Assembly: GCA_905372565.1 (NCBI GenBank)
Contig: CAJPPK010000007.1
Location: forward strand, 11,997-75,996
Length of the DNA: 64,000 nucleotides
Origin: an uncultured Porphyromonas sp.
Lineage (GTDB): Bacteria; Bacteroidota; Bacteroidia; Bacteroidales; Porphyromonadaceae
Direction: 5' to 3'
The position numbers and the translations under genes are program-made. Below the pieces are notes generated by a model. The model saw only the letters and a list, made by a program, of their open reading frames with translations. It was not told the DNA's origin and did not search any database. Positions 1-64,000 of the stretch are shown here, piece by piece (position 1 is the first letter of the stretch; each line of letters opens with the position of its first letter).

Positions 1-131
1 CTCCTTGGGCTATTGCTTCTCTCTCTCATCCCCGATCTGGGGACGTAAATGAGCTGGGTCACTAGGGGATATTCCTCCTCGGGATAGCTGGGTGAAGCGT
101 GATGTAAAGCAAAGGTAGGGGAAGAATTAGC

Positions 132-139
132 TATCTTTG
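132..139 (+). promoter_or_regulatory. Bacteroidetes-type -7 promoter box (TATCTTTG, consensus TAnnTTTG) upstream of trpS
   Basis: Exact TAnnTTTG match 55 nt upstream of the trpS ATG, in an intergenic position. Confidence 0.5.
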
Positions 140-193
140 TATTCCATACTTAGCTAGTATGACCTACCTCAATAACAAGTAATAGTCAGTCAG

Positions 194-1183
194 ATGGAAA
201 CAGTAGTCAGCGGTATCCGCCCCACAGGAAATCTTCACCTCGGGAATTACTTCGGCGCTGTACGAGCCTTCGTACAGATGCAGCACGAGTATAATTGCTT
301 CTTCTTCATCGCTGACTGGCATTCCTTGACTACGCACCCGCACCCAGATGATATTATTCGCTCTACGAACACGATCCTAGCCGAGTATCTCGCCTGTGGC
401 ATTGATCCCGAGCAAGCGACCATCTATGTACAGAGCGATGTGCGTGAGGTGCTGGAGCTCTACCTCTATCTCAATATGAATGCTTACCTCGGTGAGCTAG
501 AGCGTACGACCTCCTTCAAGGACAAGGCTCGTCAGCAGCCTGACAATGTCAATGCAGGTCTTTTGACCTATCCCTCCCTCATGGCGGCAGACATCTTGAT
601 GCACAAGGCGATCAAGGTACCCGTAGGCAAGGATCAGGAGCAGAATATGGAGATGGCACGTAAATTTGCCCGTCGCTTCAATACGATCTACGGCGTGGAC
701 TTCTTCACGGAGCCTCAGTCCTTCTCCCTCGGGGATCGTGCCCTCAAGGTACCTGGTCTCGACGGCTCAGGTAAGATGGGTAAGAGCGAGGGCAATGCGA
801 TCTACCTCATCGACGATGAGAAGACGATCAGTAAGAAGGTCATGCGTGCTGTCACTGACTCGGGTCCTACGGAGCCAAATAGCGAGAAGCCCGAAGCGAT
901 CCAGAATCTCTTCACGCTCATGGAGATCGTCTCTACGCCCGATGTCTACCAGCACTTCCACGACAAGTACAATGACTGCTCCATCCGCTACGGCGATATG
1001 AAGAAGCAGCTCGCAGCAGATATCAACGCCTTCTGCTCGCCTATCCGTGAGTGTATCCTCGACATCCGTGAGGACAAGGAGCTCCTCTCCCGTGTCGCTC
1101 GTCTGGGCGCTGAGAAGGCCAGAGAGTCTGCCTCGAAGACGATCGACGAAGTTCGTCACATCATCGGCTTCCGCCCCCGTTAA
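194..1183 (+). CDS. trpS: Tryptophan--tRNA ligase
   Basis: 329-aa ORF with a class I aaRS HIGH-type motif (TGNLHLGNYFGA) and a KMSKS-type motif (KMGKS). Length is typical of TrpRS. Confidence 0.95.
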   Translation: METVVSGIRPTGNLHLGNYFGAVRAFVQMQHEYNCFFFIADWHSLTTHPHPDDIIRSTNTILAEYLACGIDPEQATIYVQSDVREVLELYLYLNMNAYLGELERTTSFKDKARQQPDNVNAGLLTYPSLMAADILMHKAIKVPVGKDQEQNMEMARKFARRFNTIYGVDFFTEPQSFSLGDRALKVPGLDGSGKMGKSEGNAIYLIDDEKTISKKVMRAVTDSGPTEPNSEKPEAIQNLFTLMEIVSTPDVYQHFHDKYNDCSIRYGDMKKQLAADINAFCSPIRECILDIREDKELLSRVARLGAEKARESASKTIDEVRHIIGFRPR

Positions 1184-1222
1184 TTTCCCCGTATATCCAC
1201 ATATAGACACCATAAGAGAATC

Positions 1223-1633
1223 ATGGAACTAATAGGCAAGATCATTCAGGTACTCCCCCTGCAGTCCGGTACATCAAAGGCAGGTAATGCCTGGAAGAAG
1301 CAAGAGTATATCCTAGAGACGCTAGGCACGCAGTATCCTCGTAAGGTCTGCTTCAACCTCTTCGGCGATAACGTCGATAAATTCCCCATGCAGGTGGGGC
1401 AAGATGTGACGGTCTCTATCGATATCGAGAGTCGTGAATTCAATGGTCGCTGGTACACGGATGTACGTGCGTGGAATGTGGTCAATGGAGTACAAGTCCC
1501 AGGAGTCGCTGCTCCTGCTGCTGGCTTCGCTCCAGCACCTGCACCAGGCTTTGCGCCTCAGCAACCCGTAGCACAGCCCGTGCAGAGCGCACCTGCAGCA
1601 GCTCCTACCACGGCTGACGACCTCCCCTTCTAG
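1223..1633 (+). CDS. DUF3127-family OB-fold-like protein with a Pro/Ala-rich linker and an SSB-type C-terminal tip (ADDLPF)
   Basis: 136-aa ORF. The N-terminal ~90 aa (MELIGKIIQVLPLQSG..KKQEYILET) resemble the DUF3127 family. The C-terminus is low-complexity PA-rich and ends in DDLPF. Confidence 0.7.
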   Translation: MELIGKIIQVLPLQSGTSKAGNAWKKQEYILETLGTQYPRKVCFNLFGDNVDKFPMQVGQDVTVSIDIESREFNGRWYTDVRAWNVVNGVQVPGVAAPAAGFAPAPAPGFAPQQPVAQPVQSAPAAAPTTADDLPF

Positions 1634-1750
1634 GCGCGAGGTGCTTACACTTCTGCCATCGCTACGATCCACTGAGTACTCCCTAGGCTTAGCTACCGGG
1701 GGGCTTGGTGGATCGTCTTTTTTGCTCTCCTCTTACTAGTCTCATTAGCT

Positions 1751-2224
1751 ATGCAGCTCGTACTCCTTGTCGTCGGGAAGACAGATAGTAAGCAGATCGA
1801 TGCACTCATCGAGCAGTATGCAGATCGGCTGAAGCATTACTTGCCCTTCTCTCTGCAGGTGATCCCCGATGTGCGACGCTCGGGGAAGCTCAGTGCTGAC
1901 GAGCAGAAGCGAGCAGAGGGAGCAGAGATCCTTCGTCTCCTCCAGAGCTCTGACCGCCTGGTGCTACTCGATGAGCGAGGGAAGGAGTTGACGAGTCGCG
2001 CCTTCGCTGGCTATATGGAGAAGGCGATGGCGTCAGGACTGCGTCGGCTAGTCTTCCTCATCGGTGGTCCCTATGGCTTCTCCGAGGAGGTCTATGGACG
2101 TGCTGACGATCAGGTCTCTCTAAGTAAGATGACCTTCTCGCACCAGATGGTACGGCTCTTCGCTGTGGAGCAGCTCTACCGAGCACAGACCATCCTGCGT
2201 GGCGAGCCCTACCACCATGACTAA
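1751..2224 (+). CDS. rlmH: 23S rRNA (pseudouridine1915-N3)-methyltransferase RlmH (SPOUT)
   Basis: 157-aa ORF with a C-terminal SPOUT knot motif (FLIGGPYGFSEEV). Size is typical of RlmH. Confidence 0.9.
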   Translation: MQLVLLVVGKTDSKQIDALIEQYADRLKHYLPFSLQVIPDVRRSGKLSADEQKRAEGAEILRLLQSSDRLVLLDERGKELTSRAFAGYMEKAMASGLRRLVFLIGGPYGFSEEVYGRADDQVSLSKMTFSHQMVRLFAVEQLYRAQTILRGEPYHHD

Positions 2225-2248
2225 TTGTCCCTCTAGCTTTCTCCTCTG

Positions 2249-3979
2249 ATGTCGCTACGCACACACCTTGAGAGCTTCTTCGCTCGTCTGAGCCAAACGA
2301 CCTATTATTACCTCCTCCTCTTCGCCCTCCTGCTCCCTAATCTCGTCCTCTCGGTCGTGATGCAGCAGCCGATGATCGGGCGAGTGCTGAACATCCTCGT
2401 GATGCTCCCTATCTATATGCTCGTGCTACTGATAGCGAAGCGTCCTGGGCGTGTCTACTGGGGGCTACTGGTACTGATCCTCCTCCATGCCTTTCAGTTA
2501 GTCCTCTTGACGATCTTCAGTGGCTCGGTGGTGGCGGTGGATATGCTACTTAACCTCTTTACCTCGGAGCCAGACGAGGCAGGTGAACTGCTCTCCAACA
2601 TCCTGCTACCCATCCTCTCTATCGGAGGCTTCTATCTCGTGTCTCTGGTCGTCGCTACAGCATCTGCAGTGACACAGGGCAGTCTACTACGCTCGTGGCG
2701 CATACGCATGGGCAAGATAGCCTGCGGTATCCTCCTGCTCGCCTTACCGATCTATATCGGAGCTAAGCAGCGCTTCCCCTACCTGCACCTACGTGCTGAG
2801 GTCTACCCGATGAGTGTCTTCTATAACATGTATCTGGCGACGAAGAAGCTCCGTGAGGTCCTGCGTTATGATCAGACCAGCGCAGAGTTCTGCTTCGGTG
2901 CTGCAAGCGAGCGGGATGAAGACCAGCCCGAGGTGTATGTGCTGGTGCTTGGAGAGACTTCACGGGCTCATAGCTGGAGTCTCTTCGGCTACCCACGTCC
3001 TACGACTCCACATCTAGAGCGCCTACCGAAGGAGGAGCTAGTCGCCTTCCGAGATGTGATGACGCAGTCGAATACGACCTACAAGAGTATCCCGATAATC
3101 CTCTCTCCGGCGGACGCAGAGCATGCCGAGGAGCTTCCTCGGGTGCAGGGCTTGCTGGCAGCATTCAGGGAAGCAGGCTTCTACACCGTCTTCGTCTCTA
3201 ATCAGCCAGCCAATCGTAGCTACATCGACTACTTTGCCCAGCAGGGGGATGAGCACCATGCTATCCGTAAAGAGCTACGTCACCCCAAGCGTCGTATCTA
3301 CGATGCCGATATGCTCCCCTACCTCAAGAGGGCTCTGGAGGCTAAGCATAAGAAGCTCCTCGTCGTCCTGCATACCTACGGCAGTCACTTTAGCTATCGA
3401 GACCGCTGCCCTCAGGCAGAGCAGACCTTCCCCGTGCCCAAGAGCTACTCGGGGTCGGCTAAGGATAGTCTAGCACTGCGCAATGCCTATGACAATGCCA
3501 TCGTCGCTACCGACCGCTTCTTGGCTTCGGTGATTGAGCTCCTTCGTGCCCAGGAGTGCCCTGCCTCGATGCTCTATATCTCGGATCATGGGGAGGACGT
3601 CTATGATGATGCTCGTGAGCGCTTCCTTCACTCTTCTCCCGATATTTCCTACTATCAGCTTCATGTACCGATGCTTTTGTGGATGAGCCCAGCCTATCGG
3701 GAGGCATATCCCCAGCTCGTCGCTACGGCGCAGGCCAATCAGCGCAGGCCGATCAGTACCAATGCTGTCTTCCCGACGATGCTAGAGCTGGCGGGTATCC
3801 AGACTCGTTACCGTCGAGATAGTCTCTCGGTCGTCAGTTCGTCTCTTCGCACGGGTACGCGCTATTACCTCAACGATCGCTATGCCTGCGTTCCGCTCGA
3901 AGCACTAGACCTAGCCGAGGAGGATGTGCATCTCTTCCAGCAGAAGGAACTTCAGCTACCTCTGCCCTCCTGTCCTTAG
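2249..3979 (+). CDS. Phosphoethanolamine transferase / sulfatase-family membrane protein (EptA-like)
   Basis: 576 aa. Multi-TM N-terminal half followed by a sulfatase-type domain (VLVLGETSRAHSW, LHTYGSHFSY, YISDHGE). Confidence 0.75.
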   Translation: MSLRTHLESFFARLSQTTYYYLLLFALLLPNLVLSVVMQQPMIGRVLNILVMLPIYMLVLLIAKRPGRVYWGLLVLILLHAFQLVLLTIFSGSVVAVDMLLNLFTSEPDEAGELLSNILLPILSIGGFYLVSLVVATASAVTQGSLLRSWRIRMGKIACGILLLALPIYIGAKQRFPYLHLRAEVYPMSVFYNMYLATKKLREVLRYDQTSAEFCFGAASERDEDQPEVYVLVLGETSRAHSWSLFGYPRPTTPHLERLPKEELVAFRDVMTQSNTTYKSIPIILSPADAEHAEELPRVQGLLAAFREAGFYTVFVSNQPANRSYIDYFAQQGDEHHAIRKELRHPKRRIYDADMLPYLKRALEAKHKKLLVVLHTYGSHFSYRDRCPQAEQTFPVPKSYSGSAKDSLALRNAYDNAIVATDRFLASVIELLRAQECPASMLYISDHGEDVYDDARERFLHSSPDISYYQLHVPMLLWMSPAYREAYPQLVATAQANQRRPISTNAVFPTMLELAGIQTRYRRDSLSVVSSSLRTGTRYYLNDRYACVPLEALDLAEEDVHLFQQKELQLPLPSCP

Positions 3980-3994
3980 GCGATCATTCCGCGA

Positions 3995-4088
3995 CCAACT
4001 AGTAGGCAACAGTAGTGCCCCTCAAGAGGCAACAGTATTACCCCTCGAGGGGCACTACTGTTGCCTCTTTTGTGTTGATACTGCTACC
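3995..4088 (+). repeat. Family-1 intergenic element, copy L1: four 15-bp GGCA-N7-TGCC-type units at a 23-bp period
   Basis: Units at 4005, 4028, 4051 and 4074 (GGCAACAGTAGTGCC / GGCAACAGTATTACC / GGCACTACTGTTGCC / degenerate). 3995-4023 and 4047-4066 form a perfect 20-bp stem followed by CTTTTG. The same element recurs at 16112, 21214 and 41009. Confidence 0.85.
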
Positions 4089-4323
4089 CCCATGGGATGA
4101 GCCTTGCTGATCGAGGTGTTTCCTCTCGCTAGGGAGGGGAAGAGGAGCTTGTTTAGCATACTTTAAGCCTAAGTCGCTGACATATTGACATATAAGTAAT
4201 CCTTCTTGTCGTATTTTAGTGGTGAAGTCTGCCACTTTGGCGGATTTCTTCGTTTAGGTATTCCCTTTGCATCTGCCTTTGACGAGAGCGATGTTGCTCC
4301 CAAGACAATACGAACACAAAAAG

Positions 4324-6915
<2,592 letters not shown>

Positions 6916-6952
6916 GCGGTAGGTGATTATTGATTAGTTAGGTTAGTTGTGT

Positions 6953-7002
6953 AGCGAGGCTACTTACAGGCTGTCGGCCTGTGGGTAGCCTCGCTTCCTT
7001 TT
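6953..7002 (+). terminator. Rho-independent terminator after clpB
   Basis: 11-bp stem (AGCGAGGCTAC / GTAGCCTCGCT) with an inner hairpin, followed by TCCTTTT. Confidence 0.7.
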
Positions 7003-7119
7003 CAGGGGCTTAGCTTAGTGGAGAGGAAGATAGGTGGAGCGCTCGGGAGAGAGGAGGGCTTCTCTGGAGGGATCGGTAGCTAAGGTAGAGGATAGCCGGT
7101 GTAAGTAGTGGGATTGGCG

Positions 7120-7127
7120 TATCTTTG
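7120..7127 (+). promoter_or_regulatory. -7 promoter box TATCTTTG upstream of the cca-like gene
   Basis: Exact TAnnTTTG match 40 nt upstream of the ATG at 7167. Confidence 0.5.
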
Positions 7128-7166
7128 CGCTCGGTAATTCATTTCGATACGACTAGATAAAGACGG

Positions 7167-8618
7167 ATGCTTAGCGACGAACAGATCTACGAAAAGGTAG
7201 ATACCCCTCTCTTCCATTTGATAGGCCAGTGTGCTGATCGCCTCGGCGTCGAGGCTTATGTCGTAGGAGGATATGTCCGAGATCTCTTCCTCTATCGACC
7301 AAGCAAGGACATTGATATCGTCTCCGTCGGGCAAGGTATTGACCTAGCCAAGGCGGTAGCTAAGGAGTTAGGGCGAGGAGCCCAGCTCGCTGTCTTCGCA
7401 CGCTTCGGTACTGCGCAGGTCAAGCAGGGAGACCTTGAGGTGGAGTTCGTAGGGGCAAGACGGGAGAGCTACACGCCTGACAGCCGAAAACCCTTTGTGG
7501 AGGACGGCACGCTGGAGGAGGATCAGGAGCGCCGAGACTTTACGATCAACGCTCTAGCTATCTGCTTAAATGAAGATCGCTTTGGTGAGCTCGTCGATCC
7601 CTTCGATGGTTTGACGGACATGGAGGAGCTGACTCTGAGGACACCGCTAGACCCTGACGTCACCTTCAGCGATGATCCGCTACGGATGATGCGTGCCATA
7701 CGCTTTGCTTCCCAGCTAGGTTTCTTCATCGAGCCCGAGACCTTTGCTGCCATTGGGCGCAATGCTTCCCGTATCGAGATCATATCTGCCGAGCGCATCA
7801 ATACGGAGTTAAATAAGATCCTGCTCTCTCCTCGTCCCTCGCTAGGTCTAGAGCTCTTCGAGCAAACGGGCTTGATGGGCAGGGTGTTCCCTGAGCTTCT
7901 GGAGCTCAAGGGTGCCGAAACTCGAGATGGAGTCGGCCATAAGGATAACCTAACGCATACCTATAAGGTCGTCGATAACCTAGCCAAAGCCCTACGGACA
8001 GCATCGGTTGACGAAGAGAAGAAGCTCTGGCTCCTATGGGCAGCTCTGCTTCACGACATCGGGAAGCCTAAGACCAAGCGCTTCGATAAGCGCCTTGGCT
8101 GGACATTCCATAATCACAACTTCGTCGGGATGAAGATGGTCTCTAAGATTTTCCGCCGTCTTCGCCTCCCGTTGGACCACAAGATGCACTACGTAGAGAA
8201 GCTGGTGGAGCTACATATGCGTCCCGCTACGCTGGTAGACGAGGGCGTGACGGACTCCGCAGTCCGACGTCTGCTCTTCGAAGCGGGGGACGACATCGAT
8301 GATCTGATGCTCCTAGTCGAGGCAGACATCACGAGTAAGAACCCTCAGAAGGTACGTAAGTATCTGGATAACTATACCCTCGTTCGGCAGAAGCTTGTCG
8401 ATCTCGAGGAGCGAGATCGCATTCGCAACTTCCAGCCCCCGATCTCTGGTCAGCTGATCATGGACACCTTTGCTCTCACCCCTTGCCGTGAGGTCGGACT
8501 AATCAAGGACGCTATCAAGGATGCGATACTCGATGGGACGATCCCCAACGAGTATGAGGCCGCCTATGGCTTGATGCTCGCTGAAGCCGAGAAGCTTGGT
8601 CTCCGTCCTCAAGCCTAA
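7167..8618 (+). CDS. cca: HD-domain tRNA nucleotidyltransferase (CCA-adding enzyme family)
   Basis: 483 aa. Pol-beta/PolyA-polymerase head (GGYVRDLFL..DIDIV) plus an HD motif (LLHDIGKP). Confidence 0.8.
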   Translation: MLSDEQIYEKVDTPLFHLIGQCADRLGVEAYVVGGYVRDLFLYRPSKDIDIVSVGQGIDLAKAVAKELGRGAQLAVFARFGTAQVKQGDLEVEFVGARRESYTPDSRKPFVEDGTLEEDQERRDFTINALAICLNEDRFGELVDPFDGLTDMEELTLRTPLDPDVTFSDDPLRMMRAIRFASQLGFFIEPETFAAIGRNASRIEIISAERINTELNKILLSPRPSLGLELFEQTGLMGRVFPELLELKGAETRDGVGHKDNLTHTYKVVDNLAKALRTASVDEEKKLWLLWAALLHDIGKPKTKRFDKRLGWTFHNHNFVGMKMVSKIFRRLRLPLDHKMHYVEKLVELHMRPATLVDEGVTDSAVRRLLFEAGDDIDDLMLLVEADITSKNPQKVRKYLDNYTLVRQKLVDLEERDRIRNFQPPISGQLIMDTFALTPCREVGLIKDAIKDAILDGTIPNEYEAAYGLMLAEAEKLGLRPQA

Positions 8619-8654
8619 TCATTAACCCAATCTACCCCTATATCTACGTAAATT

Positions 8655-9086
8655 ATGAAGCAACTTATGCTCCGCATAGCTCTGCTATGCTCACTCCTTT
8701 TCGCTCCTTCTCTTGCCTTTGCCCAGACGGGCGCCGACGCTATCCTCGGTACTTACCTCACCGAAGGTGGTAAGTCCAAGGTCGTCATCACTAAGCAAGG
8801 CAACACCTTCGTCGGGACGATCTCTTGGCTAAGGAAGGGCGATATCCTCGATGAGAAGAACCCTGATAAAGCAGAGGCTAGCAAGAAGCTCACCGGAAAG
8901 GTCATCCTGCGTGGCCTACAGTACGACGCTAAGAATGAATACAAGGGCGGTAAGATCTACGATCCCGAGAGTGGCAAGACATATAGCTGTAAGGCTACTG
9001 CTCAGGAGAATGGTGATCTCCGTGTACGAGGCTTTATCGGTGCGGCGCTCTTCGGCCGTACGACCACCTGGAAGCGTGTGAAGTAA
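8655..9086 (+). CDS. Secreted DUF2147-family protein
   Basis: 143 aa with a signal peptide (..PSLAFAQ). Carries the family-typical GKIYDPESGKTYSCK..LRVRGFIG..GRTTTWKR. Confidence 0.7.
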   Translation: MKQLMLRIALLCSLLFAPSLAFAQTGADAILGTYLTEGGKSKVVITKQGNTFVGTISWLRKGDILDEKNPDKAEASKKLTGKVILRGLQYDAKNEYKGGKIYDPESGKTYSCKATAQENGDLRVRGFIGAALFGRTTTWKRVK

Positions 9087-9130
9087 CGCCCTCCTACCCC
9101 GGGCATTTACCCGAGAGACCCCTACCCGAG

Positions 9131-9176
9131 AGGCACTGCTGGATGAGCTCACAGAGAGCGCCAGCGGTGCCTTTTT
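9131..9176 (+). terminator. Rho-independent terminator after the DUF2147 gene
   Basis: Stem GGCACTGCTGG / CCAGCGGTGCC (one mismatch) followed by TTTTTG. Confidence 0.6.
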
Positions 9177-9226
9177 GCTGGGACAGCGTGGATCGCCGTG
9201 CGGTGCAGTAGGCTATCCTCTGGGCG

Positions 9227-9314
9227 AAGGTATAGCTTGGAGGGAATGAAGGTATAGCTTTATGGGACTAGCGCCCTACCTTTTCTTGGGGAAAGGTAGG
9301 GCTTTCTTTTACCC
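9227..9314 (+). repeat. Family-3 array P: four 22-bp-period units with an AAGGTAnnnCTT core
   Basis: AAGGT starts at 9227, 9249 and 9293. The unit at 9271 carries the core inverted (CCCTACCTTTT). The 15-mer GAAAGGTAGGGCTTT is identical to one at 58476. Confidence 0.75.
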
Positions 9315-9463
9315 ACCGTTGGGCGTTCGTTGGATAGGCTTTTGCCTCCAGGTGAGAGCTAGGAGAAGTCTTGGATTGGATAGGTCACTGGGAGGTCACT
9401 CGGGAGGGGGAGCTTTCTCTTGTAGCCTTAGTCGGTGATGGGTTCTGAGTTAGGCGATTGTCG

Positions 9464-9471
9464 TACCTTTG
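9464..9471 (+). promoter_or_regulatory. -7 promoter box TACCTTTG upstream of glgP
   Basis: Exact TAnnTTTG match 41 nt upstream of the ATG at 9512. It lies inside the over-extended ORF-track start at 9458. Confidence 0.5.
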
Positions 9472-9511
9472 TGACACGAATATTCACTTTATCTCAATAG
9501 ACTTCAATCCA

Positions 9512-12085
9512 ATGATCATAACCAAGCGTGCTAATGAGCCCGTATGGACTAGCATCTACGCCTATGCTCAGCTCCCCGAAGAGCTCCGTCGCTTAGACGA
9601 ACTATCGCACAATCTCTGGTGGGTATGGAGCCCTAAGGCGCAAGCCCTCTTCCGTCGTCTCTCCCCCGAGCTGTGGGAGGCTACCGAAGGTAATCCTGTC
9701 GCTCTGACACGCCAGCTCTCTAGCGAAGAAATCTCCGCCCTCGTAGCCGATAAGAGCTTCATGAAGGAGCTCGACGAAGTATATGCCGACTTCCGTGCCT
9801 ATATGGACGAGTCTGCGGACAGCGTCCGCCCCTCGGTCGCCTACTTCAGTATGGAGTATGGACTGTCTAACGTCCTGAAGATCTACTCTGGTGGTCTCGG
9901 GGTCTTGGCTGGGGACTATCTCAAGGAGGCCAGTGACAGCAATGTCCGTCTCTCGGCTGTCGGCTTCCTCTATCGCTATGGTTACTTCACCCAGACGCTC
10001 TCCGCCGAGGGACAGCAGCAGGCTACCTACGAAGCCCAGGACTTCTCTCAGCTCCCTCTCGAGCAGCTCTTCGAGGAAGATGGGTATACCCCTATGGTGC
10101 TGGAGGTGCCCTATGCGACCCATACGGTCTACTGTCATGTCTGGAAGGTCAACGTTGGGCGCATTAACCTTTACCTCCTCGACACCGACATCCCGCAGAA
10201 CAGCGAGTGGGACCGCTCCATTACCCACCAGCTCTATGGTGGTGACTGGGAGAACCGTATGAAGCAGGAGTACCTCCTCGGTATCGGTGGTGTACTTCTC
10301 CTTAAGCGACTCGGCATTCAGAAGGACGTCTACCACATGAACGAGGGGCATGCCGCCTTCATGAATGCACAGCGTCTGGTCGATTACGTAGAGGCTGGCT
10401 CACCCTTCGACGAAGCTCTCGAGCTCGTACGTGCCTCGTCGATCTACACGGTGCACACCCCTGTACCTGCAGGGCATGACTATTTCGATGAGGAGCTCCT
10501 AGGTAAGTACCTCGGGCACTTCCCCTCTCGCCTCGGGATCTCTTGGCATGACTTCGTCAGCCTAGGACGTGAGAATCCGGAGAGCCAAGAGAAGTTCTCG
10601 ATGAGCGTCTTCGCTCTGAACACTTGCCAGGAGGCTAACGGCGTGAGTCTCCTACATGGCAAGGTCTCACAGGAGATGTTTGCTCCCGTTTGGAAGGGCT
10701 TCTTCCCCGAAGAGCTCCACGTAGGCTACGTAACCAATGGGGTTCACCTACCGACATGGGCTTCCCCAGCCTGGCAGGAGTTCTACCTCAAGCACCTCGG
10801 CAAGGGCTTTATCAAGAACCAGACGTCCGAGGATACGTGGGCGAAGATCCAGTCCGTACCCAACGAAAAGATCTGGGAGACGCACCAGCAGATTAAGCTT
10901 CATCTGATCGAGCACATCCGCTCCTTCTACGGAGAGAAGTGGATCAAGAGTAGTGGTGATCCCGAAACGACCGTATCGGTACTCGATGGGATCAACCCAA
11001 ATGCTCTTTTGATCGGCTTCGGTCGTCGTTTCGCTACCTACAAGCGCGCCCATCTCCTCTTTACCGACCTCGAGCGTCTGGAGCGCATCGTCAATAATCC
11101 GAAGTACCCCGTACAGTTCCTCTTTACAGGGAAGGCGCATCCTGCCGACGGGGGCGGTCAAGGCCTCATCAAGTATATCCTCGAGATCAGCCGTCGTCCT
11201 GAGTTCCTCGGTAAGATCATCTTCCTGGAGAACTACGATATGCGTCTGGCGAGCAAGCTCATCGCTGGCGTTGACATCTGGATGAATACCCCTACCCGTC
11301 CGCTAGAGGCGTCTGGTACCTCGGGAGAGAAGGCCGAAATGAACGGCGTGCTTAACCTCTCCGTCCTCGACGGCTGGTGGTACGAAGGCTATCGTAAGGG
11401 CGCCGGCTGGGCATTGACGGACAAACGTACCTTTACCGACCAGGGACTTCAGGACAAGCTCGATGCTACGACCATCTATGATATGCTTGAGAAGGAGATC
11501 ATCCCGCTCTACTTCGACCGTGGGGATAAGCCTTTCTCGGACGCTTGGGTACAGACGATGAAGAATTCAATGAACTTCATCGCACCACACTACACCATGC
11601 GCCGCATGATGGACGACTACTTCGCACGCTTCTACAGTAAGCTCGCTGAGCGCTCGGCACACCTCCACGCTGACGGACATCGGGTGGCGCGTGAGCTAGT
11701 CGAGTGGAAGCGTAGCACAGCGGAGCGCTGGGATGACCTGCGCATCCTATCTGTCGAGGATACGGCACAGACCAACGCCTTCGCTACCGACCGTCATACC
11801 GGTACGGAAGAGACGATCCGCCTGACGCTCGATCGTGGCGCTCTGGCCTGCGACCTCGCCGTAGAACTTGTAGATACGCAGGAAGGCGAAGGGGGCAAGC
11901 TACGTCTCGTTGGCAAGGCCCCGCTGAAGCTCGTCAGCAAGGAGGGCTCTCAGGAGACCTACGAGCTACGCTTCACGCAGTCTCGCCCAGGTCACTACAA
12001 GCGTGCCCTACGCATCCTCCCCACACACCCTGAGCTTCCTCACCGTATGGACTTCGCCCTCGTCCGCTGGGTAGCCCTACAGTAA
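9512..12085 (+). CDS. glgP: Alpha-glucan (glycogen/maltodextrin) phosphorylase, GT35 family
   Basis: About 857 aa with the PLP-lysine region EASGTSGEKAEMNGVLNLSVLDGWW. The start was moved to the ATG at 9512, downstream of the promoter box. Confidence 0.9.
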   Translation: MIITKRANEPVWTSIYAYAQLPEELRRLDELSHNLWWVWSPKAQALFRRLSPELWEATEGNPVALTRQLSSEEISALVADKSFMKELDEVYADFRAYMDESADSVRPSVAYFSMEYGLSNVLKIYSGGLGVLAGDYLKEASDSNVRLSAVGFLYRYGYFTQTLSAEGQQQATYEAQDFSQLPLEQLFEEDGYTPMVLEVPYATHTVYCHVWKVNVGRINLYLLDTDIPQNSEWDRSITHQLYGGDWENRMKQEYLLGIGGVLLLKRLGIQKDVYHMNEGHAAFMNAQRLVDYVEAGSPFDEALELVRASSIYTVHTPVPAGHDYFDEELLGKYLGHFPSRLGISWHDFVSLGRENPESQEKFSMSVFALNTCQEANGVSLLHGKVSQEMFAPVWKGFFPEELHVGYVTNGVHLPTWASPAWQEFYLKHLGKGFIKNQTSEDTWAKIQSVPNEKIWETHQQIKLHLIEHIRSFYGEKWIKSSGDPETTVSVLDGINPNALLIGFGRRFATYKRAHLLFTDLERLERIVNNPKYPVQFLFTGKAHPADGGGQGLIKYILEISRRPEFLGKIIFLENYDMRLASKLIAGVDIWMNTPTRPLEASGTSGEKAEMNGVLNLSVLDGWWYEGYRKGAGWALTDKRTFTDQGLQDKLDATTIYDMLEKEIIPLYFDRGDKPFSDAWVQTMKNSMNFIAPHYTMRRMMDDYFARFYSKLAERSAHLHADGHRVARELVEWKRSTAERWDDLRILSVEDTAQTNAFATDRHTGTEETIRLTLDRGALACDLAVELVDTQEGEGGKLRLVGKAPLKLVSKEGSQETYELRFTQSRPGHYKRALRILPTHPELPHRMDFALVRWVALQ

Positions 12086-12202
12086 GTGCTGCTCCCCTAC
12101 TCCCTTTGCGGATCTTTCGGTCTGCTTCTTCTAGCGCAGCTAGCTCTCACGTGGGGGCTGGCTACGCTAGAATTCAACATGGTAAGTATTAAGAATAAGC
12201 TG

Positions 12203-12780
12203 ATGAAAAGATTCTTTCTCGCCACAGGGCTTATCGCACTGCTGGCAACAAGCGGACTGCAGGCACAAGACTCTCGCGGACGCCTCGGGATCATCCTAGG
12301 GGGTGACAACGGGATAACCTATGACTATGCCCTCGGAAGCCACTTCGAAGTGGGTACAAAGGCTACTCTACGTCTCGGTGTGGGCTATAATGAAAGCACG
12401 AAGAGCATGCAGTTTGATGGTCTTATCCCAACACTAGAGGTCGCACCACGCTACTATTTCTCCCGTCGTAATGTAGGAGAAGTCTTCCATCGAGGTCTCT
12501 ATCTTTCCCTTCGCCTGAGTGCTGAAGTAGATCAGTGGACGCTCTTCCCAAGTCGCGACATACGCGAGAGCCCCCGTAATATCTCTATGCCCTAACTATG
12601 GCGGCGCCGACGATCGGGTGGAGTCTCCCCGTGGGTGAGACGAGTGCCTTCCGCTTCGGTGCAGGGATAGGCTTCTACCGGCAGAAGTACCGCGAAGCAG
12701 GTGTATCTGAATGGCGTAGCAATACCAGTCAAGCAGAGATACCCATTTACCTGGAGCTGACCTACACGCACGCACTCTAG
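12203..12780 (+). pseudogene. Frameshifted paralog of the small OM beta-barrel-like protein encoded at 21498-22073
   Basis: ORFs 12086-12595 and 12598-12780 align end to end with the intact 21498-22073 protein once a 1-nt deletion near 12578-12582 is restored (..FPSRDIRESPR(N/K)|YLYALTMAAPTIGWSLPVGE vs ..FPSRAIRESDRKYQYTLAFVPTFGWSIPVGE). The signal peptide MKRFFLATGLIALLATSGLQAQ starts at 12203. Confidence 0.7.
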
Positions 12781-12849
12781 CCTGAGCTCCTATCTCTCAT
12801 CCCATCCCCCTGCCTGCACGTTGCTAGGCGGGGGGTGGTCGCTTTTAAG

Positions 12850-12857
12850 TATCTTTG
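12850..12857 (+). promoter_or_regulatory. -7 promoter box TATCTTTG upstream of the thioesterase gene
   Basis: Exact TAnnTTTG match 34 nt upstream of the ATG at 12891. Confidence 0.5.
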
Positions 12858-12890
12858 TTTTCCGTTCAAAACGAGACAAAACGAGAGATA

Positions 12891-13295
12891 ATGAGTACGA
12901 AACCCTACCTTTTCAGCCTTGACCTTAAGGTGCGTGACTATGAATGCGATCTCCAAGGCGTAGTTAACAACGCCAATTACCAGCATTACATGGAGCATAC
13001 CCGTCATGAGTTCCTCGAAAGTCTAGGGGTCAACTTCGGGAAGATGCACGAAGATGGCCTAGACGCCTTCGTTACCAAGGTCTCCATTAGCTATAAGAAG
13101 AGCCTACGTAGTGGGGATTTCTTCCGCTCGGCACTACGCTGCGAGATGCACCCTCCGAAGCTCGTCTTCTATCAAGATATCTTGCATACCGATGGGACGA
13201 TGGCTGCCCATGGCGAAGTCGAGTGTGTCGTCGTGCAAGACGGACGTTTGACCCGTGGCGAGTTCTTCGCCAATCTGCTGAAGGACGTCCTTTAG
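12891..13295 (+). CDS. Acyl-CoA thioesterase, 4HBT/YbgC hotdog family
   Basis: About 134 aa with the N-terminal hotdog signature (VRDYECDLQGVVNNANYQHYMEH). Confidence 0.8.
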   Translation: MSTKPYLFSLDLKVRDYECDLQGVVNNANYQHYMEHTRHEFLESLGVNFGKMHEDGLDAFVTKVSISYKKSLRSGDFFRSALRCEMHPPKLVFYQDILHTDGTMAAHGEVECVVVQDGRLTRGEFFANLLKDVL

Positions 13296-13337
13296 TCCTT
13301 CTCCCTACCCTCTTTGCTCTCCCTTTCCCCTATCCCC

Positions 13338-15995
13338 ATGGCCAAGAAAATAGCTGAGACCCCCCTGATGAAGCAATATCTGGAGCTTAAAGGCAAGCAC
13401 CCTGATGCCTTGCTCCTCTTCCGTGTGGGGGACTTCTATGAGACGTTCAGCGATGATGCCATTATCGCTTCCGAGATTTTGGGGATCACGCTGACGCGTA
13501 GGGCTAACGGTGCGGCGATGCACATCGAGCTTGCCGGCTTCCCTCATCATGCTTTGGATGCCTATCTGCCTAAGCTCGTACGAGCAGGCAAGCGTGTCGC
13601 TATCTGCGACCAGCTAGAGGATCCGAAGCTAACGAAGAAGCTCGTCAAGCGAGGGATCACCGAGCTCGTCACCCCAGGCGTAGTCCTCGGGGACAATGTG
13701 CTAGAGAGTAAGGAGAATAACTACCTAGCTGCCGTCTGGCTTGACCCGACGGGGGAGCGAGGGAGCATTGCCTTCCTCGACATCTCTACGGGGGATTTTG
13801 TCGTCTCCGAGGGAGCAATAGCGCACTTAGATAAGCTCCTGACGACCTATCAGCCTAAGGAAGTACTGGTAGAGCGCTCGACCAAGGGACGCTTCGATCG
13901 GTGTTTCTCCTTCCGAGGCTTCCTCTTTGAGGTCGAGGACTGGAGCTTTGCCGTGGAGAATAACCGACGCAAGCTCCTCACGCACTTTGGCCTACAGAGC
14001 CTCAAAGGGCTAGGTCTGGAGAATAAGACTGCTTCGATCGCTGCCGCAGGGGCAATCCTTAACTATCTGGAGCTAACGAGTCACCATGAGCTGGGGCATA
14101 TCACCACGCTCAGAAGCATTGACCGCCTCGACTACATGCGCCTCGATAGCTTCACTTTCCGTAGCCTAGAGATCCTCTATCCGATGCACCGAGAGGAGGG
14201 GAAGAGCCTCCTTGACGTCCTGGACAAGACGGAGACGGCTATGGGAGGGCGTCTCTTGAGGCGATGGCTCTCCTTCCCTTTGCTTGACCTTGATGCGATC
14301 CATCGGCGCCAAGGGATCGTCGGAACGCTGGTCAAGGAGCATGAGCTTCGTCGCACATTTGGGGAGCTCCTTCGTGGTATCGGTGACTTAGAGCGACTGA
14401 GCTCCAAGGTCGCAGTCGGGCGTATCTCTCCTCGGGAGATGCGTCAGCTAGCTCTCTCCCTCCGTCAAGCAGAGATGTTGGTCGGGCTAACCGCTGGGGC
14501 TACCGTCCCAGAGCTAGCGAGCTATGCCACGAACTACACCTCCTGCACCGAGATCGTCGAGGAGCTGGAGCATACCCTGACAGAGGAGCCTCCTGCCGTC
14601 CTTGGGCGAGGACAGACCATTGCCACGGGGATAGATGCTGAATTGGATGACCTTCGTCGACTCTCTTCTCATGGTAAGGAGTATCTACTGGAGCTTCAGC
14701 GACGAGAGAGCGAGCGTACGGGGATCACTTCCCTCAAGGTCGCCTTTAATAATGTCTTCGGTTACTACGTCGAGGTGCGCTCTGCTCATAAGGATAAGGT
14801 CCCCGAGGACTGGACACGTAAGCAAACCCTTGTCAATGCCGAGCGCTACATCTTCCCCGAGCTAAAGGAGTATGAGGAGAAGATCCTAGGGGCAGAGGAG
14901 CGCATCGCTTCCCTAGAGCAGAAGCTCTATACTGCCCTAGTGCTACGTCTAGCACGCTATATCCCGACCTTACAGCAGAATGCCCGCCTCGTAGCGGAGC
15001 TAGACTGTCTCACTTCGCTAGCTAGTGTGGCTGTCGAGCAGCGCTATGTCTGTCCGGTGGTAGACGATGGAGACCGCTTGGATATTCGTCAGGGGCGCCA
15101 CCCTGTCATCGAGCTTCAGCTACCCTTCGGACAGAGCTATGTCCCCAATGACGTTCGTTTAGATACGGAGGAAACCCAAGTGATGGTCATCACCGGGCCT
15201 AACATGAGTGGTAAGTCTGCTCTCCTTCGACAGACTGCGCTGATCACCTTGTTGGCACAGATCGGCTCCTTCGTACCTGCAGAGGCAGCACATGTAGGGC
15301 TGGTAGATGGGATCTTCACCCGAGTCGGCGCTTCGGACAATATCTCTCGAGGGGAATCCACCTTCATGGTCGAGATGCAGGAGGCCTCAAGTATCCTCAA
15401 TGCTATCACGCCGAAGTCACTCATCCTCTTCGATGAACTCGGGCGTGGTACCAGTACGTATGACGGGATTTCGATCGCTTGGGCGATCATCGAGTATCTC
15501 CATGATAATCCCCATGGGAGACCTAAGACCCTCTTCGCGACACACTATCATGAGCTGAATGATCTGGAGAGTCGCCTCGCTCGCGTCAAGAACTTCAATG
15601 TCTCGGCACGAGAGATCGACGGGAAGATGCTCTTCCTCCGTAAGCTCGTCCCTGGGGGGAGTGAGCATAGCTTCGGGATCCAAGTGGCACGTCTTGGGGG
15701 GATGCCTGCAAGCATTACTGCACGTGCCAGCGAGATCCTCTCCCAGCTGGAGGAAGCGCATATCCACGAGGAGACGGGGCTAGGGAAGGAGGTCAAGGTC
15801 AGCCGAGCTACCTCGAATGAGGCTCTCCCTACGGAGAAGATTACGGGAGGGGTACAGATGAGCTTCTTCCAGCTCGATGACCCTGTCCTCTCAGACATTC
15901 GGGAGCGCCTACTGAAGGTGGATATCAACGCCCTCACTCCTCTAGAGGCGCTCAATAAGCTCAGCGAGATCCAGCGTCTCCTGCAGACCAGCTAG
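13338..15995 (+). CDS. mutS: DNA mismatch repair protein MutS
   Basis: N-terminal TPLMKQYLELKGKHPDALLLFRVGDFYE, Walker A GPNMSGKSALLRQ, and Walker B region LILFDELGRGTSTYDG. The ATG at 13338 is preferred. Confidence 0.95.
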   Translation: MAKKIAETPLMKQYLELKGKHPDALLLFRVGDFYETFSDDAIIASEILGITLTRRANGAAMHIELAGFPHHALDAYLPKLVRAGKRVAICDQLEDPKLTKKLVKRGITELVTPGVVLGDNVLESKENNYLAAVWLDPTGERGSIAFLDISTGDFVVSEGAIAHLDKLLTTYQPKEVLVERSTKGRFDRCFSFRGFLFEVEDWSFAVENNRRKLLTHFGLQSLKGLGLENKTASIAAAGAILNYLELTSHHELGHITTLRSIDRLDYMRLDSFTFRSLEILYPMHREEGKSLLDVLDKTETAMGGRLLRRWLSFPLLDLDAIHRRQGIVGTLVKEHELRRTFGELLRGIGDLERLSSKVAVGRISPREMRQLALSLRQAEMLVGLTAGATVPELASYATNYTSCTEIVEELEHTLTEEPPAVLGRGQTIATGIDAELDDLRRLSSHGKEYLLELQRRESERTGITSLKVAFNNVFGYYVEVRSAHKDKVPEDWTRKQTLVNAERYIFPELKEYEEKILGAEERIASLEQKLYTALVLRLARYIPTLQQNARLVAELDCLTSLASVAVEQRYVCPVVDDGDRLDIRQGRHPVIELQLPFGQSYVPNDVRLDTEETQVMVITGPNMSGKSALLRQTALITLLAQIGSFVPAEAAHVGLVDGIFTRVGASDNISRGESTFMVEMQEASSILNAITPKSLILFDELGRGTSTYDGISIAWAIIEYLHDNPHGRPKTLFATHYHELNDLESRLARVKNFNVSAREIDGKMLFLRKLVPGGSEHSFGIQVARLGGMPASITARASEILSQLEEAHIHEETGLGKEVKVSRATSNEALPTEKITGGVQMSFFQLDDPVLSDIRERLLKVDINALTPLEALNKLSEIQRLLQTS

Positions 15996-16023
15996 ACGTT
16001 ATCCCATCTCGACCCATCTTTAC

Positions 16024-16069
16024 AGCGGTCTAGTCCGTGTCATCAGGCACCGACTAGACCGCTTTCTTT
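16024..16069 (+). terminator. Rho-independent terminator after mutS
   Basis: 12-bp stem AGCGGTCTAGTC / GACTAGACCGCT followed by TTCTTTG. Confidence 0.7.
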
Positions 16070-16111
16070 GTGAGCCATGGGTGAAGTTTCGCCGAAGGGG
16101 AGATACAAAGG

Positions 16112-16205
16112 AGCATCAGTATTAACACAAAAGGGGCATCAGTAGTGCCTCTCCTGGGGTAATACTGTTGCCTCTGGAGAGGCACTACTGTTGCCTACTA
16201 GTTGG
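16112..16205 (-). repeat. Family-1 intergenic element, copy L2 (inverted relative to L1)
   Basis: Units at 16112, 16135, 16158 and 16181, exactly 23 bp apart, ending in TACTAGTTGG (reverse complement of the CCAACTAGTA that opens L1 and L3). The reverse complement aligns with L1 over about 95 bp. Confidence 0.85.
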
Positions 16206-16403
16206 ATTTTCGCTCCCCTCTCTCGAGGTCGCTCTGAGGAGGGGAGCGGAGGGGAAAGTATCCTGCTTGATCCTATGCTTTGGCTGTCGAATGAACTCCA
16301 GATTGACTTCCAGAAAGGAGGTGCTACCTGCCATGGAGAGATTTACAGGCTTAGACATTTTGTACAAAGATTTTAAGGAGCATGTATTGTAAGAGAGAAT
16401 ACA

Positions 16404-16411
16404 TACCTTTG
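16404..16411 (+). promoter_or_regulatory. -7 promoter box TACCTTTG upstream of hslR
   Basis: Exact TAnnTTTG match 20 nt upstream of the ATG at 16431. Confidence 0.5.
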
Positions 16412-16430
16412 TAGCACAATATTGTCGGAT

Positions 16431-16850
16431 ATGAACGAGGTACGTGTCGATAAATGGCTCTGGGCCGTCCGCATCTTCAAGACCCGAACGCTGGCTGCAG
16501 AAGCCTGTAAGAAAGGTCGGGTAAGTGTCGGCGGTACAGCCATCAAAGCCTCTCGTATGCTCCAGCGTGGCGATGTGGTTTCTGTGCGCAAGCCCCCGAT
16601 AGAGTACTCCTTTCTCGTGAAGGAGCTGCTGGGGAATCGTGTGGGGGCTAAGCTCGTACCAGAGTATATGGAGAATGTGACACCCCGCTCCCAGTATGAG
16701 CTACTGGAGATGCAGCGTATCTCGGGATTTGTCGATCGTGCTAAGGGACTTGGTCGCCCAACGAAGAAGGACCGCCGAGACCTGGACCAGTTCGCAGAAG
16801 ATCTGCCCACCGATATGGAGGTCTTCGACTGGGAGGAGGAGTGGGATTAG
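16431..16850 (+). CDS. hslR: Ribosome-associated heat shock protein Hsp15 (S4 RNA-binding domain)
   Basis: S4-domain signature VRVDKWLWAVRIFKTRTLAAEACKKGRVSV with an acidic C-terminal tail. Confidence 0.85.
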   Translation: MNEVRVDKWLWAVRIFKTRTLAAEACKKGRVSVGGTAIKASRMLQRGDVVSVRKPPIEYSFLVKELLGNRVGAKLVPEYMENVTPRSQYELLEMQRISGFVDRAKGLGRPTKKDRRDLDQFAEDLPTDMEVFDWEEEWD

Positions 16851-16923
16851 ACCGAACTTCCCCCTTGCACTTTTACTACTGAGACCTACCAAGCGAAGTA
16901 TATAACGATAAACGAGCTATAGT

Positions 16924-17190
16924 ATGAGAATTAAAGACCAGATATCTCTCCGTAAGATCGCTGACGAGTATATTATGATTGTCGGATCAGGAGACAGCCT
17001 GGACTATACCCAGGCGGTAAGCCTCAATGACAGTGCTGCCTATCTCATCGAGCAAGTACAGGGGCGTGACTTCACGGCTCAGGACTGGGTCGAGCTCCTG
17101 ACCGAGCGCTACGAGGTCGATCTAGAGCAGGCGGCAGCAGACGTTGAACAGCTTATCCAAATGCTTATTCAGGCAGAGATCGTCGTTTGA
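16924..17190 (+). CDS. PqqD-family (RRE-like) small protein
   Basis: 88 aa. The pattern is typical of PF05402-type peptide chaperones (..IADEYIMI.....LNDSAAYLIEQVQG.DFTAQDWVELLTERYEVD.EQAAADVEQLI). It is the first gene of a translationally coupled trio. Confidence 0.7.
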   Translation: MRIKDQISLRKIADEYIMIVGSGDSLDYTQAVSLNDSAAYLIEQVQGRDFTAQDWVELLTERYEVDLEQAAADVEQLIQMLIQAEIVV

Positions 17191-18332
17191 AAGCTCCTGT
17201 AACTACTTTGCCTCGTGCGGAGGCACTCTTTCTTACTCTCCTTCGTTCAGCGCTGCATGCTACGGAGCTAGATCCCGAGCCTTTCATTGGACTAGAAGAT
17301 GGAATCTGGCGTCGGGTACACCGACTTGCTACCCAGCATGCTGTCTCGGCCTTCGTGGGAGATCGGGTGCTTACGCTTCCCAAGGAGGCCCTCCCGAATC
17401 GCGATATGCGCTTGATGATCTTCTCGGAGGTCGAGCTCACCAAGCGTGCTAATACCTACTTGGCTAAAGCGCTCAGAGAGCTGACGGAGCTATACCAGCG
17501 AAATGGGCTGGACTTCCTCCTGCTCAAGGGACTTGCTGTCAGTAAATACTACCCCACACCCCTACTACGTGCGGGAGGGGATCTAGATATTCTCTTCTTC
17601 ACAGACGAAGCGTACGAGGAGGCCAATAATCTCCTACTCTATGCAGGCTATCACCTGCATGATGACTCCGAGGTGCGCTATGGACACACGGCATTCACCT
17701 ATGGACGTACGATCGTCGAGAACCATGCTCGTGCGGTCTTCTTTGACCACAAACGTCACAATGTAGCCTTTGAGAGGGTCTTACAGGACGCACTACAGAA
17801 GGGTGAGCTAGAGCACCTGACGATCGATGGCTTGGAGATGAAGACCCTGCCCCATGAGCTGAATGTCGTCTATATCTTTATCCACCTCTTCTTCCATTGG
17901 CTTCATTGGGGGGTCGGCTTCCGGCAGTACTGCGATTGGCTTCTGATGATGACTCGTCTGAAGGGAAGTCTTGATCTGGCAAAAGTCAAGCAACTGATCC
18001 AAGAGCTAGAGATCCTCTATCCTATGCAGCTTTTCGCCGAGGTCGCTATACGTTACCTTGATGTAGCTCCAGAGATCTTCCCCTTCCCGCTACTGGAGAA
18101 GGAGGATCCGAATACTGATCGCCTGCTCTGGGATGTTCTGCAGAGTGGTAACTTTGGATTCGCTCAGCGTCCAGCACCCAGTAAGAGTCGCTGGGTGACG
18201 AACTGGCGGAAGTTCTGGTTTAAGTACAAGCGTACTCGTCGTCTCTATCGTATCTCTCCGGTACATACCTCCCGTATCCTCTGGGGTTCGGTCTTGGGGC
18301 ATCTCCAGCTCCTCTTACGTCCACGACGATGA
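17187..18332 (+). CDS. Uncharacterised nucleotidyltransferase family protein (NTP_transf_5-like)
   Basis: 381 aa. The start overlaps the PqqD stop (TTGA) and its stop overlaps the ABC start (ATGA). The central GGDLDILF motif is consistent with a pol-beta-fold nucleotidyltransferase. The family assignment is from recollection of PF14907-type proteins that neighbour PqqD genes. Confidence 0.6.
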   Translation: MKAPVTTLPRAEALFLTLLRSALHATELDPEPFIGLEDGIWRRVHRLATQHAVSAFVGDRVLTLPKEALPNRDMRLMIFSEVELTKRANTYLAKALRELTELYQRNGLDFLLLKGLAVSKYYPTPLLRAGGDLDILFFTDEAYEEANNLLLYAGYHLHDDSEVRYGHTAFTYGRTIVENHARAVFFDHKRHNVAFERVLQDALQKGELEHLTIDGLEMKTLPHELNVVYIFIHLFFHWLHWGVGFRQYCDWLLMMTRLKGSLDLAKVKQLIQELEILYPMQLFAEVAIRYLDVAPEIFPFPLLEKEDPNTDRLLWDVLQSGNFGFAQRPAPSKSRWVTNWRKFWFKYKRTRRLYRISPVHTSRILWGSVLGHLQLLLRPRR

Positions 18333-19942
18333 TTGATTTGGTGCGCTTTATCCTACGAGGTCACAAGTGGAGCATCCTACTGATCCTCTTGCTGGGGTTA
18401 GGGACAGTAGTGACTAACCTGGCTTTCATTTGGCTCTCTAAGAGTGTCATTGATATAGCGTCGCACCAGCGAGGAGGCTCTATACACACCTTTTCCTTTG
18501 CCCTGGTTCTTACACTGGCCCTTCAGGTGCTCTGTCGTGTCGCCTCCGTGCGTCTGTCGAGCTATACAGGGGCAAAGATGAGTAATGATGTCCAGTCTAA
18601 GGTCTTCTCTCATCTACTCTATACTCGCTGGTCAAGTCTCGGGCACATACATAGTGGAGATCTCGTCGTCCGTATGTTGAAGGACACTGAGACCCTCGTG
18701 ACTTTCTTCGTCTCCTCGCTCCCTACAGCGATTATTTCCTCTGCACAGCTCATCGGGGCACTCCTACTCCTCTACTATTTTAGTCCTACACTGGCTCTAA
18801 TTTTAGGTGTCGGGATGCCACTCTTGGCTCTCTTCAGCAAGCTCTACTATAAGCGCATGCGTCGCTATACCGATGAGATGAAGCAGGCTGAGAGTGTGAT
18901 CACGGCACATGTGCAGGAGACCCTGATGAATCAGACAGTCATACGCACTTTCGAGCGTCAAGGCACCGCCATCGATCACTTACACATGCGTCAAGGGCAG
19001 TATCTGCGTGCTGTGGGGCGACAGACCGTCGTGTCCGTCTTTGCGAATCTACTGATGCAGGGGGCCTTCGCTGGGGGATATATCATCGCTTTCCTATGGA
19101 GCGCCCGAGAGCTCTTCGCTGGGGCGATTACCTTCGGACTCATGACGTCCTTCCTCCAGCTCGTAGCACGCATTCAGTCACCACTCAATACCCTCATCCT
19201 TCAGTTACCAGGGCTCATTAGCTCGAAGTCTTCCTTGGATCGTCTGGTGAATCTGCTAGAGTTCAAGACCGAGCAGATGGGTAGAGCTGTGCGACTGACA
19301 GGGAATAACTTCCGTCTCGAAGTCGAAGGGCTCTCCTTCCGCTATGAGGAGGATGAAGCCTGGGTTTATCGGAACTTCAGTCTCTCTGCTGGACGTGGAG
19401 AGATGATCGCCCTCATGGGGCGTACAGGAGCGGGGAAGACGACACTCCTTCGTCTCCTTCTCGGGCTGATCACACCGACTGAGGGACGTATCACGCTACA
19501 GACGCCTCAAGCGATCTACTCCGTCAATGAAGCTACTCGAGGGAACTTCGTGTACATACCGCAGGGAGGGAGTCTCTTCAGTGGGACGATCCGTGAGAAC
19601 CTCCTTCTCGGGGACGAAGATGCCTCGGAGGAGCGACTTCGTCGGGTCTTGTACTTAGCGGTCGCTGACTTTGTCTTCGACCTCCCGAAGGGACTAGATA
19701 CCCTGATCGGTGAGCGAGGTGTAGGCCTCTCCGAAGGACAGGCACAGCGCATTGCTATCGCCCGTGCTCTCCTACGCCCTGGTAAGATCTTACTCCTAGA
19801 TGAAGCAACTTCTGCTCTCGATCAGGAGACCGAGACACGCTTCTTAGAGCACCTTCGCCGTGAGGCAGGTGATCGCCTTATTCTCTTCATCACGCACCAC
19901 CCCGAGGTGGCTGCACGATGTGATCGCACGCTCCATATCTAG
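18329..19942 (+). CDS. ABC exporter, fused permease/ATPase half-transporter
   Basis: 537 aa. Six-TM N-terminal domain, Walker A GRTGAGKTTLL, signature LSEGQAQRIAIARAL, and Walker B ILLLDEATSALD. There is no C39 peptidase domain. Confidence 0.9.
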   Translation: MIDLVRFILRGHKWSILLILLLGLGTVVTNLAFIWLSKSVIDIASHQRGGSIHTFSFALVLTLALQVLCRVASVRLSSYTGAKMSNDVQSKVFSHLLYTRWSSLGHIHSGDLVVRMLKDTETLVTFFVSSLPTAIISSAQLIGALLLLYYFSPTLALILGVGMPLLALFSKLYYKRMRRYTDEMKQAESVITAHVQETLMNQTVIRTFERQGTAIDHLHMRQGQYLRAVGRQTVVSVFANLLMQGAFAGGYIIAFLWSARELFAGAITFGLMTSFLQLVARIQSPLNTLILQLPGLISSKSSLDRLVNLLEFKTEQMGRAVRLTGNNFRLEVEGLSFRYEEDEAWVYRNFSLSAGRGEMIALMGRTGAGKTTLLRLLLGLITPTEGRITLQTPQAIYSVNEATRGNFVYIPQGGSLFSGTIRENLLLGDEDASEERLRRVLYLAVADFVFDLPKGLDTLIGERGVGLSEGQAQRIAIARALLRPGKILLLDEATSALDQETETRFLEHLRREAGDRLILFITHHPEVAARCDRTLHI

Positions 19943-19975
19943 GAGCGTCTTAACCCTAACCCAACCCTACTACAT

Positions 19976-20305
19976 ATGTCAGAAGAACTAGAGAACGAAT
20001 ACCTCCGTATCGAAGAGGATATCGTCGCTGCCCTTCGTACAGTCTATGACCCCGAGATCCCTGTGAACGTATATGATCTTGGGTTGATCTATTGTGTCGA
20101 GCTCTCGGATGATAAGTCAGTGGCTATCACGATGACCCTAACTGCTCCTAACTGTCCTGCGGCGGACTTCATCCTAGAGGATGTCCGTATGAAGGTAGAG
20201 GATGTCGAGGGGGTCACGAGTGTGGAGATCCGCTTGACCTTCGATCCCGAGTGGAATAAGGATATGATGAGTGAAGAAGCCCTGCTTGAGCTAGGCTTCC
20301 TTTAG
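19976..20305 (+). CDS. sufT: DUF59 / SufT-like Fe-S cluster assembly protein
   Basis: 109 aa with YDPEIPVNVYDLGLIY and TLTAPNCPA motifs. Confidence 0.8.
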   Translation: MSEELENEYLRIEEDIVAALRTVYDPEIPVNVYDLGLIYCVELSDDKSVAITMTLTAPNCPAADFILEDVRMKVEDVEGVTSVEIRLTFDPEWNKDMMSEEALLELGFL

Positions 20306-20308
20306 ACG

Positions 20309-21112
20309 ATGAGTACGCGCTCCAAGGTCTTCTTCACGAGTGATGCCCACCTCGGCTCGGGCTACCATCAGGATCCTCATGCGGTGGAGTGCCGGCTAGT
20401 ACGCTGGCTGCAGCAGATCGAGCCAGAGGCTAAGGCGGTCTACTTCCTCGGGGATATGTTCGACTACTGGTTTGAGTATCGAGCGGTCGTCCCACGGGGG
20501 CATGTTCGCTTCCTTGGGCAAGTTGCCCTGATGCATGATGCCGGTGTGGAGATCCACTTCTTTGCGGGCAATCATGATGTTTGGTTTAGTGACTACCTCC
20601 AGACGGAACTGGGTGCGACGATTCATCACCACGCCTCGGTCGTCGAGCTGGATGGCAAGCGCTTCCGTCTCGCTCATGGCGATGAGGAGTATATGGGACA
20701 GCACTGGACGAATAAGTTCCTCTACAAGCTCTTCCGCAATCCGCTAGCCCGCTGGCTCTATGCCGGTGTCCATCCACGCTGGACGGTGGGACTAGCGCTA
20801 GGCTTATCCCTGCGTAGTCGTCAGAAGGGGATGAAGCGCCGTACGCTGGGGCAGATCCCTCACGCCTATCACAATGCCTACTTCGATGTCGAGAAGGAAT
20901 GGCTGGTGCGCTGGACGAAGAGCTATATGCCCGCTCACCCCGAGATCGACTATTACCTCTTTGGGCATCGTCACCTGCTCTTGGATCTCTCCTTGCGTGG
21001 AGGGAAGCGTCTGGTGATCTTGGGTGATTGGCTACAGTACAATTCGTTTGCTGTCTGGGACGGTGAAAACCTCTTCGTGGATCAGTTCGTCGAGGACGAA
21101 GAAGCGAGCTAA
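20309..21112 (+). CDS. lpxH: UDP-2,3-diacylglucosamine diphosphatase
   Basis: Calcineurin-like metallophosphoesterase motifs (FTSDAHLG, GDMFDYWFEY, GNHDVW, HGDE). Length of 267 aa is typical of LpxH. Confidence 0.8.
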   Translation: MSTRSKVFFTSDAHLGSGYHQDPHAVECRLVRWLQQIEPEAKAVYFLGDMFDYWFEYRAVVPRGHVRFLGQVALMHDAGVEIHFFAGNHDVWFSDYLQTELGATIHHHASVVELDGKRFRLAHGDEEYMGQHWTNKFLYKLFRNPLARWLYAGVHPRWTVGLALGLSLRSRQKGMKRRTLGQIPHAYHNAYFDVEKEWLVRWTKSYMPAHPEIDYYLFGHRHLLLDLSLRGGKRLVILGDWLQYNSFAVWDGENLFVDQFVEDEEAS

Positions 21113-21144
21113 TGCCCGCTCCTAGATCTGCAGATTGCATACTA

Positions 21145-21187
21145 CCCCACTTGAGAGGCTAGAGCCTTGACAAGTGGGGTCTTTTTA
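21145..21187 (+). terminator. Rho-independent terminator after lpxH
   Basis: Stem CCCCACTTG / CAAGTGGGG followed by TCTTTTTA. Confidence 0.7.
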
Positions 21188-21213
21188 TGCCCATTTTTCT
21201 CGCACATGAATTT

Positions 21214-21307
21214 CCAACTAGTAGGCAACAGTAGTGCCACCCGAGGGGCACTACTGTTGCCTGTGAAGAGGCACTACTGATGCCCCTTTTGAGGTAACAC
21301 TGTTACT
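21214..21307 (+). repeat. Family-1 intergenic element, copy L3
   Basis: CCAACTAGTA followed by units at 21224, 21247, 21270 and 21293 (23-bp period): GGCAACAGTAGTGCC / GGCACTACTGTTGCC / GGCACTACTGATGCC / GGTAACACTGTTACT. Confidence 0.85.
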
Positions 21308-21372
21308 CCCGAGGGGATGACCTCTTCCTGAGGGTGGGGATTACAGGCTTTGGATGAGGGGGAAACCCTGCC

Positions 21373-21462
21373 AGAGGTATAAATTGTGTAACTTCGTATG
21401 GGCGCATATAGACCTGCCTTAAGGGGGTGAAGGCTTAGACCTTCCACCTCGATCCTGGGCTT
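21373..21462 (+). repeat. Direct repeat DR1 (promoter/leader copy, G5 tract), upstream of the small OMP paralog
   Basis: These 90 bp are identical to 22219-22312 except for one C/T substitution in the -7 box (TAACTTCG here, at 21389-21396) and the G-run length (G5 at 21423-21427). Confidence 0.9.
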
Positions 21463-21497
21463 TGGTGGCTGGGTTGGATATAACTAACATGGTAATA

Positions 21498-22073
21498 ATG
21501 ATGAATATTCGTCTTGTAATTCTAGGGCTCATGGCACTTATCCTAGGGGGTAAGCTTTATGGGCAAGAAGGCTCACGAGGTCGCCTCGGTATATTGCTTG
21601 GGGGAATGAATGGCGTGAGCTATGACTATTCCCTCAATAGCCACTTCGAGGTAGGGGCATCAGCTCTATTAGGTCTTGGGTTAGGCTATGATAATGCCAC
21701 TGGGGGAGTCAGCTATAGTGGATTTACTCCAGCACTTGAAGTGACACCTCGCTACTTCTTCTCTCGTCGTCAGGATGGGGAGCTTTTCCACAAAGGCGCT
21801 TATCTTTCCGTGCGTTTTGAGGGACAGATGGATAAGTGGACTCTCTTCCCTAGTCGTGCGATACGTGAGAGTGATAGGAAGTATCAGTATACACTAGCTT
21901 TTGTGCCGACCTTCGGGTGGAGTATCCCTGTAGGAGAGAGGTGCTTCGTCCGTCTAGGCGCTGGTATTAGCTTCTATCGCCAAAAGTCTATAGAGGCAGG
22001 TGTCACCTTCTGGGACACTCGATCGGGTACGATACCTATCCAATTGGAGATGACTTATGGCATCGCTTTCTAG
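21498..22073 (+). CDS. Small secreted OM beta-barrel-like protein (intact paralog of 12203-12780)
   Basis: About 191 aa from MMNIRLVILGLMALILGGKLYGQ (signal peptide). Alternating beta-strand-like pattern with a C-terminal aromatic residue (..TYGIAF). Function unknown. Confidence 0.6.
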   Translation: MMNIRLVILGLMALILGGKLYGQEGSRGRLGILLGGMNGVSYDYSLNSHFEVGASALLGLGLGYDNATGGVSYSGFTPALEVTPRYFFSRRQDGELFHKGAYLSVRFEGQMDKWTLFPSRAIRESDRKYQYTLAFVPTFGWSIPVGERCFVRLGAGISFYRQKSIEAGVTFWDTRSGTIPIQLEMTYGIAF

Positions 22074-22120
22074 CTGACGATGCCTCCACCACTAGTAAGA
22101 GCGATCTTTTGGATAAACAG

Positions 22121-22158
22121 GTTAGCCAGCACCTTTTAAGGATGCTGGCTAACTTTTT
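22121..22158 (+). terminator. Rho-independent terminator after the small OMP gene
   Basis: Stem GTTAGCCAGCA / TGCTGGCTAAC followed by TTTTT. Confidence 0.75.
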
Positions 22159-22218
22159 ATCTCTAATGTTGCTCTTGCAGGTGGAATGCGCAAACAGCAA
22201 ATCTAGGTTGAAGAACCT

Positions 22219-22312
22219 AGAGGTATAAATTGTGTAACTTTGTATGGGCGCATATAGACCTGCCTTAAGGGGGGGGGTGAAGGCTTAGACCTTCCACCTC
22301 GATCCTGGGCTT
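22219..22312 (+). repeat. Direct repeat DR2 (promoter/leader copy, G9 tract), upstream of the PSP1-gldH-lon genes
   Basis: 94-bp copy of DR1. It contains a perfect -7 box TAACTTTG at 22235-22242 and a G9 homopolymer at 22269-22277. Confidence 0.9.
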
Positions 22313-22416
22313 AGAAGGTGTGCCACTTACCCTCCGTAGGGTGTAGGGAAAGATTCGTTCCCTCCCCGAACTAGATATACGACACCCCCAGTGGAGGGTG
22401 TCACAGCAAGATAAAT

Positions 22417-23724
22417 ATGGATTACAAGACGACGACGGCCAACATGGGATGCTGCGCCATGAGCCCCAGCGGATGTAGCGGTTGTGAGCGAGCGCAGATG
22501 AGCTCCTACGACTGGCTGAGTGACATCCCCGAGGCGCTACGTAGCTCCGATATGGTCGAAGTACAGTTCAAGAATACCCGCAAGGGATATTACCTCAATA
22601 CCGATAAGCTCGATCTCTACAAAGGCGATACCGTAGCGGTAGAGAGCTCTACGGGGCATGACATCGGCGAGGTCACCCTCACAGGCAAGCTCGCTGAGCT
22701 AGCGATGAAGAATCATCGCTTCCGCCCCGAGAAGGGAGAGTTTCAGCGTATCTACCGCCTAGCTCGCCCCGAGGATCTGGAGCGCTGGCAGGAGGCCAAG
22801 AAGCGCGAGGAGCCCACGATGATCCAGGCCAGGCAGATCGCTGTCTCCCTAGGTCTTGACATGAAGATCGGGGATGTCGAGTACCAAGGGGATGGGAATA
22901 AGGCCATCTTCTACTATATCGCTGATGGACGTGTGGACTTCCGTCAGCTGATCCGTGTGCTAGCGGATACCTTCCACGTGCGTATCGAGATGAAGCAGAT
23001 CGGTGCGCGTCAGGAGGCAGGACGTATCGGAGGGATCGGTCCCTGTGGACGTCAGCTCTGCTGTGCCTCGTGGATGAGTACCTTCTCCAGTGTGAGCACG
23101 GGGGCAGCACGTGTGCAGGACATCACGATGAACCCGCAGAAGCTCACGGGGCAGTGCGGGAAGATCAAGTGCTGTATGAACTTCGAGGTGAACACCTATG
23201 CCGAGGCACAGCGTAGCCTACCATCACGTGAGATCGTCCTCGAGACTGAGGGGGAGAGCTACTATCACTTTAAGACCGACCACTTCCAGCGCCAAGTGAC
23301 CTATAGCACCGTCAAGGGGGCTCCCATTCGTCTGGTGACGATACCTGCGGAGCGTGCCTTTGAGGTCATCGAGATGAACAAGCAGGGGCGTCGCCCAGAG
23401 AGCCTGCAGGAGGAGGTAGAGAACCCTCGTCGGGGATCTCGCTCTAGTGACATCTTGGCAGACAATAGCCTGACACGCTTTGACCGTTCGGGGCGTCGTC
23501 CTCGTAACGGCGAAGGACGACCTCGGCGTACCGAAGGGGGCTCCCCTCGAGGTGAGCGTCCGTCTCGCCGGGGGGACGTGCGACCCAATGCCGAGGGGGG
23601 AGGTGATCCCGCTGTCCGACAGTTCCGCTCGCCACGTACTCGTCGTCCCGAGCGTAGCGCTGATCCCAGTGTAGAGATGACCCCACGCATCCCTACAGAT
23701 CCCCGTCGAGAGAAGGAGGAATGA
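22417..23724 (+). CDS. PSP1-domain protein (RicT/YaaT-like) with a Cys-rich N-terminus and an Arg-rich disordered tail
   Basis: PSP1 core (GRVDFRQLIRVLADTFHVRIEMKQIGARQEA). N-terminus MGCCAMSPSGCSGC. The last ~100 aa are R/G/P/E-rich. Confidence 0.85.
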   Translation: MDYKTTTANMGCCAMSPSGCSGCERAQMSSYDWLSDIPEALRSSDMVEVQFKNTRKGYYLNTDKLDLYKGDTVAVESSTGHDIGEVTLTGKLAELAMKNHRFRPEKGEFQRIYRLARPEDLERWQEAKKREEPTMIQARQIAVSLGLDMKIGDVEYQGDGNKAIFYYIADGRVDFRQLIRVLADTFHVRIEMKQIGARQEAGRIGGIGPCGRQLCCASWMSTFSSVSTGAARVQDITMNPQKLTGQCGKIKCCMNFEVNTYAEAQRSLPSREIVLETEGESYYHFKTDHFQRQVTYSTVKGAPIRLVTIPAERAFEVIEMNKQGRRPESLQEEVENPRRGSRSSDILADNSLTRFDRSGRRPRNGEGRPRRTEGGSPRGERPSRRGDVRPNAEGGGDPAVRQFRSPRTRRPERSADPSVEMTPRIPTDPRREKEE

Positions 23725-24227
23725 GCCTATTTCGTCTCCCCTATCTACATCATCTAGGGTGGCTACTCCTACTCGTCCTATCGTCGTGCTCTACTGAGCA
23801 GGTGAAGGATGACTACTATGCCTTTCGTGCACCTCACGAGGGGCGCTGGAGCAGCGAGGAGCGCTATGCCTTTGACCTACTCTTCACTGAGCGTGAGGAG
23901 TCCCTAGCTACGGAGGTGATCCTGCGCATGGATAGCCGTCTGGATCGTCCGAAGGCTCGTGTAGAGACCCGCCTGAGCTTCCGAGGAGAAGTACTGCGTA
24001 TCGATACGCTCGACTTCTCCTTTGCGCCTCGCCAAGGGGCTTGGGAGCGCCCCGGTATCATCTATCATGATTTCAGTCGAGGTCTGGCACAGCCTTTGCA
24101 TACACCTCACACTGGCCTCTTCGTCTTAGAGGTCTCCCTGCTCGACATGCTCCCCTTAGAGGGAGTAGCGCAGCTGGGTATCCATACCCACCGCCAGCGT
24201 CCTCAGCAGGACATTATTAAGCAGTAA
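23721..24227 (+). CDS. gldH: Lipoprotein, probably GldH-family
   Basis: 168 aa with a lipobox (LVLSSC). The ATGA overlap with the PSP1 gene matches the PSP1-gldH arrangement common in Bacteroidetes. The family call rests on context and size only. Confidence 0.5.
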   Translation: MSLFRLPYLHHLGWLLLLVLSSCSTEQVKDDYYAFRAPHEGRWSSEERYAFDLLFTEREESLATEVILRMDSRLDRPKARVETRLSFRGEVLRIDTLDFSFAPRQGAWERPGIIYHDFSRGLAQPLHTPHTGLFVLEVSLLDMLPLEGVAQLGIHTHRQRPQQDIIKQ

Positions 24228-24242
24228 TTCTCTCACCGAGAA

Positions 24243-26702
24243 ATGAGTAAGAAGAAACAGAACGAAGAATTGACACCTGCAGAGGTTGCCCAGCACCATA
24301 CGGGCATGCCTGTCGTAGGAAGCTATAAAGCCGAAGAGACCTTCTCTATCCCCGAGGAGGAGCGTCAGGAAGTCCTGCCACTGATGGCCTTGCGCAACAT
24401 GACCATCTTCCCAGGTACGCTGATGCCCGTCCTCATTGGGCGTAAGAAGTCCATAGAGATCATCCGTATGGCAGATGAGAAGGAGGCTCTCTTCGGAGTC
24501 ATCACCCAGCGTGATGCTAGTGTGGAGGATCCGAGCAAGGAAGACTTCTATCCCATCGGTACCGTCGTCGAGATCACCCAGATCATTGAGCTTCCTTCAG
24601 GGGAGATCTCAGCGATCCTGCGTGGTATCCAGCGCTTTGAGCTCAAGGAGCTGGAGCAGACGGAGCCTTACTTGACGGGGCGGGTCGAGTACCTGCAGAG
24701 CGACGTAGAGCCCGAGGCGAGCCGAGAAGAGGAGTTCAAGGCGATCACGGAGCTGATCCATGAGCGTCTCCTTCGTCTGCTTCAGCACATAGTGCCTAGC
24801 TCTCCCTCTGGCTTCATCGATACGATACGAGGACTAAAGAATCCGATCTATATCATCCATCTGACGGCTTCGGTGCTGCAGATCTCTCCCGAGAAGCGCC
24901 AAGAGCTCCTCGAGCAGGAGACGCTCTTCGGCCGTGCGGTCGAGGTCTTGACTTGCCTACAGACGCAGCTTCAGGAGAGTGACCTCAAGGAGGAGCTTCT
25001 GGCGCGTACACGCCGAGAGATGGATCAGCAGCAGCGTGACTACTTCCTCCAGCAGCAGATGCGCACCATCCAGGATGAGCTAGGACAAGGGCAGGAGGAT
25101 GACGAGATCGAGGAGCTACGTAAGAAGGGTAAGGACAAGCTCTGGAGCAAGGAGGTCGGTGAGATCTTCGAGAAGGAGCTTCGTAAGGCTGAGCGCCTCA
25201 ACCCTCAGAGCCCCGACTTCTCTATCCAGATGCAGTATCTACGCACGATCGTTGAGCTTCCCTGGGGTGTCTACAGCCAAGATAATTTTGACCTCAAGGG
25301 GGCAGCAGAGATCTTGGAGCGGGAGCATTATGGCTTGGAGAAGGTCAAGGAGCGTATCCTTGAGCACTTAGCCGTCCTCAAGCTTAAGGGGGATATGAAG
25401 TCCCCTATCCTCTGCCTCTATGGCCCTCCAGGAGTAGGGAAGACTTCCCTCGGGAGAAGCATCGCTGAGAGCCTAGGACGTAAGTATGTCCGTATCTCTC
25501 TCGGAGGTGTGCATGACGAGGCGGAGATCCGTGGTCACCGCCGTACCTATATCGGGGCGATGAGTGGACGTATCGTTCAGAGTCTACAGAAGGCAGGTAC
25601 ATCTAATCCGGTCTTCGTCCTTGATGAGATCGATAAGCTCTCTAGTGACTACAAGGGAGATCCTGCTTCGGCTCTCCTAGAGGTGCTTGACCCCGAGCAG
25701 AACACGACCTTCCACGATAATTACTTAGACATCGACTACGACCTCTCCAAGGTACTCTTCATCGCTACAGCGAATAACATTGGGGCGATTCCCCAGGCGC
25801 TGCGTGACCGTATGGAGATGATCGAGGTCACAGGCTATATCGCAGAGGAGAAGCTACAGATCGCACAGAAGCATCTCCTGCCCAAGGAAGCCAAGGAGCA
25901 TGGACTTGATATCGAGAAGATTCACTTTGCACCAGGAGCCCTTGAGCTGATCATCGAAGAGTATACCCGTGAGAGTGGTGTGCGCTCCCTCACGAAGAAG
26001 ATCGCTGCGGTGCTCCGTAAGCTCGCCTGGGCGTCTGCCTCTGGTGAGGAGCTCCCTGCAGAGATCACCCCCGAGCAGGTACGTACTTATCTGGGGAAGA
26101 CCGTTTACTCCCGAGATAAGTACCAGGGGAATGAGCACCCTGGAGTCGTCGTTGGGTTAGCTTGGACAAGTGTTGGCGGAGAGATCCTCTTCATCGAGAG
26201 CAGTCTCCAGCCAGGGCAGACTGGCAAGCTTACACTGACAGGTAGCCTCGGTGACGTGATGAAGGAGTCAGCTACCATTGCTCTAAGCTATATCCGTGCC
26301 CATGCTCTGGAGCTGGGGATCGACCTTGAGCAACTCAAGGATAAGGAGATCCATGTCCACGTGCCCGAAGGTGCTATCCCTAAGGATGGTCCTAGTGCAG
26401 GGATCACCATGGTCACCTCTCTCGTCTCTGCCATCACCCGCCGTAAGGTGCGTGCGCATCTAGCTATGACCGGAGAGATCACACTACGAGGGAAAGTGCT
26501 CCCCGTAGGAGGAATCAAGGAAAAGATCCTAGCTGCTAAGCGCTCGGGGATCACCGATATCATCCTCTGCCGTGAGAATGAGCGTGATATTGAAGAGATC
26601 GATGCTCGTTACCTTGAGGGACTGACCTTCCACTATGTGGATGAGATCACAGAGGTGCTAGCCTTTGCCCTGCTCGATGAGGTGGTAGATCAGGTAAAGT
26701 GA
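24243..26702 (+). CDS. lon: ATP-dependent Lon protease (LonA)
   Basis: 819 aa with Walker [12 protein letters not shown] and the catalytic Ser region [11 protein letters not shown] plus Lys region [12 protein letters not shown]. Confidence 0.95.
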
Positions 26703-26704
26703 GC

Positions 26705-26712
26705 TAACTTTG
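26705..26712 (+). promoter_or_regulatory. -7 promoter box TAACTTTG immediately upstream of the DUF1599 gene (near-leaderless)
   Basis: Exact TAnnTTTG match that ends 6 nt before the ATG at 26719 and starts 2 nt after the lon stop codon. Confidence 0.45.
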
Positions 26713-26718
26713 TAACCC

Positions 26719-27279
26719 ATGAAGCAGACTATCCAGCACACAACGACCGAGCAGGAGTGCCGTGCAGAGCTGAACCATTGTCGAGAGCTTTTTGTCAAGA
26801 AACTCTATGACTATGGAGCTGCTTGGCGCATCTTGCGCCCAGAGTCGCTCACCGATCAGATCTATATTAAGGCTGAGCGTATCCGTACTATTCAGATGAA
26901 GGGAAAGGCTCAGGTTGCTGAAGGTATCCGAGAGGAGTTCGTCGGGATCGTTAATTATGGGATCATAGGGCTTATCCAGCTAGAGCGTGGGGTGGTGAAT
27001 ACTCCCGATCTGACTGCGGAAGAGGCTCTGGAGGCCTATGATCACTATAGCCAGCAGACGATCAAGCTTCTTCTAGCGAAGAACCATGACTATGGAGAAG
27101 TCTGGCGTCAGATGCGCCTCTCCTCCATCGTAGATATCATCCTATCGAAGATCTTGCGAACAAAGCAGATCGAAGACCACCAAGGGGAGACTATCGTCTC
27201 TGAGGGTATCGCTGCCAATTATATGGATATGGTGAACTATGCCCTCTTCTGCTTGGTCAAGCTTAATGCTTCTATTTAG
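26719..27279 (+). CDS. DUF1599-family protein
   Basis: 186-aa helical protein. The family call comes from recollection of the conserved Bacteroidetes arrangement DUF1599 - MauE/DoxX - tpiA. Confidence 0.6.
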   Translation: MKQTIQHTTTEQECRAELNHCRELFVKKLYDYGAAWRILRPESLTDQIYIKAERIRTIQMKGKAQVAEGIREEFVGIVNYGIIGLIQLERGVVNTPDLTAEEALEAYDHYSQQTIKLLLAKNHDYGEVWRQMRLSSIVDIILSKILRTKQIEDHQGETIVSEGIAANYMDMVNYALFCLVKLNASI

Positions 27280-28580
27280 TGAATCATTTACGTCACATCT
27301 TCGCTGAGTGTGCCCGAGTGATTGTGGGACTAACCTTCGTCTTCTCGGGGCTACTTAAGGCTATTGATCCGGTGGGGACAGCCTTGAAGGTGAAGGACTA
27401 TCTAGCGCCAGTAATCTCCTCTAGCTGGGAGGGAATGGAGTCGATGTCCTTAGTCATCTCCTTCCTCCTCTGTGGAGGAGAGTTTATCTTGGGGGCTTTC
27501 TTACTGGTCGGGATCTATCGTCGTCTATGTGCTCGTCTCTCTGTTTTGTTCATGCTTGGGATGACGGCGCTGACACTCTATATCCTGATCGCTAACCCGG
27601 TGAGCGACTGTGGTTGCTTCGGTGATGCCTTACAGCTAACGCATCTGCAGACCTTCCTGAAAAACCTTATTCTCCTACCTCTTACTATCTTTGTGCTCTG
27701 GCAAGCACGCTCTCTGCGACATCTCTATTCTCGGCGGGAGCGATGGGTGCCAGGGCTTCTTGCTGTCGTAGGGATAGGTTATTTTATGGCAGAGAACTAT
27801 CGACATCTCCCCTATCGTGACTTCCGACCCTATGCTATAGGGACGGATCTAAGACAAGCGATGACGGACGAACAGCTCCTCTTCCAGCAGAAGCTCCTAG
27901 AGGGGACTAAGTATATCTATCGCAAGGATGGGAAGGAACAGACTTTCTCTGCTACGACGCTTCCCGATAGTAGCTGGACTTTTGTCGAGGCTCGCAGTGG
28001 GAAGGAGGTCGAGACGCTTAAAGCGAAGTATGACTTCTCCCCCACGGACAGTCTAGGAGATCCAGTAGTTGATAAGATCCTAAATAATTCAGGGATTACG
28101 CTCCTTCTCTTGTCTCCCTCGTGGACGACGGCGAGCCAGGGAGCTATCGATGAGATCGCAGAGCTCTATAAGCAGAGTAACGATCTTGGTTATGCTTTCT
28201 ATGGAGTGAGTGCCTCCACTCCCGAGGAGACGAGTCGCTGGAGTTACCTCACAGGGGCGGCTTACCCGATGCTCCAGCTGGATGCGACTCCTATCCGTAC
28301 GATTATTCGTTCACAGCCTGGGCTTCTTGTCTTGCGAGATGGGAAGATCATTGACAAACGAGCTCCAGCAGACTTCCCTGAGGTCGAGGATGTCTCTACT
28401 TATTTGCGTGGTCTAGCTGATCCAGCACGTCCACTGCCGACACCTTCGGCTACGCGTACCTATCTTTTATGGGGATGGGTTGCGCTCCTTCTTCTAGGCT
28501 TCCTCCGCTTTTGGGCAAGGAAGCTCCATCTGACGGTGCATCTGCGCCTGCGTAAGCGTTTACATTTATCCAAATCATAA
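27279..28580 (+). CDS. MauE/DoxX-family membrane protein with a C-terminal extracytoplasmic domain
   Basis: 433 aa. N-terminal TM bundle carrying the DCGCFG motif ([12 protein letters not shown]), with one more C-terminal TM segment. The GTG start overlaps the preceding stop. Confidence 0.65.
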
Positions 28581-28596
28581 ATATCTACTTGACCCA

Positions 28597-29355
28597 ATGA
28601 GAAAGAATATCGTAGCTGGGAACTGGAAGATGAATAAGACCCTCTGCGAAGGTGTCTCCTTCATCGGCGAACTTAAGAATGCGCTGGCTGGTAAGAGCCT
28701 CAAGTGCGACGTGATCATCGGTGCTCCATTCATTCACCTAGCATCTATCGCTAAGGAAGCTGAAGGTAGCCCTGTGGCTATCGCTGCAGAGAATTGCGCT
28801 AACAAGGCTGAAGGCGCCTATACAGGTGAAGTATCGGCAGCTATGGTCGCTTCCACGGGGGCTCGCTATGTCATCCTTGGTCACAGCGAACGTCGTGCTT
28901 ATTACCACGAAGATGGTGCTGTGCTGACGGAGAAGGTTCGTCTCGCTCTAGACAACGGACTTGCTCCTATCTTCTGCATCGGTGAAGTCAAGGAAGAGCG
29001 TGAAGCTGGCAAGCACTTCGAGGTCGTCGAAGCACAGCTTGAGGAAGCCGTCTTCTCTCTCTCGGCTGAAGACTTCAAGAAGGTCATCCTAGCCTACGAG
29101 CCAGTATGGGCTATCGGTACGGGGCTTACAGCTTCGTCTGCTCAGGCACAGGAGATCCACGCTCATATCCGTAGCCTCATCGCTAAGAAGTATGGTGCAG
29201 AGATCGCTGAAGATACGACCATCCTTTACGGCGGTAGCTGTAATGGTGGCAATGCTAAGGAGCTCTTCTCTCAGCCTGATGTCGACGGTGGTCTCATCGG
29301 CGGTGCTTCACTGGCTGTAGACAAGTTCCTCCCCATCATCGAAGCCTTCAACTAG
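28597..29355 (+). CDS. tpiA: Triosephosphate isomerase
   Basis: Motifs [15 protein letters not shown] and [11 protein letters not shown]. Confidence 0.95.
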
Positions 29356-29443
29356 GCTCTCCCTCGAAGCTATCCTCCTCGCCCGATAGGGGTGAGGAGG
29401 ATGCTTTGCTTCTATCCCGATTCCATTTATCCGACCAGCTGTT

Positions 29444-29977
29444 ATGCTTAGACGTACTCGACGGGCACTCCTTGCCCTTCTCTGCAGTGGTGCCCTTCTG
29501 ACTGCCTCGGCGCAGACGGCTCCTGAGAAGACGCGCCCTCGCAATATCTTCGATGCCTTGGAGCAGATTGCCCCAGGTGAAGGTTTGGTGACCATTCTCC
29601 AAGCCTCAGAGCTTCGTAGTCGCATTGGACAAGCTGCGGCACCTCGAGGGTCGGGGGTCTTGGCTCGTGATGGTGCTTACTCTATCCTCAACGGCTATCG
29701 TATCCAGCTCTTCAATAGTAACCTGCCTAACGCTAAGACCGAGGCCTACGCTCGTGCCGAGATCCTACGCAAGGCAGCACCCACGCTCAGTGGCTACATC
29801 ACCTTCCGTGCTCCCTTCTGGAGACTCACGGTCGGCAACTTCCTCTCTCACGAAGAAGCACGTGCGGCGCGTGCTCGTCTTCTCCACCTTCTCCCAGCTT
29901 GGGGTAAGGAATCCTATATCGTCCGCGAACGTGTCCGCATCTTGAACTACACTGCGCCCCATGAGTCCGAAGAATAG
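29444..29977 (+). CDS. SPOR-domain protein
   Basis: Signal peptide plus a C-terminal SPOR-like repeat ([30 protein letters not shown]). Confidence 0.65.
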
Positions 29978-30581
29978 CCTATCTGCTGACCAGCTCACCT
30001 ACGTGAGTCAGGACGAGCAAACACGTGAGGAAACCCTCCGCTACCACTATCAGGAGATCCTGCGACTGCTAGGCGAAGACCCCGAGCGCGAGGGTCTTAT
30101 CAAGACCCCAGAGCGGGTTGCCAAGGCCATGCGCTTCCTCACTTCGGGCATGCAGCAAGACCCGATCGGGATCATCCATGGAGCGATGTTCAAGGAAGAC
30201 TATAGGCAGATGGTCATCGTCAAGGACATTGACTTCTATTCTCTCTGCGAGCATCACATGCTACCCTTCTTCGGTAAGGTGCATATCGGCTATATCCCCA
30301 ATGGCTACATCACGGGTCTGTCGAAGCTACCCCGTGTCGTGGATGTCTTCGCCCGTCGCCTTCAGGTGCAGGAGCGTCTGACGACCCAGATCAAGGACTG
30401 TATCCACGAGGCACTGAACCCCCTCGGTGTCATCGTCGTCATCGAGGCTCAGCACATGTGTATGCAGATGCGTGGGGTCGAGAAGCAGAACTCCTTCACC
30501 ACCACGAGTGACTTTACCGGAGCCTTCCGTGAGGCTAAGACCCGTGAAGAGTTTATGCAGCTCATCACGCACGGCCGCTAA
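29961..30581 (+). CDS. folE: GTP cyclohydrolase I
   Basis: 206 aa with the FolE active-site region [12 protein letters not shown] and the QERLT motif. Confidence 0.95.
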
Positions 30582-30604
30582 TCTTCCACTGAAGTATCAG
30601 ACCA

Positions 30605-30648
30605 TTCGCCCCGCCCTAGGATCTTCCTAAGGCGGGGCAAGTTTCTTT
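30605..30648 (+). terminator. Probable terminator after folE
   Basis: GC stem GCCCCGCC / GGCGGGGC followed by GTTTCTTT. Confidence 0.5.
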
Positions 30649-30723
30649 GAACCCAAAGAGGAGAGGAGTAGGTGAAGCGAGCTTCCTCTTTTTCGTGGAT
30701 GAAGCAAATGCCTTGCTCTCCCG

Positions 30724-30833
30724 AAGGTAGCTGTGTGCCGTGCTATAGGTATAGGTTTGAATGAGAAAAGGTATAGGTATCATATGGCGAACCTATACCT
30801 TTTCGGAGGGAGAGGTGGCTGTCTGGGAGGGCG
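30724..30833 (+). repeat. Family-3 array R: 22-bp-period AAGGTA-core units between the convergent folE and recG genes
   Basis: Cores at 30724 (AAGGTAGCTG), 30746 (TAGGTATAGG), 30768 (AAGGTATAGG), 30790 (inverted AACCTATACCTTTT) and 30812 (GAGGTGGCTG). Units 3 and 4 form a hairpin (30766-30803) that would serve as the recG terminator on the - strand. Confidence 0.65.
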
Positions 30834-30840
30834 TAGCTCC

Positions 30841-32952
30841 TTAGGAGATCAAGCTCCAGCCTGGTCGCTCGGCGTAGATGGCCTCTAGGCGGGAGCGAAG
30901 CAGGGTGTTTTCGGGGGCCAAGAGGTCAGGGTCGGCCTCGAGAATGCGCTCGGCGAGCTCTCGGGTATACTGCACCATGGCTCCATCTAGGGCGGGGTTG
31001 GCGATGCGTAGGCTCAACTGCTGTCCGCTCTGTCTCGTGCCTTCGATCTCCCCAAAGCCACGCATACGCATATCTTCCTCGGCGATGACGAAGCCATCGG
31101 TCGTCTCTACCATGATGTCGATACGTCGCTTGGCGTCGTCGCCTAGCTCGCTCCCCGTGACGAGGATGCAGTAGCTCTGGCTGGCGCCACGGCCTACTCG
31201 CCCACGGAGCTGGTGTAGCTGGGCAAGACCGAAGCGGTTAGCCCCCTCGATGACCATCACGGTGGCGTTGGGGACGTTGACCCCGACCTCGATGACGGTC
31301 GTAGCGAGGAGGATCTTGGCCTGACCGCTGATGAAGCGCTGCATAGCTTCGTCCTTGACGTCTGCCTTCATCTTGCCATGTACAGATACGACTTCCCAGT
31401 CTCGAAAGCGCTCGGTGTAGCGACGAAGACCTTCCTGCAGAGCTCGCATCGAAGCCTCTTCCTGCTCCTCGATCATAGGGAAGACGACGTAGGCCTGTCT
31501 GCCTTCGGCCAGTTGCTTATCGAGGAAGTTGTAGACAGCGTACATCTGGCTCTCGCTTTGGTGGTAGGTCTCGATGGGCTTACGTCCAGGGGGGAGCTCG
31601 TCAATGACGGAGATATCGAGATCTCCGTAGAGTGTCATCGCCAGCGTACGTGGGATCGGCGTGGCGCTCATGATGAGGATATGGGGGTGGAAGCTCTCCC
31701 CCTTCTGCCAGAGTCCCGAGCGCTGGACGACCCCGAAGCGGTGCTGCTCGTCGATGACGGCTAGCCCCAGCTGGTGAAACTGTACCGTGGGCTCGAGCAA
31801 GGCATGTGTCCCCACGATCAGCGGGAGCGATCCCGTGGCGAGGTCAGCTAGGAGCTTCCTTCGCTCAGCCTTCTTGGTGCTACCGATAAGCAAGCCTACT
31901 TCTAGCCCCAGAGGCTGGAGGTATTCGGAGAGAGAGGCATGGTGCTGACGGGCTAAGATCTCGGTCGGCGCCATGAGACAGGCTTGATAGCCATTGTCCA
32001 CGCTGAGTAGCATGGCGAAGAGGGCTACTAGGGTCTTCCCGCTACCTACATCTCCCTGGACGAGGCGGTTCATCTGCTTCCCGCCGATGACGTCCTGCTG
32101 GATCTCTCGCAGTACCCTCTTCTGTGCGCCCGTTAGGTCGAAGGGGAGGCTAGCGTAGAGTCCACGGAAGGTTTCCCCTACCTGGGGCAAAAGAACGCCT
32201 GGGATATGAGCCTTTCGCTCGGACTTCATCCGCAGAAGACGTAGCTGGATGAAGAAGAGTTCGTCGAACTTGAGGCGTCTGCGGGCAGCCTCTAGTCGCT
32301 CGTTGGTCTTAGGGAAGTGGATCTCTTCGATCGCCTCAGCGTAGCCCATGAGCCGTGCCGAGGAGATGATCTGTATCGGGAGAGTCTCCTGAAGGTGCGG
32401 GAGAGCAGACTCTTTGAGCAGATAGACGAGGTCGCGAAGCTGGCGATTCTGGAGGCCAGCACGCTTGAGCTTCTCCGTGAGGGGGTAGACAGGGACAAGC
32501 CCGCTAGAAAGTTGCTGAGCCTTCGCCGTATCATCCATCTCGGGATGGGTGATGGAGTAAGCGCCATTGAAGAAGGAGGGCTTGCCAAAGACGAGGTATT
32601 CTTGTCCGAGGGTATAGAGGTTGCGAATGATATGCAGTGCCTTGAACCAGACAAGCTCGATCGTCCCCGTGCCGTCACTGAAGTAGCCGACGAGCCGACG
32701 CTTCCTGCCTTCGCCCACTTCCTTGAACTCTCGGAGGTGACCACGTAGCTGGACGTAGGGCATTTCCCCTCTCAGCTCTCGGATCGTGTAGACCCTCGAT
32801 CGGTCGATGTAGCGAGTAGGGAAGTAATGGAGTAGATCAAGGTAGGTATATAGGTCGAGCTCCTCGGCGAGTAGCTTAGCTCGCTTGGGGCCGACCTGTG
32901 GGAGATAGATCAGCGGAGTGCGGAAGAAGTCTTGGGGGGAGGGCATCGGCAC
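30841..32952 (-). CDS. recG: ATP-dependent DNA helicase RecG
   Basis: 703 aa. Wedge/OB N-terminal region and SF2 helicase motifs GDVGSGKT and DEQHRFG. Confidence 0.95.
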   Translation of the reverse strand: MPMPSPQDFFRTPLIYLPQVGPKRAKLLAEELDLYTYLDLLHYFPTRYIDRSRVYTIRELRGEMPYVQLRGHLREFKEVGEGRKRRLVGYFSDGTGTIELVWFKALHIIRNLYTLGQEYLVFGKPSFFNGAYSITHPEMDDTAKAQQLSSGLVPVYPLTEKLKRAGLQNRQLRDLVYLLKESALPHLQETLPIQIISSARLMGYAEAIEEIHFPKTNERLEAARRRLKFDELFFIQLRLLRMKSERKAHIPGVLLPQVGETFRGLYASLPFDLTGAQKRVLREIQQDVIGGKQMNRLVQGDVGSGKTLVALFAMLLSVDNGYQACLMAPTEILARQHHASLSEYLQPLGLEVGLLIGSTKKAERRKLLADLATGSLPLIVGTHALLEPTVQFHQLGLAVIDEQHRFGVVQRSGLWQKGESFHPHILIMSATPIPRTLAMTLYGDLDISVIDELPPGRKPIETYHQSESQMYAVYNFLDKQLAEGRQAYVVFPMIEEQEEASMRALQEGLRRYTERFRDWEVVSVHGKMKADVKDEAMQRFISGQAKILLATTVIEVGVNVPNATVMVIEGANRFGLAQLHQLRGRVGRGASQSYCILVTGSELGDDAKRRIDIMVETTDGFVIAEEDMRMRGFGEIEGTRQSGQQLSLRIANPALDGAMVQYTRELAERILEADPDLLAPENTLLRSRLEAIYAERPGWSLIS

Positions 32953-32970
32953 AGAGCTGTCGGCTTAGGG

Positions 32971-33654
32971 TTACGCTTGGGTAAGTAGCAGCTCGGCCAA
33001 GGAGAGATCGAGCGGGGTCGTGATCTTGATATTGGTTCGCTCGCCTGGAACTAGGGCTGGGGCACCAAAGCCACTGGCCTCATAGACAGAGGCGTCATCC
33101 GTAAAGGTCGGCTGATAGGGCTGGAGGTAGGCTGTGTGGAGGCGCTCTAGAGAGAAAGTCTGGGGTGTCTGCACCCCGACAAACTGGCTTCGCTCGACGG
33201 CATGGCTGGAGCCTGTCTCGTCAAGCTGGCGGAGACTATCGGTCATCGGTAGAGCGGGTAGAGCAGCTCCGACTGCCTCTGCTTGGACGAAGCAGGCCTC
33301 GATCAGCTCTTGGCTTACGAGGGGACGGACGCCATCGTGTACGGCCACCCAGCCAGACTTAGGAAGCTGGTGGAGGGCGGAGAGCACGGAGTGAAAGCGA
33401 GTCTCACCTCCGAGGGCTAAGCGGATCGGGAGGGTGAAGCCATACTCTTGGCATAGACCCTCCCAATATGTAATATGGTCTTCGGGGAGGACAAGGATGA
33501 CTTCGTCTACGACACGAGCGAAGCGCTCGAGCGTATGCATGAGTACGGGGCGACCGGCTAGCGGGAGAAATTGCTTCGGTAGAGCACTACCCATGCGTAG
33601 TCCCTTGCCTCCAGCTACGATGATCGCATAGCGGGGTAGCTTAGAGGTCGGCAT
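32971..33654 (-). CDS. ispD: 2-C-methyl-D-erythritol 4-phosphate cytidylyltransferase
   Basis: 227 aa with the N-terminal IIVAGGKGLRMG motif. Confidence 0.9.
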   Translation of the reverse strand: MPTSKLPRYAIIVAGGKGLRMGSALPKQFLPLAGRPVLMHTLERFARVVDEVILVLPEDHITYWEGLCQEYGFTLPIRLALGGETRFHSVLSALHQLPKSGWVAVHDGVRPLVSQELIEACFVQAEAVGAALPALPMTDSLRQLDETGSSHAVERSQFVGVQTPQTFSLERLHTAYLQPYQPTFTDDASVYEASGFGAPALVPGERTNIKITTPLDLSLAELLLTQA

Positions 33655-33871
33655 CGGAAGAGTCCTCTGTGAGCTGGGCCATGAGGGAGGCTAACTGTTT
33701 GTCGGCTTTGGTGAGCTTCTCTCGGCAGAACTTCGTGAGCGCTACGGCTTCTTCGACGAGGCCCGTGAGCTCATCGACATCGGGATTCTCCTGCTCAATC
33801 AAACGAACGATGGTGTCGAGGCGAGTGGATGCCTCCTTGTAGGTCAAGTCGGACTTGAGTTGCTTAGGCAT
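33641..33871 (-). CDS. xseB: Exodeoxyribonuclease VII small subunit
   Basis: 76-aa helical hairpin protein (..YKEASTRLDTIVRLIE....VDELTGLVEEAVALTKFCREKLTKAD). It overlaps the ispD start by 14 nt. Confidence 0.7.
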   Translation of the reverse strand: MPKQLKSDLTYKEASTRLDTIVRLIEQENPDVDELTGLVEEAVALTKFCREKLTKADKQLASLMAQLTEDSSDADL

Positions 33872-33903
33872 AAGCGAATGTCTACATAGCTAATAATTAA
33901 GCG

Positions 33904-33911
33904 CAAAGTTA
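33904..33911 (-). promoter_or_regulatory. -7 promoter box TAACTTTG (on the - strand) for xseB-ispD-recG
   Basis: The + strand CAAAGTTA is TAACTTTG on the - strand, 33 nt upstream of the xseB ATG. Confidence 0.5.
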
Positions 33912-34083
33912 GTGATAATGCTACCAAAGGCTGGTCTTTGTGCTTTTATGGTCTCGTTTCCTAAAATTTTTATGCTATGGGTAGCTTTGTTGACTCCCTT
34001 CTTGTGCTCTGAATCGCTTACTGCAAAGTATATAAAAGGTTCATTCCAAGTTGTAATAATTTGTGTCTTTATAAGGAAAGTTA

Positions 34084-34091
34084 TATCTTTG
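34084..34091 (+). promoter_or_regulatory. -7 promoter box TATCTTTG upstream of the OmpA-family gene
   Basis: Exact match within an AT-rich 340-bp intergenic region, 120 nt upstream of the ATG at 34211. Confidence 0.4.
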
Positions 34092-34210
34092 CCCCAAATA
34101 AGTTGCAGGGACAGGCTGATGCGCCACCTTAGGAATCATCAGAATTACACTTTGGTCTAGCCCTAGTGATCGATAGGTCTGTCAATAAAAACTCGATAAT
34201 AAAGAAGATT

Positions 34211-35509
34211 ATGATTAAAAAAACTTTCGTAGCTGCAGTAGCTTGTCTCTTCGCTGGCTCTATGCTGCAGGCTCAGCAGACCACTGACTCCGTGTATACG
34301 GTAGAAGTGAAGAATGCTGACAAGTATCGTGTCGAAACCAATCGCTTCGGTGCAAACTGGTTCATCGGTATCGGTGCAGGTGCACAGATGTACTTCGGTG
34401 ACCACGACAAGCAGATGCGTCTCGGCGATCGTATCACTCCAAACTTCGAAGCTTACTTCGGTAAGTGGTTTACTCCAGGTCTTGGGGTACGTATCGGCGC
34501 TAACGGGTATAAGATCAAGGGTGTAGCTGGATTTGATGGTCATAAGGGAGGTGCTATTAACTACGGGAACTATGGTGGCTTCATCAAGGAACCTCGTGTG
34601 GTTTATCCTCACTCTGATCGTAACAAGGTTCCATACGACCTCTATGAGACTGAAATGGATTACATCCACGCTCATGCGGATGTCCTCTTCAATCTTTCGC
34701 AGCTCGTTTGCGGGTATAACGAAGATCGTTTCTACTCCTTCATCCCTTATGCCGGTCTAGGTTTTGCTACCAGCCTCAATAAGGCATCTCAGACGGGTCG
34801 CTACTCTCATGAAGTAACAGCTAGCGTTGGTCTTCTCAATCGCTTCCGTATCAACCGTGCTTGGGATATCAATTTTGATGTTCGTGGTGCTTATGTTTCT
34901 GACCACTTCGATCAGGAAGATGCTTCTATCGATCGTGCTACAGGTCGAATTGGCACTATCGCCGGTCACTGGGGTGAAGGTCTTCTGACGGCTACGCTTG
35001 GTGTTAGCTATAACATCCCTCGTCGTGGATGGGATCGTAGCACTATCACCACGATCCGTGTTAACGAGAATGTCCTCGAAGGTCTACGTAACCGCCTCGG
35101 TGAGCTAGAATCAATGAACAGCGACCTCCGTCGCCAGCTTGAAGAAGCTCTTAACCGTGAAGTTACTGTTGAGAACGTTACGGTGATGCCTCTTCTTGTC
35201 ACCTTCCCAATCAATCGTTGGGTTCTTTCTCACAAGGATCGTGTAAACCTTGGCTTCCTCGCTGAAGCTCTTAAGGCTAATCCTAAGCTTGTTTATGCTG
35301 TCTCTGGATTTGCTGATAAGGGTACGGGTAGCGTGAAGCGTAATATCTTCCTCGCTCGCAAGCGTGCAGAAGTTGTTTACGACTGCCTCGTTAAGGAATT
35401 CGGTGTCTCTGAATCACAGCTTAAGAAGGATTCTAACGGTGGTGTAGCTAACATGTACTACAACGACCCACGTTGTAGCCGTTCGGTCCTCGCTAAGATC
35501 GCTGAATAA
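34211..35509 (+). CDS. OmpA-family outer membrane protein (beta-barrel + coiled coil + OmpA_C)
   Basis: Signal peptide MIKKTFVAAVACLFAGSMLQAQ, a coiled-coil segment LEGLRNRLGELESMNSDLRRQLEEAL, and a C-terminal OmpA-like domain (..GFADKGTGSVKRNIFLARKRAEVV). Confidence 0.85.
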   Translation: MIKKTFVAAVACLFAGSMLQAQQTTDSVYTVEVKNADKYRVETNRFGANWFIGIGAGAQMYFGDHDKQMRLGDRITPNFEAYFGKWFTPGLGVRIGANGYKIKGVAGFDGHKGGAINYGNYGGFIKEPRVVYPHSDRNKVPYDLYETEMDYIHAHADVLFNLSQLVCGYNEDRFYSFIPYAGLGFATSLNKASQTGRYSHEVTASVGLLNRFRINRAWDINFDVRGAYVSDHFDQEDASIDRATGRIGTIAGHWGEGLLTATLGVSYNIPRRGWDRSTITTIRVNENVLEGLRNRLGELESMNSDLRRQLEEALNREVTVENVTVMPLLVTFPINRWVLSHKDRVNLGFLAEALKANPKLVYAVSGFADKGTGSVKRNIFLARKRAEVVYDCLVKEFGVSESQLKKDSNGGVANMYYNDPRCSRSVLAKIAE

Positions 35510-35603
35510 TTCTCACTCTTAATTTGCTTTCCTGTTACTCATGGATTTGCACTAATCGATGAACGATCTGTGACTCCACAGTAGTAACGTTAGCAGTCTT
35601 CTG

Positions 35604-35655
35604 AAGGCCTCCCTCTCTAGCAATATGATTCGCCAGGAGGGAGGCCTTTATTCTT
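35604..35655 (+). terminator. Rho-independent terminator after the OmpA-family gene
   Basis: 12-bp stem AAGGCCTCCCTC / GAGGGAGGCCTT followed by TATTCTT. Confidence 0.7.
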
Positions 35656-35682
35656 AATCTCCTCATCTAGCTCTCATCTCCG

Positions 35683-36558
35683 ATGAAACATGCCTACATG
35701 ATCCTAGCTCATGGCGAGCCTGAGCTATTGCAGCTTCTTCTAGAACGGCTAGATGATCCACGGAATGATATCTACATCCATCTAGATCAGAAGTGGACCA
35801 ATCCTCCTAAGCTGGCGACAAAGCAGGCTAAACTCTTTCTGCTAACTAAGCGAGTGGATGTTCGCTGGGCAGATGTGAGTATGCTTGAGGCGGAGTATGC
35901 GCTCTTTCATGCGGTAAAAGACTCTGGGCAGAGTTACGCCTATCACCATCTCCTCTCAGGAGTGGATCTTCCGATAAAGACGCAAGACTATATCCATCAA
36001 TTCTTCCTCGAGAATAATGGGAAGGAGTTTGTGGGAATTCATCAGCGCCCTATGAGCTTCCGAGCTGATCGGGCTCTGCATTATTGGCATCCTTTCACGC
36101 GCTCTTTTCGAGGAAAGGGAGTTGCGTTTCAGCTTAAACGTATCCTACGTTACCTCATTGTACAGGTGCAGGTGCTACTTGGCCTCCGACGTAATGTCTC
36201 CATCTCTTTCCAGAAGGGAGGACAATGGGTCAGTATCACTTCAGATCTTGTGGATTATCTCCTAAAGCATGAAGAGCCGGTCTTGTCTTGCTATGCTGGG
36301 ACATTTGGAGCCGATGAGTATTTTATTCCTACTCTTCTCTGGAATTCTCCGTTGCGAGAGCGTCTCTATTGTGCAACGGATGAGACGCTCGGAGCTATGC
36401 GTTATATAGGGTGGCGATCCGATGGTCAACTCCTCGCTTTTAGCTCAGAGGATTTACCTGAGCTCCAGCAGACCTCTTGTCTTTTTGCTCGTAAGTTTGA
36501 TCTTCGTGATCGATCTTTCTTAGAAAAGGTCCTTCTCCTTTCCAAGCCGACTCCTTAG
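35683..36558 (+). CDS. Glycosyltransferase family 14 (core-2/I-branching type)
   Basis: 291 aa. The N-terminus MKHAYMILAHGEPELLQLLLERLDDPRNDIYIHLD is typical of the bacterial GT14 family. Confidence 0.7.
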   Translation: MKHAYMILAHGEPELLQLLLERLDDPRNDIYIHLDQKWTNPPKLATKQAKLFLLTKRVDVRWADVSMLEAEYALFHAVKDSGQSYAYHHLLSGVDLPIKTQDYIHQFFLENNGKEFVGIHQRPMSFRADRALHYWHPFTRSFRGKGVAFQLKRILRYLIVQVQVLLGLRRNVSISFQKGGQWVSITSDLVDYLLKHEEPVLSCYAGTFGADEYFIPTLLWNSPLRERLYCATDETLGAMRYIGWRSDGQLLAFSSEDLPELQQTSCLFARKFDLRDRSFLEKVLLLSKPTP

Positions 36559-36571
36559 ATTTATCACTTCT

Positions 36572-37549
36572 ATGCTACCTCCCTTAGTCTCTATCATTAT
36601 TCCCGTCTATCGAGCAGAGAAGACTCTCCCTGCGTGCCTAGACCAGCTTAAGGCGCAGAGCTATCGTAGTCTCCAGTTGATATTCATTGATGATTGTAGC
36701 CCTGATGGGAGCTATGCTTACCTCACATCACAGCGGGGGGAGCTTGAAGCATTGGGGATGGAGGTGACCTTACTACGGCATGAGAAGAATCAGGGAGTTG
36801 CAGTAGCTCGTAATACAGGATTAGACGCAGCTCACGGAGAGTATATTTACTCTGTGGATGCAGATGACCGTCTTGCTGATAATGCGATTGAGTTGCTTGT
36901 GAAAGCAGCTGAGCAGAGCCAGATGGATGTGGTTGGTTGTGAGTACTACCTTGAGGAAGGCGCTCATGCACGTCAGATTCATCAGCCTGATGTTAAGACG
37001 GGGCAAGAGGCATTTCAACAGATCTGTTATGGGCGGATGAAGTGGAACCTCTGGCTCTTCTTATTCCGACGAGAGCTCATTGAGAAACCTGAGCCCTTAC
37101 GCTTCCTGCCGGGGAAGAATATGGGAGAAGATCTTATGCTTTTGGGGCGTCTACTTGATCGAGCCAATGGTGTTGAGATCATTCATCAGCCTCTATATAC
37201 ATATGTTCGCTCGGACGAACAGATCACAGGGTCTTACCGGCCAGAGCATTGGTCTCAGGTTTTTGCTAATCTAGAGATGCTTGATTCCTCACTCTCTTCG
37301 GAGGCTCGAGCTTATATCCCTTATCTTAAGCTGACTCTTAAACGCCCTCTTCTCGTCACGGGAAAGAAAGCTGACTATCATCGTTGGACAGATACTTATC
37401 GGGAGACAGATCCTTTTATCATGCAGAATCCTAGTCTTCCCTTTCGCTCTAAGATTCTTGAGCAAATGGCGGCTAAAGGACAATATTGGTATGTTGCCTT
37501 GTACTACCATGTCGTGATGCGTGGACTGTATTCACTTTTCTATCGGTAG
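36572..37549 (+). CDS. Glycosyltransferase family 2
   Basis: Motifs VSIIIPVYRAEKTL, DDCSPDGS and SVDADD (DXD). Confidence 0.85.
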   Translation: MLPPLVSIIIPVYRAEKTLPACLDQLKAQSYRSLQLIFIDDCSPDGSYAYLTSQRGELEALGMEVTLLRHEKNQGVAVARNTGLDAAHGEYIYSVDADDRLADNAIELLVKAAEQSQMDVVGCEYYLEEGAHARQIHQPDVKTGQEAFQQICYGRMKWNLWLFLFRRELIEKPEPLRFLPGKNMGEDLMLLGRLLDRANGVEIIHQPLYTYVRSDEQITGSYRPEHWSQVFANLEMLDSSLSSEARAYIPYLKLTLKRPLLVTGKKADYHRWTDTYRETDPFIMQNPSLPFRSKILEQMAAKGQYWYVALYYHVVMRGLYSLFYR

Positions 37550-37559
37550 AACATAGCCT

Positions 37560-38834
37560 ATGTGGAAGATTGTCCAGGTTCTGCTTATTGCAGTCTTAGT
37601 TAACTGCTCTTACTACTCTTTTAGCTTTGCGGCTTTCCCAAATGCGCCTAACACGAAGATGCTTTTGGCGATGCTGGGGCTTTTATGGTTCCTTTTTGAC
37701 TCCTGGCGCCGAGGGAAGGGGGTTCCTTTCTCTCCAACGATGCTTACAGGAACGATCTTTGCAGGGCTGTATTCATTAGTTAACCTCATCGCTATCGAAA
37801 TTAATGATACGAATGACTATAGTTATGCCAACTACCTAACGACTTTCTTCGTCTGGGTCTTCAGTGTCTATCCAGCCTTAAGTTTGATGCGTATCGTTCA
37901 TGGATCCATCACGATCCCACGCATAACTTATTACCTAACAGCTGTGACAGTCTTCCAGTGTATTACTGCTCTTCTTATTGATAATTACCCTGGGTTTGAT
38001 GACTTCTGTTCGAGCATTGTTTTTTGGAGCTTAGAGTTTTTTGCTAGTATTGATCGTCTACGCTGTTTCAGTACAGCACTTGATCCAGCAGGAGTACGCT
38101 TTGCTCTTGTTCTTATACTTATTGCCGCAACGATCTGTGTCGATGAGCAGGTGCAGCAAAGTTACCTGAGACTTTATCTGCTTTTCATTGCTTATCTTCT
38201 CATTTCAGGGATTGGAAATATGGTTGCGAGAACTACATCCTCAGGGATGGGACTTGGGCTTCTTATACTTTTGATTCACAGTAATGCTGTTGGACTGAAG
38301 GTGCGTTCCTCTATGGTGCGTACTATGTCCATTTTTGCAGGTTTGCTTCTCATCGCGTTTGGTGTAGGGATTTACTTGTATAACACGAGTGACTATTATC
38401 GTGGACTATTAGAGTTTGCATTTGAGGGATTTTTCAGCCTCTTCAATCAAGGGGAGTTTCAGACAAGCTCGACAGACGTTTTGGCTACGATGTGGATTTG
38501 GCCAACGGATATGCAAACTTGGATCATTGGCTCTGGGATTTATGGCAGTTTTGCCTTTGGATCTGATATTGGTTACTGTCGATTGATCCTTTATTCGGGG
38601 TTGGTGGGTTTTGGCTTATTTGCTCTTAGCTTTATTTACTATGCTTTTCATTTCGCTGGTAAGTATCGTCCCTATCGCTGGCTCTTCTTGGCCTACTTAG
38701 CCATGACCTTTATTATTTGGATGAAGGTGTCGACTGATATTATGATGATTTATGCGTTCTTCTTTTGGTTTACTAAGCAAGAGGAAGATGCGATTAATGG
38801 TCTCATCCCTTTGGCTCAAAATACTGACGTATGA
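37560..38834 (+). CDS. O-antigen/capsule polymerase (Wzy-like) polytopic membrane protein
   Basis: 424 aa with 10 or more predicted TM segments and a large loop (..QGEFQTSSTDVLATMWIWPTD..). This is the most AT-rich gene of the locus by eye. Confidence 0.6.
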   Translation: MWKIVQVLLIAVLVNCSYYSFSFAAFPNAPNTKMLLAMLGLLWFLFDSWRRGKGVPFSPTMLTGTIFAGLYSLVNLIAIEINDTNDYSYANYLTTFFVWVFSVYPALSLMRIVHGSITIPRITYYLTAVTVFQCITALLIDNYPGFDDFCSSIVFWSLEFFASIDRLRCFSTALDPAGVRFALVLILIAATICVDEQVQQSYLRLYLLFIAYLLISGIGNMVARTTSSGMGLGLLILLIHSNAVGLKVRSSMVRTMSIFAGLLLIAFGVGIYLYNTSDYYRGLLEFAFEGFFSLFNQGEFQTSSTDVLATMWIWPTDMQTWIIGSGIYGSFAFGSDIGYCRLILYSGLVGFGLFALSFIYYAFHFAGKYRPYRWLFLAYLAMTFIIWMKVSTDIMMIYAFFFWFTKQEEDAINGLIPLAQNTDV

Positions 38835-39982
38835 AGATCATCTATTGTATCCCAGCGACCTCTAACTCGGGAGGAATGGAGCGCGTCCTAGCGAGGAAGG
38901 TGAATTACCTAGCAGAGCGTGGCTATGAGCTAGCGATTATTACTACCGATCAGCGAGGGAAGGCTCCCTTTTTCCCACTCCATGCTAGCATCACGCAGTA
39001 TGATCTGGGGATCAATTACGATGAGAACAACGGTCAAGGGCTTCGGGCGAAGCTGAGAGCATATCCACGAAAGAAGCGCCTGCATCGTGAGCGACTCTCC
39101 AAACTATTAGTAGAGCTTCAGGCTGACATTGTCATCTCTATGTTTGGGGATGATGCGGACTTTCTGCCAAGTATTCAAGATAGCAGTCGTAAGGTGCTGG
39201 AGTATCACTTCTCAAAGCTCAAGCGCCTGCAATATGGTCGTAAGGGACTTTGGCGTATGATCGATCACTACCGCACGTGGCGTGATGAGTCTACGGTGCG
39301 AGGCTATGATCGCTTCGTTGTTTTGACGGCCGAAGATGCAGGATACTGGGGAAGCCTTCCAAATATCCAAGTGATCCCCAATCCTTTGCCATTTACTTCT
39401 GAAGAAGTCTCAGATTGTACCTCCAAGCGAGTCCTCGCTGCTGGGCGGTATGACTTCCAGAAGAATTTCTCCCTCCTTCTGCGGATTTGGTCTCAGATCG
39501 CTCCCAGCTATCCGGACTGGAAGCTGGAGATTATCGGGGATGGAGCGCTCCGTCCCGCCTTGGAGGAGGAAGTTGTACAGCTAGGACTCTCATCTTCTGT
39601 CGAGCTCTCTCGTCCGACCCAAGAGATGCAGGCGGTCTATCTGCATTCTTCTGTCTATGCGATGACTTCTCGCTATGAGGGGCTACCTATGGTGCTGATC
39701 GAAGCGCAACAGATGGGACTGCCTATTGTCTCTTTTGCTTGTCCTTGTGGTCCACGTGATGTGATCCATGAGGGCGAAGATGGATTCCTGATACCCTTAG
39801 GCGAGGAAGACGCCTTCGTCCGTGCACTACGTCTGCTCATGGACTCTGAGGCAGAGCGCCAGCGTATGGGACGGGCAGCTCGTCTCTCTTCTGCTCGCTA
39901 TGATGTAGACACGATCATGGCGCATTGGATCCAGCTCTTCGATACCCTCTCCGTTACTCCTTCTTCAACTCCTGTCTCATGA
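38831..39982 (+). CDS. Glycosyltransferase family 4
   Basis: GT-B C-terminal motif EGLPMVLIEAQQMGLPIVSF. ATGA overlap with the upstream gene. Confidence 0.85.
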   Translation: MKIIYCIPATSNSGGMERVLARKVNYLAERGYELAIITTDQRGKAPFFPLHASITQYDLGINYDENNGQGLRAKLRAYPRKKRLHRERLSKLLVELQADIVISMFGDDADFLPSIQDSSRKVLEYHFSKLKRLQYGRKGLWRMIDHYRTWRDESTVRGYDRFVVLTAEDAGYWGSLPNIQVIPNPLPFTSEEVSDCTSKRVLAAGRYDFQKNFSLLLRIWSQIAPSYPDWKLEIIGDGALRPALEEEVVQLGLSSSVELSRPTQEMQAVYLHSSVYAMTSRYEGLPMVLIEAQQMGLPIVSFACPCGPRDVIHEGEDGFLIPLGEEDAFVRALRLLMDSEAERQRMGRAARLSSARYDVDTIMAHWIQLFDTLSVTPSSTPVS

Positions 39983-41082
39983 AGCGAATAGTCATCTCTG
40001 CGGTCAATCTTCGCAAGGGAGGGACGCTGACTATCCTACGCCAATGTCTTTCGTTCCTCTCCGAGTGGGCTCCTAAAGCAGGCTACGAGGTCGTCGCTCT
40101 AGTGCATAAGCAGGAGCTCGCGGACTATCCTAATATTCGCTACATCGAGCTCCCTTGGGCTGCTACTGGCTGGCTCAAGCGTCTGTGGTGTGAGTATGTC
40201 ACCATGGGGAAGATCTCCCAAGAGCTGGGAGAGATCGATTTATGGCTGTCTCTTCATGATACAACGCCTCGAGTGAAGGCGAAGCGTCAGGCAGTTTATT
40301 GCCAGACGTCCTTCCCATTCTTGAAGTGGCGGTGGAGAGATTTTAGCTTTGATAAGAAGATCCCTCTCTTTGCGATGTTCACCCGCTTTGCTTACCAGTT
40401 CGGAATTCGGAGAAATAGTTACCTCGTTGTCCAGCAGGAATGGTTACGTGAGGGCTTTAGTCGCATGTTTGGCTTGCCTAAGGAGCGCTTTATCGTTGCG
40501 CCACCACCTCGAGAGCCTTTACCCAAGCTGGACCTTAAGAAAGAGGAGGGGGCACCCTTTAACTTCCTCTATGCAGCGACCCCTGATGGGCATAAGAACT
40601 TCGAGTTGCTCTGTGAGGCTACGCAGGAGCTGGAGCGACGTGTTGGGAAAGGGAAGTTCCGCACCATCCTCACGATCAGTGGACAGGAGAATAAGTACGC
40701 CCGTTGGCTCTATGAGCAATGGGGGACCTGCTCTAGTCTTGATTTCCGGGGATTCCTTTCCAAGGAGGAGCTACAGAAGACATACGCTTTGACGGACTGT
40801 CTGGTGTTCCCTTCACGTATCGAGACATGGGGGTTACCGATCTCGGAGTTCTTGCCTTATGAGCGCCCCATGCTCTTGGCAGACCTCCCCTATGCCCATG
40901 AGACCTCTCGGGGAGCGGTCGCTGTAGGCTTCTTTAATCCTACTCAAGTCAATGATCTAGTCGATGCTATGCAGGCTGTCCTGGAGGGGCATTTAGAAGG
41001 GCTAAAGGGGCAACAGTGTTGCCCCATCGGAGGCAATACTGTTGCCTCTTGGGAGGCACTACTGTTGCTCCTTTTGGGTTAA
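39979..41082 (+). CDS. Glycosyltransferase (GT-B, family 1/4-like)
   Basis: The ATG at 39979 overlaps the preceding stop (ATGA). Motif ETWGLPISEFLPYERPMLLAD. The last ~25 codons and the stop codon lie inside repeat L4. Confidence 0.75.
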   Translation: MKRIVISAVNLRKGGTLTILRQCLSFLSEWAPKAGYEVVALVHKQELADYPNIRYIELPWAATGWLKRLWCEYVTMGKISQELGEIDLWLSLHDTTPRVKAKRQAVYCQTSFPFLKWRWRDFSFDKKIPLFAMFTRFAYQFGIRRNSYLVVQQEWLREGFSRMFGLPKERFIVAPPPREPLPKLDLKKEEGAPFNFLYAATPDGHKNFELLCEATQELERRVGKGKFRTILTISGQENKYARWLYEQWGTCSSLDFRGFLSKEELQKTYALTDCLVFPSRIETWGLPISEFLPYERPMLLADLPYAHETSRGAVAVGFFNPTQVNDLVDAMQAVLEGHLEGLKGQQCCPIGGNTVASWEALLLLLLG

Positions 41083-41092
41083 CACTAGCAAC
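41009..41092 (+). repeat. Family-1 element, copy L4, overlapping the 3' end of a glycosyltransferase gene
   Basis: Units at 41009 (GGCAACAGTGTTGCC, self-palindromic), 41032, 41055 and 41078 (23-bp period). It lacks the CCAACTAGTA leader. The next ATG is at 41101. Confidence 0.8.
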
Positions 41093-41100
41093 ACTGAACT

Positions 41101-42225
41101 ATGAAGATATTACAACTAGGAAAGTTCTATCCGATCCGTGGTGGAGTCGAGAAGGTGATGGAGATCTTCACCGAAGGGCTAGCCGAGCGTGGCTATGCTT
41201 CGGATATGCTCTGTGCTTCTCATGATGGACGGGTCGATGACATCATCTTGGGCGACGAATCGAAGATCATGCGCACCAAGACGTGGATGAAGCTAGCCGC
41301 CACGATGATTTCACCAGCGATGATCTGGCGCCTACGTAAGATCTGCCGTGAGTATGACATTATCCACATTCACCACCCAGATCCGATGGCGACAGTGGCA
41401 CTCTTCTGCTCGGGCTATAAGGGGAAGGTTGTCCTGCATTGGCATAGCGACATCTTGAAGCAGAAGTTTCTTCTTCGCTTCTTTGCTCCCCTACAGAATT
41501 GGCTCATCCGTCGAGCTGACTTGATCCTCGGCACGACACCTGTCTATGTGAAGGAGTCTCCCTTCCTAAGTAAGGTGCAGTTGAAGACGGGCTACCTGCC
41601 TATCGGGGTCGATCCACACCCTTGGCTAGCCGATGAGATCCGTGAGATCCGCCAGCAGTATCCTGACAAGAAGATCCTCTTTAATATCGGGCGTCTAGTC
41701 TCCTACAAGGGGTACCAGTATCTCATCGAAGCCATGGTACACCTTCCTCAGGAATATGTCTTGCTTATCGGAGGGAAAGGTCCGCTCAAACAAGAGCTAC
41801 AAGAGTTCATCGATCGCTTGGGCCTCCAGGAGCGTGTTAAGCTTCTAGGCTTCATCTCGGATACGCTTAAGCCTGCCTACTTCGGAGCTTGCGATGTCTT
41901 CTGTCTCAGCTCCACGCTCAAGACCGAGGCTTATGCCATCGTGCAGGTCGAAGCGATGTCTCTTGGACGACCTATCGTCGCTACCGAGATCCCTGGGTCA
42001 GGTGTAGCATGGGTCAATGCCCACCAAGAGTCTGGCCTGAATGTCCCGATCGAAGATGCTCCAGCACTCGCTCAGGCCATTCAGAAGATTTGCCAAGATC
42101 CCGAGCTCTGGAGCTCCTATAGCAAGGGTTCACGCCAACGTTTCTTCGAAATCTTTACGAAGGATGAGATGATCAACCAGCTCATTCGTATCTATACAGA
42201 ACTCCTCCATCCTACCATCCCATAG
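41101..42225 (+). CDS. Glycosyltransferase family 4
   Basis: 374 aa with the GT-B motif KTEAYAIVQVEAMSLGRPIVAT. Confidence 0.85.
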   Translation: MKILQLGKFYPIRGGVEKVMEIFTEGLAERGYASDMLCASHDGRVDDIILGDESKIMRTKTWMKLAATMISPAMIWRLRKICREYDIIHIHHPDPMATVALFCSGYKGKVVLHWHSDILKQKFLLRFFAPLQNWLIRRADLILGTTPVYVKESPFLSKVQLKTGYLPIGVDPHPWLADEIREIRQQYPDKKILFNIGRLVSYKGYQYLIEAMVHLPQEYVLLIGGKGPLKQELQEFIDRLGLQERVKLLGFISDTLKPAYFGACDVFCLSSTLKTEAYAIVQVEAMSLGRPIVATEIPGSGVAWVNAHQESGLNVPIEDAPALAQAIQKICQDPELWSSYSKGSRQRFFEIFTKDEMINQLIRIYTELLHPTIP

Positions 42226-42235
42226 TACGGAATCT

Positions 42236-42832
42236 ATGAATACAATCGAACGATTTATCAAGCGAGCTTTTGACTTCTCGCTAGCACTTGTCTCTCTTGT
42301 CGTCTTCTCTCCGCTTATTGCCTTGATCGCTCTATTGATCAAGTGGGAGGATCCTCAAGGGGATGTCATCTATAAACAGGAGCGTATTGGCTATAAGGGA
42401 CGTCCCTTTATCCTCTACAAGTTCCGCTCCATGCGTATGGATGCGGAGGCAAATAACTCTCCTCAGCTTTTTACCGATGGCGATAGCCGTCTGACGAAGG
42501 TCGGAGCTTTCATCCGTGCTCACCACTTGGATGAATTCCCTCAGCTATGGAATGTGATCAAGGGAGAGATGTCCTTTGTTGGTCCTCGCCCCGAGCGTCA
42601 GTTCTTCATCGATCAGATCATGGAGCATAACCCCGACTATACTCGTCTTTATGCTGTGCGTCCAGGGCTCTTCTCCTATGCGACGCTCTACAATGGGTAT
42701 ACTGATACGATCGAGAAGATGCTGGAGCGCCTACGTCTAGACCTGAAGTATCTAGATAACTACTCCCTCTGGGTAGATGTGAAGATCATCTTCCTTACTG
42801 CCTTTTCTATTATATTTGGTAAGAAATTCTAA
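42236..42832 (+). CDS. Priming sugar-phosphate transferase (small bacterial sugar transferase / PGT family)
   Basis: 198 aa with one N-terminal membrane helix and the motif DEFPQLWNVIKGEMSFVGPRP. Confidence 0.9.
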   Translation: MNTIERFIKRAFDFSLALVSLVVFSPLIALIALLIKWEDPQGDVIYKQERIGYKGRPFILYKFRSMRMDAEANNSPQLFTDGDSRLTKVGAFIRAHHLDEFPQLWNVIKGEMSFVGPRPERQFFIDQIMEHNPDYTRLYAVRPGLFSYATLYNGYTDTIEKMLERLRLDLKYLDNYSLWVDVKIIFLTAFSIIFGKKF

Positions 42833-42844
42833 ACGACTCACGAT

Positions 42845-43708
42845 ATGATAATGATCAAAAGACTCTTTCGCTCGAGTGTGTTTGCTCTTGGCGCTTTGTT
42901 GACGCTGGCACTCTCCTCCTGTGACTCTGCATACCGTACGAACTATCTGCAGGATATCGAGACGGCCAAGGCTTATGGAGTTAAGTATAACTCGGAGATT
43001 GTGGTTCAGAAGGGAGACAAGCTACGTATCTTGGTCTCCAGTCTGCGTAATCCCGAGTTGACTCTACCTTTCTCCAATCGTACTATTGGAGTAGCAGTCC
43101 CTTCTGCTCTTCAGGGGGATAAGGTCGCTGCAGCAGATACGACATCGTCTTACCTAGTCGATGCTCAGGGGAATATCCAGTTCCCGATCCTCGGCAATCT
43201 CCCTGTCCAAGGCCTCAGCCTTGATCAAGTGAGTGAGCTCGTTCAGTCTCGCTTGATCGCAGGGAAGTATCTGGCAGACGCCCATGTGACGACCAAGTTT
43301 GATAACCTTCGTGTTTACCTTCTTGGTGCCTTCGAAGGAATTGTTACGGGTAGTGCAGGTAGCCAGGGGGTCGCTGATCGTGGATCTTTCCATCTTGATA
43401 ATCCACAGACCAATATCCTGGAGCTGATCGCCCGCACGGGTGGACTCTCCGAACGAGCAGACTTCTCAAAGGTGAATGTTATTCGCCGTGTCGGGAACGA
43501 GTATGTCTACTATCGCCTGGATATGCTCTCGAAGAATATCTTCGACTCTCCAGCTTTCTATCTGCAGCAGAATGACATTATCTATGCTGAGTATCGCTAT
43601 CGTACACGAGATACAGAGCAGAAGGTTCTCAGCACCGTGGGCTATGTCACGACGGCGATGTCTACCATCGTTTCCGCTGTTGCTCTTGTCACCCTTCTTA
43701 AGCGTTAG
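42845..43708 (+). CDS. Polysaccharide export outer-membrane lipoprotein (Wza/BexD-like)
   Basis: Lipobox LALSSC. Poly_export/SLBB-type motifs (VVQKGDKLRILV; PILGNLPVQGLSLDQVSELVQSRL). Confidence 0.8.
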   Translation: MIMIKRLFRSSVFALGALLTLALSSCDSAYRTNYLQDIETAKAYGVKYNSEIVVQKGDKLRILVSSLRNPELTLPFSNRTIGVAVPSALQGDKVAAADTTSSYLVDAQGNIQFPILGNLPVQGLSLDQVSELVQSRLIAGKYLADAHVTTKFDNLRVYLLGAFEGIVTGSAGSQGVADRGSFHLDNPQTNILELIARTGGLSERADFSKVNVIRRVGNEYVYYRLDMLSKNIFDSPAFYLQQNDIIYAEYRYRTRDTEQKVLSTVGYVTTAMSTIVSAVALVTLLKR

Positions 43709-46113
43709 TGGTAATGGCTAATCAAGATAATAGACCAGCGGTAAAGCAGGACTCGGCAAGTGAGATTAACCTGCTAGATATCTTCTTCTACCTACTCCGC
43801 TACTGGTACCTTTACGTGTTAAGCGTAGGACTTATCGTAGCCTTCGCACTCTATCGTAATGCTAAGCAGCCTTACGTCTATGAGTCTTCCGTGAAGATCT
43901 TCATCAAGGATGCTTCGCAGCGAGCCATGATGGATGCTGATGTGCTACGCTTTGCTCGAACCAATCGACTCAACATGGATAACGAGCAGATGCAGCTGAC
44001 CTCAAGGCGAGTCATCGAGCGCACCGTGAAGATGGCTAATGCCAATGTCTTTTATAAGGCACAGGAAGGCCTTCGCCAGATTGAGCTTTATAACGAGTCT
44101 CCTTTCTCTATGAAGTTCCTCGATACGCTTGATCGTGCGACCTCTTTTGTCGTGCGTTATAGTGATGCGGGACATGCTTTAGTCATCCCCGCTGGGCGGA
44201 AGAAGGCCATTACGGTACCTCTTAATGTCCCTGTCAAGATTGGAGAAGAACGCTTTATTATCGAGCCACGTGATAGTTACAACAGTCCATGGAAACATGC
44301 TTCGATACAGGTACAGAGAGCATCTTTCTCTCAGACTGTACGCTATTACCAAAAGGCCGTTACGATTACTCAACCAGTAAATCGTGCCTCTACGCTGACT
44401 CTTGATCTACAGGATCAGAATAAGAAGCGTGCACTAGATATTCTCTTAGCCCAGGTCGCAGCATACAACCAAGAAGAACTTGATATGCGCAATCAGGTCG
44501 CTAAGAATACGGCAGACTTCGTGAATGATCGTTTGGCTACCCTTAGCCAGGAGCTAGGTTTGGTAGAAGGCGACATGGAGCGTTTCCTCATCTCAAACCG
44601 AACGATTGACTTTGATAGCAAGGTGGGGCGCTTCAACTCTCGCTCCGCTGAGACCGAAACGCAGGTTCTAGAGATTGAGACCCAGCTCAAGCTCGTTTCC
44701 TATATGCTTTCACAGATCAATTCTGCTGGCAAGCAATACGGATATCTTCCGCTAAATATTGGAGCTCCTGATCCAGCCCTTGATGGCTATATCAATCAGT
44801 ATAACCAGCTCAAGTCTCAGCGTGATAAACTCATCGAGGGAGCGGGAGGAAGCACAGAGAATCCTGTGATTACTGAGTATGATCGTGCTCTAGATGAACT
44901 TCGTCGCAGTGCTGTCGAAAGTCTAAATCAGCGTGCTTCTCTCCTTCGTGCACGTCTTAAGGATACAGAGGGTATTCAGTCAAGCCTCCTCTCTAAACTT
45001 CCAGAAGTCTCTAATCAAGGTCGTGAAAAGGCCGATATCGATCGTCGCCTAGAGATCCGTCAGGCTCTCTATACCGAGCTCCTAAACAAAAGAGAAGAGT
45101 ATGCTCTACGTCAGGCAATGACGCAGGATAGCGCAACCATCCTTGATATGAATGATGCGCCAGCTCCTCCTATTAGCCCTAATACGACGCGAGCGGTTCT
45201 AATCGCCCTACTTGTAGGATTGGCTCTCCCATCGATCTTCTTGATCATTCGTCTTCTCTCCGATAATAAGGTGCGTAGCCGTAAGGATATCATGGATAGA
45301 GTCTCCATCCCCTTCCTTGGCGATATTCCTAAGGAAGAAGAGGCTCGTCGTGGTCATACACGTGGTGCTCGTGAGCAGGGCTCTGATGAGACTTCTGAGG
45401 CCTTCCGCGTCCTCCGTGAGAATCTCCGCTTCATGGTTAACTCTAGTGAAGGTGAGTCAAAGAAGAAGATCATCTTTACCTCGTTTGGTGAGTCTGCAGG
45501 TAAATCTTATGTGTCTTATAACCTAGCCAAGACGCTTGGTTTTGCTGGTTATCGAGTTGCCTTGGTAGACCTTGATCTGCGTAAGGGTACGCTATCTCGA
45601 CGTATAGGGCTCTCTGGAGTAGGGGTTACCGAGTATCTGGCTAATGGAGATATCCAGCTTGCTCAGATTATTCGTAAGGATCCTAATGATCCGAAGCTCT
45701 CTGTTGTGATTGCTGGTGCTGTGCCTCCTAATCCTGCCGAGCTCCTTCTTGGCCGTCGTTTAGATCAGTTGGCAGATGCACTCAGTGCTGAGTATGACTA
45801 TGTGATCTTCGATAACGTGCCCTTCGGTAGTGTCGCTGATGCTGCTATTGCTAACCGTGTGGCTGACCTAACGATCTTTGTTCTGCGTGCAGCTAAGCTC
45901 GATCGCCGCGCTCTGCCTGAGCTCCAGCGTCTCTATGATGAAGATATCCTTCGTAATATGGCTCTTGTCCTCAATGGTGCTACGGAGAGTGGTCATGGTT
46001 ATGGCTACGGCTACGGTTATGGCTATGGTTACGGCTATGGCTATGGTTATGGCAACAAGAAAAAGAAGAGCCCACTACGCCGTCTTCTTCGTCGCTTAGG
46101 TATTAAGCGTTAA
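43708..46113 (+). CDS. Polysaccharide co-polymerase / BY-type tyrosine autokinase (Wzc-like)
   Basis: 801 aa. Wzz-type N-terminal domain with coiled coils, a second TM segment, a P-loop FGESAGKS, DLDLRKG, Walker B YDYVIFDNVP, and a C-terminal (GY)9 cluster. The true start may be the ATG at 43714. Confidence 0.9.
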   Translation: MVMANQDNRPAVKQDSASEINLLDIFFYLLRYWYLYVLSVGLIVAFALYRNAKQPYVYESSVKIFIKDASQRAMMDADVLRFARTNRLNMDNEQMQLTSRRVIERTVKMANANVFYKAQEGLRQIELYNESPFSMKFLDTLDRATSFVVRYSDAGHALVIPAGRKKAITVPLNVPVKIGEERFIIEPRDSYNSPWKHASIQVQRASFSQTVRYYQKAVTITQPVNRASTLTLDLQDQNKKRALDILLAQVAAYNQEELDMRNQVAKNTADFVNDRLATLSQELGLVEGDMERFLISNRTIDFDSKVGRFNSRSAETETQVLEIETQLKLVSYMLSQINSAGKQYGYLPLNIGAPDPALDGYINQYNQLKSQRDKLIEGAGGSTENPVITEYDRALDELRRSAVESLNQRASLLRARLKDTEGIQSSLLSKLPEVSNQGREKADIDRRLEIRQALYTELLNKREEYALRQAMTQDSATILDMNDAPAPPISPNTTRAVLIALLVGLALPSIFLIIRLLSDNKVRSRKDIMDRVSIPFLGDIPKEEEARRGHTRGAREQGSDETSEAFRVLRENLRFMVNSSEGESKKKIIFTSFGESAGKSYVSYNLAKTLGFAGYRVALVDLDLRKGTLSRRIGLSGVGVTEYLANGDIQLAQIIRKDPNDPKLSVVIAGAVPPNPAELLLGRRLDQLADALSAEYDYVIFDNVPFGSVADAAIANRVADLTIFVLRAAKLDRRALPELQRLYDEDILRNMALVLNGATESGHGYGYGYGYGYGYGYGYGYGNKKKKSPLRRLLRRLGIKR
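45997..46050 (+). repeat. Hexanucleotide coding repeat (GGY-TAY)x9 encoding (Gly-Tyr)9
   Basis: The sequence reads ggt tat ggc tac ggc tac ggt tat ggc tat ggt tac ggc tat ggc tat ggt tat. Synonymous positions vary between units. Confidence 0.9.
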
Positions 46114-46128
46114 GCTTTTCTCCTTCAA

Positions 46129-47103
46129 GTGTCCTTTTCTTCCTCCCCGCTACTCTCGGTTATTGTACCCGTCTACAACGTTGCTCCCTATTTAGAGCAA
46201 TGTGTGGAGTCTATCCTTAGTCAGCCCTACAAGGCTCTAGAGGTGATTCTTGTAGATGATGGGGCGACCGATGGTAGCGGGGAGCTTTGTGATCGTCTTG
46301 CTCAGTCTGATGAGCGGGTACGTGTCCTGCATCAGCCGAATGCCGGGCTTTCTGCAGCGAGGAATGCTGCTCTAGAGCAACTCTCGGGAGAGTTCTTTAC
46401 GTGTGTTGACTCGGACGACTGGTTGCCTGAGGACGCGTGGATCTGTCCGATGAGCTACTTGGAGGAGCACTCTGAGGTAGACTTGTTAGAGCTCGGCTAT
46501 GTCGAGGTCGTGGAGCATACTGGTGCGGAGAAATGGATCCTGCACACAGGAGCTTCACTAAGTCCTCAGGAGGCCGTTGAGTCTTTGGCTAAGCTCTCAG
46601 GTGTGACCGGGATGGCCTGGGGGAAGATCTTCCGTACCTCTGTTCTGGGAGGTCTACGCTTCCCTGTCGGACGTCCCTATGAAGATATTTCTTTCGTCTT
46701 TGAAGCGCTGTGTCATACACGTAGCTATCGCTATATGTCATGGCAGGGATACTTCTATCGCATCGGGCGAGCAGGGAGTATTACAGAGCGTTACGATGCC
46801 CGCTTAGCTTATCTCTTTACGAATCTTCAGGAGCTGACGCCTATGGTTGAGAGAATCGCACCGGCCTATCTCCCTTGGCTGAATGAGACCCTCTATCGGC
46901 GACTATTGATTTTCTCTCTTTGGGGTATACGTCATCGGAAGGAATCTCCTGACCTACTCCCAGCTTTACTCCCTTGGGCTAGTCGACTTCGTGGGCTTAG
47001 TTATCCTCAAGCCTCGTGGAGGAATGTGCTTCGGAGGGAGTTATTTCTTCGCTTCCCTCGTCTCTTCCTAGCGGGGAAACGACTTACTTCTATATTATCC
47101 TAA
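46129..47103 (+). CDS. Glycosyltransferase family 2
   Basis: Motifs LSVIVPVYNVAPYLEQC, VDDGATDGS and VDSDD. GTG start. Confidence 0.85.
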   Translation: MSFSSSPLLSVIVPVYNVAPYLEQCVESILSQPYKALEVILVDDGATDGSGELCDRLAQSDERVRVLHQPNAGLSAARNAALEQLSGEFFTCVDSDDWLPEDAWICPMSYLEEHSEVDLLELGYVEVVEHTGAEKWILHTGASLSPQEAVESLAKLSGVTGMAWGKIFRTSVLGGLRFPVGRPYEDISFVFEALCHTRSYRYMSWQGYFYRIGRAGSITERYDARLAYLFTNLQELTPMVERIAPAYLPWLNETLYRRLLIFSLWGIRHRKESPDLLPALLPWASRLRGLSYPQASWRNVLRRELFLRFPRLFLAGKRLTSILS

Positions 47104-47118
47104 TACCTTATTACACCT

Positions 47119-47997
47119 ATGGATACCTCTTTGATCTATTGTGTAGCTCAAGAATATATCATCGTACATACTCCCTCTAAGGAAGCTACTCGTGCTCTCC
47201 TTCCTAATTATGAGCCCTTCCTCGTAGAGGAGCTCCCGGAGGGTAAGGAGCCTCTCTTTACGTTTGAAGGAGGGGCTGATCTGACGGCCTACCCACGGAA
47301 GGCTCTCCTAGAGGATAAGCTCTCCGAAGGTCTACGTGCTCGTGTCTACCAGACGACGAACTCGGAGATCCTCCTAGAGCTTACGGCTAATCAGCGTCGC
47401 CATGTGCTCCATGTCGATAAGTCATGGAGTAGAGTGATCTCCGATGTCCTACTTGACGATCCAAGCGCAGCCTACTTCATCAACCGACTCATCATGATCG
47501 TCTATGGAGTGGCTATCGCACCGTGGAAGATGCTGAAGATGCATGCTTCTGTCACGGAGCTCGATGGGAAGGCTCTACTCTTCCTCGGTGTTAGTGGCAC
47601 GGGTAAAAGCACCCATAGCCGTCTGTGGCGTAAGTTCGTCCTAGGAGCTACGCTACTTAATGATGATGAGCCTATCGTACGCCTATTGCCCAGTGGCGAG
47701 GTGCGTGTCTTTGGTTGTCCATGGAGTGGTAGTACTCCCTGCTATCGTCAGGCTTCAGCAGAGGTCGTGGCGTTTGTCCATCTTCATCAGAGCACTGAGA
47801 ACAAACTCACGAAGCTGCGCGGGCGCAATAGCTTTGATTCGATCTACTCCTCGACGGCCTTCCTGCATTCAGATAAAGCCCGTCATATGGCGACCTTTGA
47901 TACGATCGTGGATATCCTAGAGCGTATCCCTGTTTATCGCCTCGACTGTCGTCCAGATGAAGAGGCTGTCGCTCTCACACGTACCCTTCTACCCTAA
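47119..47997 (+). CDS. HPr-kinase-like P-loop protein (HprK C-terminal-domain-related)
   Basis: 292 aa. The P-loop GVSGTGKSTHSRLW is followed by NDDEP, as in HprK-related kinases. It starts 15 nt after the GT2 stop. Confidence 0.55.
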   Translation: MDTSLIYCVAQEYIIVHTPSKEATRALLPNYEPFLVEELPEGKEPLFTFEGGADLTAYPRKALLEDKLSEGLRARVYQTTNSEILLELTANQRRHVLHVDKSWSRVISDVLLDDPSAAYFINRLIMIVYGVAIAPWKMLKMHASVTELDGKALLFLGVSGTGKSTHSRLWRKFVLGATLLNDDEPIVRLLPSGEVRVFGCPWSGSTPCYRQASAEVVAFVHLHQSTENKLTKLRGRNSFDSIYSSTAFLHSDKARHMATFDTIVDILERIPVYRLDCRPDEEAVALTRTLLP

Positions 47998-48007
47998 TTA
48001 GAGTAAG

Positions 48008-48499
48008 ATGAAGCCAGATGTTCCTTCGATGGACGAGCGCCGAAGGCAACTGATCATTCGGAATGAGCTCTTCTTTACAGAGCTCCTCGCCCGCATCGCA
48101 GAGGGTAAGCGTCCCCGTATACGCCCTCGGGGATCGAGCATGCTTCCCTTCATCCGTGGAGGGAAGGATACGGTGGATCTAAGTGCACTCACAGAGGATT
48201 CGCTGCAGGTAGGACGCATTGTCCTAGCTCATATCCCCCAGGGCTACCTTGTGCATCGTATCGAGCGCATCGATGGTGACCGCTTCACGCTGCGGGGCGA
48301 TGGTAATCGTGAGCAACGTGAGTACTGCACCCGTGAGCAGATCCTTGCTGAGGTCGTCGAGGTGCAGCGTGGCAAGCGCTCTATCCGCCCAGGCGATCGC
48401 CTCTGGTGGTGCTATGAGCATCTGTGGACGAAGAGTCCCTTTTGGCGTCGCTGGATCCTAGCGGTCTATCGGCGTACACTCCTTCGCTGGGGCCTCTAA
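48008..48499 (+). CDS. S24/S26-family serine peptidase-like protein
   Basis: 163 aa with GSSMLPFI (Ser nucleophile context) and a downstream HRIERIDGDRFTLRGDGN block. It starts 10 nt after the preceding stop. Confidence 0.65.
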   Translation: MKPDVPSMDERRRQLIIRNELFFTELLARIAEGKRPRIRPRGSSMLPFIRGGKDTVDLSALTEDSLQVGRIVLAHIPQGYLVHRIERIDGDRFTLRGDGNREQREYCTREQILAEVVEVQRGKRSIRPGDRLWWCYEHLWTKSPFWRRWILAVYRRTLLRWGL

Positions 48500-48558
48500 G
48501 GGGAGGCCTATTGAGCCAAGGAGCTTTCCCTATCACCTTTTAATTCTCTTCCTTTTTG

Positions 48559-49362
48559 ATGAAGCTTTTAGCTCTTGATATTGATGGTACGCTCATCACC
48601 CGAGCGCACCAGCTGACCGATGGTGTTCGCTCTGCTCTGATTGATGCCCAGCGTATGGGCAAGGTGCGTGTGATCCTAGCATCCGGTCGCCCTACCCCTG
48701 CTCTGCATGCGCTGAGTGAAGCGCTCCAGCTAGCCCAGTATGGAGGCTATCTGATGCCCTTCAATGGGGGAAAGATCGTCGAGGTGGCTACGAAGCGTGT
48801 GATCTCTACTCAGCTACTCGATGCCGATCTTATCCCACAGCTCTACGCCCTGACGCAGGAGTTCGGAGTCAATATTCTGACCTACACAGAGGAGTATATC
48901 CTGAGCGAAATCGAAGGAGACCCCTATGCTGAGAAGGAAGTCACGCTGACAGGTATGCCGCTGAAGGTCGTACCTAGCTTCGTCGAAGCCGTCCAAGAGT
49001 TGGTCCCGAAGTGTCTAGCTGTGGGTCCCCTGGATCGCCTAAAGCCTTTGGCCGAAGCTGTAGAAGCTCGCTTAGGAGATCGTGTATCTGCCTTCCGCTC
49101 GAGCGACTTTTTCCTTGAGCTCGTACCGAAGGGTGTGAACAAGGGTGCATCACTGGAGCGTCTCCTTCCTCTGCTAGGTAAGACGCCAGCGGATCTGATC
49201 GCTATGGGGGATAACTACAATGATGTCGAGATGATTCGTCTAGCAGGCACAGGAGTGGCTATGGGCAATGCACCTCAGGATATCCAAGCTATAGCAGACT
49301 TCATCACCCGCTCCAATGAGGAGGATGGCGTAGCCTATGCCCTAGAGCAGCTACTCCCGTAG
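48559..49362 (+). CDS. Cof-type HAD-IIB phosphatase
   Basis: Motif I ALDIDGTL and motif IV GDNYNDVEM, with a cap-domain insert. Confidence 0.9.
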   Translation: MKLLALDIDGTLITRAHQLTDGVRSALIDAQRMGKVRVILASGRPTPALHALSEALQLAQYGGYLMPFNGGKIVEVATKRVISTQLLDADLIPQLYALTQEFGVNILTYTEEYILSEIEGDPYAEKEVTLTGMPLKVVPSFVEAVQELVPKCLAVGPLDRLKPLAEAVEARLGDRVSAFRSSDFFLELVPKGVNKGASLERLLPLLGKTPADLIAMGDNYNDVEMIRLAGTGVAMGNAPQDIQAIADFITRSNEEDGVAYALEQLLP

Positions 49363-49382
49363 CTTCTCTCACATAAGAGATA

Positions 49383-49433
49383 CAGCACCGCCCCCTGCTC
49401 GCTACTTCTGGTAGTGGGCAGGGGGCGGTGCTG
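49383..49433. terminator. Bidirectional terminator hairpin between the convergent HAD and DUF4248 genes
   Basis: 16-bp GC-rich stem CAGCACCGCCCCCTGC / GCAGGGGGCGGTGCTG. Confidence 0.7.
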
Positions 49434-49443
49434 TTGGGGAGGC

Positions 49444-49701
49444 CTATGCCTGACGGGAGATCTGGTCGAATTCCTCAGGTGTGCCTAGATGGCGCAGGAG
49501 CACCTGCACCATGCTGGGTGGTAGCATCCGCTGGCGAGGGCGGAATCCCAGCTTTTGTAGCTCCGAGAGCAGCAGGGGATCCTGGCGGATGAGTAGGCGG
49601 AAGTGGCGGCTGGCTAGGTCAGCTCGCTCCTCGGGGAAGTACAGACAGGCGAGCTCCTTCATTACATAGGTACGGAAGGCGATCGAAGGGGGAGTCTTCA
49701 T
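49444..49701 (-). CDS. DUF4248-family small protein
   Basis: 85 aa. The pattern ..ELACLYFP....ASRHFRLLI..DPLLLSELQKLGF....RMLPPSMVQVLLRHLGTPE is typical of Bacteroidales DUF4248 proteins, which are often found next to polysaccharide loci. Confidence 0.6.
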   Translation of the reverse strand: MKTPPSIAFRTYVMKELACLYFPEERADLASRHFRLLIRQDPLLLSELQKLGFRPRQRMLPPSMVQVLLRHLGTPEEFDQISRQA

Positions 49702-50000
49702 CGGTCTCTAGAGAATAAAAAGTGAGTAAATAAAGGGTATACAAGAGCACGAGGTATAGGTGGTGCTTCCCGTGGTCTTCTACAAAGGAACGACAATTCT
49801 TGCCCGCTGTCAAGCACTGTCACTAAATAAATTTCTTGCTCAAATAGGCTCCTCCGAGGCCTCCACATAGACTGGCTTTTCCTGATCGGAGAGAGGTGCG
49901 TGAGAGGTCTCACTAAGCCCTTGCTGGAGGTGTGCTTGGTTATGATCCTCCCTATCTGATAAGGGGGGCTAGCGGGATTCCTTATTGGGAGTGGGGCGGT

Positions 50001-50092
50001 CGCTATATACCCAACTGCACGATCACGATATACGTATTCGATGTGTCACAATATACCCAATGACGAAGTCAGAATATACGTAACCTGGTGGC
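50001..50092 (+). repeat. Family-2 array A: four 23-bp units with a CAnnATATAC core
   Basis: ATATAC occurs at 50005, 50028, 50051 and 50074, exactly 23 bp apart. About 14 bp is conserved and about 9 bp is variable per unit. Confidence 0.9.
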
Positions 50093-50189
50093 TCTAGATA
50101 ATGCTCTCTCTCTACGGAGCTAGGGTGTGTGTGGTAGACGGGGTGAAGGTGTGAGGTAAAACAGGGTAGCTCACACCATGCACTTCCTC

Positions 50190-50239
50190 GATAAAACAAT
50201 CAGGCTACCCATTAGGCTTGAGTGCCTATGGGTAGCCTG
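50190..50239 (-). terminator. Terminator for the lipoprotein gene (- strand)
   Basis: Stem CAGGCTACCCA / TGGGTAGCCTG, followed on the - strand by ATTGTTTTAT. Confidence 0.6.
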
Positions 50240-50276
50240 ACTGCTACTTCTTTAACTAGGAGTTCGGGAGGCTCCT

Positions 50277-50762
50277 TTAACGCCCCACCCGCTGGAGAGA
50301 GAAGGTCTTGTTCTTATCGAATGGATAGAAGGTGAGGAGCGTCTTCGACTCATTAAGGATCGCATCGGTGTAGAGCTGCTGTACGATGGGAAGCACCTCT
50401 GTGCCCGTCAAGACCTTCTCCGTAAGGGCGGACATGGAGGCAGGATTGATGTGCACCCCACCATTGTAGTAGCGATAGGTGGTCGTTAGCGTGGTCTCCT
50501 GCTCACGTCGCACGGTGTTAGAGCCGGAGCCGTTGGACTGACTTGTTATGGAGCCAAAGCCTACGGTGATGGTGGCCTTCCCTCCACGCTCGAAGGATAG
50601 GAGAATATCGGTCGTGGTTCTCCCTCCTCCTGCTTTGTTCTGGAGGTTGCGTAGCTGCCACTGGGTGCCCGTGATAGGCGTCGTGGCTGGGAGATCATCG
50701 CCACAGGAGCTGAGCCCGAAGGTGATCGCCATGAGGAGCAGGAGTGTCTTGAAGAGCTTCAT
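50277..50762 (-). CDS. Lipoprotein of unknown function
   Basis: 161 aa with a lipobox (FGLSSC). The mature part is rich in beta-strand-like segments. I recognise no family. Confidence 0.65.
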   Translation of the reverse strand: MKLFKTLLLLMAITFGLSSCGDDLPATTPITGTQWQLRNLQNKAGGGRTTTDILLSFERGGKATITVGFGSITSQSNGSGSNTVRREQETTLTTTYRYYNGGVHINPASMSALTEKVLTGTEVLPIVQQLYTDAILNESKTLLTFYPFDKNKTFSLQRVGR

Positions 50763-50889
50763 CGGATGTTTCTATTAAATCAAGTGAATAGCCCCCTGAG
50801 GGAGGGTTATGGGGATATATTGTTTACCTCTCTAACGTGCGAAGATACACCTTCTGTATATAAAGGGCTAGTTTAACCGATATTTACGC

Positions 50890-50897
50890 TATCTTTG
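50890..50897 (+). promoter_or_regulatory. -7 promoter box TATCTTTG upstream of the tandem ompA pair
   Basis: Exact TAnnTTTG match 54 nt upstream of the ATG at 50951. Confidence 0.5.
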
Positions 50898-50950
50898 TGG
50901 CATCCATAACTAGTACAATCAGTCACTATTTTAAATAGGTATTACGAATT

Positions 50951-52087
50951 ATGAAGCTAAAGCACACGCTGCTCCTCTTAGCCGGACTATCCAGTTTCGC
51001 AGCTAAGGCTCAAACGATGCAGCCCTCTATGACGGATGCTCCTGCTCACCGCGTTGCTTTCGAGCACAAGCCCGGAGCTAACTACTTCATCACCCTCGGT
51101 GGTGGGGTCGGTGCTATGTTCCTCGAGGGGAACAACAAGCCCTCACTCACAGACCGTCTCTCTTGGAATGCGTCACTGGCTATCGGCAAGTGGCACAATC
51201 CCTACTATGCTACTCGTCTGAAGCTCGTCGGTGGGGAAGCCTTCACCTATCAGAACTTCACGGGTCTGCGTAACAAGAACTACTTCGTCGGTGGTCACTA
51301 TGACTTCCTCTTCGATGTAGTCAACTACTTCTCCAGCTACCAGCAGGACCGTGTCTTCCACCTCATCCCCTTCGTCGGTGTAGGCTATGAGTACAAGTTC
51401 GATCACACGGATCCTAAGCTCACCAACACGCACCACGTGACGGCTAACGCTGGTCTCCAGCTGAACTTCCACGTCGCACCACGTGTAGATCTCTTCCTCG
51501 AGGGAGAAGCTAGCTACAGTGGTCTGAATGTGCGCTACCACTACCGTCCTAACTACTCCAATGCCTTCCGTGTATCTGCACAGGCAGGTATCGGATTCCG
51601 TCTCGGTAAGCAGGGCTTCAAGGCTGTAGAGCCTCTTGATCAGGCTTACATCGATGGCCTCCAGAATCAGCTCAATGCCCTCCGTGCAGAGAATGCAGAG
51701 CTCTCCAAGCGTCCTGCTAACTGCCCCGATGCATCTATGATGGCTCCTGTAGAAGCTGCCTCCGATCGCTTCGTAGCTGATAAGTCCATCCTCTTCGCTC
51801 AGGGTCAGTCTAAGGTCTCCAAGGATCAGCTCATCACGGTCTTTGACGCTGCTGACTTCGCTCTCAAGGGAGAAGGTAGCCTTGTCGTCACGGGCTATAT
51901 CGCTAAGAACGAAACTCGCTTCAAGGGTCTCGCTGAGAAGCGTGCTAAGGCTGTCGCTACCCTACTTACCGACCAGTATGGTGTCGCTGCTGACAAGATC
52001 ACGGTCGAATGGAAGGAAGCAGATGAAGCCCCTTATGGCTCTGCTCAGCTCGGCTGGAACCGTGTCGTGATCATCCGCTCTAAGTAA
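50951..52087 (+). CDS. OmpA-family major outer membrane protein, first of a tandem pair (Pgm6/Pgm7-like)
   Basis: 378 aa. Signal peptide ..FAAKAQ, beta-barrel N-terminal half, coiled coil LQNQLNALRAENAELSKRP, then an OmpA_C domain. Tandem paralogous OmpA-like genes are known from Porphyromonas gingivalis. Confidence 0.85.
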   Translation: MKLKHTLLLLAGLSSFAAKAQTMQPSMTDAPAHRVAFEHKPGANYFITLGGGVGAMFLEGNNKPSLTDRLSWNASLAIGKWHNPYYATRLKLVGGEAFTYQNFTGLRNKNYFVGGHYDFLFDVVNYFSSYQQDRVFHLIPFVGVGYEYKFDHTDPKLTNTHHVTANAGLQLNFHVAPRVDLFLEGEASYSGLNVRYHYRPNYSNAFRVSAQAGIGFRLGKQGFKAVEPLDQAYIDGLQNQLNALRAENAELSKRPANCPDASMMAPVEAASDRFVADKSILFAQGQSKVSKDQLITVFDAADFALKGEGSLVVTGYIAKNETRFKGLAEKRAKAVATLLTDQYGVAADKITVEWKEADEAPYGSAQLGWNRVVIIRSK

Positions 52088-52121
52088 TCCCTGCTAACCG
52101 CAATAGACAACCAACGCTCTA

Positions 52122-53282
52122 ATGAAGACGAAAATAATGACGCTCGCCCTAGCGGCTCTCGCTGCTAGTGCGCTTCAGGCTCAAGAGCCCGCTCAGAAGC
52201 CTGCATATAAGACTTCCTTTGTCAAGGATGGTAAGGCTCACTGGTTCCTCGAAGTCGGGGATGCTGCTACCATCAGCCTCGCAGGGAATAACCGCGATGT
52301 GAACTTTACTGACCGTGTGAGCCTGCTCAACCCTAGCTTGGCTATCGGTCGCTGGTCTACGCCTGCCTTCGGGATGCGTCTCTCGCTCCAGGGTGGTAAG
52401 ACCTTTGACTACGCTCGTCCTGCAGGTCTGTGGGCTGCTGCCACTACGACCAACGGCTACCTCCGTCATGATGTGACCTATGGTTTCGCTCAGTACGACT
52501 TCCTCTTTGACCTCGTTAACTACTTCGCTCCTTACAAGGAGAACCGCTTCTTCCACGTCATTCCCTTCCTCGGTGTCGGTCTTGGCTACAAGCATGAAGT
52601 AGAAGCTATCCATGTCAAGGACAAGAGCCATCGCTTCAGCCCACTCGCTGATGCTGGTCTCCAGCTCAAGCTCCGTCTCGCTCGCTTCGTAGACTTCAAC
52701 CTCGAAGGGAAGATCACGGCTTCTGATCTCCGTCTCCCATCACAGGAGGATCACGTGAAGTCAGGTACGGACTTCATCGCTCAGGCTGGTGCTTCGCTGA
52801 CCTTCCACCTCGGTCGTAAGGCTTTCGAAGCTATCACGCCTAATGACGAAGCGCTCATCGCTGACCTCAACGGACAGATCAATGCCCTCCGTGCAGAGAA
52901 TGCAGAGCTCGCTAAGCGTCCCGTTCGTTGCCCAGACGTAGAGATCCCTGTCGCAGACTCTAAGGTCATCGGTAATGTCATCTACTTCCGCCTCAATAGT
53001 GCTGTAGTCGACAAGAACCAGATGATCAATGTCTACAACATCGCTGAATACGCTAAGAGCAATACCGAGACGATCACGCTCGTAGGCTATGCAGACCGTC
53101 AGACCGGTAATCCTAACTACAACATGGCTCTCTCTAAGCGCCGTGCTGAAGCTGTAGCCGACATCCTCGTGAAGAAGTATGGTATCTCTCGCGATCGTCT
53201 TAAGATCGATTGGAAGGGTGATACGGTACAGCCTTACGCAGAGAATGTCTGGAACCGTATCGTCCTCATGAGCGCTGAATAA
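52122..53282 (+). CDS. OmpA-family major outer membrane protein, second of the tandem pair
   Basis: 386 aa with the same architecture as the first copy (LNGQINALRAENAELAKRP; GYADRQTGNPNYNMALSKRRAEAV). Confidence 0.85.
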   Translation: MKTKIMTLALAALAASALQAQEPAQKPAYKTSFVKDGKAHWFLEVGDAATISLAGNNRDVNFTDRVSLLNPSLAIGRWSTPAFGMRLSLQGGKTFDYARPAGLWAAATTTNGYLRHDVTYGFAQYDFLFDLVNYFAPYKENRFFHVIPFLGVGLGYKHEVEAIHVKDKSHRFSPLADAGLQLKLRLARFVDFNLEGKITASDLRLPSQEDHVKSGTDFIAQAGASLTFHLGRKAFEAITPNDEALIADLNGQINALRAENAELAKRPVRCPDVEIPVADSKVIGNVIYFRLNSAVVDKNQMINVYNIAEYAKSNTETITLVGYADRQTGNPNYNMALSKRRAEAVADILVKKYGISRDRLKIDWKGDTVQPYAENVWNRIVLMSAE

Positions 53283-53314
53283 GCAGCTCTTCGTAGACGG
53301 TATTCTCCGTATTC

Positions 53315-53366
53315 TACTCCCTCATCCGTAGGCGATCGCCTCGGGTGAGGGAGTACTCGTTTCTGT
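53315..53366 (+). terminator. Rho-independent terminator after the ompA pair
   Basis: 14-bp stem TACTCCCTCATCCG / CGGGTGAGGGAGTA (one G-T pair) followed by CTCGTTTCT. Confidence 0.7.
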
Positions 53367-53391
53367 AGCTGGAGAGCGTGGGTCTATCCCT

Positions 53392-53506
53392 AACTTAGTA
53401 TGATATATAGCCTGCTAGCGGAGTTAGGTATATTGTGACAGTGTGGTCGGGTATATTCTGACTCCTCGGTTACGTATATAGCAATGAAGCTGCCACATAT
53501 ATGGTG
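53392..53506 (-). repeat. Family-2 array B: five 23-bp units, inverted relative to array A
   Basis: GTATAT occurs at 53428, 53451 and 53474 (23-bp spacing), with degenerate copies one period either side. The - strand units read CACAATATACC.., CAGAATATACC.. and TGCTATATACGTAACC... Confidence 0.85.
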
Positions 53507-53590
53507 ACTAAAGAGTAGAGCTTAGATGGGTAGGCAAGTAGGATAGAGGAGCGCAGGGGACTGCAGGGTGAAGTACTCCTGCTTTTTGTG

Positions 53591-53598
53591 TAAGTTTG
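53591..53598 (+). promoter_or_regulatory. -7 promoter box TAAGTTTG upstream of the DUF805 gene
   Basis: Exact TAnnTTTG match 68 nt upstream of the ATG at 53666. Confidence 0.4.
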
Positions 53599-53665
53599 TA
53601 ATCATAAGTGGCAGTCCATCTTCTGGGAAGAAGCCCTGGACTACTGCAGTAAAAGTGTTTGTTTC

Positions 53666-54217
53666 ATGGATCAATATACCCTCTTCCAGCATTTCCAGAG
53701 GTGCTATAGTCAGAAGTTCCTCTGCTTTACAGGTCGTTCTCGGCGAAGAGAATTCTGGGGCTTTGCTCTCTATTATGGTCTTGCGACGCTTGCCACGATG
53801 CTACTGCTTCTCGGGGCTAGATTCTATATCCTCTATGCCAATAGCTCGGTGATGCTCTACGTGATGGTCATGCTCTGGGGAGTGCTACAGCTCTTTCAGG
53901 TGGCGTCGCTTCTCCCCTTGCTGGCGGTCACGACACGTCGGCTACATGATGTGGGACGAGCGGGCTGGTGGCAACTCATCGCCTATATCCCAGCTCTACT
54001 TCTGCTGGCCTTCTATGTGTGGATGACGTATGGGCTTTCTCCTTTACTACTAGTCGTCTTGGTTAGTAGTGGTGCTAAGGGAGTGCTATGGCTTGGAGGG
54101 ATCCTACTAGCACTTACCTTGGTTGGGGTCATCACTCTCCTTGTTTTCCTTGGTCGTCGTGGAGAGCAGACCGAGAACAGCTACGGTCTGAGTCCCTTGC
54201 TAGAGATAGCAAACTGA
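53666..54217 (+). CDS. DUF805-family inner membrane protein
   Basis: 183 aa. N-terminal GRSRRREFWGF motif and TM helices typical of DUF805 (YhaH-like) proteins. Confidence 0.7.
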   Translation: MDQYTLFQHFQRCYSQKFLCFTGRSRRREFWGFALYYGLATLATMLLLLGARFYILYANSSVMLYVMVMLWGVLQLFQVASLLPLLAVTTRRLHDVGRAGWWQLIAYIPALLLLAFYVWMTYGLSPLLLVVLVSSGAKGVLWLGGILLALTLVGVITLLVFLGRRGEQTENSYGLSPLLEIAN

Positions 54218-54297
54218 CCGATCTTATAGTTATAATAGACTAGAGCGTATACCTTCTATAGAAGAGTACTGCCAATTAATCATATCTCATTATCCTT

Positions 54298-56025
54298 ATG
54301 AAAAGCGTTTGTAATCGATTCTCTTGTTGGATAGATTATGTGACCCGTGTTTACGAGCTACGTATTGTAGCGCTTATTTTATTCCTTATCCAGCTTCTCC
54401 CTGTTGTCTATTATTACATAGAGCGTAGCCGTTTACCCTATGCCGGAGAGTTTGTTTATCAGGGAATTAGTTTAATATCATGGACGGTGATCCCAGTCCT
54501 ACTGATTGCTTTGTTCCCCTGGGGAAGATTACGTAAGGTGCTGACCGTGGTTGCCTTTATGCTCTATGCCTTCCTCATGCTCTTTGAGGTCTTTCTAGTC
54601 TATTCCTATAGTTCCCTCTATACAGACAGCATAGCCCTGAATATCTTAGCTACCAATCCGGGGGAGGCATCTGCATTCTTGGAGCATCTAAATTATCGAG
54701 TCTTTATTATCCCTCTAGCCGTCTTATTGCTATTAGGGATAGGCCTCTTTCGCTTCCATAGATGTCGTAGTAGGCTCTCTTCCAAGTGGTCTACGATCTT
54801 GACCTTGGTATGTTTTCTCCCGGTGCTATTAAGTGTCTTCATCGTACAGCCTACGCAGAGGAAGACGAACAGCTATCTCTTCATGGCACCCGTGGAGCGC
54901 TTCTATGTGGGGACGACTACGTGTATCCATGATGCACAAGAGCTAGAAGAGTATGCTCGTCAGATGACGCAGTTGGATTTGGGAAATATTCGGAAAACGA
55001 AGGATTTGAGAGGTGTAAATGTAGTGGTTGTCGTAGGCGAATCCATGCGTCGAGACTACATGCATTGTTATGGTTATCCATTAGCTAATACTCCAGCACA
55101 GGATTCCTTGATTGCCACGGGAGATCTGATCCCTTTCACCGATGTCGTCTCATCGGCATCTTGGACTACAGGGTCCGTCTCGCAGGCGATGAGTTTCTAT
55201 CGCCGGGATAAGGAGGATGAAGCATGGTATCACTACCCCAGTCTACCTTATGTGATGAGTAAGGCCGGTTACTACTCCTATTGGCTTAGTAACCAAGAGA
55301 AGCAGGGGGCAGGATTGCAGCCTATCGCTACGCTTACGACCACAGCAGACAGTGTGCGCTTTGCGAAGAATCGAACAGTCGGAGATTGGGATGCTGCGTA
55401 TGACCTAGACTTGATCCCATTACTCCCGAGATTTAATAAACTCCCTCAAGGAAAGCATTCGCTTTTCCAAGTGATTCATCTGATGGGATCACACACCCCT
55501 TACAACGTGCGCTCTATTCCTCAGCTATCTCCATTCAAGGTAGAAGATCTTCCCAGTACTTTGCCTAATGGAGCTCCGATGCCACAAGATATGAGGCGGC
55601 GCGAGATTATACGTGACTACGTAAATTCTATACGTTATAATGACGAGGTGATACGCCAGATTATTGCTCATTTCTCAGAGGAGCCCACACTGCTGATATA
55701 TTTCTCTGATCACGGGCAGGTACTCTTTGAGAATCCTAGTCGCCCTGACTATTATGAGCATGAGGTCTCTTTGCCAGGGGTTGTCGTCCCATTCTTAGTC
55801 TACTGTAGTCCTAGCTTACGTAAGGCTCATCCTGAGCTTTATGACATCATTCAGCGAGCTAAGGGGCGGAGAATTATGAATGATCTCTTCTCTAATAGTC
55901 TCTGCGGGCTACTCGGGATCCAGTTGAAGTACTATGAATCTCGGTATGATTTCTTCTCGGACGACTATGATGAAGGGCGTAAACGTCTTATCATAGGTTA
56001 TGATGGTACACCGATAGATCTCTAG
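54298..56025 (+). CDS. Phosphoethanolamine transferase / sulfatase-family membrane protein (second paralog)
   Basis: 575 aa with the same architecture as 2249-3979 (VVVGESMRRDYM, IHLMGSHTPY, YFSDHGQ). Confidence 0.75.
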   Translation: MKSVCNRFSCWIDYVTRVYELRIVALILFLIQLLPVVYYYIERSRLPYAGEFVYQGISLISWTVIPVLLIALFPWGRLRKVLTVVAFMLYAFLMLFEVFLVYSYSSLYTDSIALNILATNPGEASAFLEHLNYRVFIIPLAVLLLLGIGLFRFHRCRSRLSSKWSTILTLVCFLPVLLSVFIVQPTQRKTNSYLFMAPVERFYVGTTTCIHDAQELEEYARQMTQLDLGNIRKTKDLRGVNVVVVVGESMRRDYMHCYGYPLANTPAQDSLIATGDLIPFTDVVSSASWTTGSVSQAMSFYRRDKEDEAWYHYPSLPYVMSKAGYYSYWLSNQEKQGAGLQPIATLTTTADSVRFAKNRTVGDWDAAYDLDLIPLLPRFNKLPQGKHSLFQVIHLMGSHTPYNVRSIPQLSPFKVEDLPSTLPNGAPMPQDMRRREIIRDYVNSIRYNDEVIRQIIAHFSEEPTLLIYFSDHGQVLFENPSRPDYYEHEVSLPGVVVPFLVYCSPSLRKAHPELYDIIQRAKGRRIMNDLFSNSLCGLLGIQLKYYESRYDFFSDDYDEGRKRLIIGYDGTPIDL

Positions 56026-56115
56026 CGTATGCTGTGTGATCCTCAAATGGTGCGCTCCTATAAGTCGAAATATGAGGGAAGTTTGAGTGTATATCTTGTT
56101 AAGTTTTGAAGTAGC

Positions 56116-57177
56116 ATGCAGACGAGTACATTACCTAAGGCCTATTCACAGGCCTTGAAAGGTTTCCTTTCCCTCGTTATTGTGGGGACACATCTCCGAT
56201 CCTTCCTAGCTGTGTCCGAATCTGTACCCCTATGGCTTCGTTTGAGTAGCCTTCTCACACCTCTAGCGCTGGGGCTGTATTTTTTCTTCTCTGGCTTTGG
56301 TCTGATGACGCAGATGAAGATGAAGGAGGAGCGCTTGCCAGATGTCCAGCAGGAGGAACGTTGGCGTGGCTGGCTTCCACGACGTCTCTGGGGACTACTG
56401 AAGCCTTTCCTTTTCTTCTTTATCCTGAGCTTTTGCTTTGAATACGTATCCCAAGGGCTACACACCCTCTCGTGGGAGAGTCTGGGGAGCAAGCTGATCA
56501 ATGTCGTACGGATGAGCCGTTATGGGCTTTTTCGTTATCCTCCGACGGCGTGGTTCCTAGTGGAGCTGATGGTGCTGTATGTGCTTTTCTTCGTTTCCTT
56601 CCGCTGGATTCGGAGTAAACGCGTAGGGTTGCTGATCCTGACGTTGCTGATCGGGGTATTTATCTTCGTGATCGGGAGGCTGGACTTCCCTACTTTTTGG
56701 CTTAGATACCCGTTTGTTTTTGCCTTAGGGGCGTACTATGCTTATGCAGAGGATAAGGTTTATCGAAACTTGATGCGCTTCCTGCCCGTAGTTGTTATTA
56801 GTCTGATCCCACTAGGCTGGTGGTACGTTAAGGGGACCCAAGGGCTCACCTCTATTGATCCTACTCCTTGGAGTCAAGCACTAAGGTTCTTCCTCGCGAC
56901 GAACATCCTACCTCTCCTCGTCGTCGTACTAAGTAAGCGCTTGGGGATTACTGACTTTTTCATGCGAAAGGCTACGGGTTGGTGGCGCAAGGCACTTCTT
57001 TTCCTCGGGGATATCTCGCTGGCGGTTTATCTGCTACATATCTCCTTCGTTTATCTCTTCCGTGGTCCTTCGATTTATATCCAGTCTACGTGGGGATATA
57101 TCTTGGCCGTCTATGCCTGTACCCTACTTGGTGCCTATCTTTTGATGCGCTATTGCAAGCGCTTGGTGCGAGCCTAG
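56116..57177 (+). CDS. Acyltransferase family 3 integral membrane protein (O-acyltransferase-like)
   Basis: 353 aa with about 10 TM segments and the N-terminal KGFLSLVIVGTHL pattern typical of acyltransferase_3. Confidence 0.65.
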   Translation: MQTSTLPKAYSQALKGFLSLVIVGTHLRSFLAVSESVPLWLRLSSLLTPLALGLYFFFSGFGLMTQMKMKEERLPDVQQEERWRGWLPRRLWGLLKPFLFFFILSFCFEYVSQGLHTLSWESLGSKLINVVRMSRYGLFRYPPTAWFLVELMVLYVLFFVSFRWIRSKRVGLLILTLLIGVFIFVIGRLDFPTFWLRYPFVFALGAYYAYAEDKVYRNLMRFLPVVVISLIPLGWWYVKGTQGLTSIDPTPWSQALRFFLATNILPLLVVVLSKRLGITDFFMRKATGWWRKALLFLGDISLAVYLLHISFVYLFRGPSIYIQSTWGYILAVYACTLLGAYLLMRYCKRLVRA

Positions 57178-57191
57178 GGCTCGCTGATCCT

Positions 57192-57243
57192 ATAGCACTA
57201 CGCCCCGTGAGACGAAGCTTCGTCTCACGGGGCGTAGTGCTAT
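57192..57243. terminator. Perfect 52-bp palindrome between convergent genes (bidirectional terminator candidate)
   Basis: ATAGCACTACGCCCCGTGAGACGAAG | CTTCGTCTCACGGGGCGTAGTGCTAT, with no mismatches, centred on AAGCTT. Confidence 0.7.
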
Positions 57244-57265
57244 CTGGCGGGAGAGGAGCGCCTCC

Positions 57266-58339
57266 CTAGAGGCGAAGGTAGCTGGGATCGTCAGTGACCT
57301 CACGGATGACCTCGAGGAAGGGAGGGAATTTGATCTCTAAGTCTGGGGCGCAGCTGATCTCTAAGATCTGATAGTCACGGCGAGGCTCGATGAAATCGTC
57401 GATTTCGAAGTACTGTCGTGCCCAGACGAAGCTACGACGGAGCTTGTGAACTAGTACCTCTTCGGGATTAGGGATCGTGTTGAGGAAGGAAATGTATTCC
57501 TCGGGGCCGATCTGACGCTCGGTGATGATGGGCTGAGACTCTATGGGACTCTTGCGAGTCATAAAGTACACATAGTTGCCACGTAGACCTCGCTTTCGGA
57601 TACGGACGCTGCTTCCGTCCTCTAGATCAATGTATGCCTGATAGAGATCTGTCTCTACACCGAAGGGGAGGTCGCCCGTCAGGCGAACAAGGAAGCGACG
57701 ACGGACGTCGGTAAAGCTAGCTGCGTCATCGCCGAGGGACTCGTGGATGGCGTGCAAGACCTGACGTATCTTCACCTCAAAGTCAACGTTGTTCTCGACA
57801 ATGTGTAGCTGTGGGTGGCCTGTCCAGGCCTTCATGATGCGAGCGTCTAGCTCTCGAGCCTCCTCGATCGTCTCTCCGCGCAGACCATTGTTCTCCAGTG
57901 TGTAGAATTCCTCTGCTCCTTGGGCTGCCGTGACCATATGTATGACGGCGTCATAGCGTGCGTCTCGGAGCTTGATCTCAGAGAGTCCCAGCTCGTCGAG
58001 CATAGCTTGCCACATGGTACGCTCGATGTAGTTGGAGATATCCATCGTGCCTCGGTCAGAAATGATCAGCACGGGCTGGGGAGCGGCATTGGCTAGCTCG
58101 AGGAAGGTATCCTCCATCTGGAGCTGATACTTGAGGACTGCCTTCTCGATGTTATAGAAGTACTGGCGATCCTGCGTACCGAAGTTGATCGAAGCGTTAT
58201 TGAAGAGTGTCGGTGTCTCGGGCAGTGCGTAGACGAGATAGCCGAGGTCGCTGAAGTGCTCGATGATCTGTGCTAGAGCAGTCGTCTTGCCAGCACAGGG
58301 GCCCCCTGTGAGGGCGATACGGGTAATATTCTTGTTCAT
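57266..58339 (-). CDS. P-loop ATPase (AAA_28/NadR-kinase-like) fused to a CYTH-like domain
   Basis: Walker A GGPCAGKTT at the N-terminus. The C-terminal ~170 aa show a CYTH-like beta pattern (..RRRFLV...VRIRKRG...). The ATG at 58339 is preferred over the ORF-track start. Confidence 0.7.
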   Translation of the reverse strand: MNKNITRIALTGGPCAGKTTALAQIIEHFSDLGYLVYALPETPTLFNNASINFGTQDRQYFYNIEKAVLKYQLQMEDTFLELANAAPQPVLIISDRGTMDISNYIERTMWQAMLDELGLSEIKLRDARYDAVIHMVTAAQGAEEFYTLENNGLRGETIEEARELDARIMKAWTGHPQLHIVENNVDFEVKIRQVLHAIHESLGDDAASFTDVRRRFLVRLTGDLPFGVETDLYQAYIDLEDGSSVRIRKRGLRGNYVYFMTRKSPIESQPIITERQIGPEEYISFLNTIPNPEEVLVHKLRRSFVWARQYFEIDDFIEPRRDYQILEISCAPDLEIKFPPFLEVIREVTDDPSYLRL

Positions 58340-58477
58340 CAGAGGATGTGAGGGGGATATTCTAGTCAATAATCCGTGCAAAGATAAGGTATCCTACCCC
58401 ATTCTGTTCGTTTGGGCTCGCTAAGGACTGTCTGGAGGCTTCTCCCGAAGGGAGGAGAAGGGAAGATTTCGGCGTGA

Positions 58478-58565
58478 AAGGTAGGGCTTTACTCTAGTAA
58501 AGGTCTACCTTTCAGCGAGGAAAGGTAGACCTTGGGGGTGGCTAAGGTAGACCTTGATGGAAGGG
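58478..58565 (+). repeat. Family-3 array Q: four 22-bp units with a palindromic AAGGT-NN-ACCTT core in a divergent promoter region
   Basis: AAGGT occurs at 58478, 58500, 58522 and 58544, exactly 22 bp apart. The units are AAGGTAGGGCTT.., AAGGTCTACCTT.., AAGGTAGACCTT.. and AAGGTAGACCTT... Confidence 0.8.
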
Positions 58566-58675
58566 GAGATCTTCCTTGATCGCTCCGGAGCGTAGCCCGT
58601 TCGGTTGCTCGGGGGTACGCCGGAAGCGATGAGCATCGAGGTGAGGTGACTTTGGGATAGGTGCTTACATTGGCG

Positions 58676-58683
58676 TATCTTTG
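58676..58683 (+). promoter_or_regulatory. -7 promoter box TATCTTTG upstream of the MazG-like gene
   Basis: Exact TAnnTTTG match ending 14 nt before the ATG at 58698, which implies a very short leader. Confidence 0.5.
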
Positions 58684-58697
58684 TGAGAAAAGCGACT

Positions 58698-59039
58698 ATG
58701 GACAACCAACTTACCCTTCAGGAAGCACAGCAGCTCGTCGATGGCTGGATCAAAACCATCGGGGTACGCTACTTTTCTCCCTTAACCAATATGGCTATCC
58801 TCACCGAAGAAGTAGGTGAGGTCGCGCGACTCATATCTCGTCTCTACGGAGAGCAGAGCTTTAAGGAAAGTGACAAGCAGCGTGACCTCGGCGACGAGCT
58901 AGCCGACGTCCTCTGGGTCGTGCTCTGTCTGGCCAATCAGACGGGCGTCGATCTCACCGAAGCTCTAAGGAGAAACATCGAGAAGAAGACCCAGCGGGAT
59001 GCTACCCGCCATGCTTCCAATCCCAAGCTCCAGCCTTAG
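58698..59039 (+). CDS. MazG-type nucleotide pyrophosphohydrolase domain protein
   Basis: About 113 aa, all-alpha. The EEVGEV..LGDELADVLW pattern matches the MazG EEXXE/D motif. Confidence 0.8.
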   Translation: MDNQLTLQEAQQLVDGWIKTIGVRYFSPLTNMAILTEEVGEVARLISRLYGEQSFKESDKQRDLGDELADVLWVVLCLANQTGVDLTEALRRNIEKKTQRDATRHASNPKLQP

Positions 59040-59076
59040 TCCGCCCCAACGTATCTTACCTATCATCATTATAGCT

Positions 59077-59952
59077 ATGTCAGACGTAAATCTAACTAAG
59101 TTCACACAGGCTTTCGATGCCTTTTCCCCAGCGCTAAGTCCTGAGGTACTTGATGCTACCCTAGAGAAGATCCTCCAGGAGCGCTACCCTGCGGCTAATA
59201 ATCGTGAGGTGAAGAAGTTCCTTCACTCGACCATTGATCTGACGACCCTAGCTGGTGCAGATACCGAAGAGAAGGTCACGAAGCTCGTCGCCTCGGTCAA
59301 TGACTTTGAGGGGACAGAGGATATCCCCTCGGTAGCTGCTATCTGTGTCTACCCTAACTTCGTCAAGACCGTCCGCGAAGTCCTAACGGCGGAGGGCGTA
59401 CAGGTAGCCTGTGTCAGCGGAGCGTTCCCCGCTTCGCAGAGCTTCACCGAGGTGAAGATCGCTGAGACGGCGCTCGCTATCGCCGCAGGGGCTGACGAGA
59501 TCGACATCGTCCTTAACCTTGGCGCCTTCCTATCCGGTGACTATCTCGAGGCAGCGACTGAGATCGAGGAGCAGCGAGCTACGGCTCGTGGAGCGCATCT
59601 CAAGGTCATCCTCGAGACTGGGGCACTGAAAGATCCCGAGCTCATCCGTCGTGCCTCGATCCTAGCTCTATTCTCGGGGGCAGACTTCCTAAAGACTTCG
59701 ACCGGTAAGGAGTACCCTGGTGCTGACCTACGTGCAGCCTACATCCTCTGTACCGTGCTCAAGGAGTACTATGAGAAGTACGGTGAGCGCCGTGGAGTCA
59801 AGTTCAGTGGCGGTATCCGTACGCCCGAGGATGCGGTGAAGTACTACTGTATCGTCGAGGAAGTGCTGGGCAAGGAGTGGCTAGACAATAAGCTCTTCCG
59901 CATCGGAGCTAGTAGCCTCGTCGGTAGTCTCCAGCAGGAGCTCCTCGGCTAA
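59077..59952 (+). CDS. deoC: Deoxyribose-phosphate aldolase
   Basis: Schiff-base lysine context FLKTSTGKE and a class I aldolase TIM-barrel pattern. The ATG at 59077 is preferred. Confidence 0.85.
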   Translation: MSDVNLTKFTQAFDAFSPALSPEVLDATLEKILQERYPAANNREVKKFLHSTIDLTTLAGADTEEKVTKLVASVNDFEGTEDIPSVAAICVYPNFVKTVREVLTAEGVQVACVSGAFPASQSFTEVKIAETALAIAAGADEIDIVLNLGAFLSGDYLEAATEIEEQRATARGAHLKVILETGALKDPELIRRASILALFSGADFLKTSTGKEYPGADLRAAYILCTVLKEYYEKYGERRGVKFSGGIRTPEDAVKYYCIVEEVLGKEWLDNKLFRIGASSLVGSLQQELLG

Positions 59953-60031
59953 GTCTACCCTATTCCTCCATAAACTACCCCCTGAGGCGTGCCGAGCTAG
60001 CACGACTTCAGGGGGTAGCTGTATCTAGGGT

Positions 60032-60607
60032 GTGGCGGAGGATGAGGTTTATAGAAGAATGGGTATATTTGCTCATCAAGTAGTTGAGAGTCTAAGTGAT
60101 GTGACTCCCCTAGCCTACTTGATCCTTGGCCTAATGAAACAGCACTATACGTACTCGATCGCTGTGTATTGGATGACCGCTATCGGCCTCGTGGCCGAAG
60201 TCTGGATCGGCTATTCCCTGCTTTTTGAGTCACTTCCCATGTGGAGCTTAGTCTTGCACCTCGGTTGTTTTCTCTTGCTTCTCGTGCCGATCTACTTCTT
60301 CCCCCGAGCTTATAGTCTAGATCAGGCTGGGGTGACGGTGCATTGCCTAGGCTGTACGAAGACTTTTCCTTGGAGTCGCTATGCTCCTAGCCCTATCTCT
60401 GGTGAGACCTTGACGCGTGGTATCCGTGTCTGTGGCTCGGGTGGCTACTTTGGCTTCCTAGGTTTCTTCTGGCTACCCAAGCAGAGGGGGGCTTTGCTCT
60501 TAATGGCTAACGAGAAGAGCCCTCTGCTCCAGCTGAAGAATCGGCAGACGGGACGGACCTATATCATCAATGCTTCCCTTGAGGGAGCTCCGCCGTCAGA
60601 GGCCTAG
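60032..60607 (+). CDS. Hypothetical membrane protein (possible bacterial PH-like domain)
   Basis: The ORF has 2-3 TM helices and then a soluble domain. The start is uncertain (GTG 60032, ATG 60059 or ATG 60134). No motif is recognised. Confidence 0.4.
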   Translation: MAEDEVYRRMGIFAHQVVESLSDVTPLAYLILGLMKQHYTYSIAVYWMTAIGLVAEVWIGYSLLFESLPMWSLVLHLGCFLLLLVPIYFFPRAYSLDQAGVTVHCLGCTKTFPWSRYAPSPISGETLTRGIRVCGSGGYFGFLGFFWLPKQRGALLLMANEKSPLLQLKNRQTGRTYIINASLEGAPPSEA

Positions 60608-60674
60608 GATAAGCTCTGATGAATGGCTATCTTTGCCTTATAAGTCTACACAATACACCATATACTCTACGAAG

Positions 60675-61124
60675 ATGATTGATTTCCTCTCCACACTCCC
60701 AGTTTGGCAGCTGTGGCTCCTAGGGGCGCTGATGCTCTTTGCCCTAGAGATCTTCACCCCAGGCTTTATCTTAGCCTGCTTTGGGGTAGGTGCTCTGGTG
60801 GCTGTACCTGTGACGCTGCTACATGGTAGCTGGCTGGTGCAGGTCATAGCCTTCTGCGCTGGTAGCCTATTAGCCCTTTGGCTCCTCCAGCCACTGATGT
60901 GTAAGTGGTTTGCTACCCATGATGCTAAGACGGGGATGGATGCCCTTGTCGGTCGCCGAGTCGTACTGACTAAGGCGATCGCTGGTGAGGGCGAAGGCCT
61001 CGTGGCCGTCGATGGAGACGTCTGGCGTGCTACCTCCCCCGCTGGATCCGCTATCCCCAAGGGCACGGAGGTACGTATCACGGGCTATCGTAGTATAGTC
61101 CTCGAAGTAGAACCTATTCACTAA
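60675..61124 (+). CDS. NfeD-family membrane protein
   Basis: TM N-terminal half plus a C-terminal OB-like domain (GLVAVDGDVWRATSP..IPKGTEVRITG). It lies directly upstream of an SPFH gene, the classic NfeD-SPFH pairing. Confidence 0.75.
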   Translation: MIDFLSTLPVWQLWLLGALMLFALEIFTPGFILACFGVGALVAVPVTLLHGSWLVQVIAFCAGSLLALWLLQPLMCKWFATHDAKTGMDALVGRRVVLTKAIAGEGEGLVAVDGDVWRATSPAGSAIPKGTEVRITGYRSIVLEVEPIH

Positions 61125-61147
61125 TCCTCTTAATACCCTATCCTCCT

Positions 61148-62125
61148 ATGCCTATCGAATGGATCATCCCTCTAGCGATAGCCCTCTTGGTGATCTTCAC
61201 CATCTATCGTGGGCTATGTATCGTCCAGCAGTCGCAGACCGTAATCATTGAGCGACTGGGGAAGTACTACCGCACGCTCTCCTCGGGGGTCAATATCATC
61301 ATCCCCTATATCGACCGTCCTCGTCCCATGCGCTGGCGCTATACGCTACCTGGACCGAATGGCCAAACCTACGTGCGCTTTACGGAGATCACCCACATCG
61401 ACCTACGTGAGACGGTCTATGACTTCCCCCGCCAGAGTGTCATCACGAAGGATAATGTCGTCACCGAGATCAATGCGATCCTCTATTTCCAGATCGTCGA
61501 TCCTATGAGGGCGATGTACGAAATCCAGAACCTACCCGATGCTATCGAGAAGCTCACGCAGACGAGCCTACGTAATATCATCGGTGAGATGGATCTCGAT
61601 GAGACGCTCACCAGCCGAGATACGATCAATAACAAGCTACGTATCATCCTCGATGAGGCAACGAATAAGTGGGGCGTCAAAGTCAATCGTGTCGAACTCC
61701 AAGACATCGATCCTCCCCGTGAGATCCGTGATGCGATGGAGAAGCAGATGCGTGCCGAGCGAGATAAGCGAGCTCAGATCCTCAATGCCGAAGGACAGAA
61801 GGAAGCGACCATCCGAGAGTCCGAAGGACGTATGCAGCAAGCGATCAACCACGCCGAAGGGGAGCGCCAAGCGCAGGTGCTACACGCTAAGGCCGAAGCT
61901 GAGGCTAAGCTCCTGACAGCCGATGCCGAAGCTCAAGCTATCCGAAAGATCGCTCAGGCTGTCGAAGGCTCGGGTGCTAACCCCGCCCAATACCTCATCG
62001 CTGTCCGCTATCTGGAGACACTCAAGGAGATGACTTCGGGCAAGGACAACAAGACGATCTACCTCCCCTACGAAGCCTCTGGCGTACTCAGTTCGCTGGG
62101 TGGTATCAAGGAGTTGCTCAAGTAA
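61148..62125 (+). CDS. SPFH/band-7 (stomatin/prohibitin-like) protein
   Basis: 325 aa. N-terminal TM segment, PHB domain (..VITKDNVVTEINAILYFQIVDP..), and an Ala/Glu-rich coiled-coil C-terminus. Confidence 0.9.
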   Translation: MPIEWIIPLAIALLVIFTIYRGLCIVQQSQTVIIERLGKYYRTLSSGVNIIIPYIDRPRPMRWRYTLPGPNGQTYVRFTEITHIDLRETVYDFPRQSVITKDNVVTEINAILYFQIVDPMRAMYEIQNLPDAIEKLTQTSLRNIIGEMDLDETLTSRDTINNKLRIILDEATNKWGVKVNRVELQDIDPPREIRDAMEKQMRAERDKRAQILNAEGQKEATIRESEGRMQQAINHAEGERQAQVLHAKAEAEAKLLTADAEAQAIRKIAQAVEGSGANPAQYLIAVRYLETLKEMTSGKDNKTIYLPYEASGVLSSLGGIKELLK

Positions 62126-62178
62126 ACCTCTTCGACCTAGCTGACCGTGGAGTACACTAGTTAGTTAGTGTTTTCGTT

Positions 62179-62238
62179 ATAGCTCTAGAGCATCCTTCCT
62201 CCTGCTGTGAGGGATGTCTCTAGAGCTATTCCTTTTCC
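62179..62238 (+). terminator. Rho-independent terminator after the SPFH gene
   Basis: Long stem ATAGCTCTAGAGCATCC / GGATGTCTCTAGAGCTAT (one bulge) followed by TCCTTTTCC. Confidence 0.7.
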
Positions 62239-62407
62239 CCTTACCTCGTATGCTTATGACGCAAACTTACCCCCGTACTGACCGCGAGAAACTTGACCTT
62301 ATTGCCCGTGCTGCCTTTGAGCGAACACAACCACGTCACCAAGCTTCCTTGGAGCGTCTGCGCCTTCTCGCTACCCTCTTCTAACTCACTATACTAACTC
62401 CCCCTAC

Positions 62408-63073
62408 ATGGATCAAGAACTACTCATCTCTCCATCACTCCTCTCAGCTAACTTCCTCCGTCTGGAGCAAGATATCCAGCTGATCAATGAAAGTGAAGCT
62501 GACTGGCTTCACATTGATGTAATGGATGGGGTCTTCGTGCCCAATATCTCTTTTGGCTTCCCTATCCTAGAGGCAATTGTTCCCCTGCTGAAGAGGCCTC
62601 TAGATGTGCACCTAATGATCGTAGAGCCACTGAAGTTCGTCCGTGAACTCGCTGCCCTCAAGGTGGACACGATGAATGTCCACTACGAAGTGTGTCCTCA
62701 TCTCGACCGAGCGATCGGGGCAATTCACGATGCGGGGATGAAGGCTGCGGTGACTCTCAATCCTCATACTCCAGTAGAGCTACTGACGGACGTGCTAGAC
62801 AAGCTGGATATGGTACTCCTGATGAGTGTCAATCCTGGCTTCGGAGGTCAGCGCTTCATCCCTCGTACACTGGATAAGGTGCGCCGACTGCGGGCGATGA
62901 TCGATGAACGAGGTCTGAAGACCCGTATCGAAGTCGATGGTGGAGTGAATGCTCAGACTGGTGCCGAGCTAGTACAGGCTGGCGCTGATGTCCTCGTGGC
63001 TGGAAGCTATGTCTTCTCTCATGCTGACCCTAAGGCAGCGATCCACACCCTCAAGACGCTCCCTCGTCCCTAG
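62408..63073 (+). CDS. rpe: Ribulose-phosphate 3-epimerase
   Basis: Motifs SLLSANF, HIDVMDGVFVPNISFG, VNPGFGGQ and VDGGV. Confidence 0.95.
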   Translation: MDQELLISPSLLSANFLRLEQDIQLINESEADWLHIDVMDGVFVPNISFGFPILEAIVPLLKRPLDVHLMIVEPLKFVRELAALKVDTMNVHYEVCPHLDRAIGAIHDAGMKAAVTLNPHTPVELLTDVLDKLDMVLLMSVNPGFGGQRFIPRTLDKVRRLRAMIDERGLKTRIEVDGGVNAQTGAELVQAGADVLVAGSYVFSHADPKAAIHTLKTLPRP

Positions 63074-63089
63074 CCTGACGATCCAGAGT

Positions 63090-64000
63090 GTGCTATCACC
63101 ACGACTACGACTGAGCTTCGATCGCTGGTGGCATAGCCCTCTCTGTCAGCTCCTCTTCTTACTTTGCCTAGGCTATGCCTCGGCAGATCGTCTACCCCAT
63201 CCTGAGCTGAGCCTTGTGCTTGCTTTAGCTGGGGTAGCTTCTTTTCTCCTAGGGCTCGTGTTTGGCTGGAGAGAGGGCGAGCTTCGGTCTAGACGAGTGC
63301 ACGCTTGGACGCTTCGGCTAGGATTAAGCCTCCTGCTCCTTCTTGGCGGTAGAATGTACTACCAAGATACGCTGGAGCATCAACTCTCGACTGATGCCCT
63401 TAGGGCGCCAGCTCTGCGTGTGCGCCTTGTCACAAGTCATGATCTGGGCAATGGCTGGCGAAGCTATGATCTCTCGCTCCTAGAGACTTCCTCCGTTCGC
63501 CTCCGTCTTCGGCACCGAGAGATCGAGCGAGCTGTCGTGGGAGATACCCTACATCTGCAAGGGGTGAGGTGGATGGGGGTGAAGATGCTCCTTGGTCAAC
63601 GACCTCGTTGGGGGAAGTCTTTCCTTACAGGGGGCTATACCGCTCTAGGAAGTGGAGGGCAGGTGTGTGTTTATCCAGTTGAGGATCAAGATCTGTTGGC
63701 TCATCCTGTCCTCTTCGCTCGGCGGTGTCAAGGTCGGCTCTTGAACCAGCTTGAGGGGCTCGAACTGAAGCCTACGACGAAGGCACTACTAGGTGCGCTA
63801 GTGCTGGGTGAGCTCCCTAGTGATGAGCTGGGGCGGGAGCTACGTCAGTCGTTTGTAGCTGGTGGGGTGGCGCATTTACTAGCTGTGAGTGGGTTTCATC
63901 TGGGTATTATTGTGGCGCTCGTGATGGGGTTACTCCGTAGACTACCGTATTTCCGTGTCCATCTCTATGGGCGTTGGGTGGTAGTATTGCTGGTAGCTTG
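63090..64000 (+). CDS. comEC: ComEC/Rec2-family competence membrane protein (5' part; runs off the window)
   Basis: An open frame (codon phase 63075+3n) runs to the window end and is absent from the ORF track because there is no stop. It contains the ComEC signature ..LLGALVLGE....FVAGGVAHLLAVSGFHLGII... The start is uncertain (GTG at 63090 is one option). Confidence 0.65.
   Translation, partial: MLSPRLRLSFDRWWHSPLCQLLFLLCLGYASADRLPHPELSLVLALAGVASFLLGLVFGWREGELRSRRVHAWTLRLGLSLLLLLGGRMYYQDTLEHQLSTDALRAPALRVRLVTSHDLGNGWRSYDLSLLETSSVRLRLRHREIERAVVGDTLHLQGVRWMGVKMLLGQRPRWGKSFLTGGYTALGSGGQVCVYPVEDQDLLAHPVLFARRCQGRLLNQLEGLELKPTTKALLGALVLGELPSDELGRELRQSFVAGGVAHLLAVSGFHLGIIVALVMGLLRRLPYFRVHLYGRWVVVLLVA

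Follow-up and report, generated by a model that had tools for sequence, protein, structure and literature searches.

Dispersed intergenic repeats of bacteria are usually palindromes (REPs), MITEs or slippage-prone minisatellites. Phased direct repeats occur in plasmid iterons and partition centromeres, for example the four 22-bp iterons of pPS10 and the four 20-bp repeats of pSK41 parC, in which each repeat binds a protomer or dimer and the repeats jointly build a cooperative nucleoprotein complex. They occur also at transposon ends: the right end of Tn7 is made of four contiguous TnsB sites, and the ends of Mu are likewise multi-site. Within the genus Porphyromonas, BrickBuilt has been described as a 23-nt minisatellite/MITE of P. 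gingivalis and P. gulae (Klein et al. 2015, PMC4596501), and the REP/BIME elements are repetitive extragenic palindromes that form GTAG/CGTC-tagged families (PMC3733652).

The locus described here lies in a 64-kb window, by which we mean the whole stretch of DNA analysed. It carries two copies of a repeat element, family-1, of approximately 92 bp, built from four head-to-tail 23-bp units with the core CACRATATACSYAAYC, usually with a preceding T.

Phased arrays in the window

The original prediction was that ATATAC recurs every 23 bp on the + strand, at 50005, 50028, 50051 and 50074, and that GTATAT (ATATAC read on the - strand) occurs 23 bp apart at 53428, 53451 and 53474. Both series were confirmed by re-reading the window sequence. 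All five same-strand ATATAC pairs that lie 15-34 bp apart in the window are spaced at exactly 23 bp and fall inside the two arrays. The motif CANNATATAC was observed nine times compared to 1.25 expected, a count reached in none of 100 shuffles, and a position matrix gives the seven good units 22-25 bits, compared with at most ~13 bits anywhere else in the window. Comparison of the two intergenic regions bore out that they are alike in the arrays alone, with dissimilar flanks. The proposed division of each unit into a conserved and a variable part also holds, although not with the sizes first given (~14 and ~9 bp): the core is ~16 bp (T-CAC-R-ATATAC-S-Y-A-A-Y-C) and the spacer ~7 bp. The right array, first seen as three good units with degenerate flanking copies, was refined to the canonical four units plus a decayed fifth (Table 1). 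Its unit 1 is CACCATATAC in most strains and has a point change to ATATAT in the window strain. At many array loci a weak GATAG-like remnant follows the fourth unit.

Table 1. Features of the window at and around the two family-1 arrays.
Feature	Position	Strand	Details
DUF4248 gene (PF14053)	49444..49701	-	Start 300 bp from 5' side of left array
Left family-1 array, four head-to-tail 23-bp units	50001..50092	+	Units in order CGCTATATACCCAAC.., CACGATATACGTATT.., CACAATATACCCAAT.., CAGAATATACGTAAC..; based on sequence, pair spacing and matrix scores
Terminator-type hairpin of 161-aa lipoprotein gene	50201..50239	-	CAGGCTACCCAT...ATGGGTAGCCTG; between gene and left array; read from sequence
161-aa lipoprotein gene	50277..50762	-	Between the two arrays
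Tandem OmpA-family genes (378 and 386 aa)	50951..53282	+	
Terminator-type hairpin after ompA2	53315..53355	+	TACTCCCTCA...TGAGGGAGTA; between ompA2 and right array; read from sequence
Decayed fifth unit	53392..53414	-	CAGGCTATATATC with 2-nt insertion; 3' side of right array
Right family-1 array, four units	53415..53506	-	Based on sequence, pair spacing and matrix scores
Bacteroidetes-type -7 box candidate	53591-53598		TAAGTTTG; near DUF805 gene
DUF805 gene	53666..54217	+	Start 160 bp from 5' side of right array

The left array has four units in every strain-level contig examined, and the intergenic region holding the right array is a constant 383 bp in seven aligned strains. Tandem Repeats Finder reported neither window array, because the units are too dissimilar to one another. 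The hairpin of the lipoprotein gene (50201..50239) is kept in aligned strains, and the hairpin after ompA2 is partly detected by a terminator scan, at 53342-53359. A family assignment was sought for the 161-aa lipoprotein and none was found. Beside the left array, strains have either one or two copies of a separate 23-bp segment, therefore 23-bp duplications do occur in this lineage.

A dispersed intergenic family

A two-unit pattern scan of metagenome contigs was used to search for further arrays. It returned 65 stretches that represent at least 27 distinct array loci, up to 13 of them in one sample and five on a single 162-kb contig. Contigs were attributed to the window organism on the basis of ompA-locus identity (94-97%) and of common samples and coverage; for each single locus the assignment is putative. 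The density is approximately one array per 32 kb, with tens of copies per genome. Units abut with an exact 23-bp period and number four at nearly all loci and five at a few, never two or three and never more than five. The 16-bp core is non-palindromic, and the 7-bp spacer is different in every unit and at every locus.

The arrays were intergenic at all loci checked, mostly single within their 5-15 kb loci, and their neighbours are unrelated housekeeping genes without a regulon-like theme. Neighbouring pairs were seen in convergent, tandem and divergent orientations. In 25 loci the 120-bp flanks contain no conserved columns that would indicate a common leader or tail, and the array edges show neither inverted termini nor bases that are conserved or duplicated (as in a target-site duplication). 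TIR-like matches near arrays numbered two against 1.8 expected, transposases were not enriched nearby, and no RAYT (IS200/IS605-type tyrosine transposase) gene was present among 44 array-flanking ORFs. Viral contigs yielded no family-1 arrays. The window arrays are ordinary members of a dispersed, lineage-specific intergenic family.

Comparison with described systems

Family-1 is similar to BrickBuilt in its genus-level neighbourhood, its 23-nt period with abutting tandem units, its strictly intergenic location in ~20 or more dispersed copies per genome, its narrow host range, and a unit of which half is conserved and half variable. Neither the window nor any of 124 loci contains a match to the BrickBuilt consensus (AGAYCATARTATCCTCTCRTRTG) at three or fewer mismatches. 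In its best rotation this consensus agrees with family-1 at 11 of 18 informative positions, a score that 72% of shuffles reach or surpass. BrickBuilt units are 89-100% alike within an element, range from 1 to 22.8 (~23) strain-variable copies, and are bordered by a leader and tail with IS5-type terminal inverted repeats (GAGACCTTTGCA) (PMC4596501), whereas family-1 has four (rarely five) units with unrelated spacers and none of these borders. On consensus, leader, tail and terminal repeats, and repeat number, family-1 was rejected as a form of BrickBuilt.

REP/BIME elements are also short extragenic repeats that often lie just downstream of genes and can cluster; like the array families, several coexist in a genome and turn over between species, and they can serve as recombination and protein-binding sites. 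They are single or inverted palindromes, whereas family-1 has four direct repeats in strict 23-bp phase. Membership was rejected, as CACRATATACSYAAYC is non-palindromic, has no GTAG/CGTC tag and gives no folding signal. A generic MITE was rejected with neither terminal inverted repeats nor target-site duplications at 25 loci, and a slippage-type VNTR with a copy number that is invariant at both window arrays in all compared strains and spacers that are not homogenised.

Iteron and parC arrays share with family-1 approximately four contiguous direct repeats of ~20-23 bp with conserved and free positions. They are single loci beside rep or par genes on a replicon, whereas family-1 is present as tens of chromosomal copies with unrelated neighbours; this assignment was rejected on location (at least 27 chromosomal loci, no adjacent cognate gene and none on viral contigs). 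Tn7 and Mu ends have three to four phased ~22-bp sites in one orientation over ~90 bp, as does family-1. Family-1 differs in having no partner end, conserved interior, transposition genes or presence/absence of an enclosed segment, and was rejected as a Tn7/Mu-type end with its mostly single arrays, pairs in any orientation, housekeeping neighbours and an ompA segment that is static in ~20 contigs.

Conservation of the core and a putative binding platform

Over 110 units, core positions carry 1.2-2.0 bits of information and positions 17-20 carry ~0, and spacers match between loci at 2.36 of 7 positions compared to 2.40 expected from composition. Between strains, 1.8% of the core, 6.1% of the spacer and 5.1% of the flanks had changed (p ~1e-9). 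After removal of the units needed for detection the core value was 3.6% versus 6.3% (p=0.04), and in a protein-anchored strain set 3 of 88 columns were variable versus 75 of 749 (p=0.05). In these unbiased selection tests the difference is only marginally significant (p ~0.04-0.05). That cores change less than spacers and flanks, with spacers random between loci, points to selection on phased sites.

We put at roughly even odds (a probability of about 0.5) the reading that the arrays are dispersed intergenic elements serving as a DNA platform for cooperative binding by a putative sequence-specific protein. Four protomers, or two dimers, of one such protein would bind cooperatively to each array, with contacts spaced by 23 bp (~2.2 helical turns) between genes. 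The bound complex could serve for regulation from upstream, act as a transcriptional insulator or roadblock, or help to organise the chromosome. The generic idea of fixed-phase cooperative binding sites thus survives from the original prediction, strengthened by the four-unit count, the conserved core with random spacers and the lower rate of core change; the version in which these sites bracket a segment as transposon ends does not. Some features sit less easily with a platform. A period of 23 bp is a non-integral number of helical turns, and unrelated housekeeping neighbours without a regulon theme are odd for a classical regulator. The family is also absent at the orthologous sites of relatives, in which other array families lie at equivalent positions, a turnover that fits selfish repeats better than conserved operators.

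A selfish non-autonomous repeat of REP/BIME, MITE or BrickBuilt kind, in which a trans-acting enzyme would spread or maintain the arrays and the core would be its recognition site, is a possible though fairly unlikely alternative. It accommodates the dispersed, intergenic, lineage-specific arrays in tens of copies, as well as the REP-like coexistence of several families with different cores and their turnover between related species (PMC3733652). The occurrence of the 23-nt BrickBuilt minisatellite in the same genus (PMC4596501) and the coincidence of strain-level breakpoints and a gene indel with arrays are also in its favour. However, no two loci have the common spacers that recent copying would leave, and the copy number is fixed at four rather than variable. 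The absence of terminal inverted repeats, shared leader or tail, target-site duplications and nearby transposase enrichment likewise argues against it, as does a core that does not fold and is neither palindromic nor tagged with GTAG or CGTC.

Gene polymorphism at the left array

The left array is duplicated around a 3.1-kb insertion in strains L103, L110, L111 and L048, with the joint in units 1-2. The insertion is a lipoprotein gene beside the ompA module and has a four-unit array on either side, the two in direct orientation. Single-array alleles have the structure [b1 b2 b3 b4] and cassette alleles, on 211-kb and 92-kb contigs, [b1 b2 x3 x4]-3.1 kb-[a1 b2' b3 b4]. The empty allele is an exact in-register hybrid of the two flanking arrays, therefore four units are kept in both products. 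As judged from these alleles, the 3.1-kb lipoprotein gene is evidently present or absent through in-register exchange between two four-unit arrays. Strain L048 shows a further exchange between its two left-array copies, and at a second locus a synteny breakpoint lies 4 bp from the array edge. Structural variation is seen at the left array, but it concerns the 3.1-kb gene and not the ompA module itself. The arrays act as recombination joints because they are repeated and kept in register.

These exchanges are what would be expected if the arrays were att-type sites, at which a dedicated site-specific recombinase integrates and excises small gene cassettes in register, and the cassette between direct arrays, the hybrid empty allele, the L048 exchange and the second breakpoint all suit that explanation. 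We regard it as improbable nonetheless. Array-linked structural change accounts for one or two cases among ~17 loci seen in several samples, and 52 of 63 pairwise strain comparisons are collinear on both array sides. The two left-array copies have ~45 bp in common, counting the locus-specific spacers, a length sufficient for homologous recombination. The crossover point seems not to be constant: at position 11 of unit 2, L004, L006 and L095 have C and the other single-array strains G. No recombinase gene was found in the cassette or nearby, and rsmG and a DEAD-box helicase are examples of housekeeping genes that lie between other array pairs.

Unlikely alternatives: action at the RNA level and neutral decay

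Many arrays lie ~20-180 bp downstream of gene ends and the right array is located between two terminator-like hairpins, as might be the case if the motif acted in the transcript, within a UTR or a small RNA, where its copies would be bound by an RNA-binding protein or would signal processing. This is very unlikely, given that the arrays favour neither direction with respect to flanking genes (co-directional loci number nine in one array orientation and six in the other), that six loci are between divergent gene starts, and that the window has no Rfam match. Of seven family-1 array strands folded as single-stranded DNA, six had z scores between +0.1 and +1.7 and one had -2.6. The occurrence of both orientations relative to neighbouring genes, with no secondary structure beyond shuffles, indicates action at the DNA rather than the RNA level.

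A neutral minisatellite that arose by 23-bp tandem duplication at many sites and is merely eroding would be in line with the variable 23-bp segment beside the left array, but is disfavoured and highly improbable: cores are near-invariant over the 110 units and spacers random, whereas neutral decay would erode all positions equally, and the copy number is four across loci and strains.

The ompA module

The two inverted arrays, each with several phased ~22-bp sites resembling the Tn7 right end, had been read as possible ends of a transposon-like (Tn7/Mu-type), excisable or invertible 3.3-kb module of lipoprotein and ompA genes. The motif scan gave mostly single arrays in at least 27 unrelated intergenic regions, with pairs in any orientation instead of inverted pairs around cargo, a scatter that the original prediction had itself named as evidence against it. 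The segment has the same order and orientation in ~20 strain-level contigs, with no inversion or excision. Homologs of ompA were traced down to 52% identity, and every relative examined has its own genomic context. No family-1 arrays were found at the loci examined in relatives at 89-66% OmpA identity. Without such arrays, the relatives at 83% and 76% have the lipoprotein-ompA-ompA module and those at 89% and 66% the ompA pair. In the 89% relative the ompA2-DUF805 junction is syntenic, but 223 bp shorter and without an array, so that synteny crosses the supposed right end. On this distribution the tandem ompA genes are evidently ancestral core genes and not cargo. With an array roughly every 32 kb, it is not remarkable to find an inverted pair separated by 3.4 kb, and the inverted layout around ompA is coincidental: two long intergenic regions that happen to be neighbours each hold one copy. 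With dispersed arrays, a module of constant orientation that is array-free in relatives, and no conserved sequence in the interior next to the arrays, the module-end interpretation is essentially refuted.

Other array families and their significance

Non-coding phased arrays in ~0.55 Mb of the organism and 88 kb of its relatives have periods of 22 and 23 bp only, and at least seven different cores. Around ompA, different array families are found at equivalent positions in related species. Two other families in the same genome, GGCAACAGTAGTGCC and GGGACAAnTGTCCC, are palindromic, fold strongly (z -7.9 and -5.7) and may be closer to REPs than family-1 is. A broader and, in our estimation, unlikely proposal is that family-1 is one specificity of an undescribed clade-wide class, with approximately four units, a 22/23-bp period and a 12-16-bp core of each family's own, read by a family of oligomeric DNA-binding proteins. 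Such arrays would be boundary marks around highly expressed surface-protein operons and sites of in-register cassette exchange, the families would swap at equivalent positions between species, and BrickBuilt would be a P. gingivalis offshoot.

Family-1 departs from the usual REP, MITE and minisatellite types in its direct repeats, its count of four, its strict 23-bp phase and the confinement of selection to a 16-bp core. The array looks like a standardised docking platform present dozens of times per genome. In practical terms, the arrays are invisible to Tandem Repeats Finder, could be taken for transposon ends or mini-CRISPRs, and mark sites of strain-level gene gain and loss. Different array families adjoin the major OmpA porin operon at equivalent places in different species. 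Should a protein family read the arrays, they would form a level of chromosome or transcription organisation that has gone unrecognised in the Porphyromonas group, to which important oral pathogens belong, and the unexplained BrickBuilt repeat would gain a functional context.

Arrays at the ompA locus

Re-reading of the sequence confirmed that ATATAC is phased at 23 bp on the forward strand (starts at 50005, 50028, 50051 and 50074) and that its reverse complement, GTATAT, starts at 53428, 53451 and 53474. Same-strand ATATAC pairs 15 to 34 bp apart occur only five times in the whole window (52.9% G+C), all at exactly 23 bp and all within these two arrays, and CANNATATAC was counted 9 times against 1.25 expected. 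The 23-bp arrays are real and statistically solid. Tandem Repeats Finder reports neither of them, because their units have only cores in common, and BLAST of one intergenic region against the other bore out that similarity is confined to the arrays.

The gene order is DUF4248, left array, terminator hairpin, a 161-aa lipoprotein gene on the reverse strand, two OmpA-family genes on the forward strand, terminator hairpin, right array and DUF805. Between the right array and DUF805 there is a further terminator-like hairpin, which has a T run and is directly adjoined by a candidate Bacteroidetes-type -7 box. The right array is therefore flanked by two hairpins and is situated some 85-200 bp ahead of the probable DUF805 promoter. 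A search of the whole window against Rfam gave no match.

Coordinates of arrays and associated features (window positions unless a contig locus, L, is named)
Feature	Location	Strand	Remarks
DUF4248	49444-49701	-	
Left array, family 1	50001-50092	+	
Single-copy segment	50155-50177		GGTAnAGCnGnGTAGCTCAnGnC
Right array, family 1	53415-53506	-	
Terminator-like hairpin	53563-53590		
Candidate -7 box	53591-53598		TAAGTTTG
DUF805	53666-54217	+	
Sulfatase/EptA-like gene	54298-56025		strain-variable
Second 23-bp family arrays	3999-4102, 16104-16206, 21202-21318, 40982-41108		about four units, core GGCAACAGTAGTGCC or reverse complement
Second 23-bp family variant, 83% relative	L093 4486-4646		7-8 units, downstream of ompA2
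Third family array, 22-bp period	58466-58591		four to five units, near-palindromic core AAAGGTAGACC / AAAGGTCTACC, then TT
22-bp-family array, 89% relative	L021 4484-4571		upstream of ompA1
22-bp-family array, 89% relative	L022 4382-4485		after DUF805
22-bp-family array, 89% relative	L105 237-334		upstream of big-lipoprotein homolog
Tandem repeat, 18 bp	45981-46063		TATGGCTATGGTTACGGC
Strain-variable cassette	L103 3728-6370; L110 5815-8457; also L111, L048		
Breakpoint entry	L063 1-577		

A dispersed family of four-unit arrays

The window arrays are two members of a dispersed family (family 1) of four-unit, 23-bp core-plus-spacer arrays. A search of metagenome contigs with the degenerate two-unit pattern CASRATATACSY-N11-CASRATATACSY returned 65 stretches, which after orienting and clustering fell into 27 or more distinct loci, counting the two of the window. 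Up to 13 loci were found per sample. A single 162-kb contig has five, a density of about one per 32 kb that equals that of the window. Nearly all arrays consist of exactly four units, with five in a few cases. The consensus over 110 units is CACRATATACSYAAYC, with almost no information at positions 17-20. Apart from a T that precedes unit 1 and, following unit 4, a weak remnant resembling GATAG, the flanks have no sequence in common between loci.

All family-1 arrays are intergenic, and relative to the genes beside them they point either way. The 44 flanking ORFs are unrelated housekeeping genes (RNase III, L13, S12, IF-2, MeaB, glycogen synthase and others) among which there is no transposase theme. 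The idea of a regulon was dropped, as no Pfam family recurs among them except for two HU-HIG and two glycosyltransferase genes. The arrays show no significant avoidance of regions between convergent genes (0 of 17 against 4 of 21 long background regions).

The original prediction took the inverted arrays for transposon ends or the ends of an invertible ompA segment, a reading that is not supported. Dispersal was the outcome set beforehand as refuting this bracketing, and it is what was found: nearby pairs are convergent in the window, tandem in L029 and L035 and divergent in L045/L077, and they enclose ordinary genes, such as rsmG and a DEAD-box helicase. The 3.1-3.4 kb spacing of pairs is not a special feature: it is the distance from one long intergenic region to the next when two or three ordinary genes separate them.

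The main rival explanation for so dispersed a family, a selfish-repeat origin, we consider unlikely. Spacers match between loci at 2.36 of 7 positions, against 2.40 expected from composition, so none of the loci was copied recently from another.

A strict scan for three units in 185,579 genomes, one per species, gave 14 matches, none in Porphyromonas and nearly all of them near-perfect 23-bp tandem repeats from unrelated phyla, a selection artefact since the query is itself periodic. At least 20 of the organism's loci would fit this query; the collection seemingly lacks the source organism, or has it masked, and the scan says little on the organism's own genome. The organism is common in sampled ENA metagenomes. 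The family pattern had no match in viral contigs, where 4xATATAC gave 13 matches, all of them unrelated perfect tandem repeats.

Recombination at the arrays

In four strains, represented by contigs L103 (211 kb), L110 (92 kb), L111 and L048, DUF4248 and the lipoprotein gene are separated by an inserted 3.1 kb. This cassette encodes an 818-aa predicted lipoprotein, with a signal peptide ending LVSC, and a conserved upstream 53-aa ORF. Neither had a match in Pfam, NCBIfam, PADLOC, PHROGs or PDB sequences, and the cassette thus offers no recombinase candidate. Only three distant homologs (48-56%) were found in 5.8 billion proteins, all from samples with the relative whose OmpA2 is 89% identical, and in that species they have a phased array of the 22-bp family upstream.

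The cassette is bounded by two direct four-unit arrays, (b1 b2 x3 x4) and (a1 b2' b3 b4), and single-array strains have (b1 b2 b3 b4). In the polymorphisms of units 2-4 the single-array strains match the right-hand copy of the cassette strains, so the empty allele is the product of an in-register crossover within units 1-2, or the event ran in reverse; both products of such a crossover keep four units. Position 11 of unit 2 suggests that the crossover point at the left array is variable, and this speaks for homologous exchange rather than for a site-specific cut at a fixed position.

At a second locus, 97% identity between contig L063 and contigs L044 and L091 starts 4 bp before a family-1 array and runs 3.3 kb downstream, and the 573 bp upstream in L063 are unrelated to the other two. 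This upstream part had no match in any locus collected; it codes for the C-terminal end of a different gene. Cross-sample comparisons were collinear on both sides of the array in 52 of 63 cases, and we regard a dedicated role of the arrays as recombination sites as improbable.

Strains and relatives

Strain-level copies of the ompA locus, about 20 in all, were gathered from contigs found via the exact OmpA2 and DUF4248 proteins and from metagenome contigs 94-97% identical to the window. Gene order and orientation are identical in all of them, which speaks against inversion or excision of the ompA segment between strains. Both arrays have four units in every strain compared; unit 1 of the right array is CACCATATAC in most strains and has a point change in the window strain.

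The sole 23-bp length change of the left intergenic region in the strain alignment is in a separate adjacent segment, GGTAnAGCnGnGTAGCTCAnGnC, which lies between the left array and the lipoprotein terminator and is outside family 1. It is single in the window and two strain contigs (L004, L006) and a tandem double in four others (L001, L002, L003, L005), so exact duplication or deletion of 23 bp is an ongoing mutation in the lineage. The sulfatase/EptA-like gene is missing from L001, L095, L096, L098, L104 and L110, where DUF805 has 193 rather than 183 aa and adjoins an acyltransferase gene; a phase scan of the window found no phased array at the junction of this gene.

Homologs of OmpA2 at 89, 83, 78, 76 and 66% identity were located in their own contigs. 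None of these five relatives has a family-1 unit scoring above 16 bits (true units have a median of 25 bits). The 83% and 76% relatives both retain the lipoprotein-ompA-ompA module; the ompA2-DUF805 junction persists in the 89% relative, where it is 223 bp shorter and array-free. The module is therefore ancestral and the arrays a later, lineage-specific addition, which excludes them as ends of a mobile ompA cargo. Definition of insertion ends by alignment to the 89% relative was abandoned because the intergenic sequence has diverged too far.

Other array families of 22 and 23 bp

A motif-agnostic scan (stretches of four units in which at least 30% of columns agree across every unit, periods of 15-40 bp), which gave zero matches on shuffled sequence, found in the window five arrays at 23 bp from two families, one at 22 bp from a third family and one 18-bp coding repeat. 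The window's 18-bp (6-aa) tandem repeat lies within a long stop-free frame in the phase scan and is probably a repetitive Gly/Tyr-rich protein segment. The scan was then widened by 485 kb of contigs assigned to the organism (L028-L092), some of them redundant. In window and contigs together, 87 of 88 matches at 22/23 bp lay outside long ORFs and the 15-, 18- and 24-bp matches all lay inside them. There are at least seven unrelated cores, several of them palindromic: GGCAACAGTAGTGCC, AAGGTCTACCTT, GGGACAAnTGTCCC, GACCTACnGTAGGTC, ACGTATACGT and CATTACTAATC.

In 88 kb scanned from the relatives arrays occur only at 22 and 23 bp, and in unrelated genomes at many periods. Directly downstream of ompA2 the 83% relative carries 7-8 units of a GGCGGTACTGTTGCT-type 23-bp array, and comparable units lie downstream of its lipoprotein gene. 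In the 89% relative, 22-bp AAAGGTAGAGGCTTT-type arrays precede ompA1 and follow DUF805. Equivalent positions around this operon are thus filled by different families in different species.

The second 23-bp family has units in both orientations within one array and the end motif CCAACTAGTAGG, and is also present in L028, L050, L062, L066 and L069. As single-stranded DNA it has a strong fold (z -7.9), and since it also contains GTAG it may be REP-like. Arrays related to the third family occur in L038, L050/L056, L052 and L084.

Comparison with known repeats

BrickBuilt elements consist of near-identical units whose count varies strongly, and have a leader and a tail that bear terminal inverted repeats (PMC4596501). 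They resemble family 1 in their 23-nt period, genus neighbourhood and intergenic dispersal (PMC4596501), but membership was ruled out on consensus, which is unrelated, and on flanks, terminal inverted repeats and copy-number behaviour, the leader and tail segments, inverted repeats and variable copy number being found only in BrickBuilt. Terminal repeats of the IS5/BrickBuilt type were not enriched around the arrays. REPs are palindromes tagged with GTAG or CGTC (PMC3733652); family 1 folds no better than shuffled sequence, in contrast to two palindromic array families of the same genome, and it was rejected as a REP. Nor is family 1 a slippage minisatellite, because its copy number is fixed and its spacers are not homogenised.

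Literature searches with the motif itself brought up primers and unrelated text only, and those for 23-bp dispersed repeats in Porphyromonas nothing beyond BrickBuilt, so that the searches found no prior description of a four-unit core-plus-spacer array family. The W83 genome paper reportedly mentions 22- and 23-nt repeats.

Possible selection and function

The cores are nearly invariant across loci, and between strains change amounts to 1.8% in the core, 6.1% in the spacer and 5.1% in the flanks. Because motif-based detection biases the comparison of core with spacer, it was repeated in two ways: units unneeded for detection gave 3.6% change in the core against 6.3% in the spacer (p=0.04), and protein-anchored strains only gave 3 of 88 against 75 of 749 variable columns (p=0.05). 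The lower change in the core holds in direction, and its unbiased support is modest.

The strict 23-bp phase, the fixed count of four and the indifference to strand point to a phased multi-site platform that would act at the DNA level for a putative binding protein. That a family-1 array acts as such a putative protein-binding platform is the most likely reading of the sequence, with a probability of roughly 0.5.
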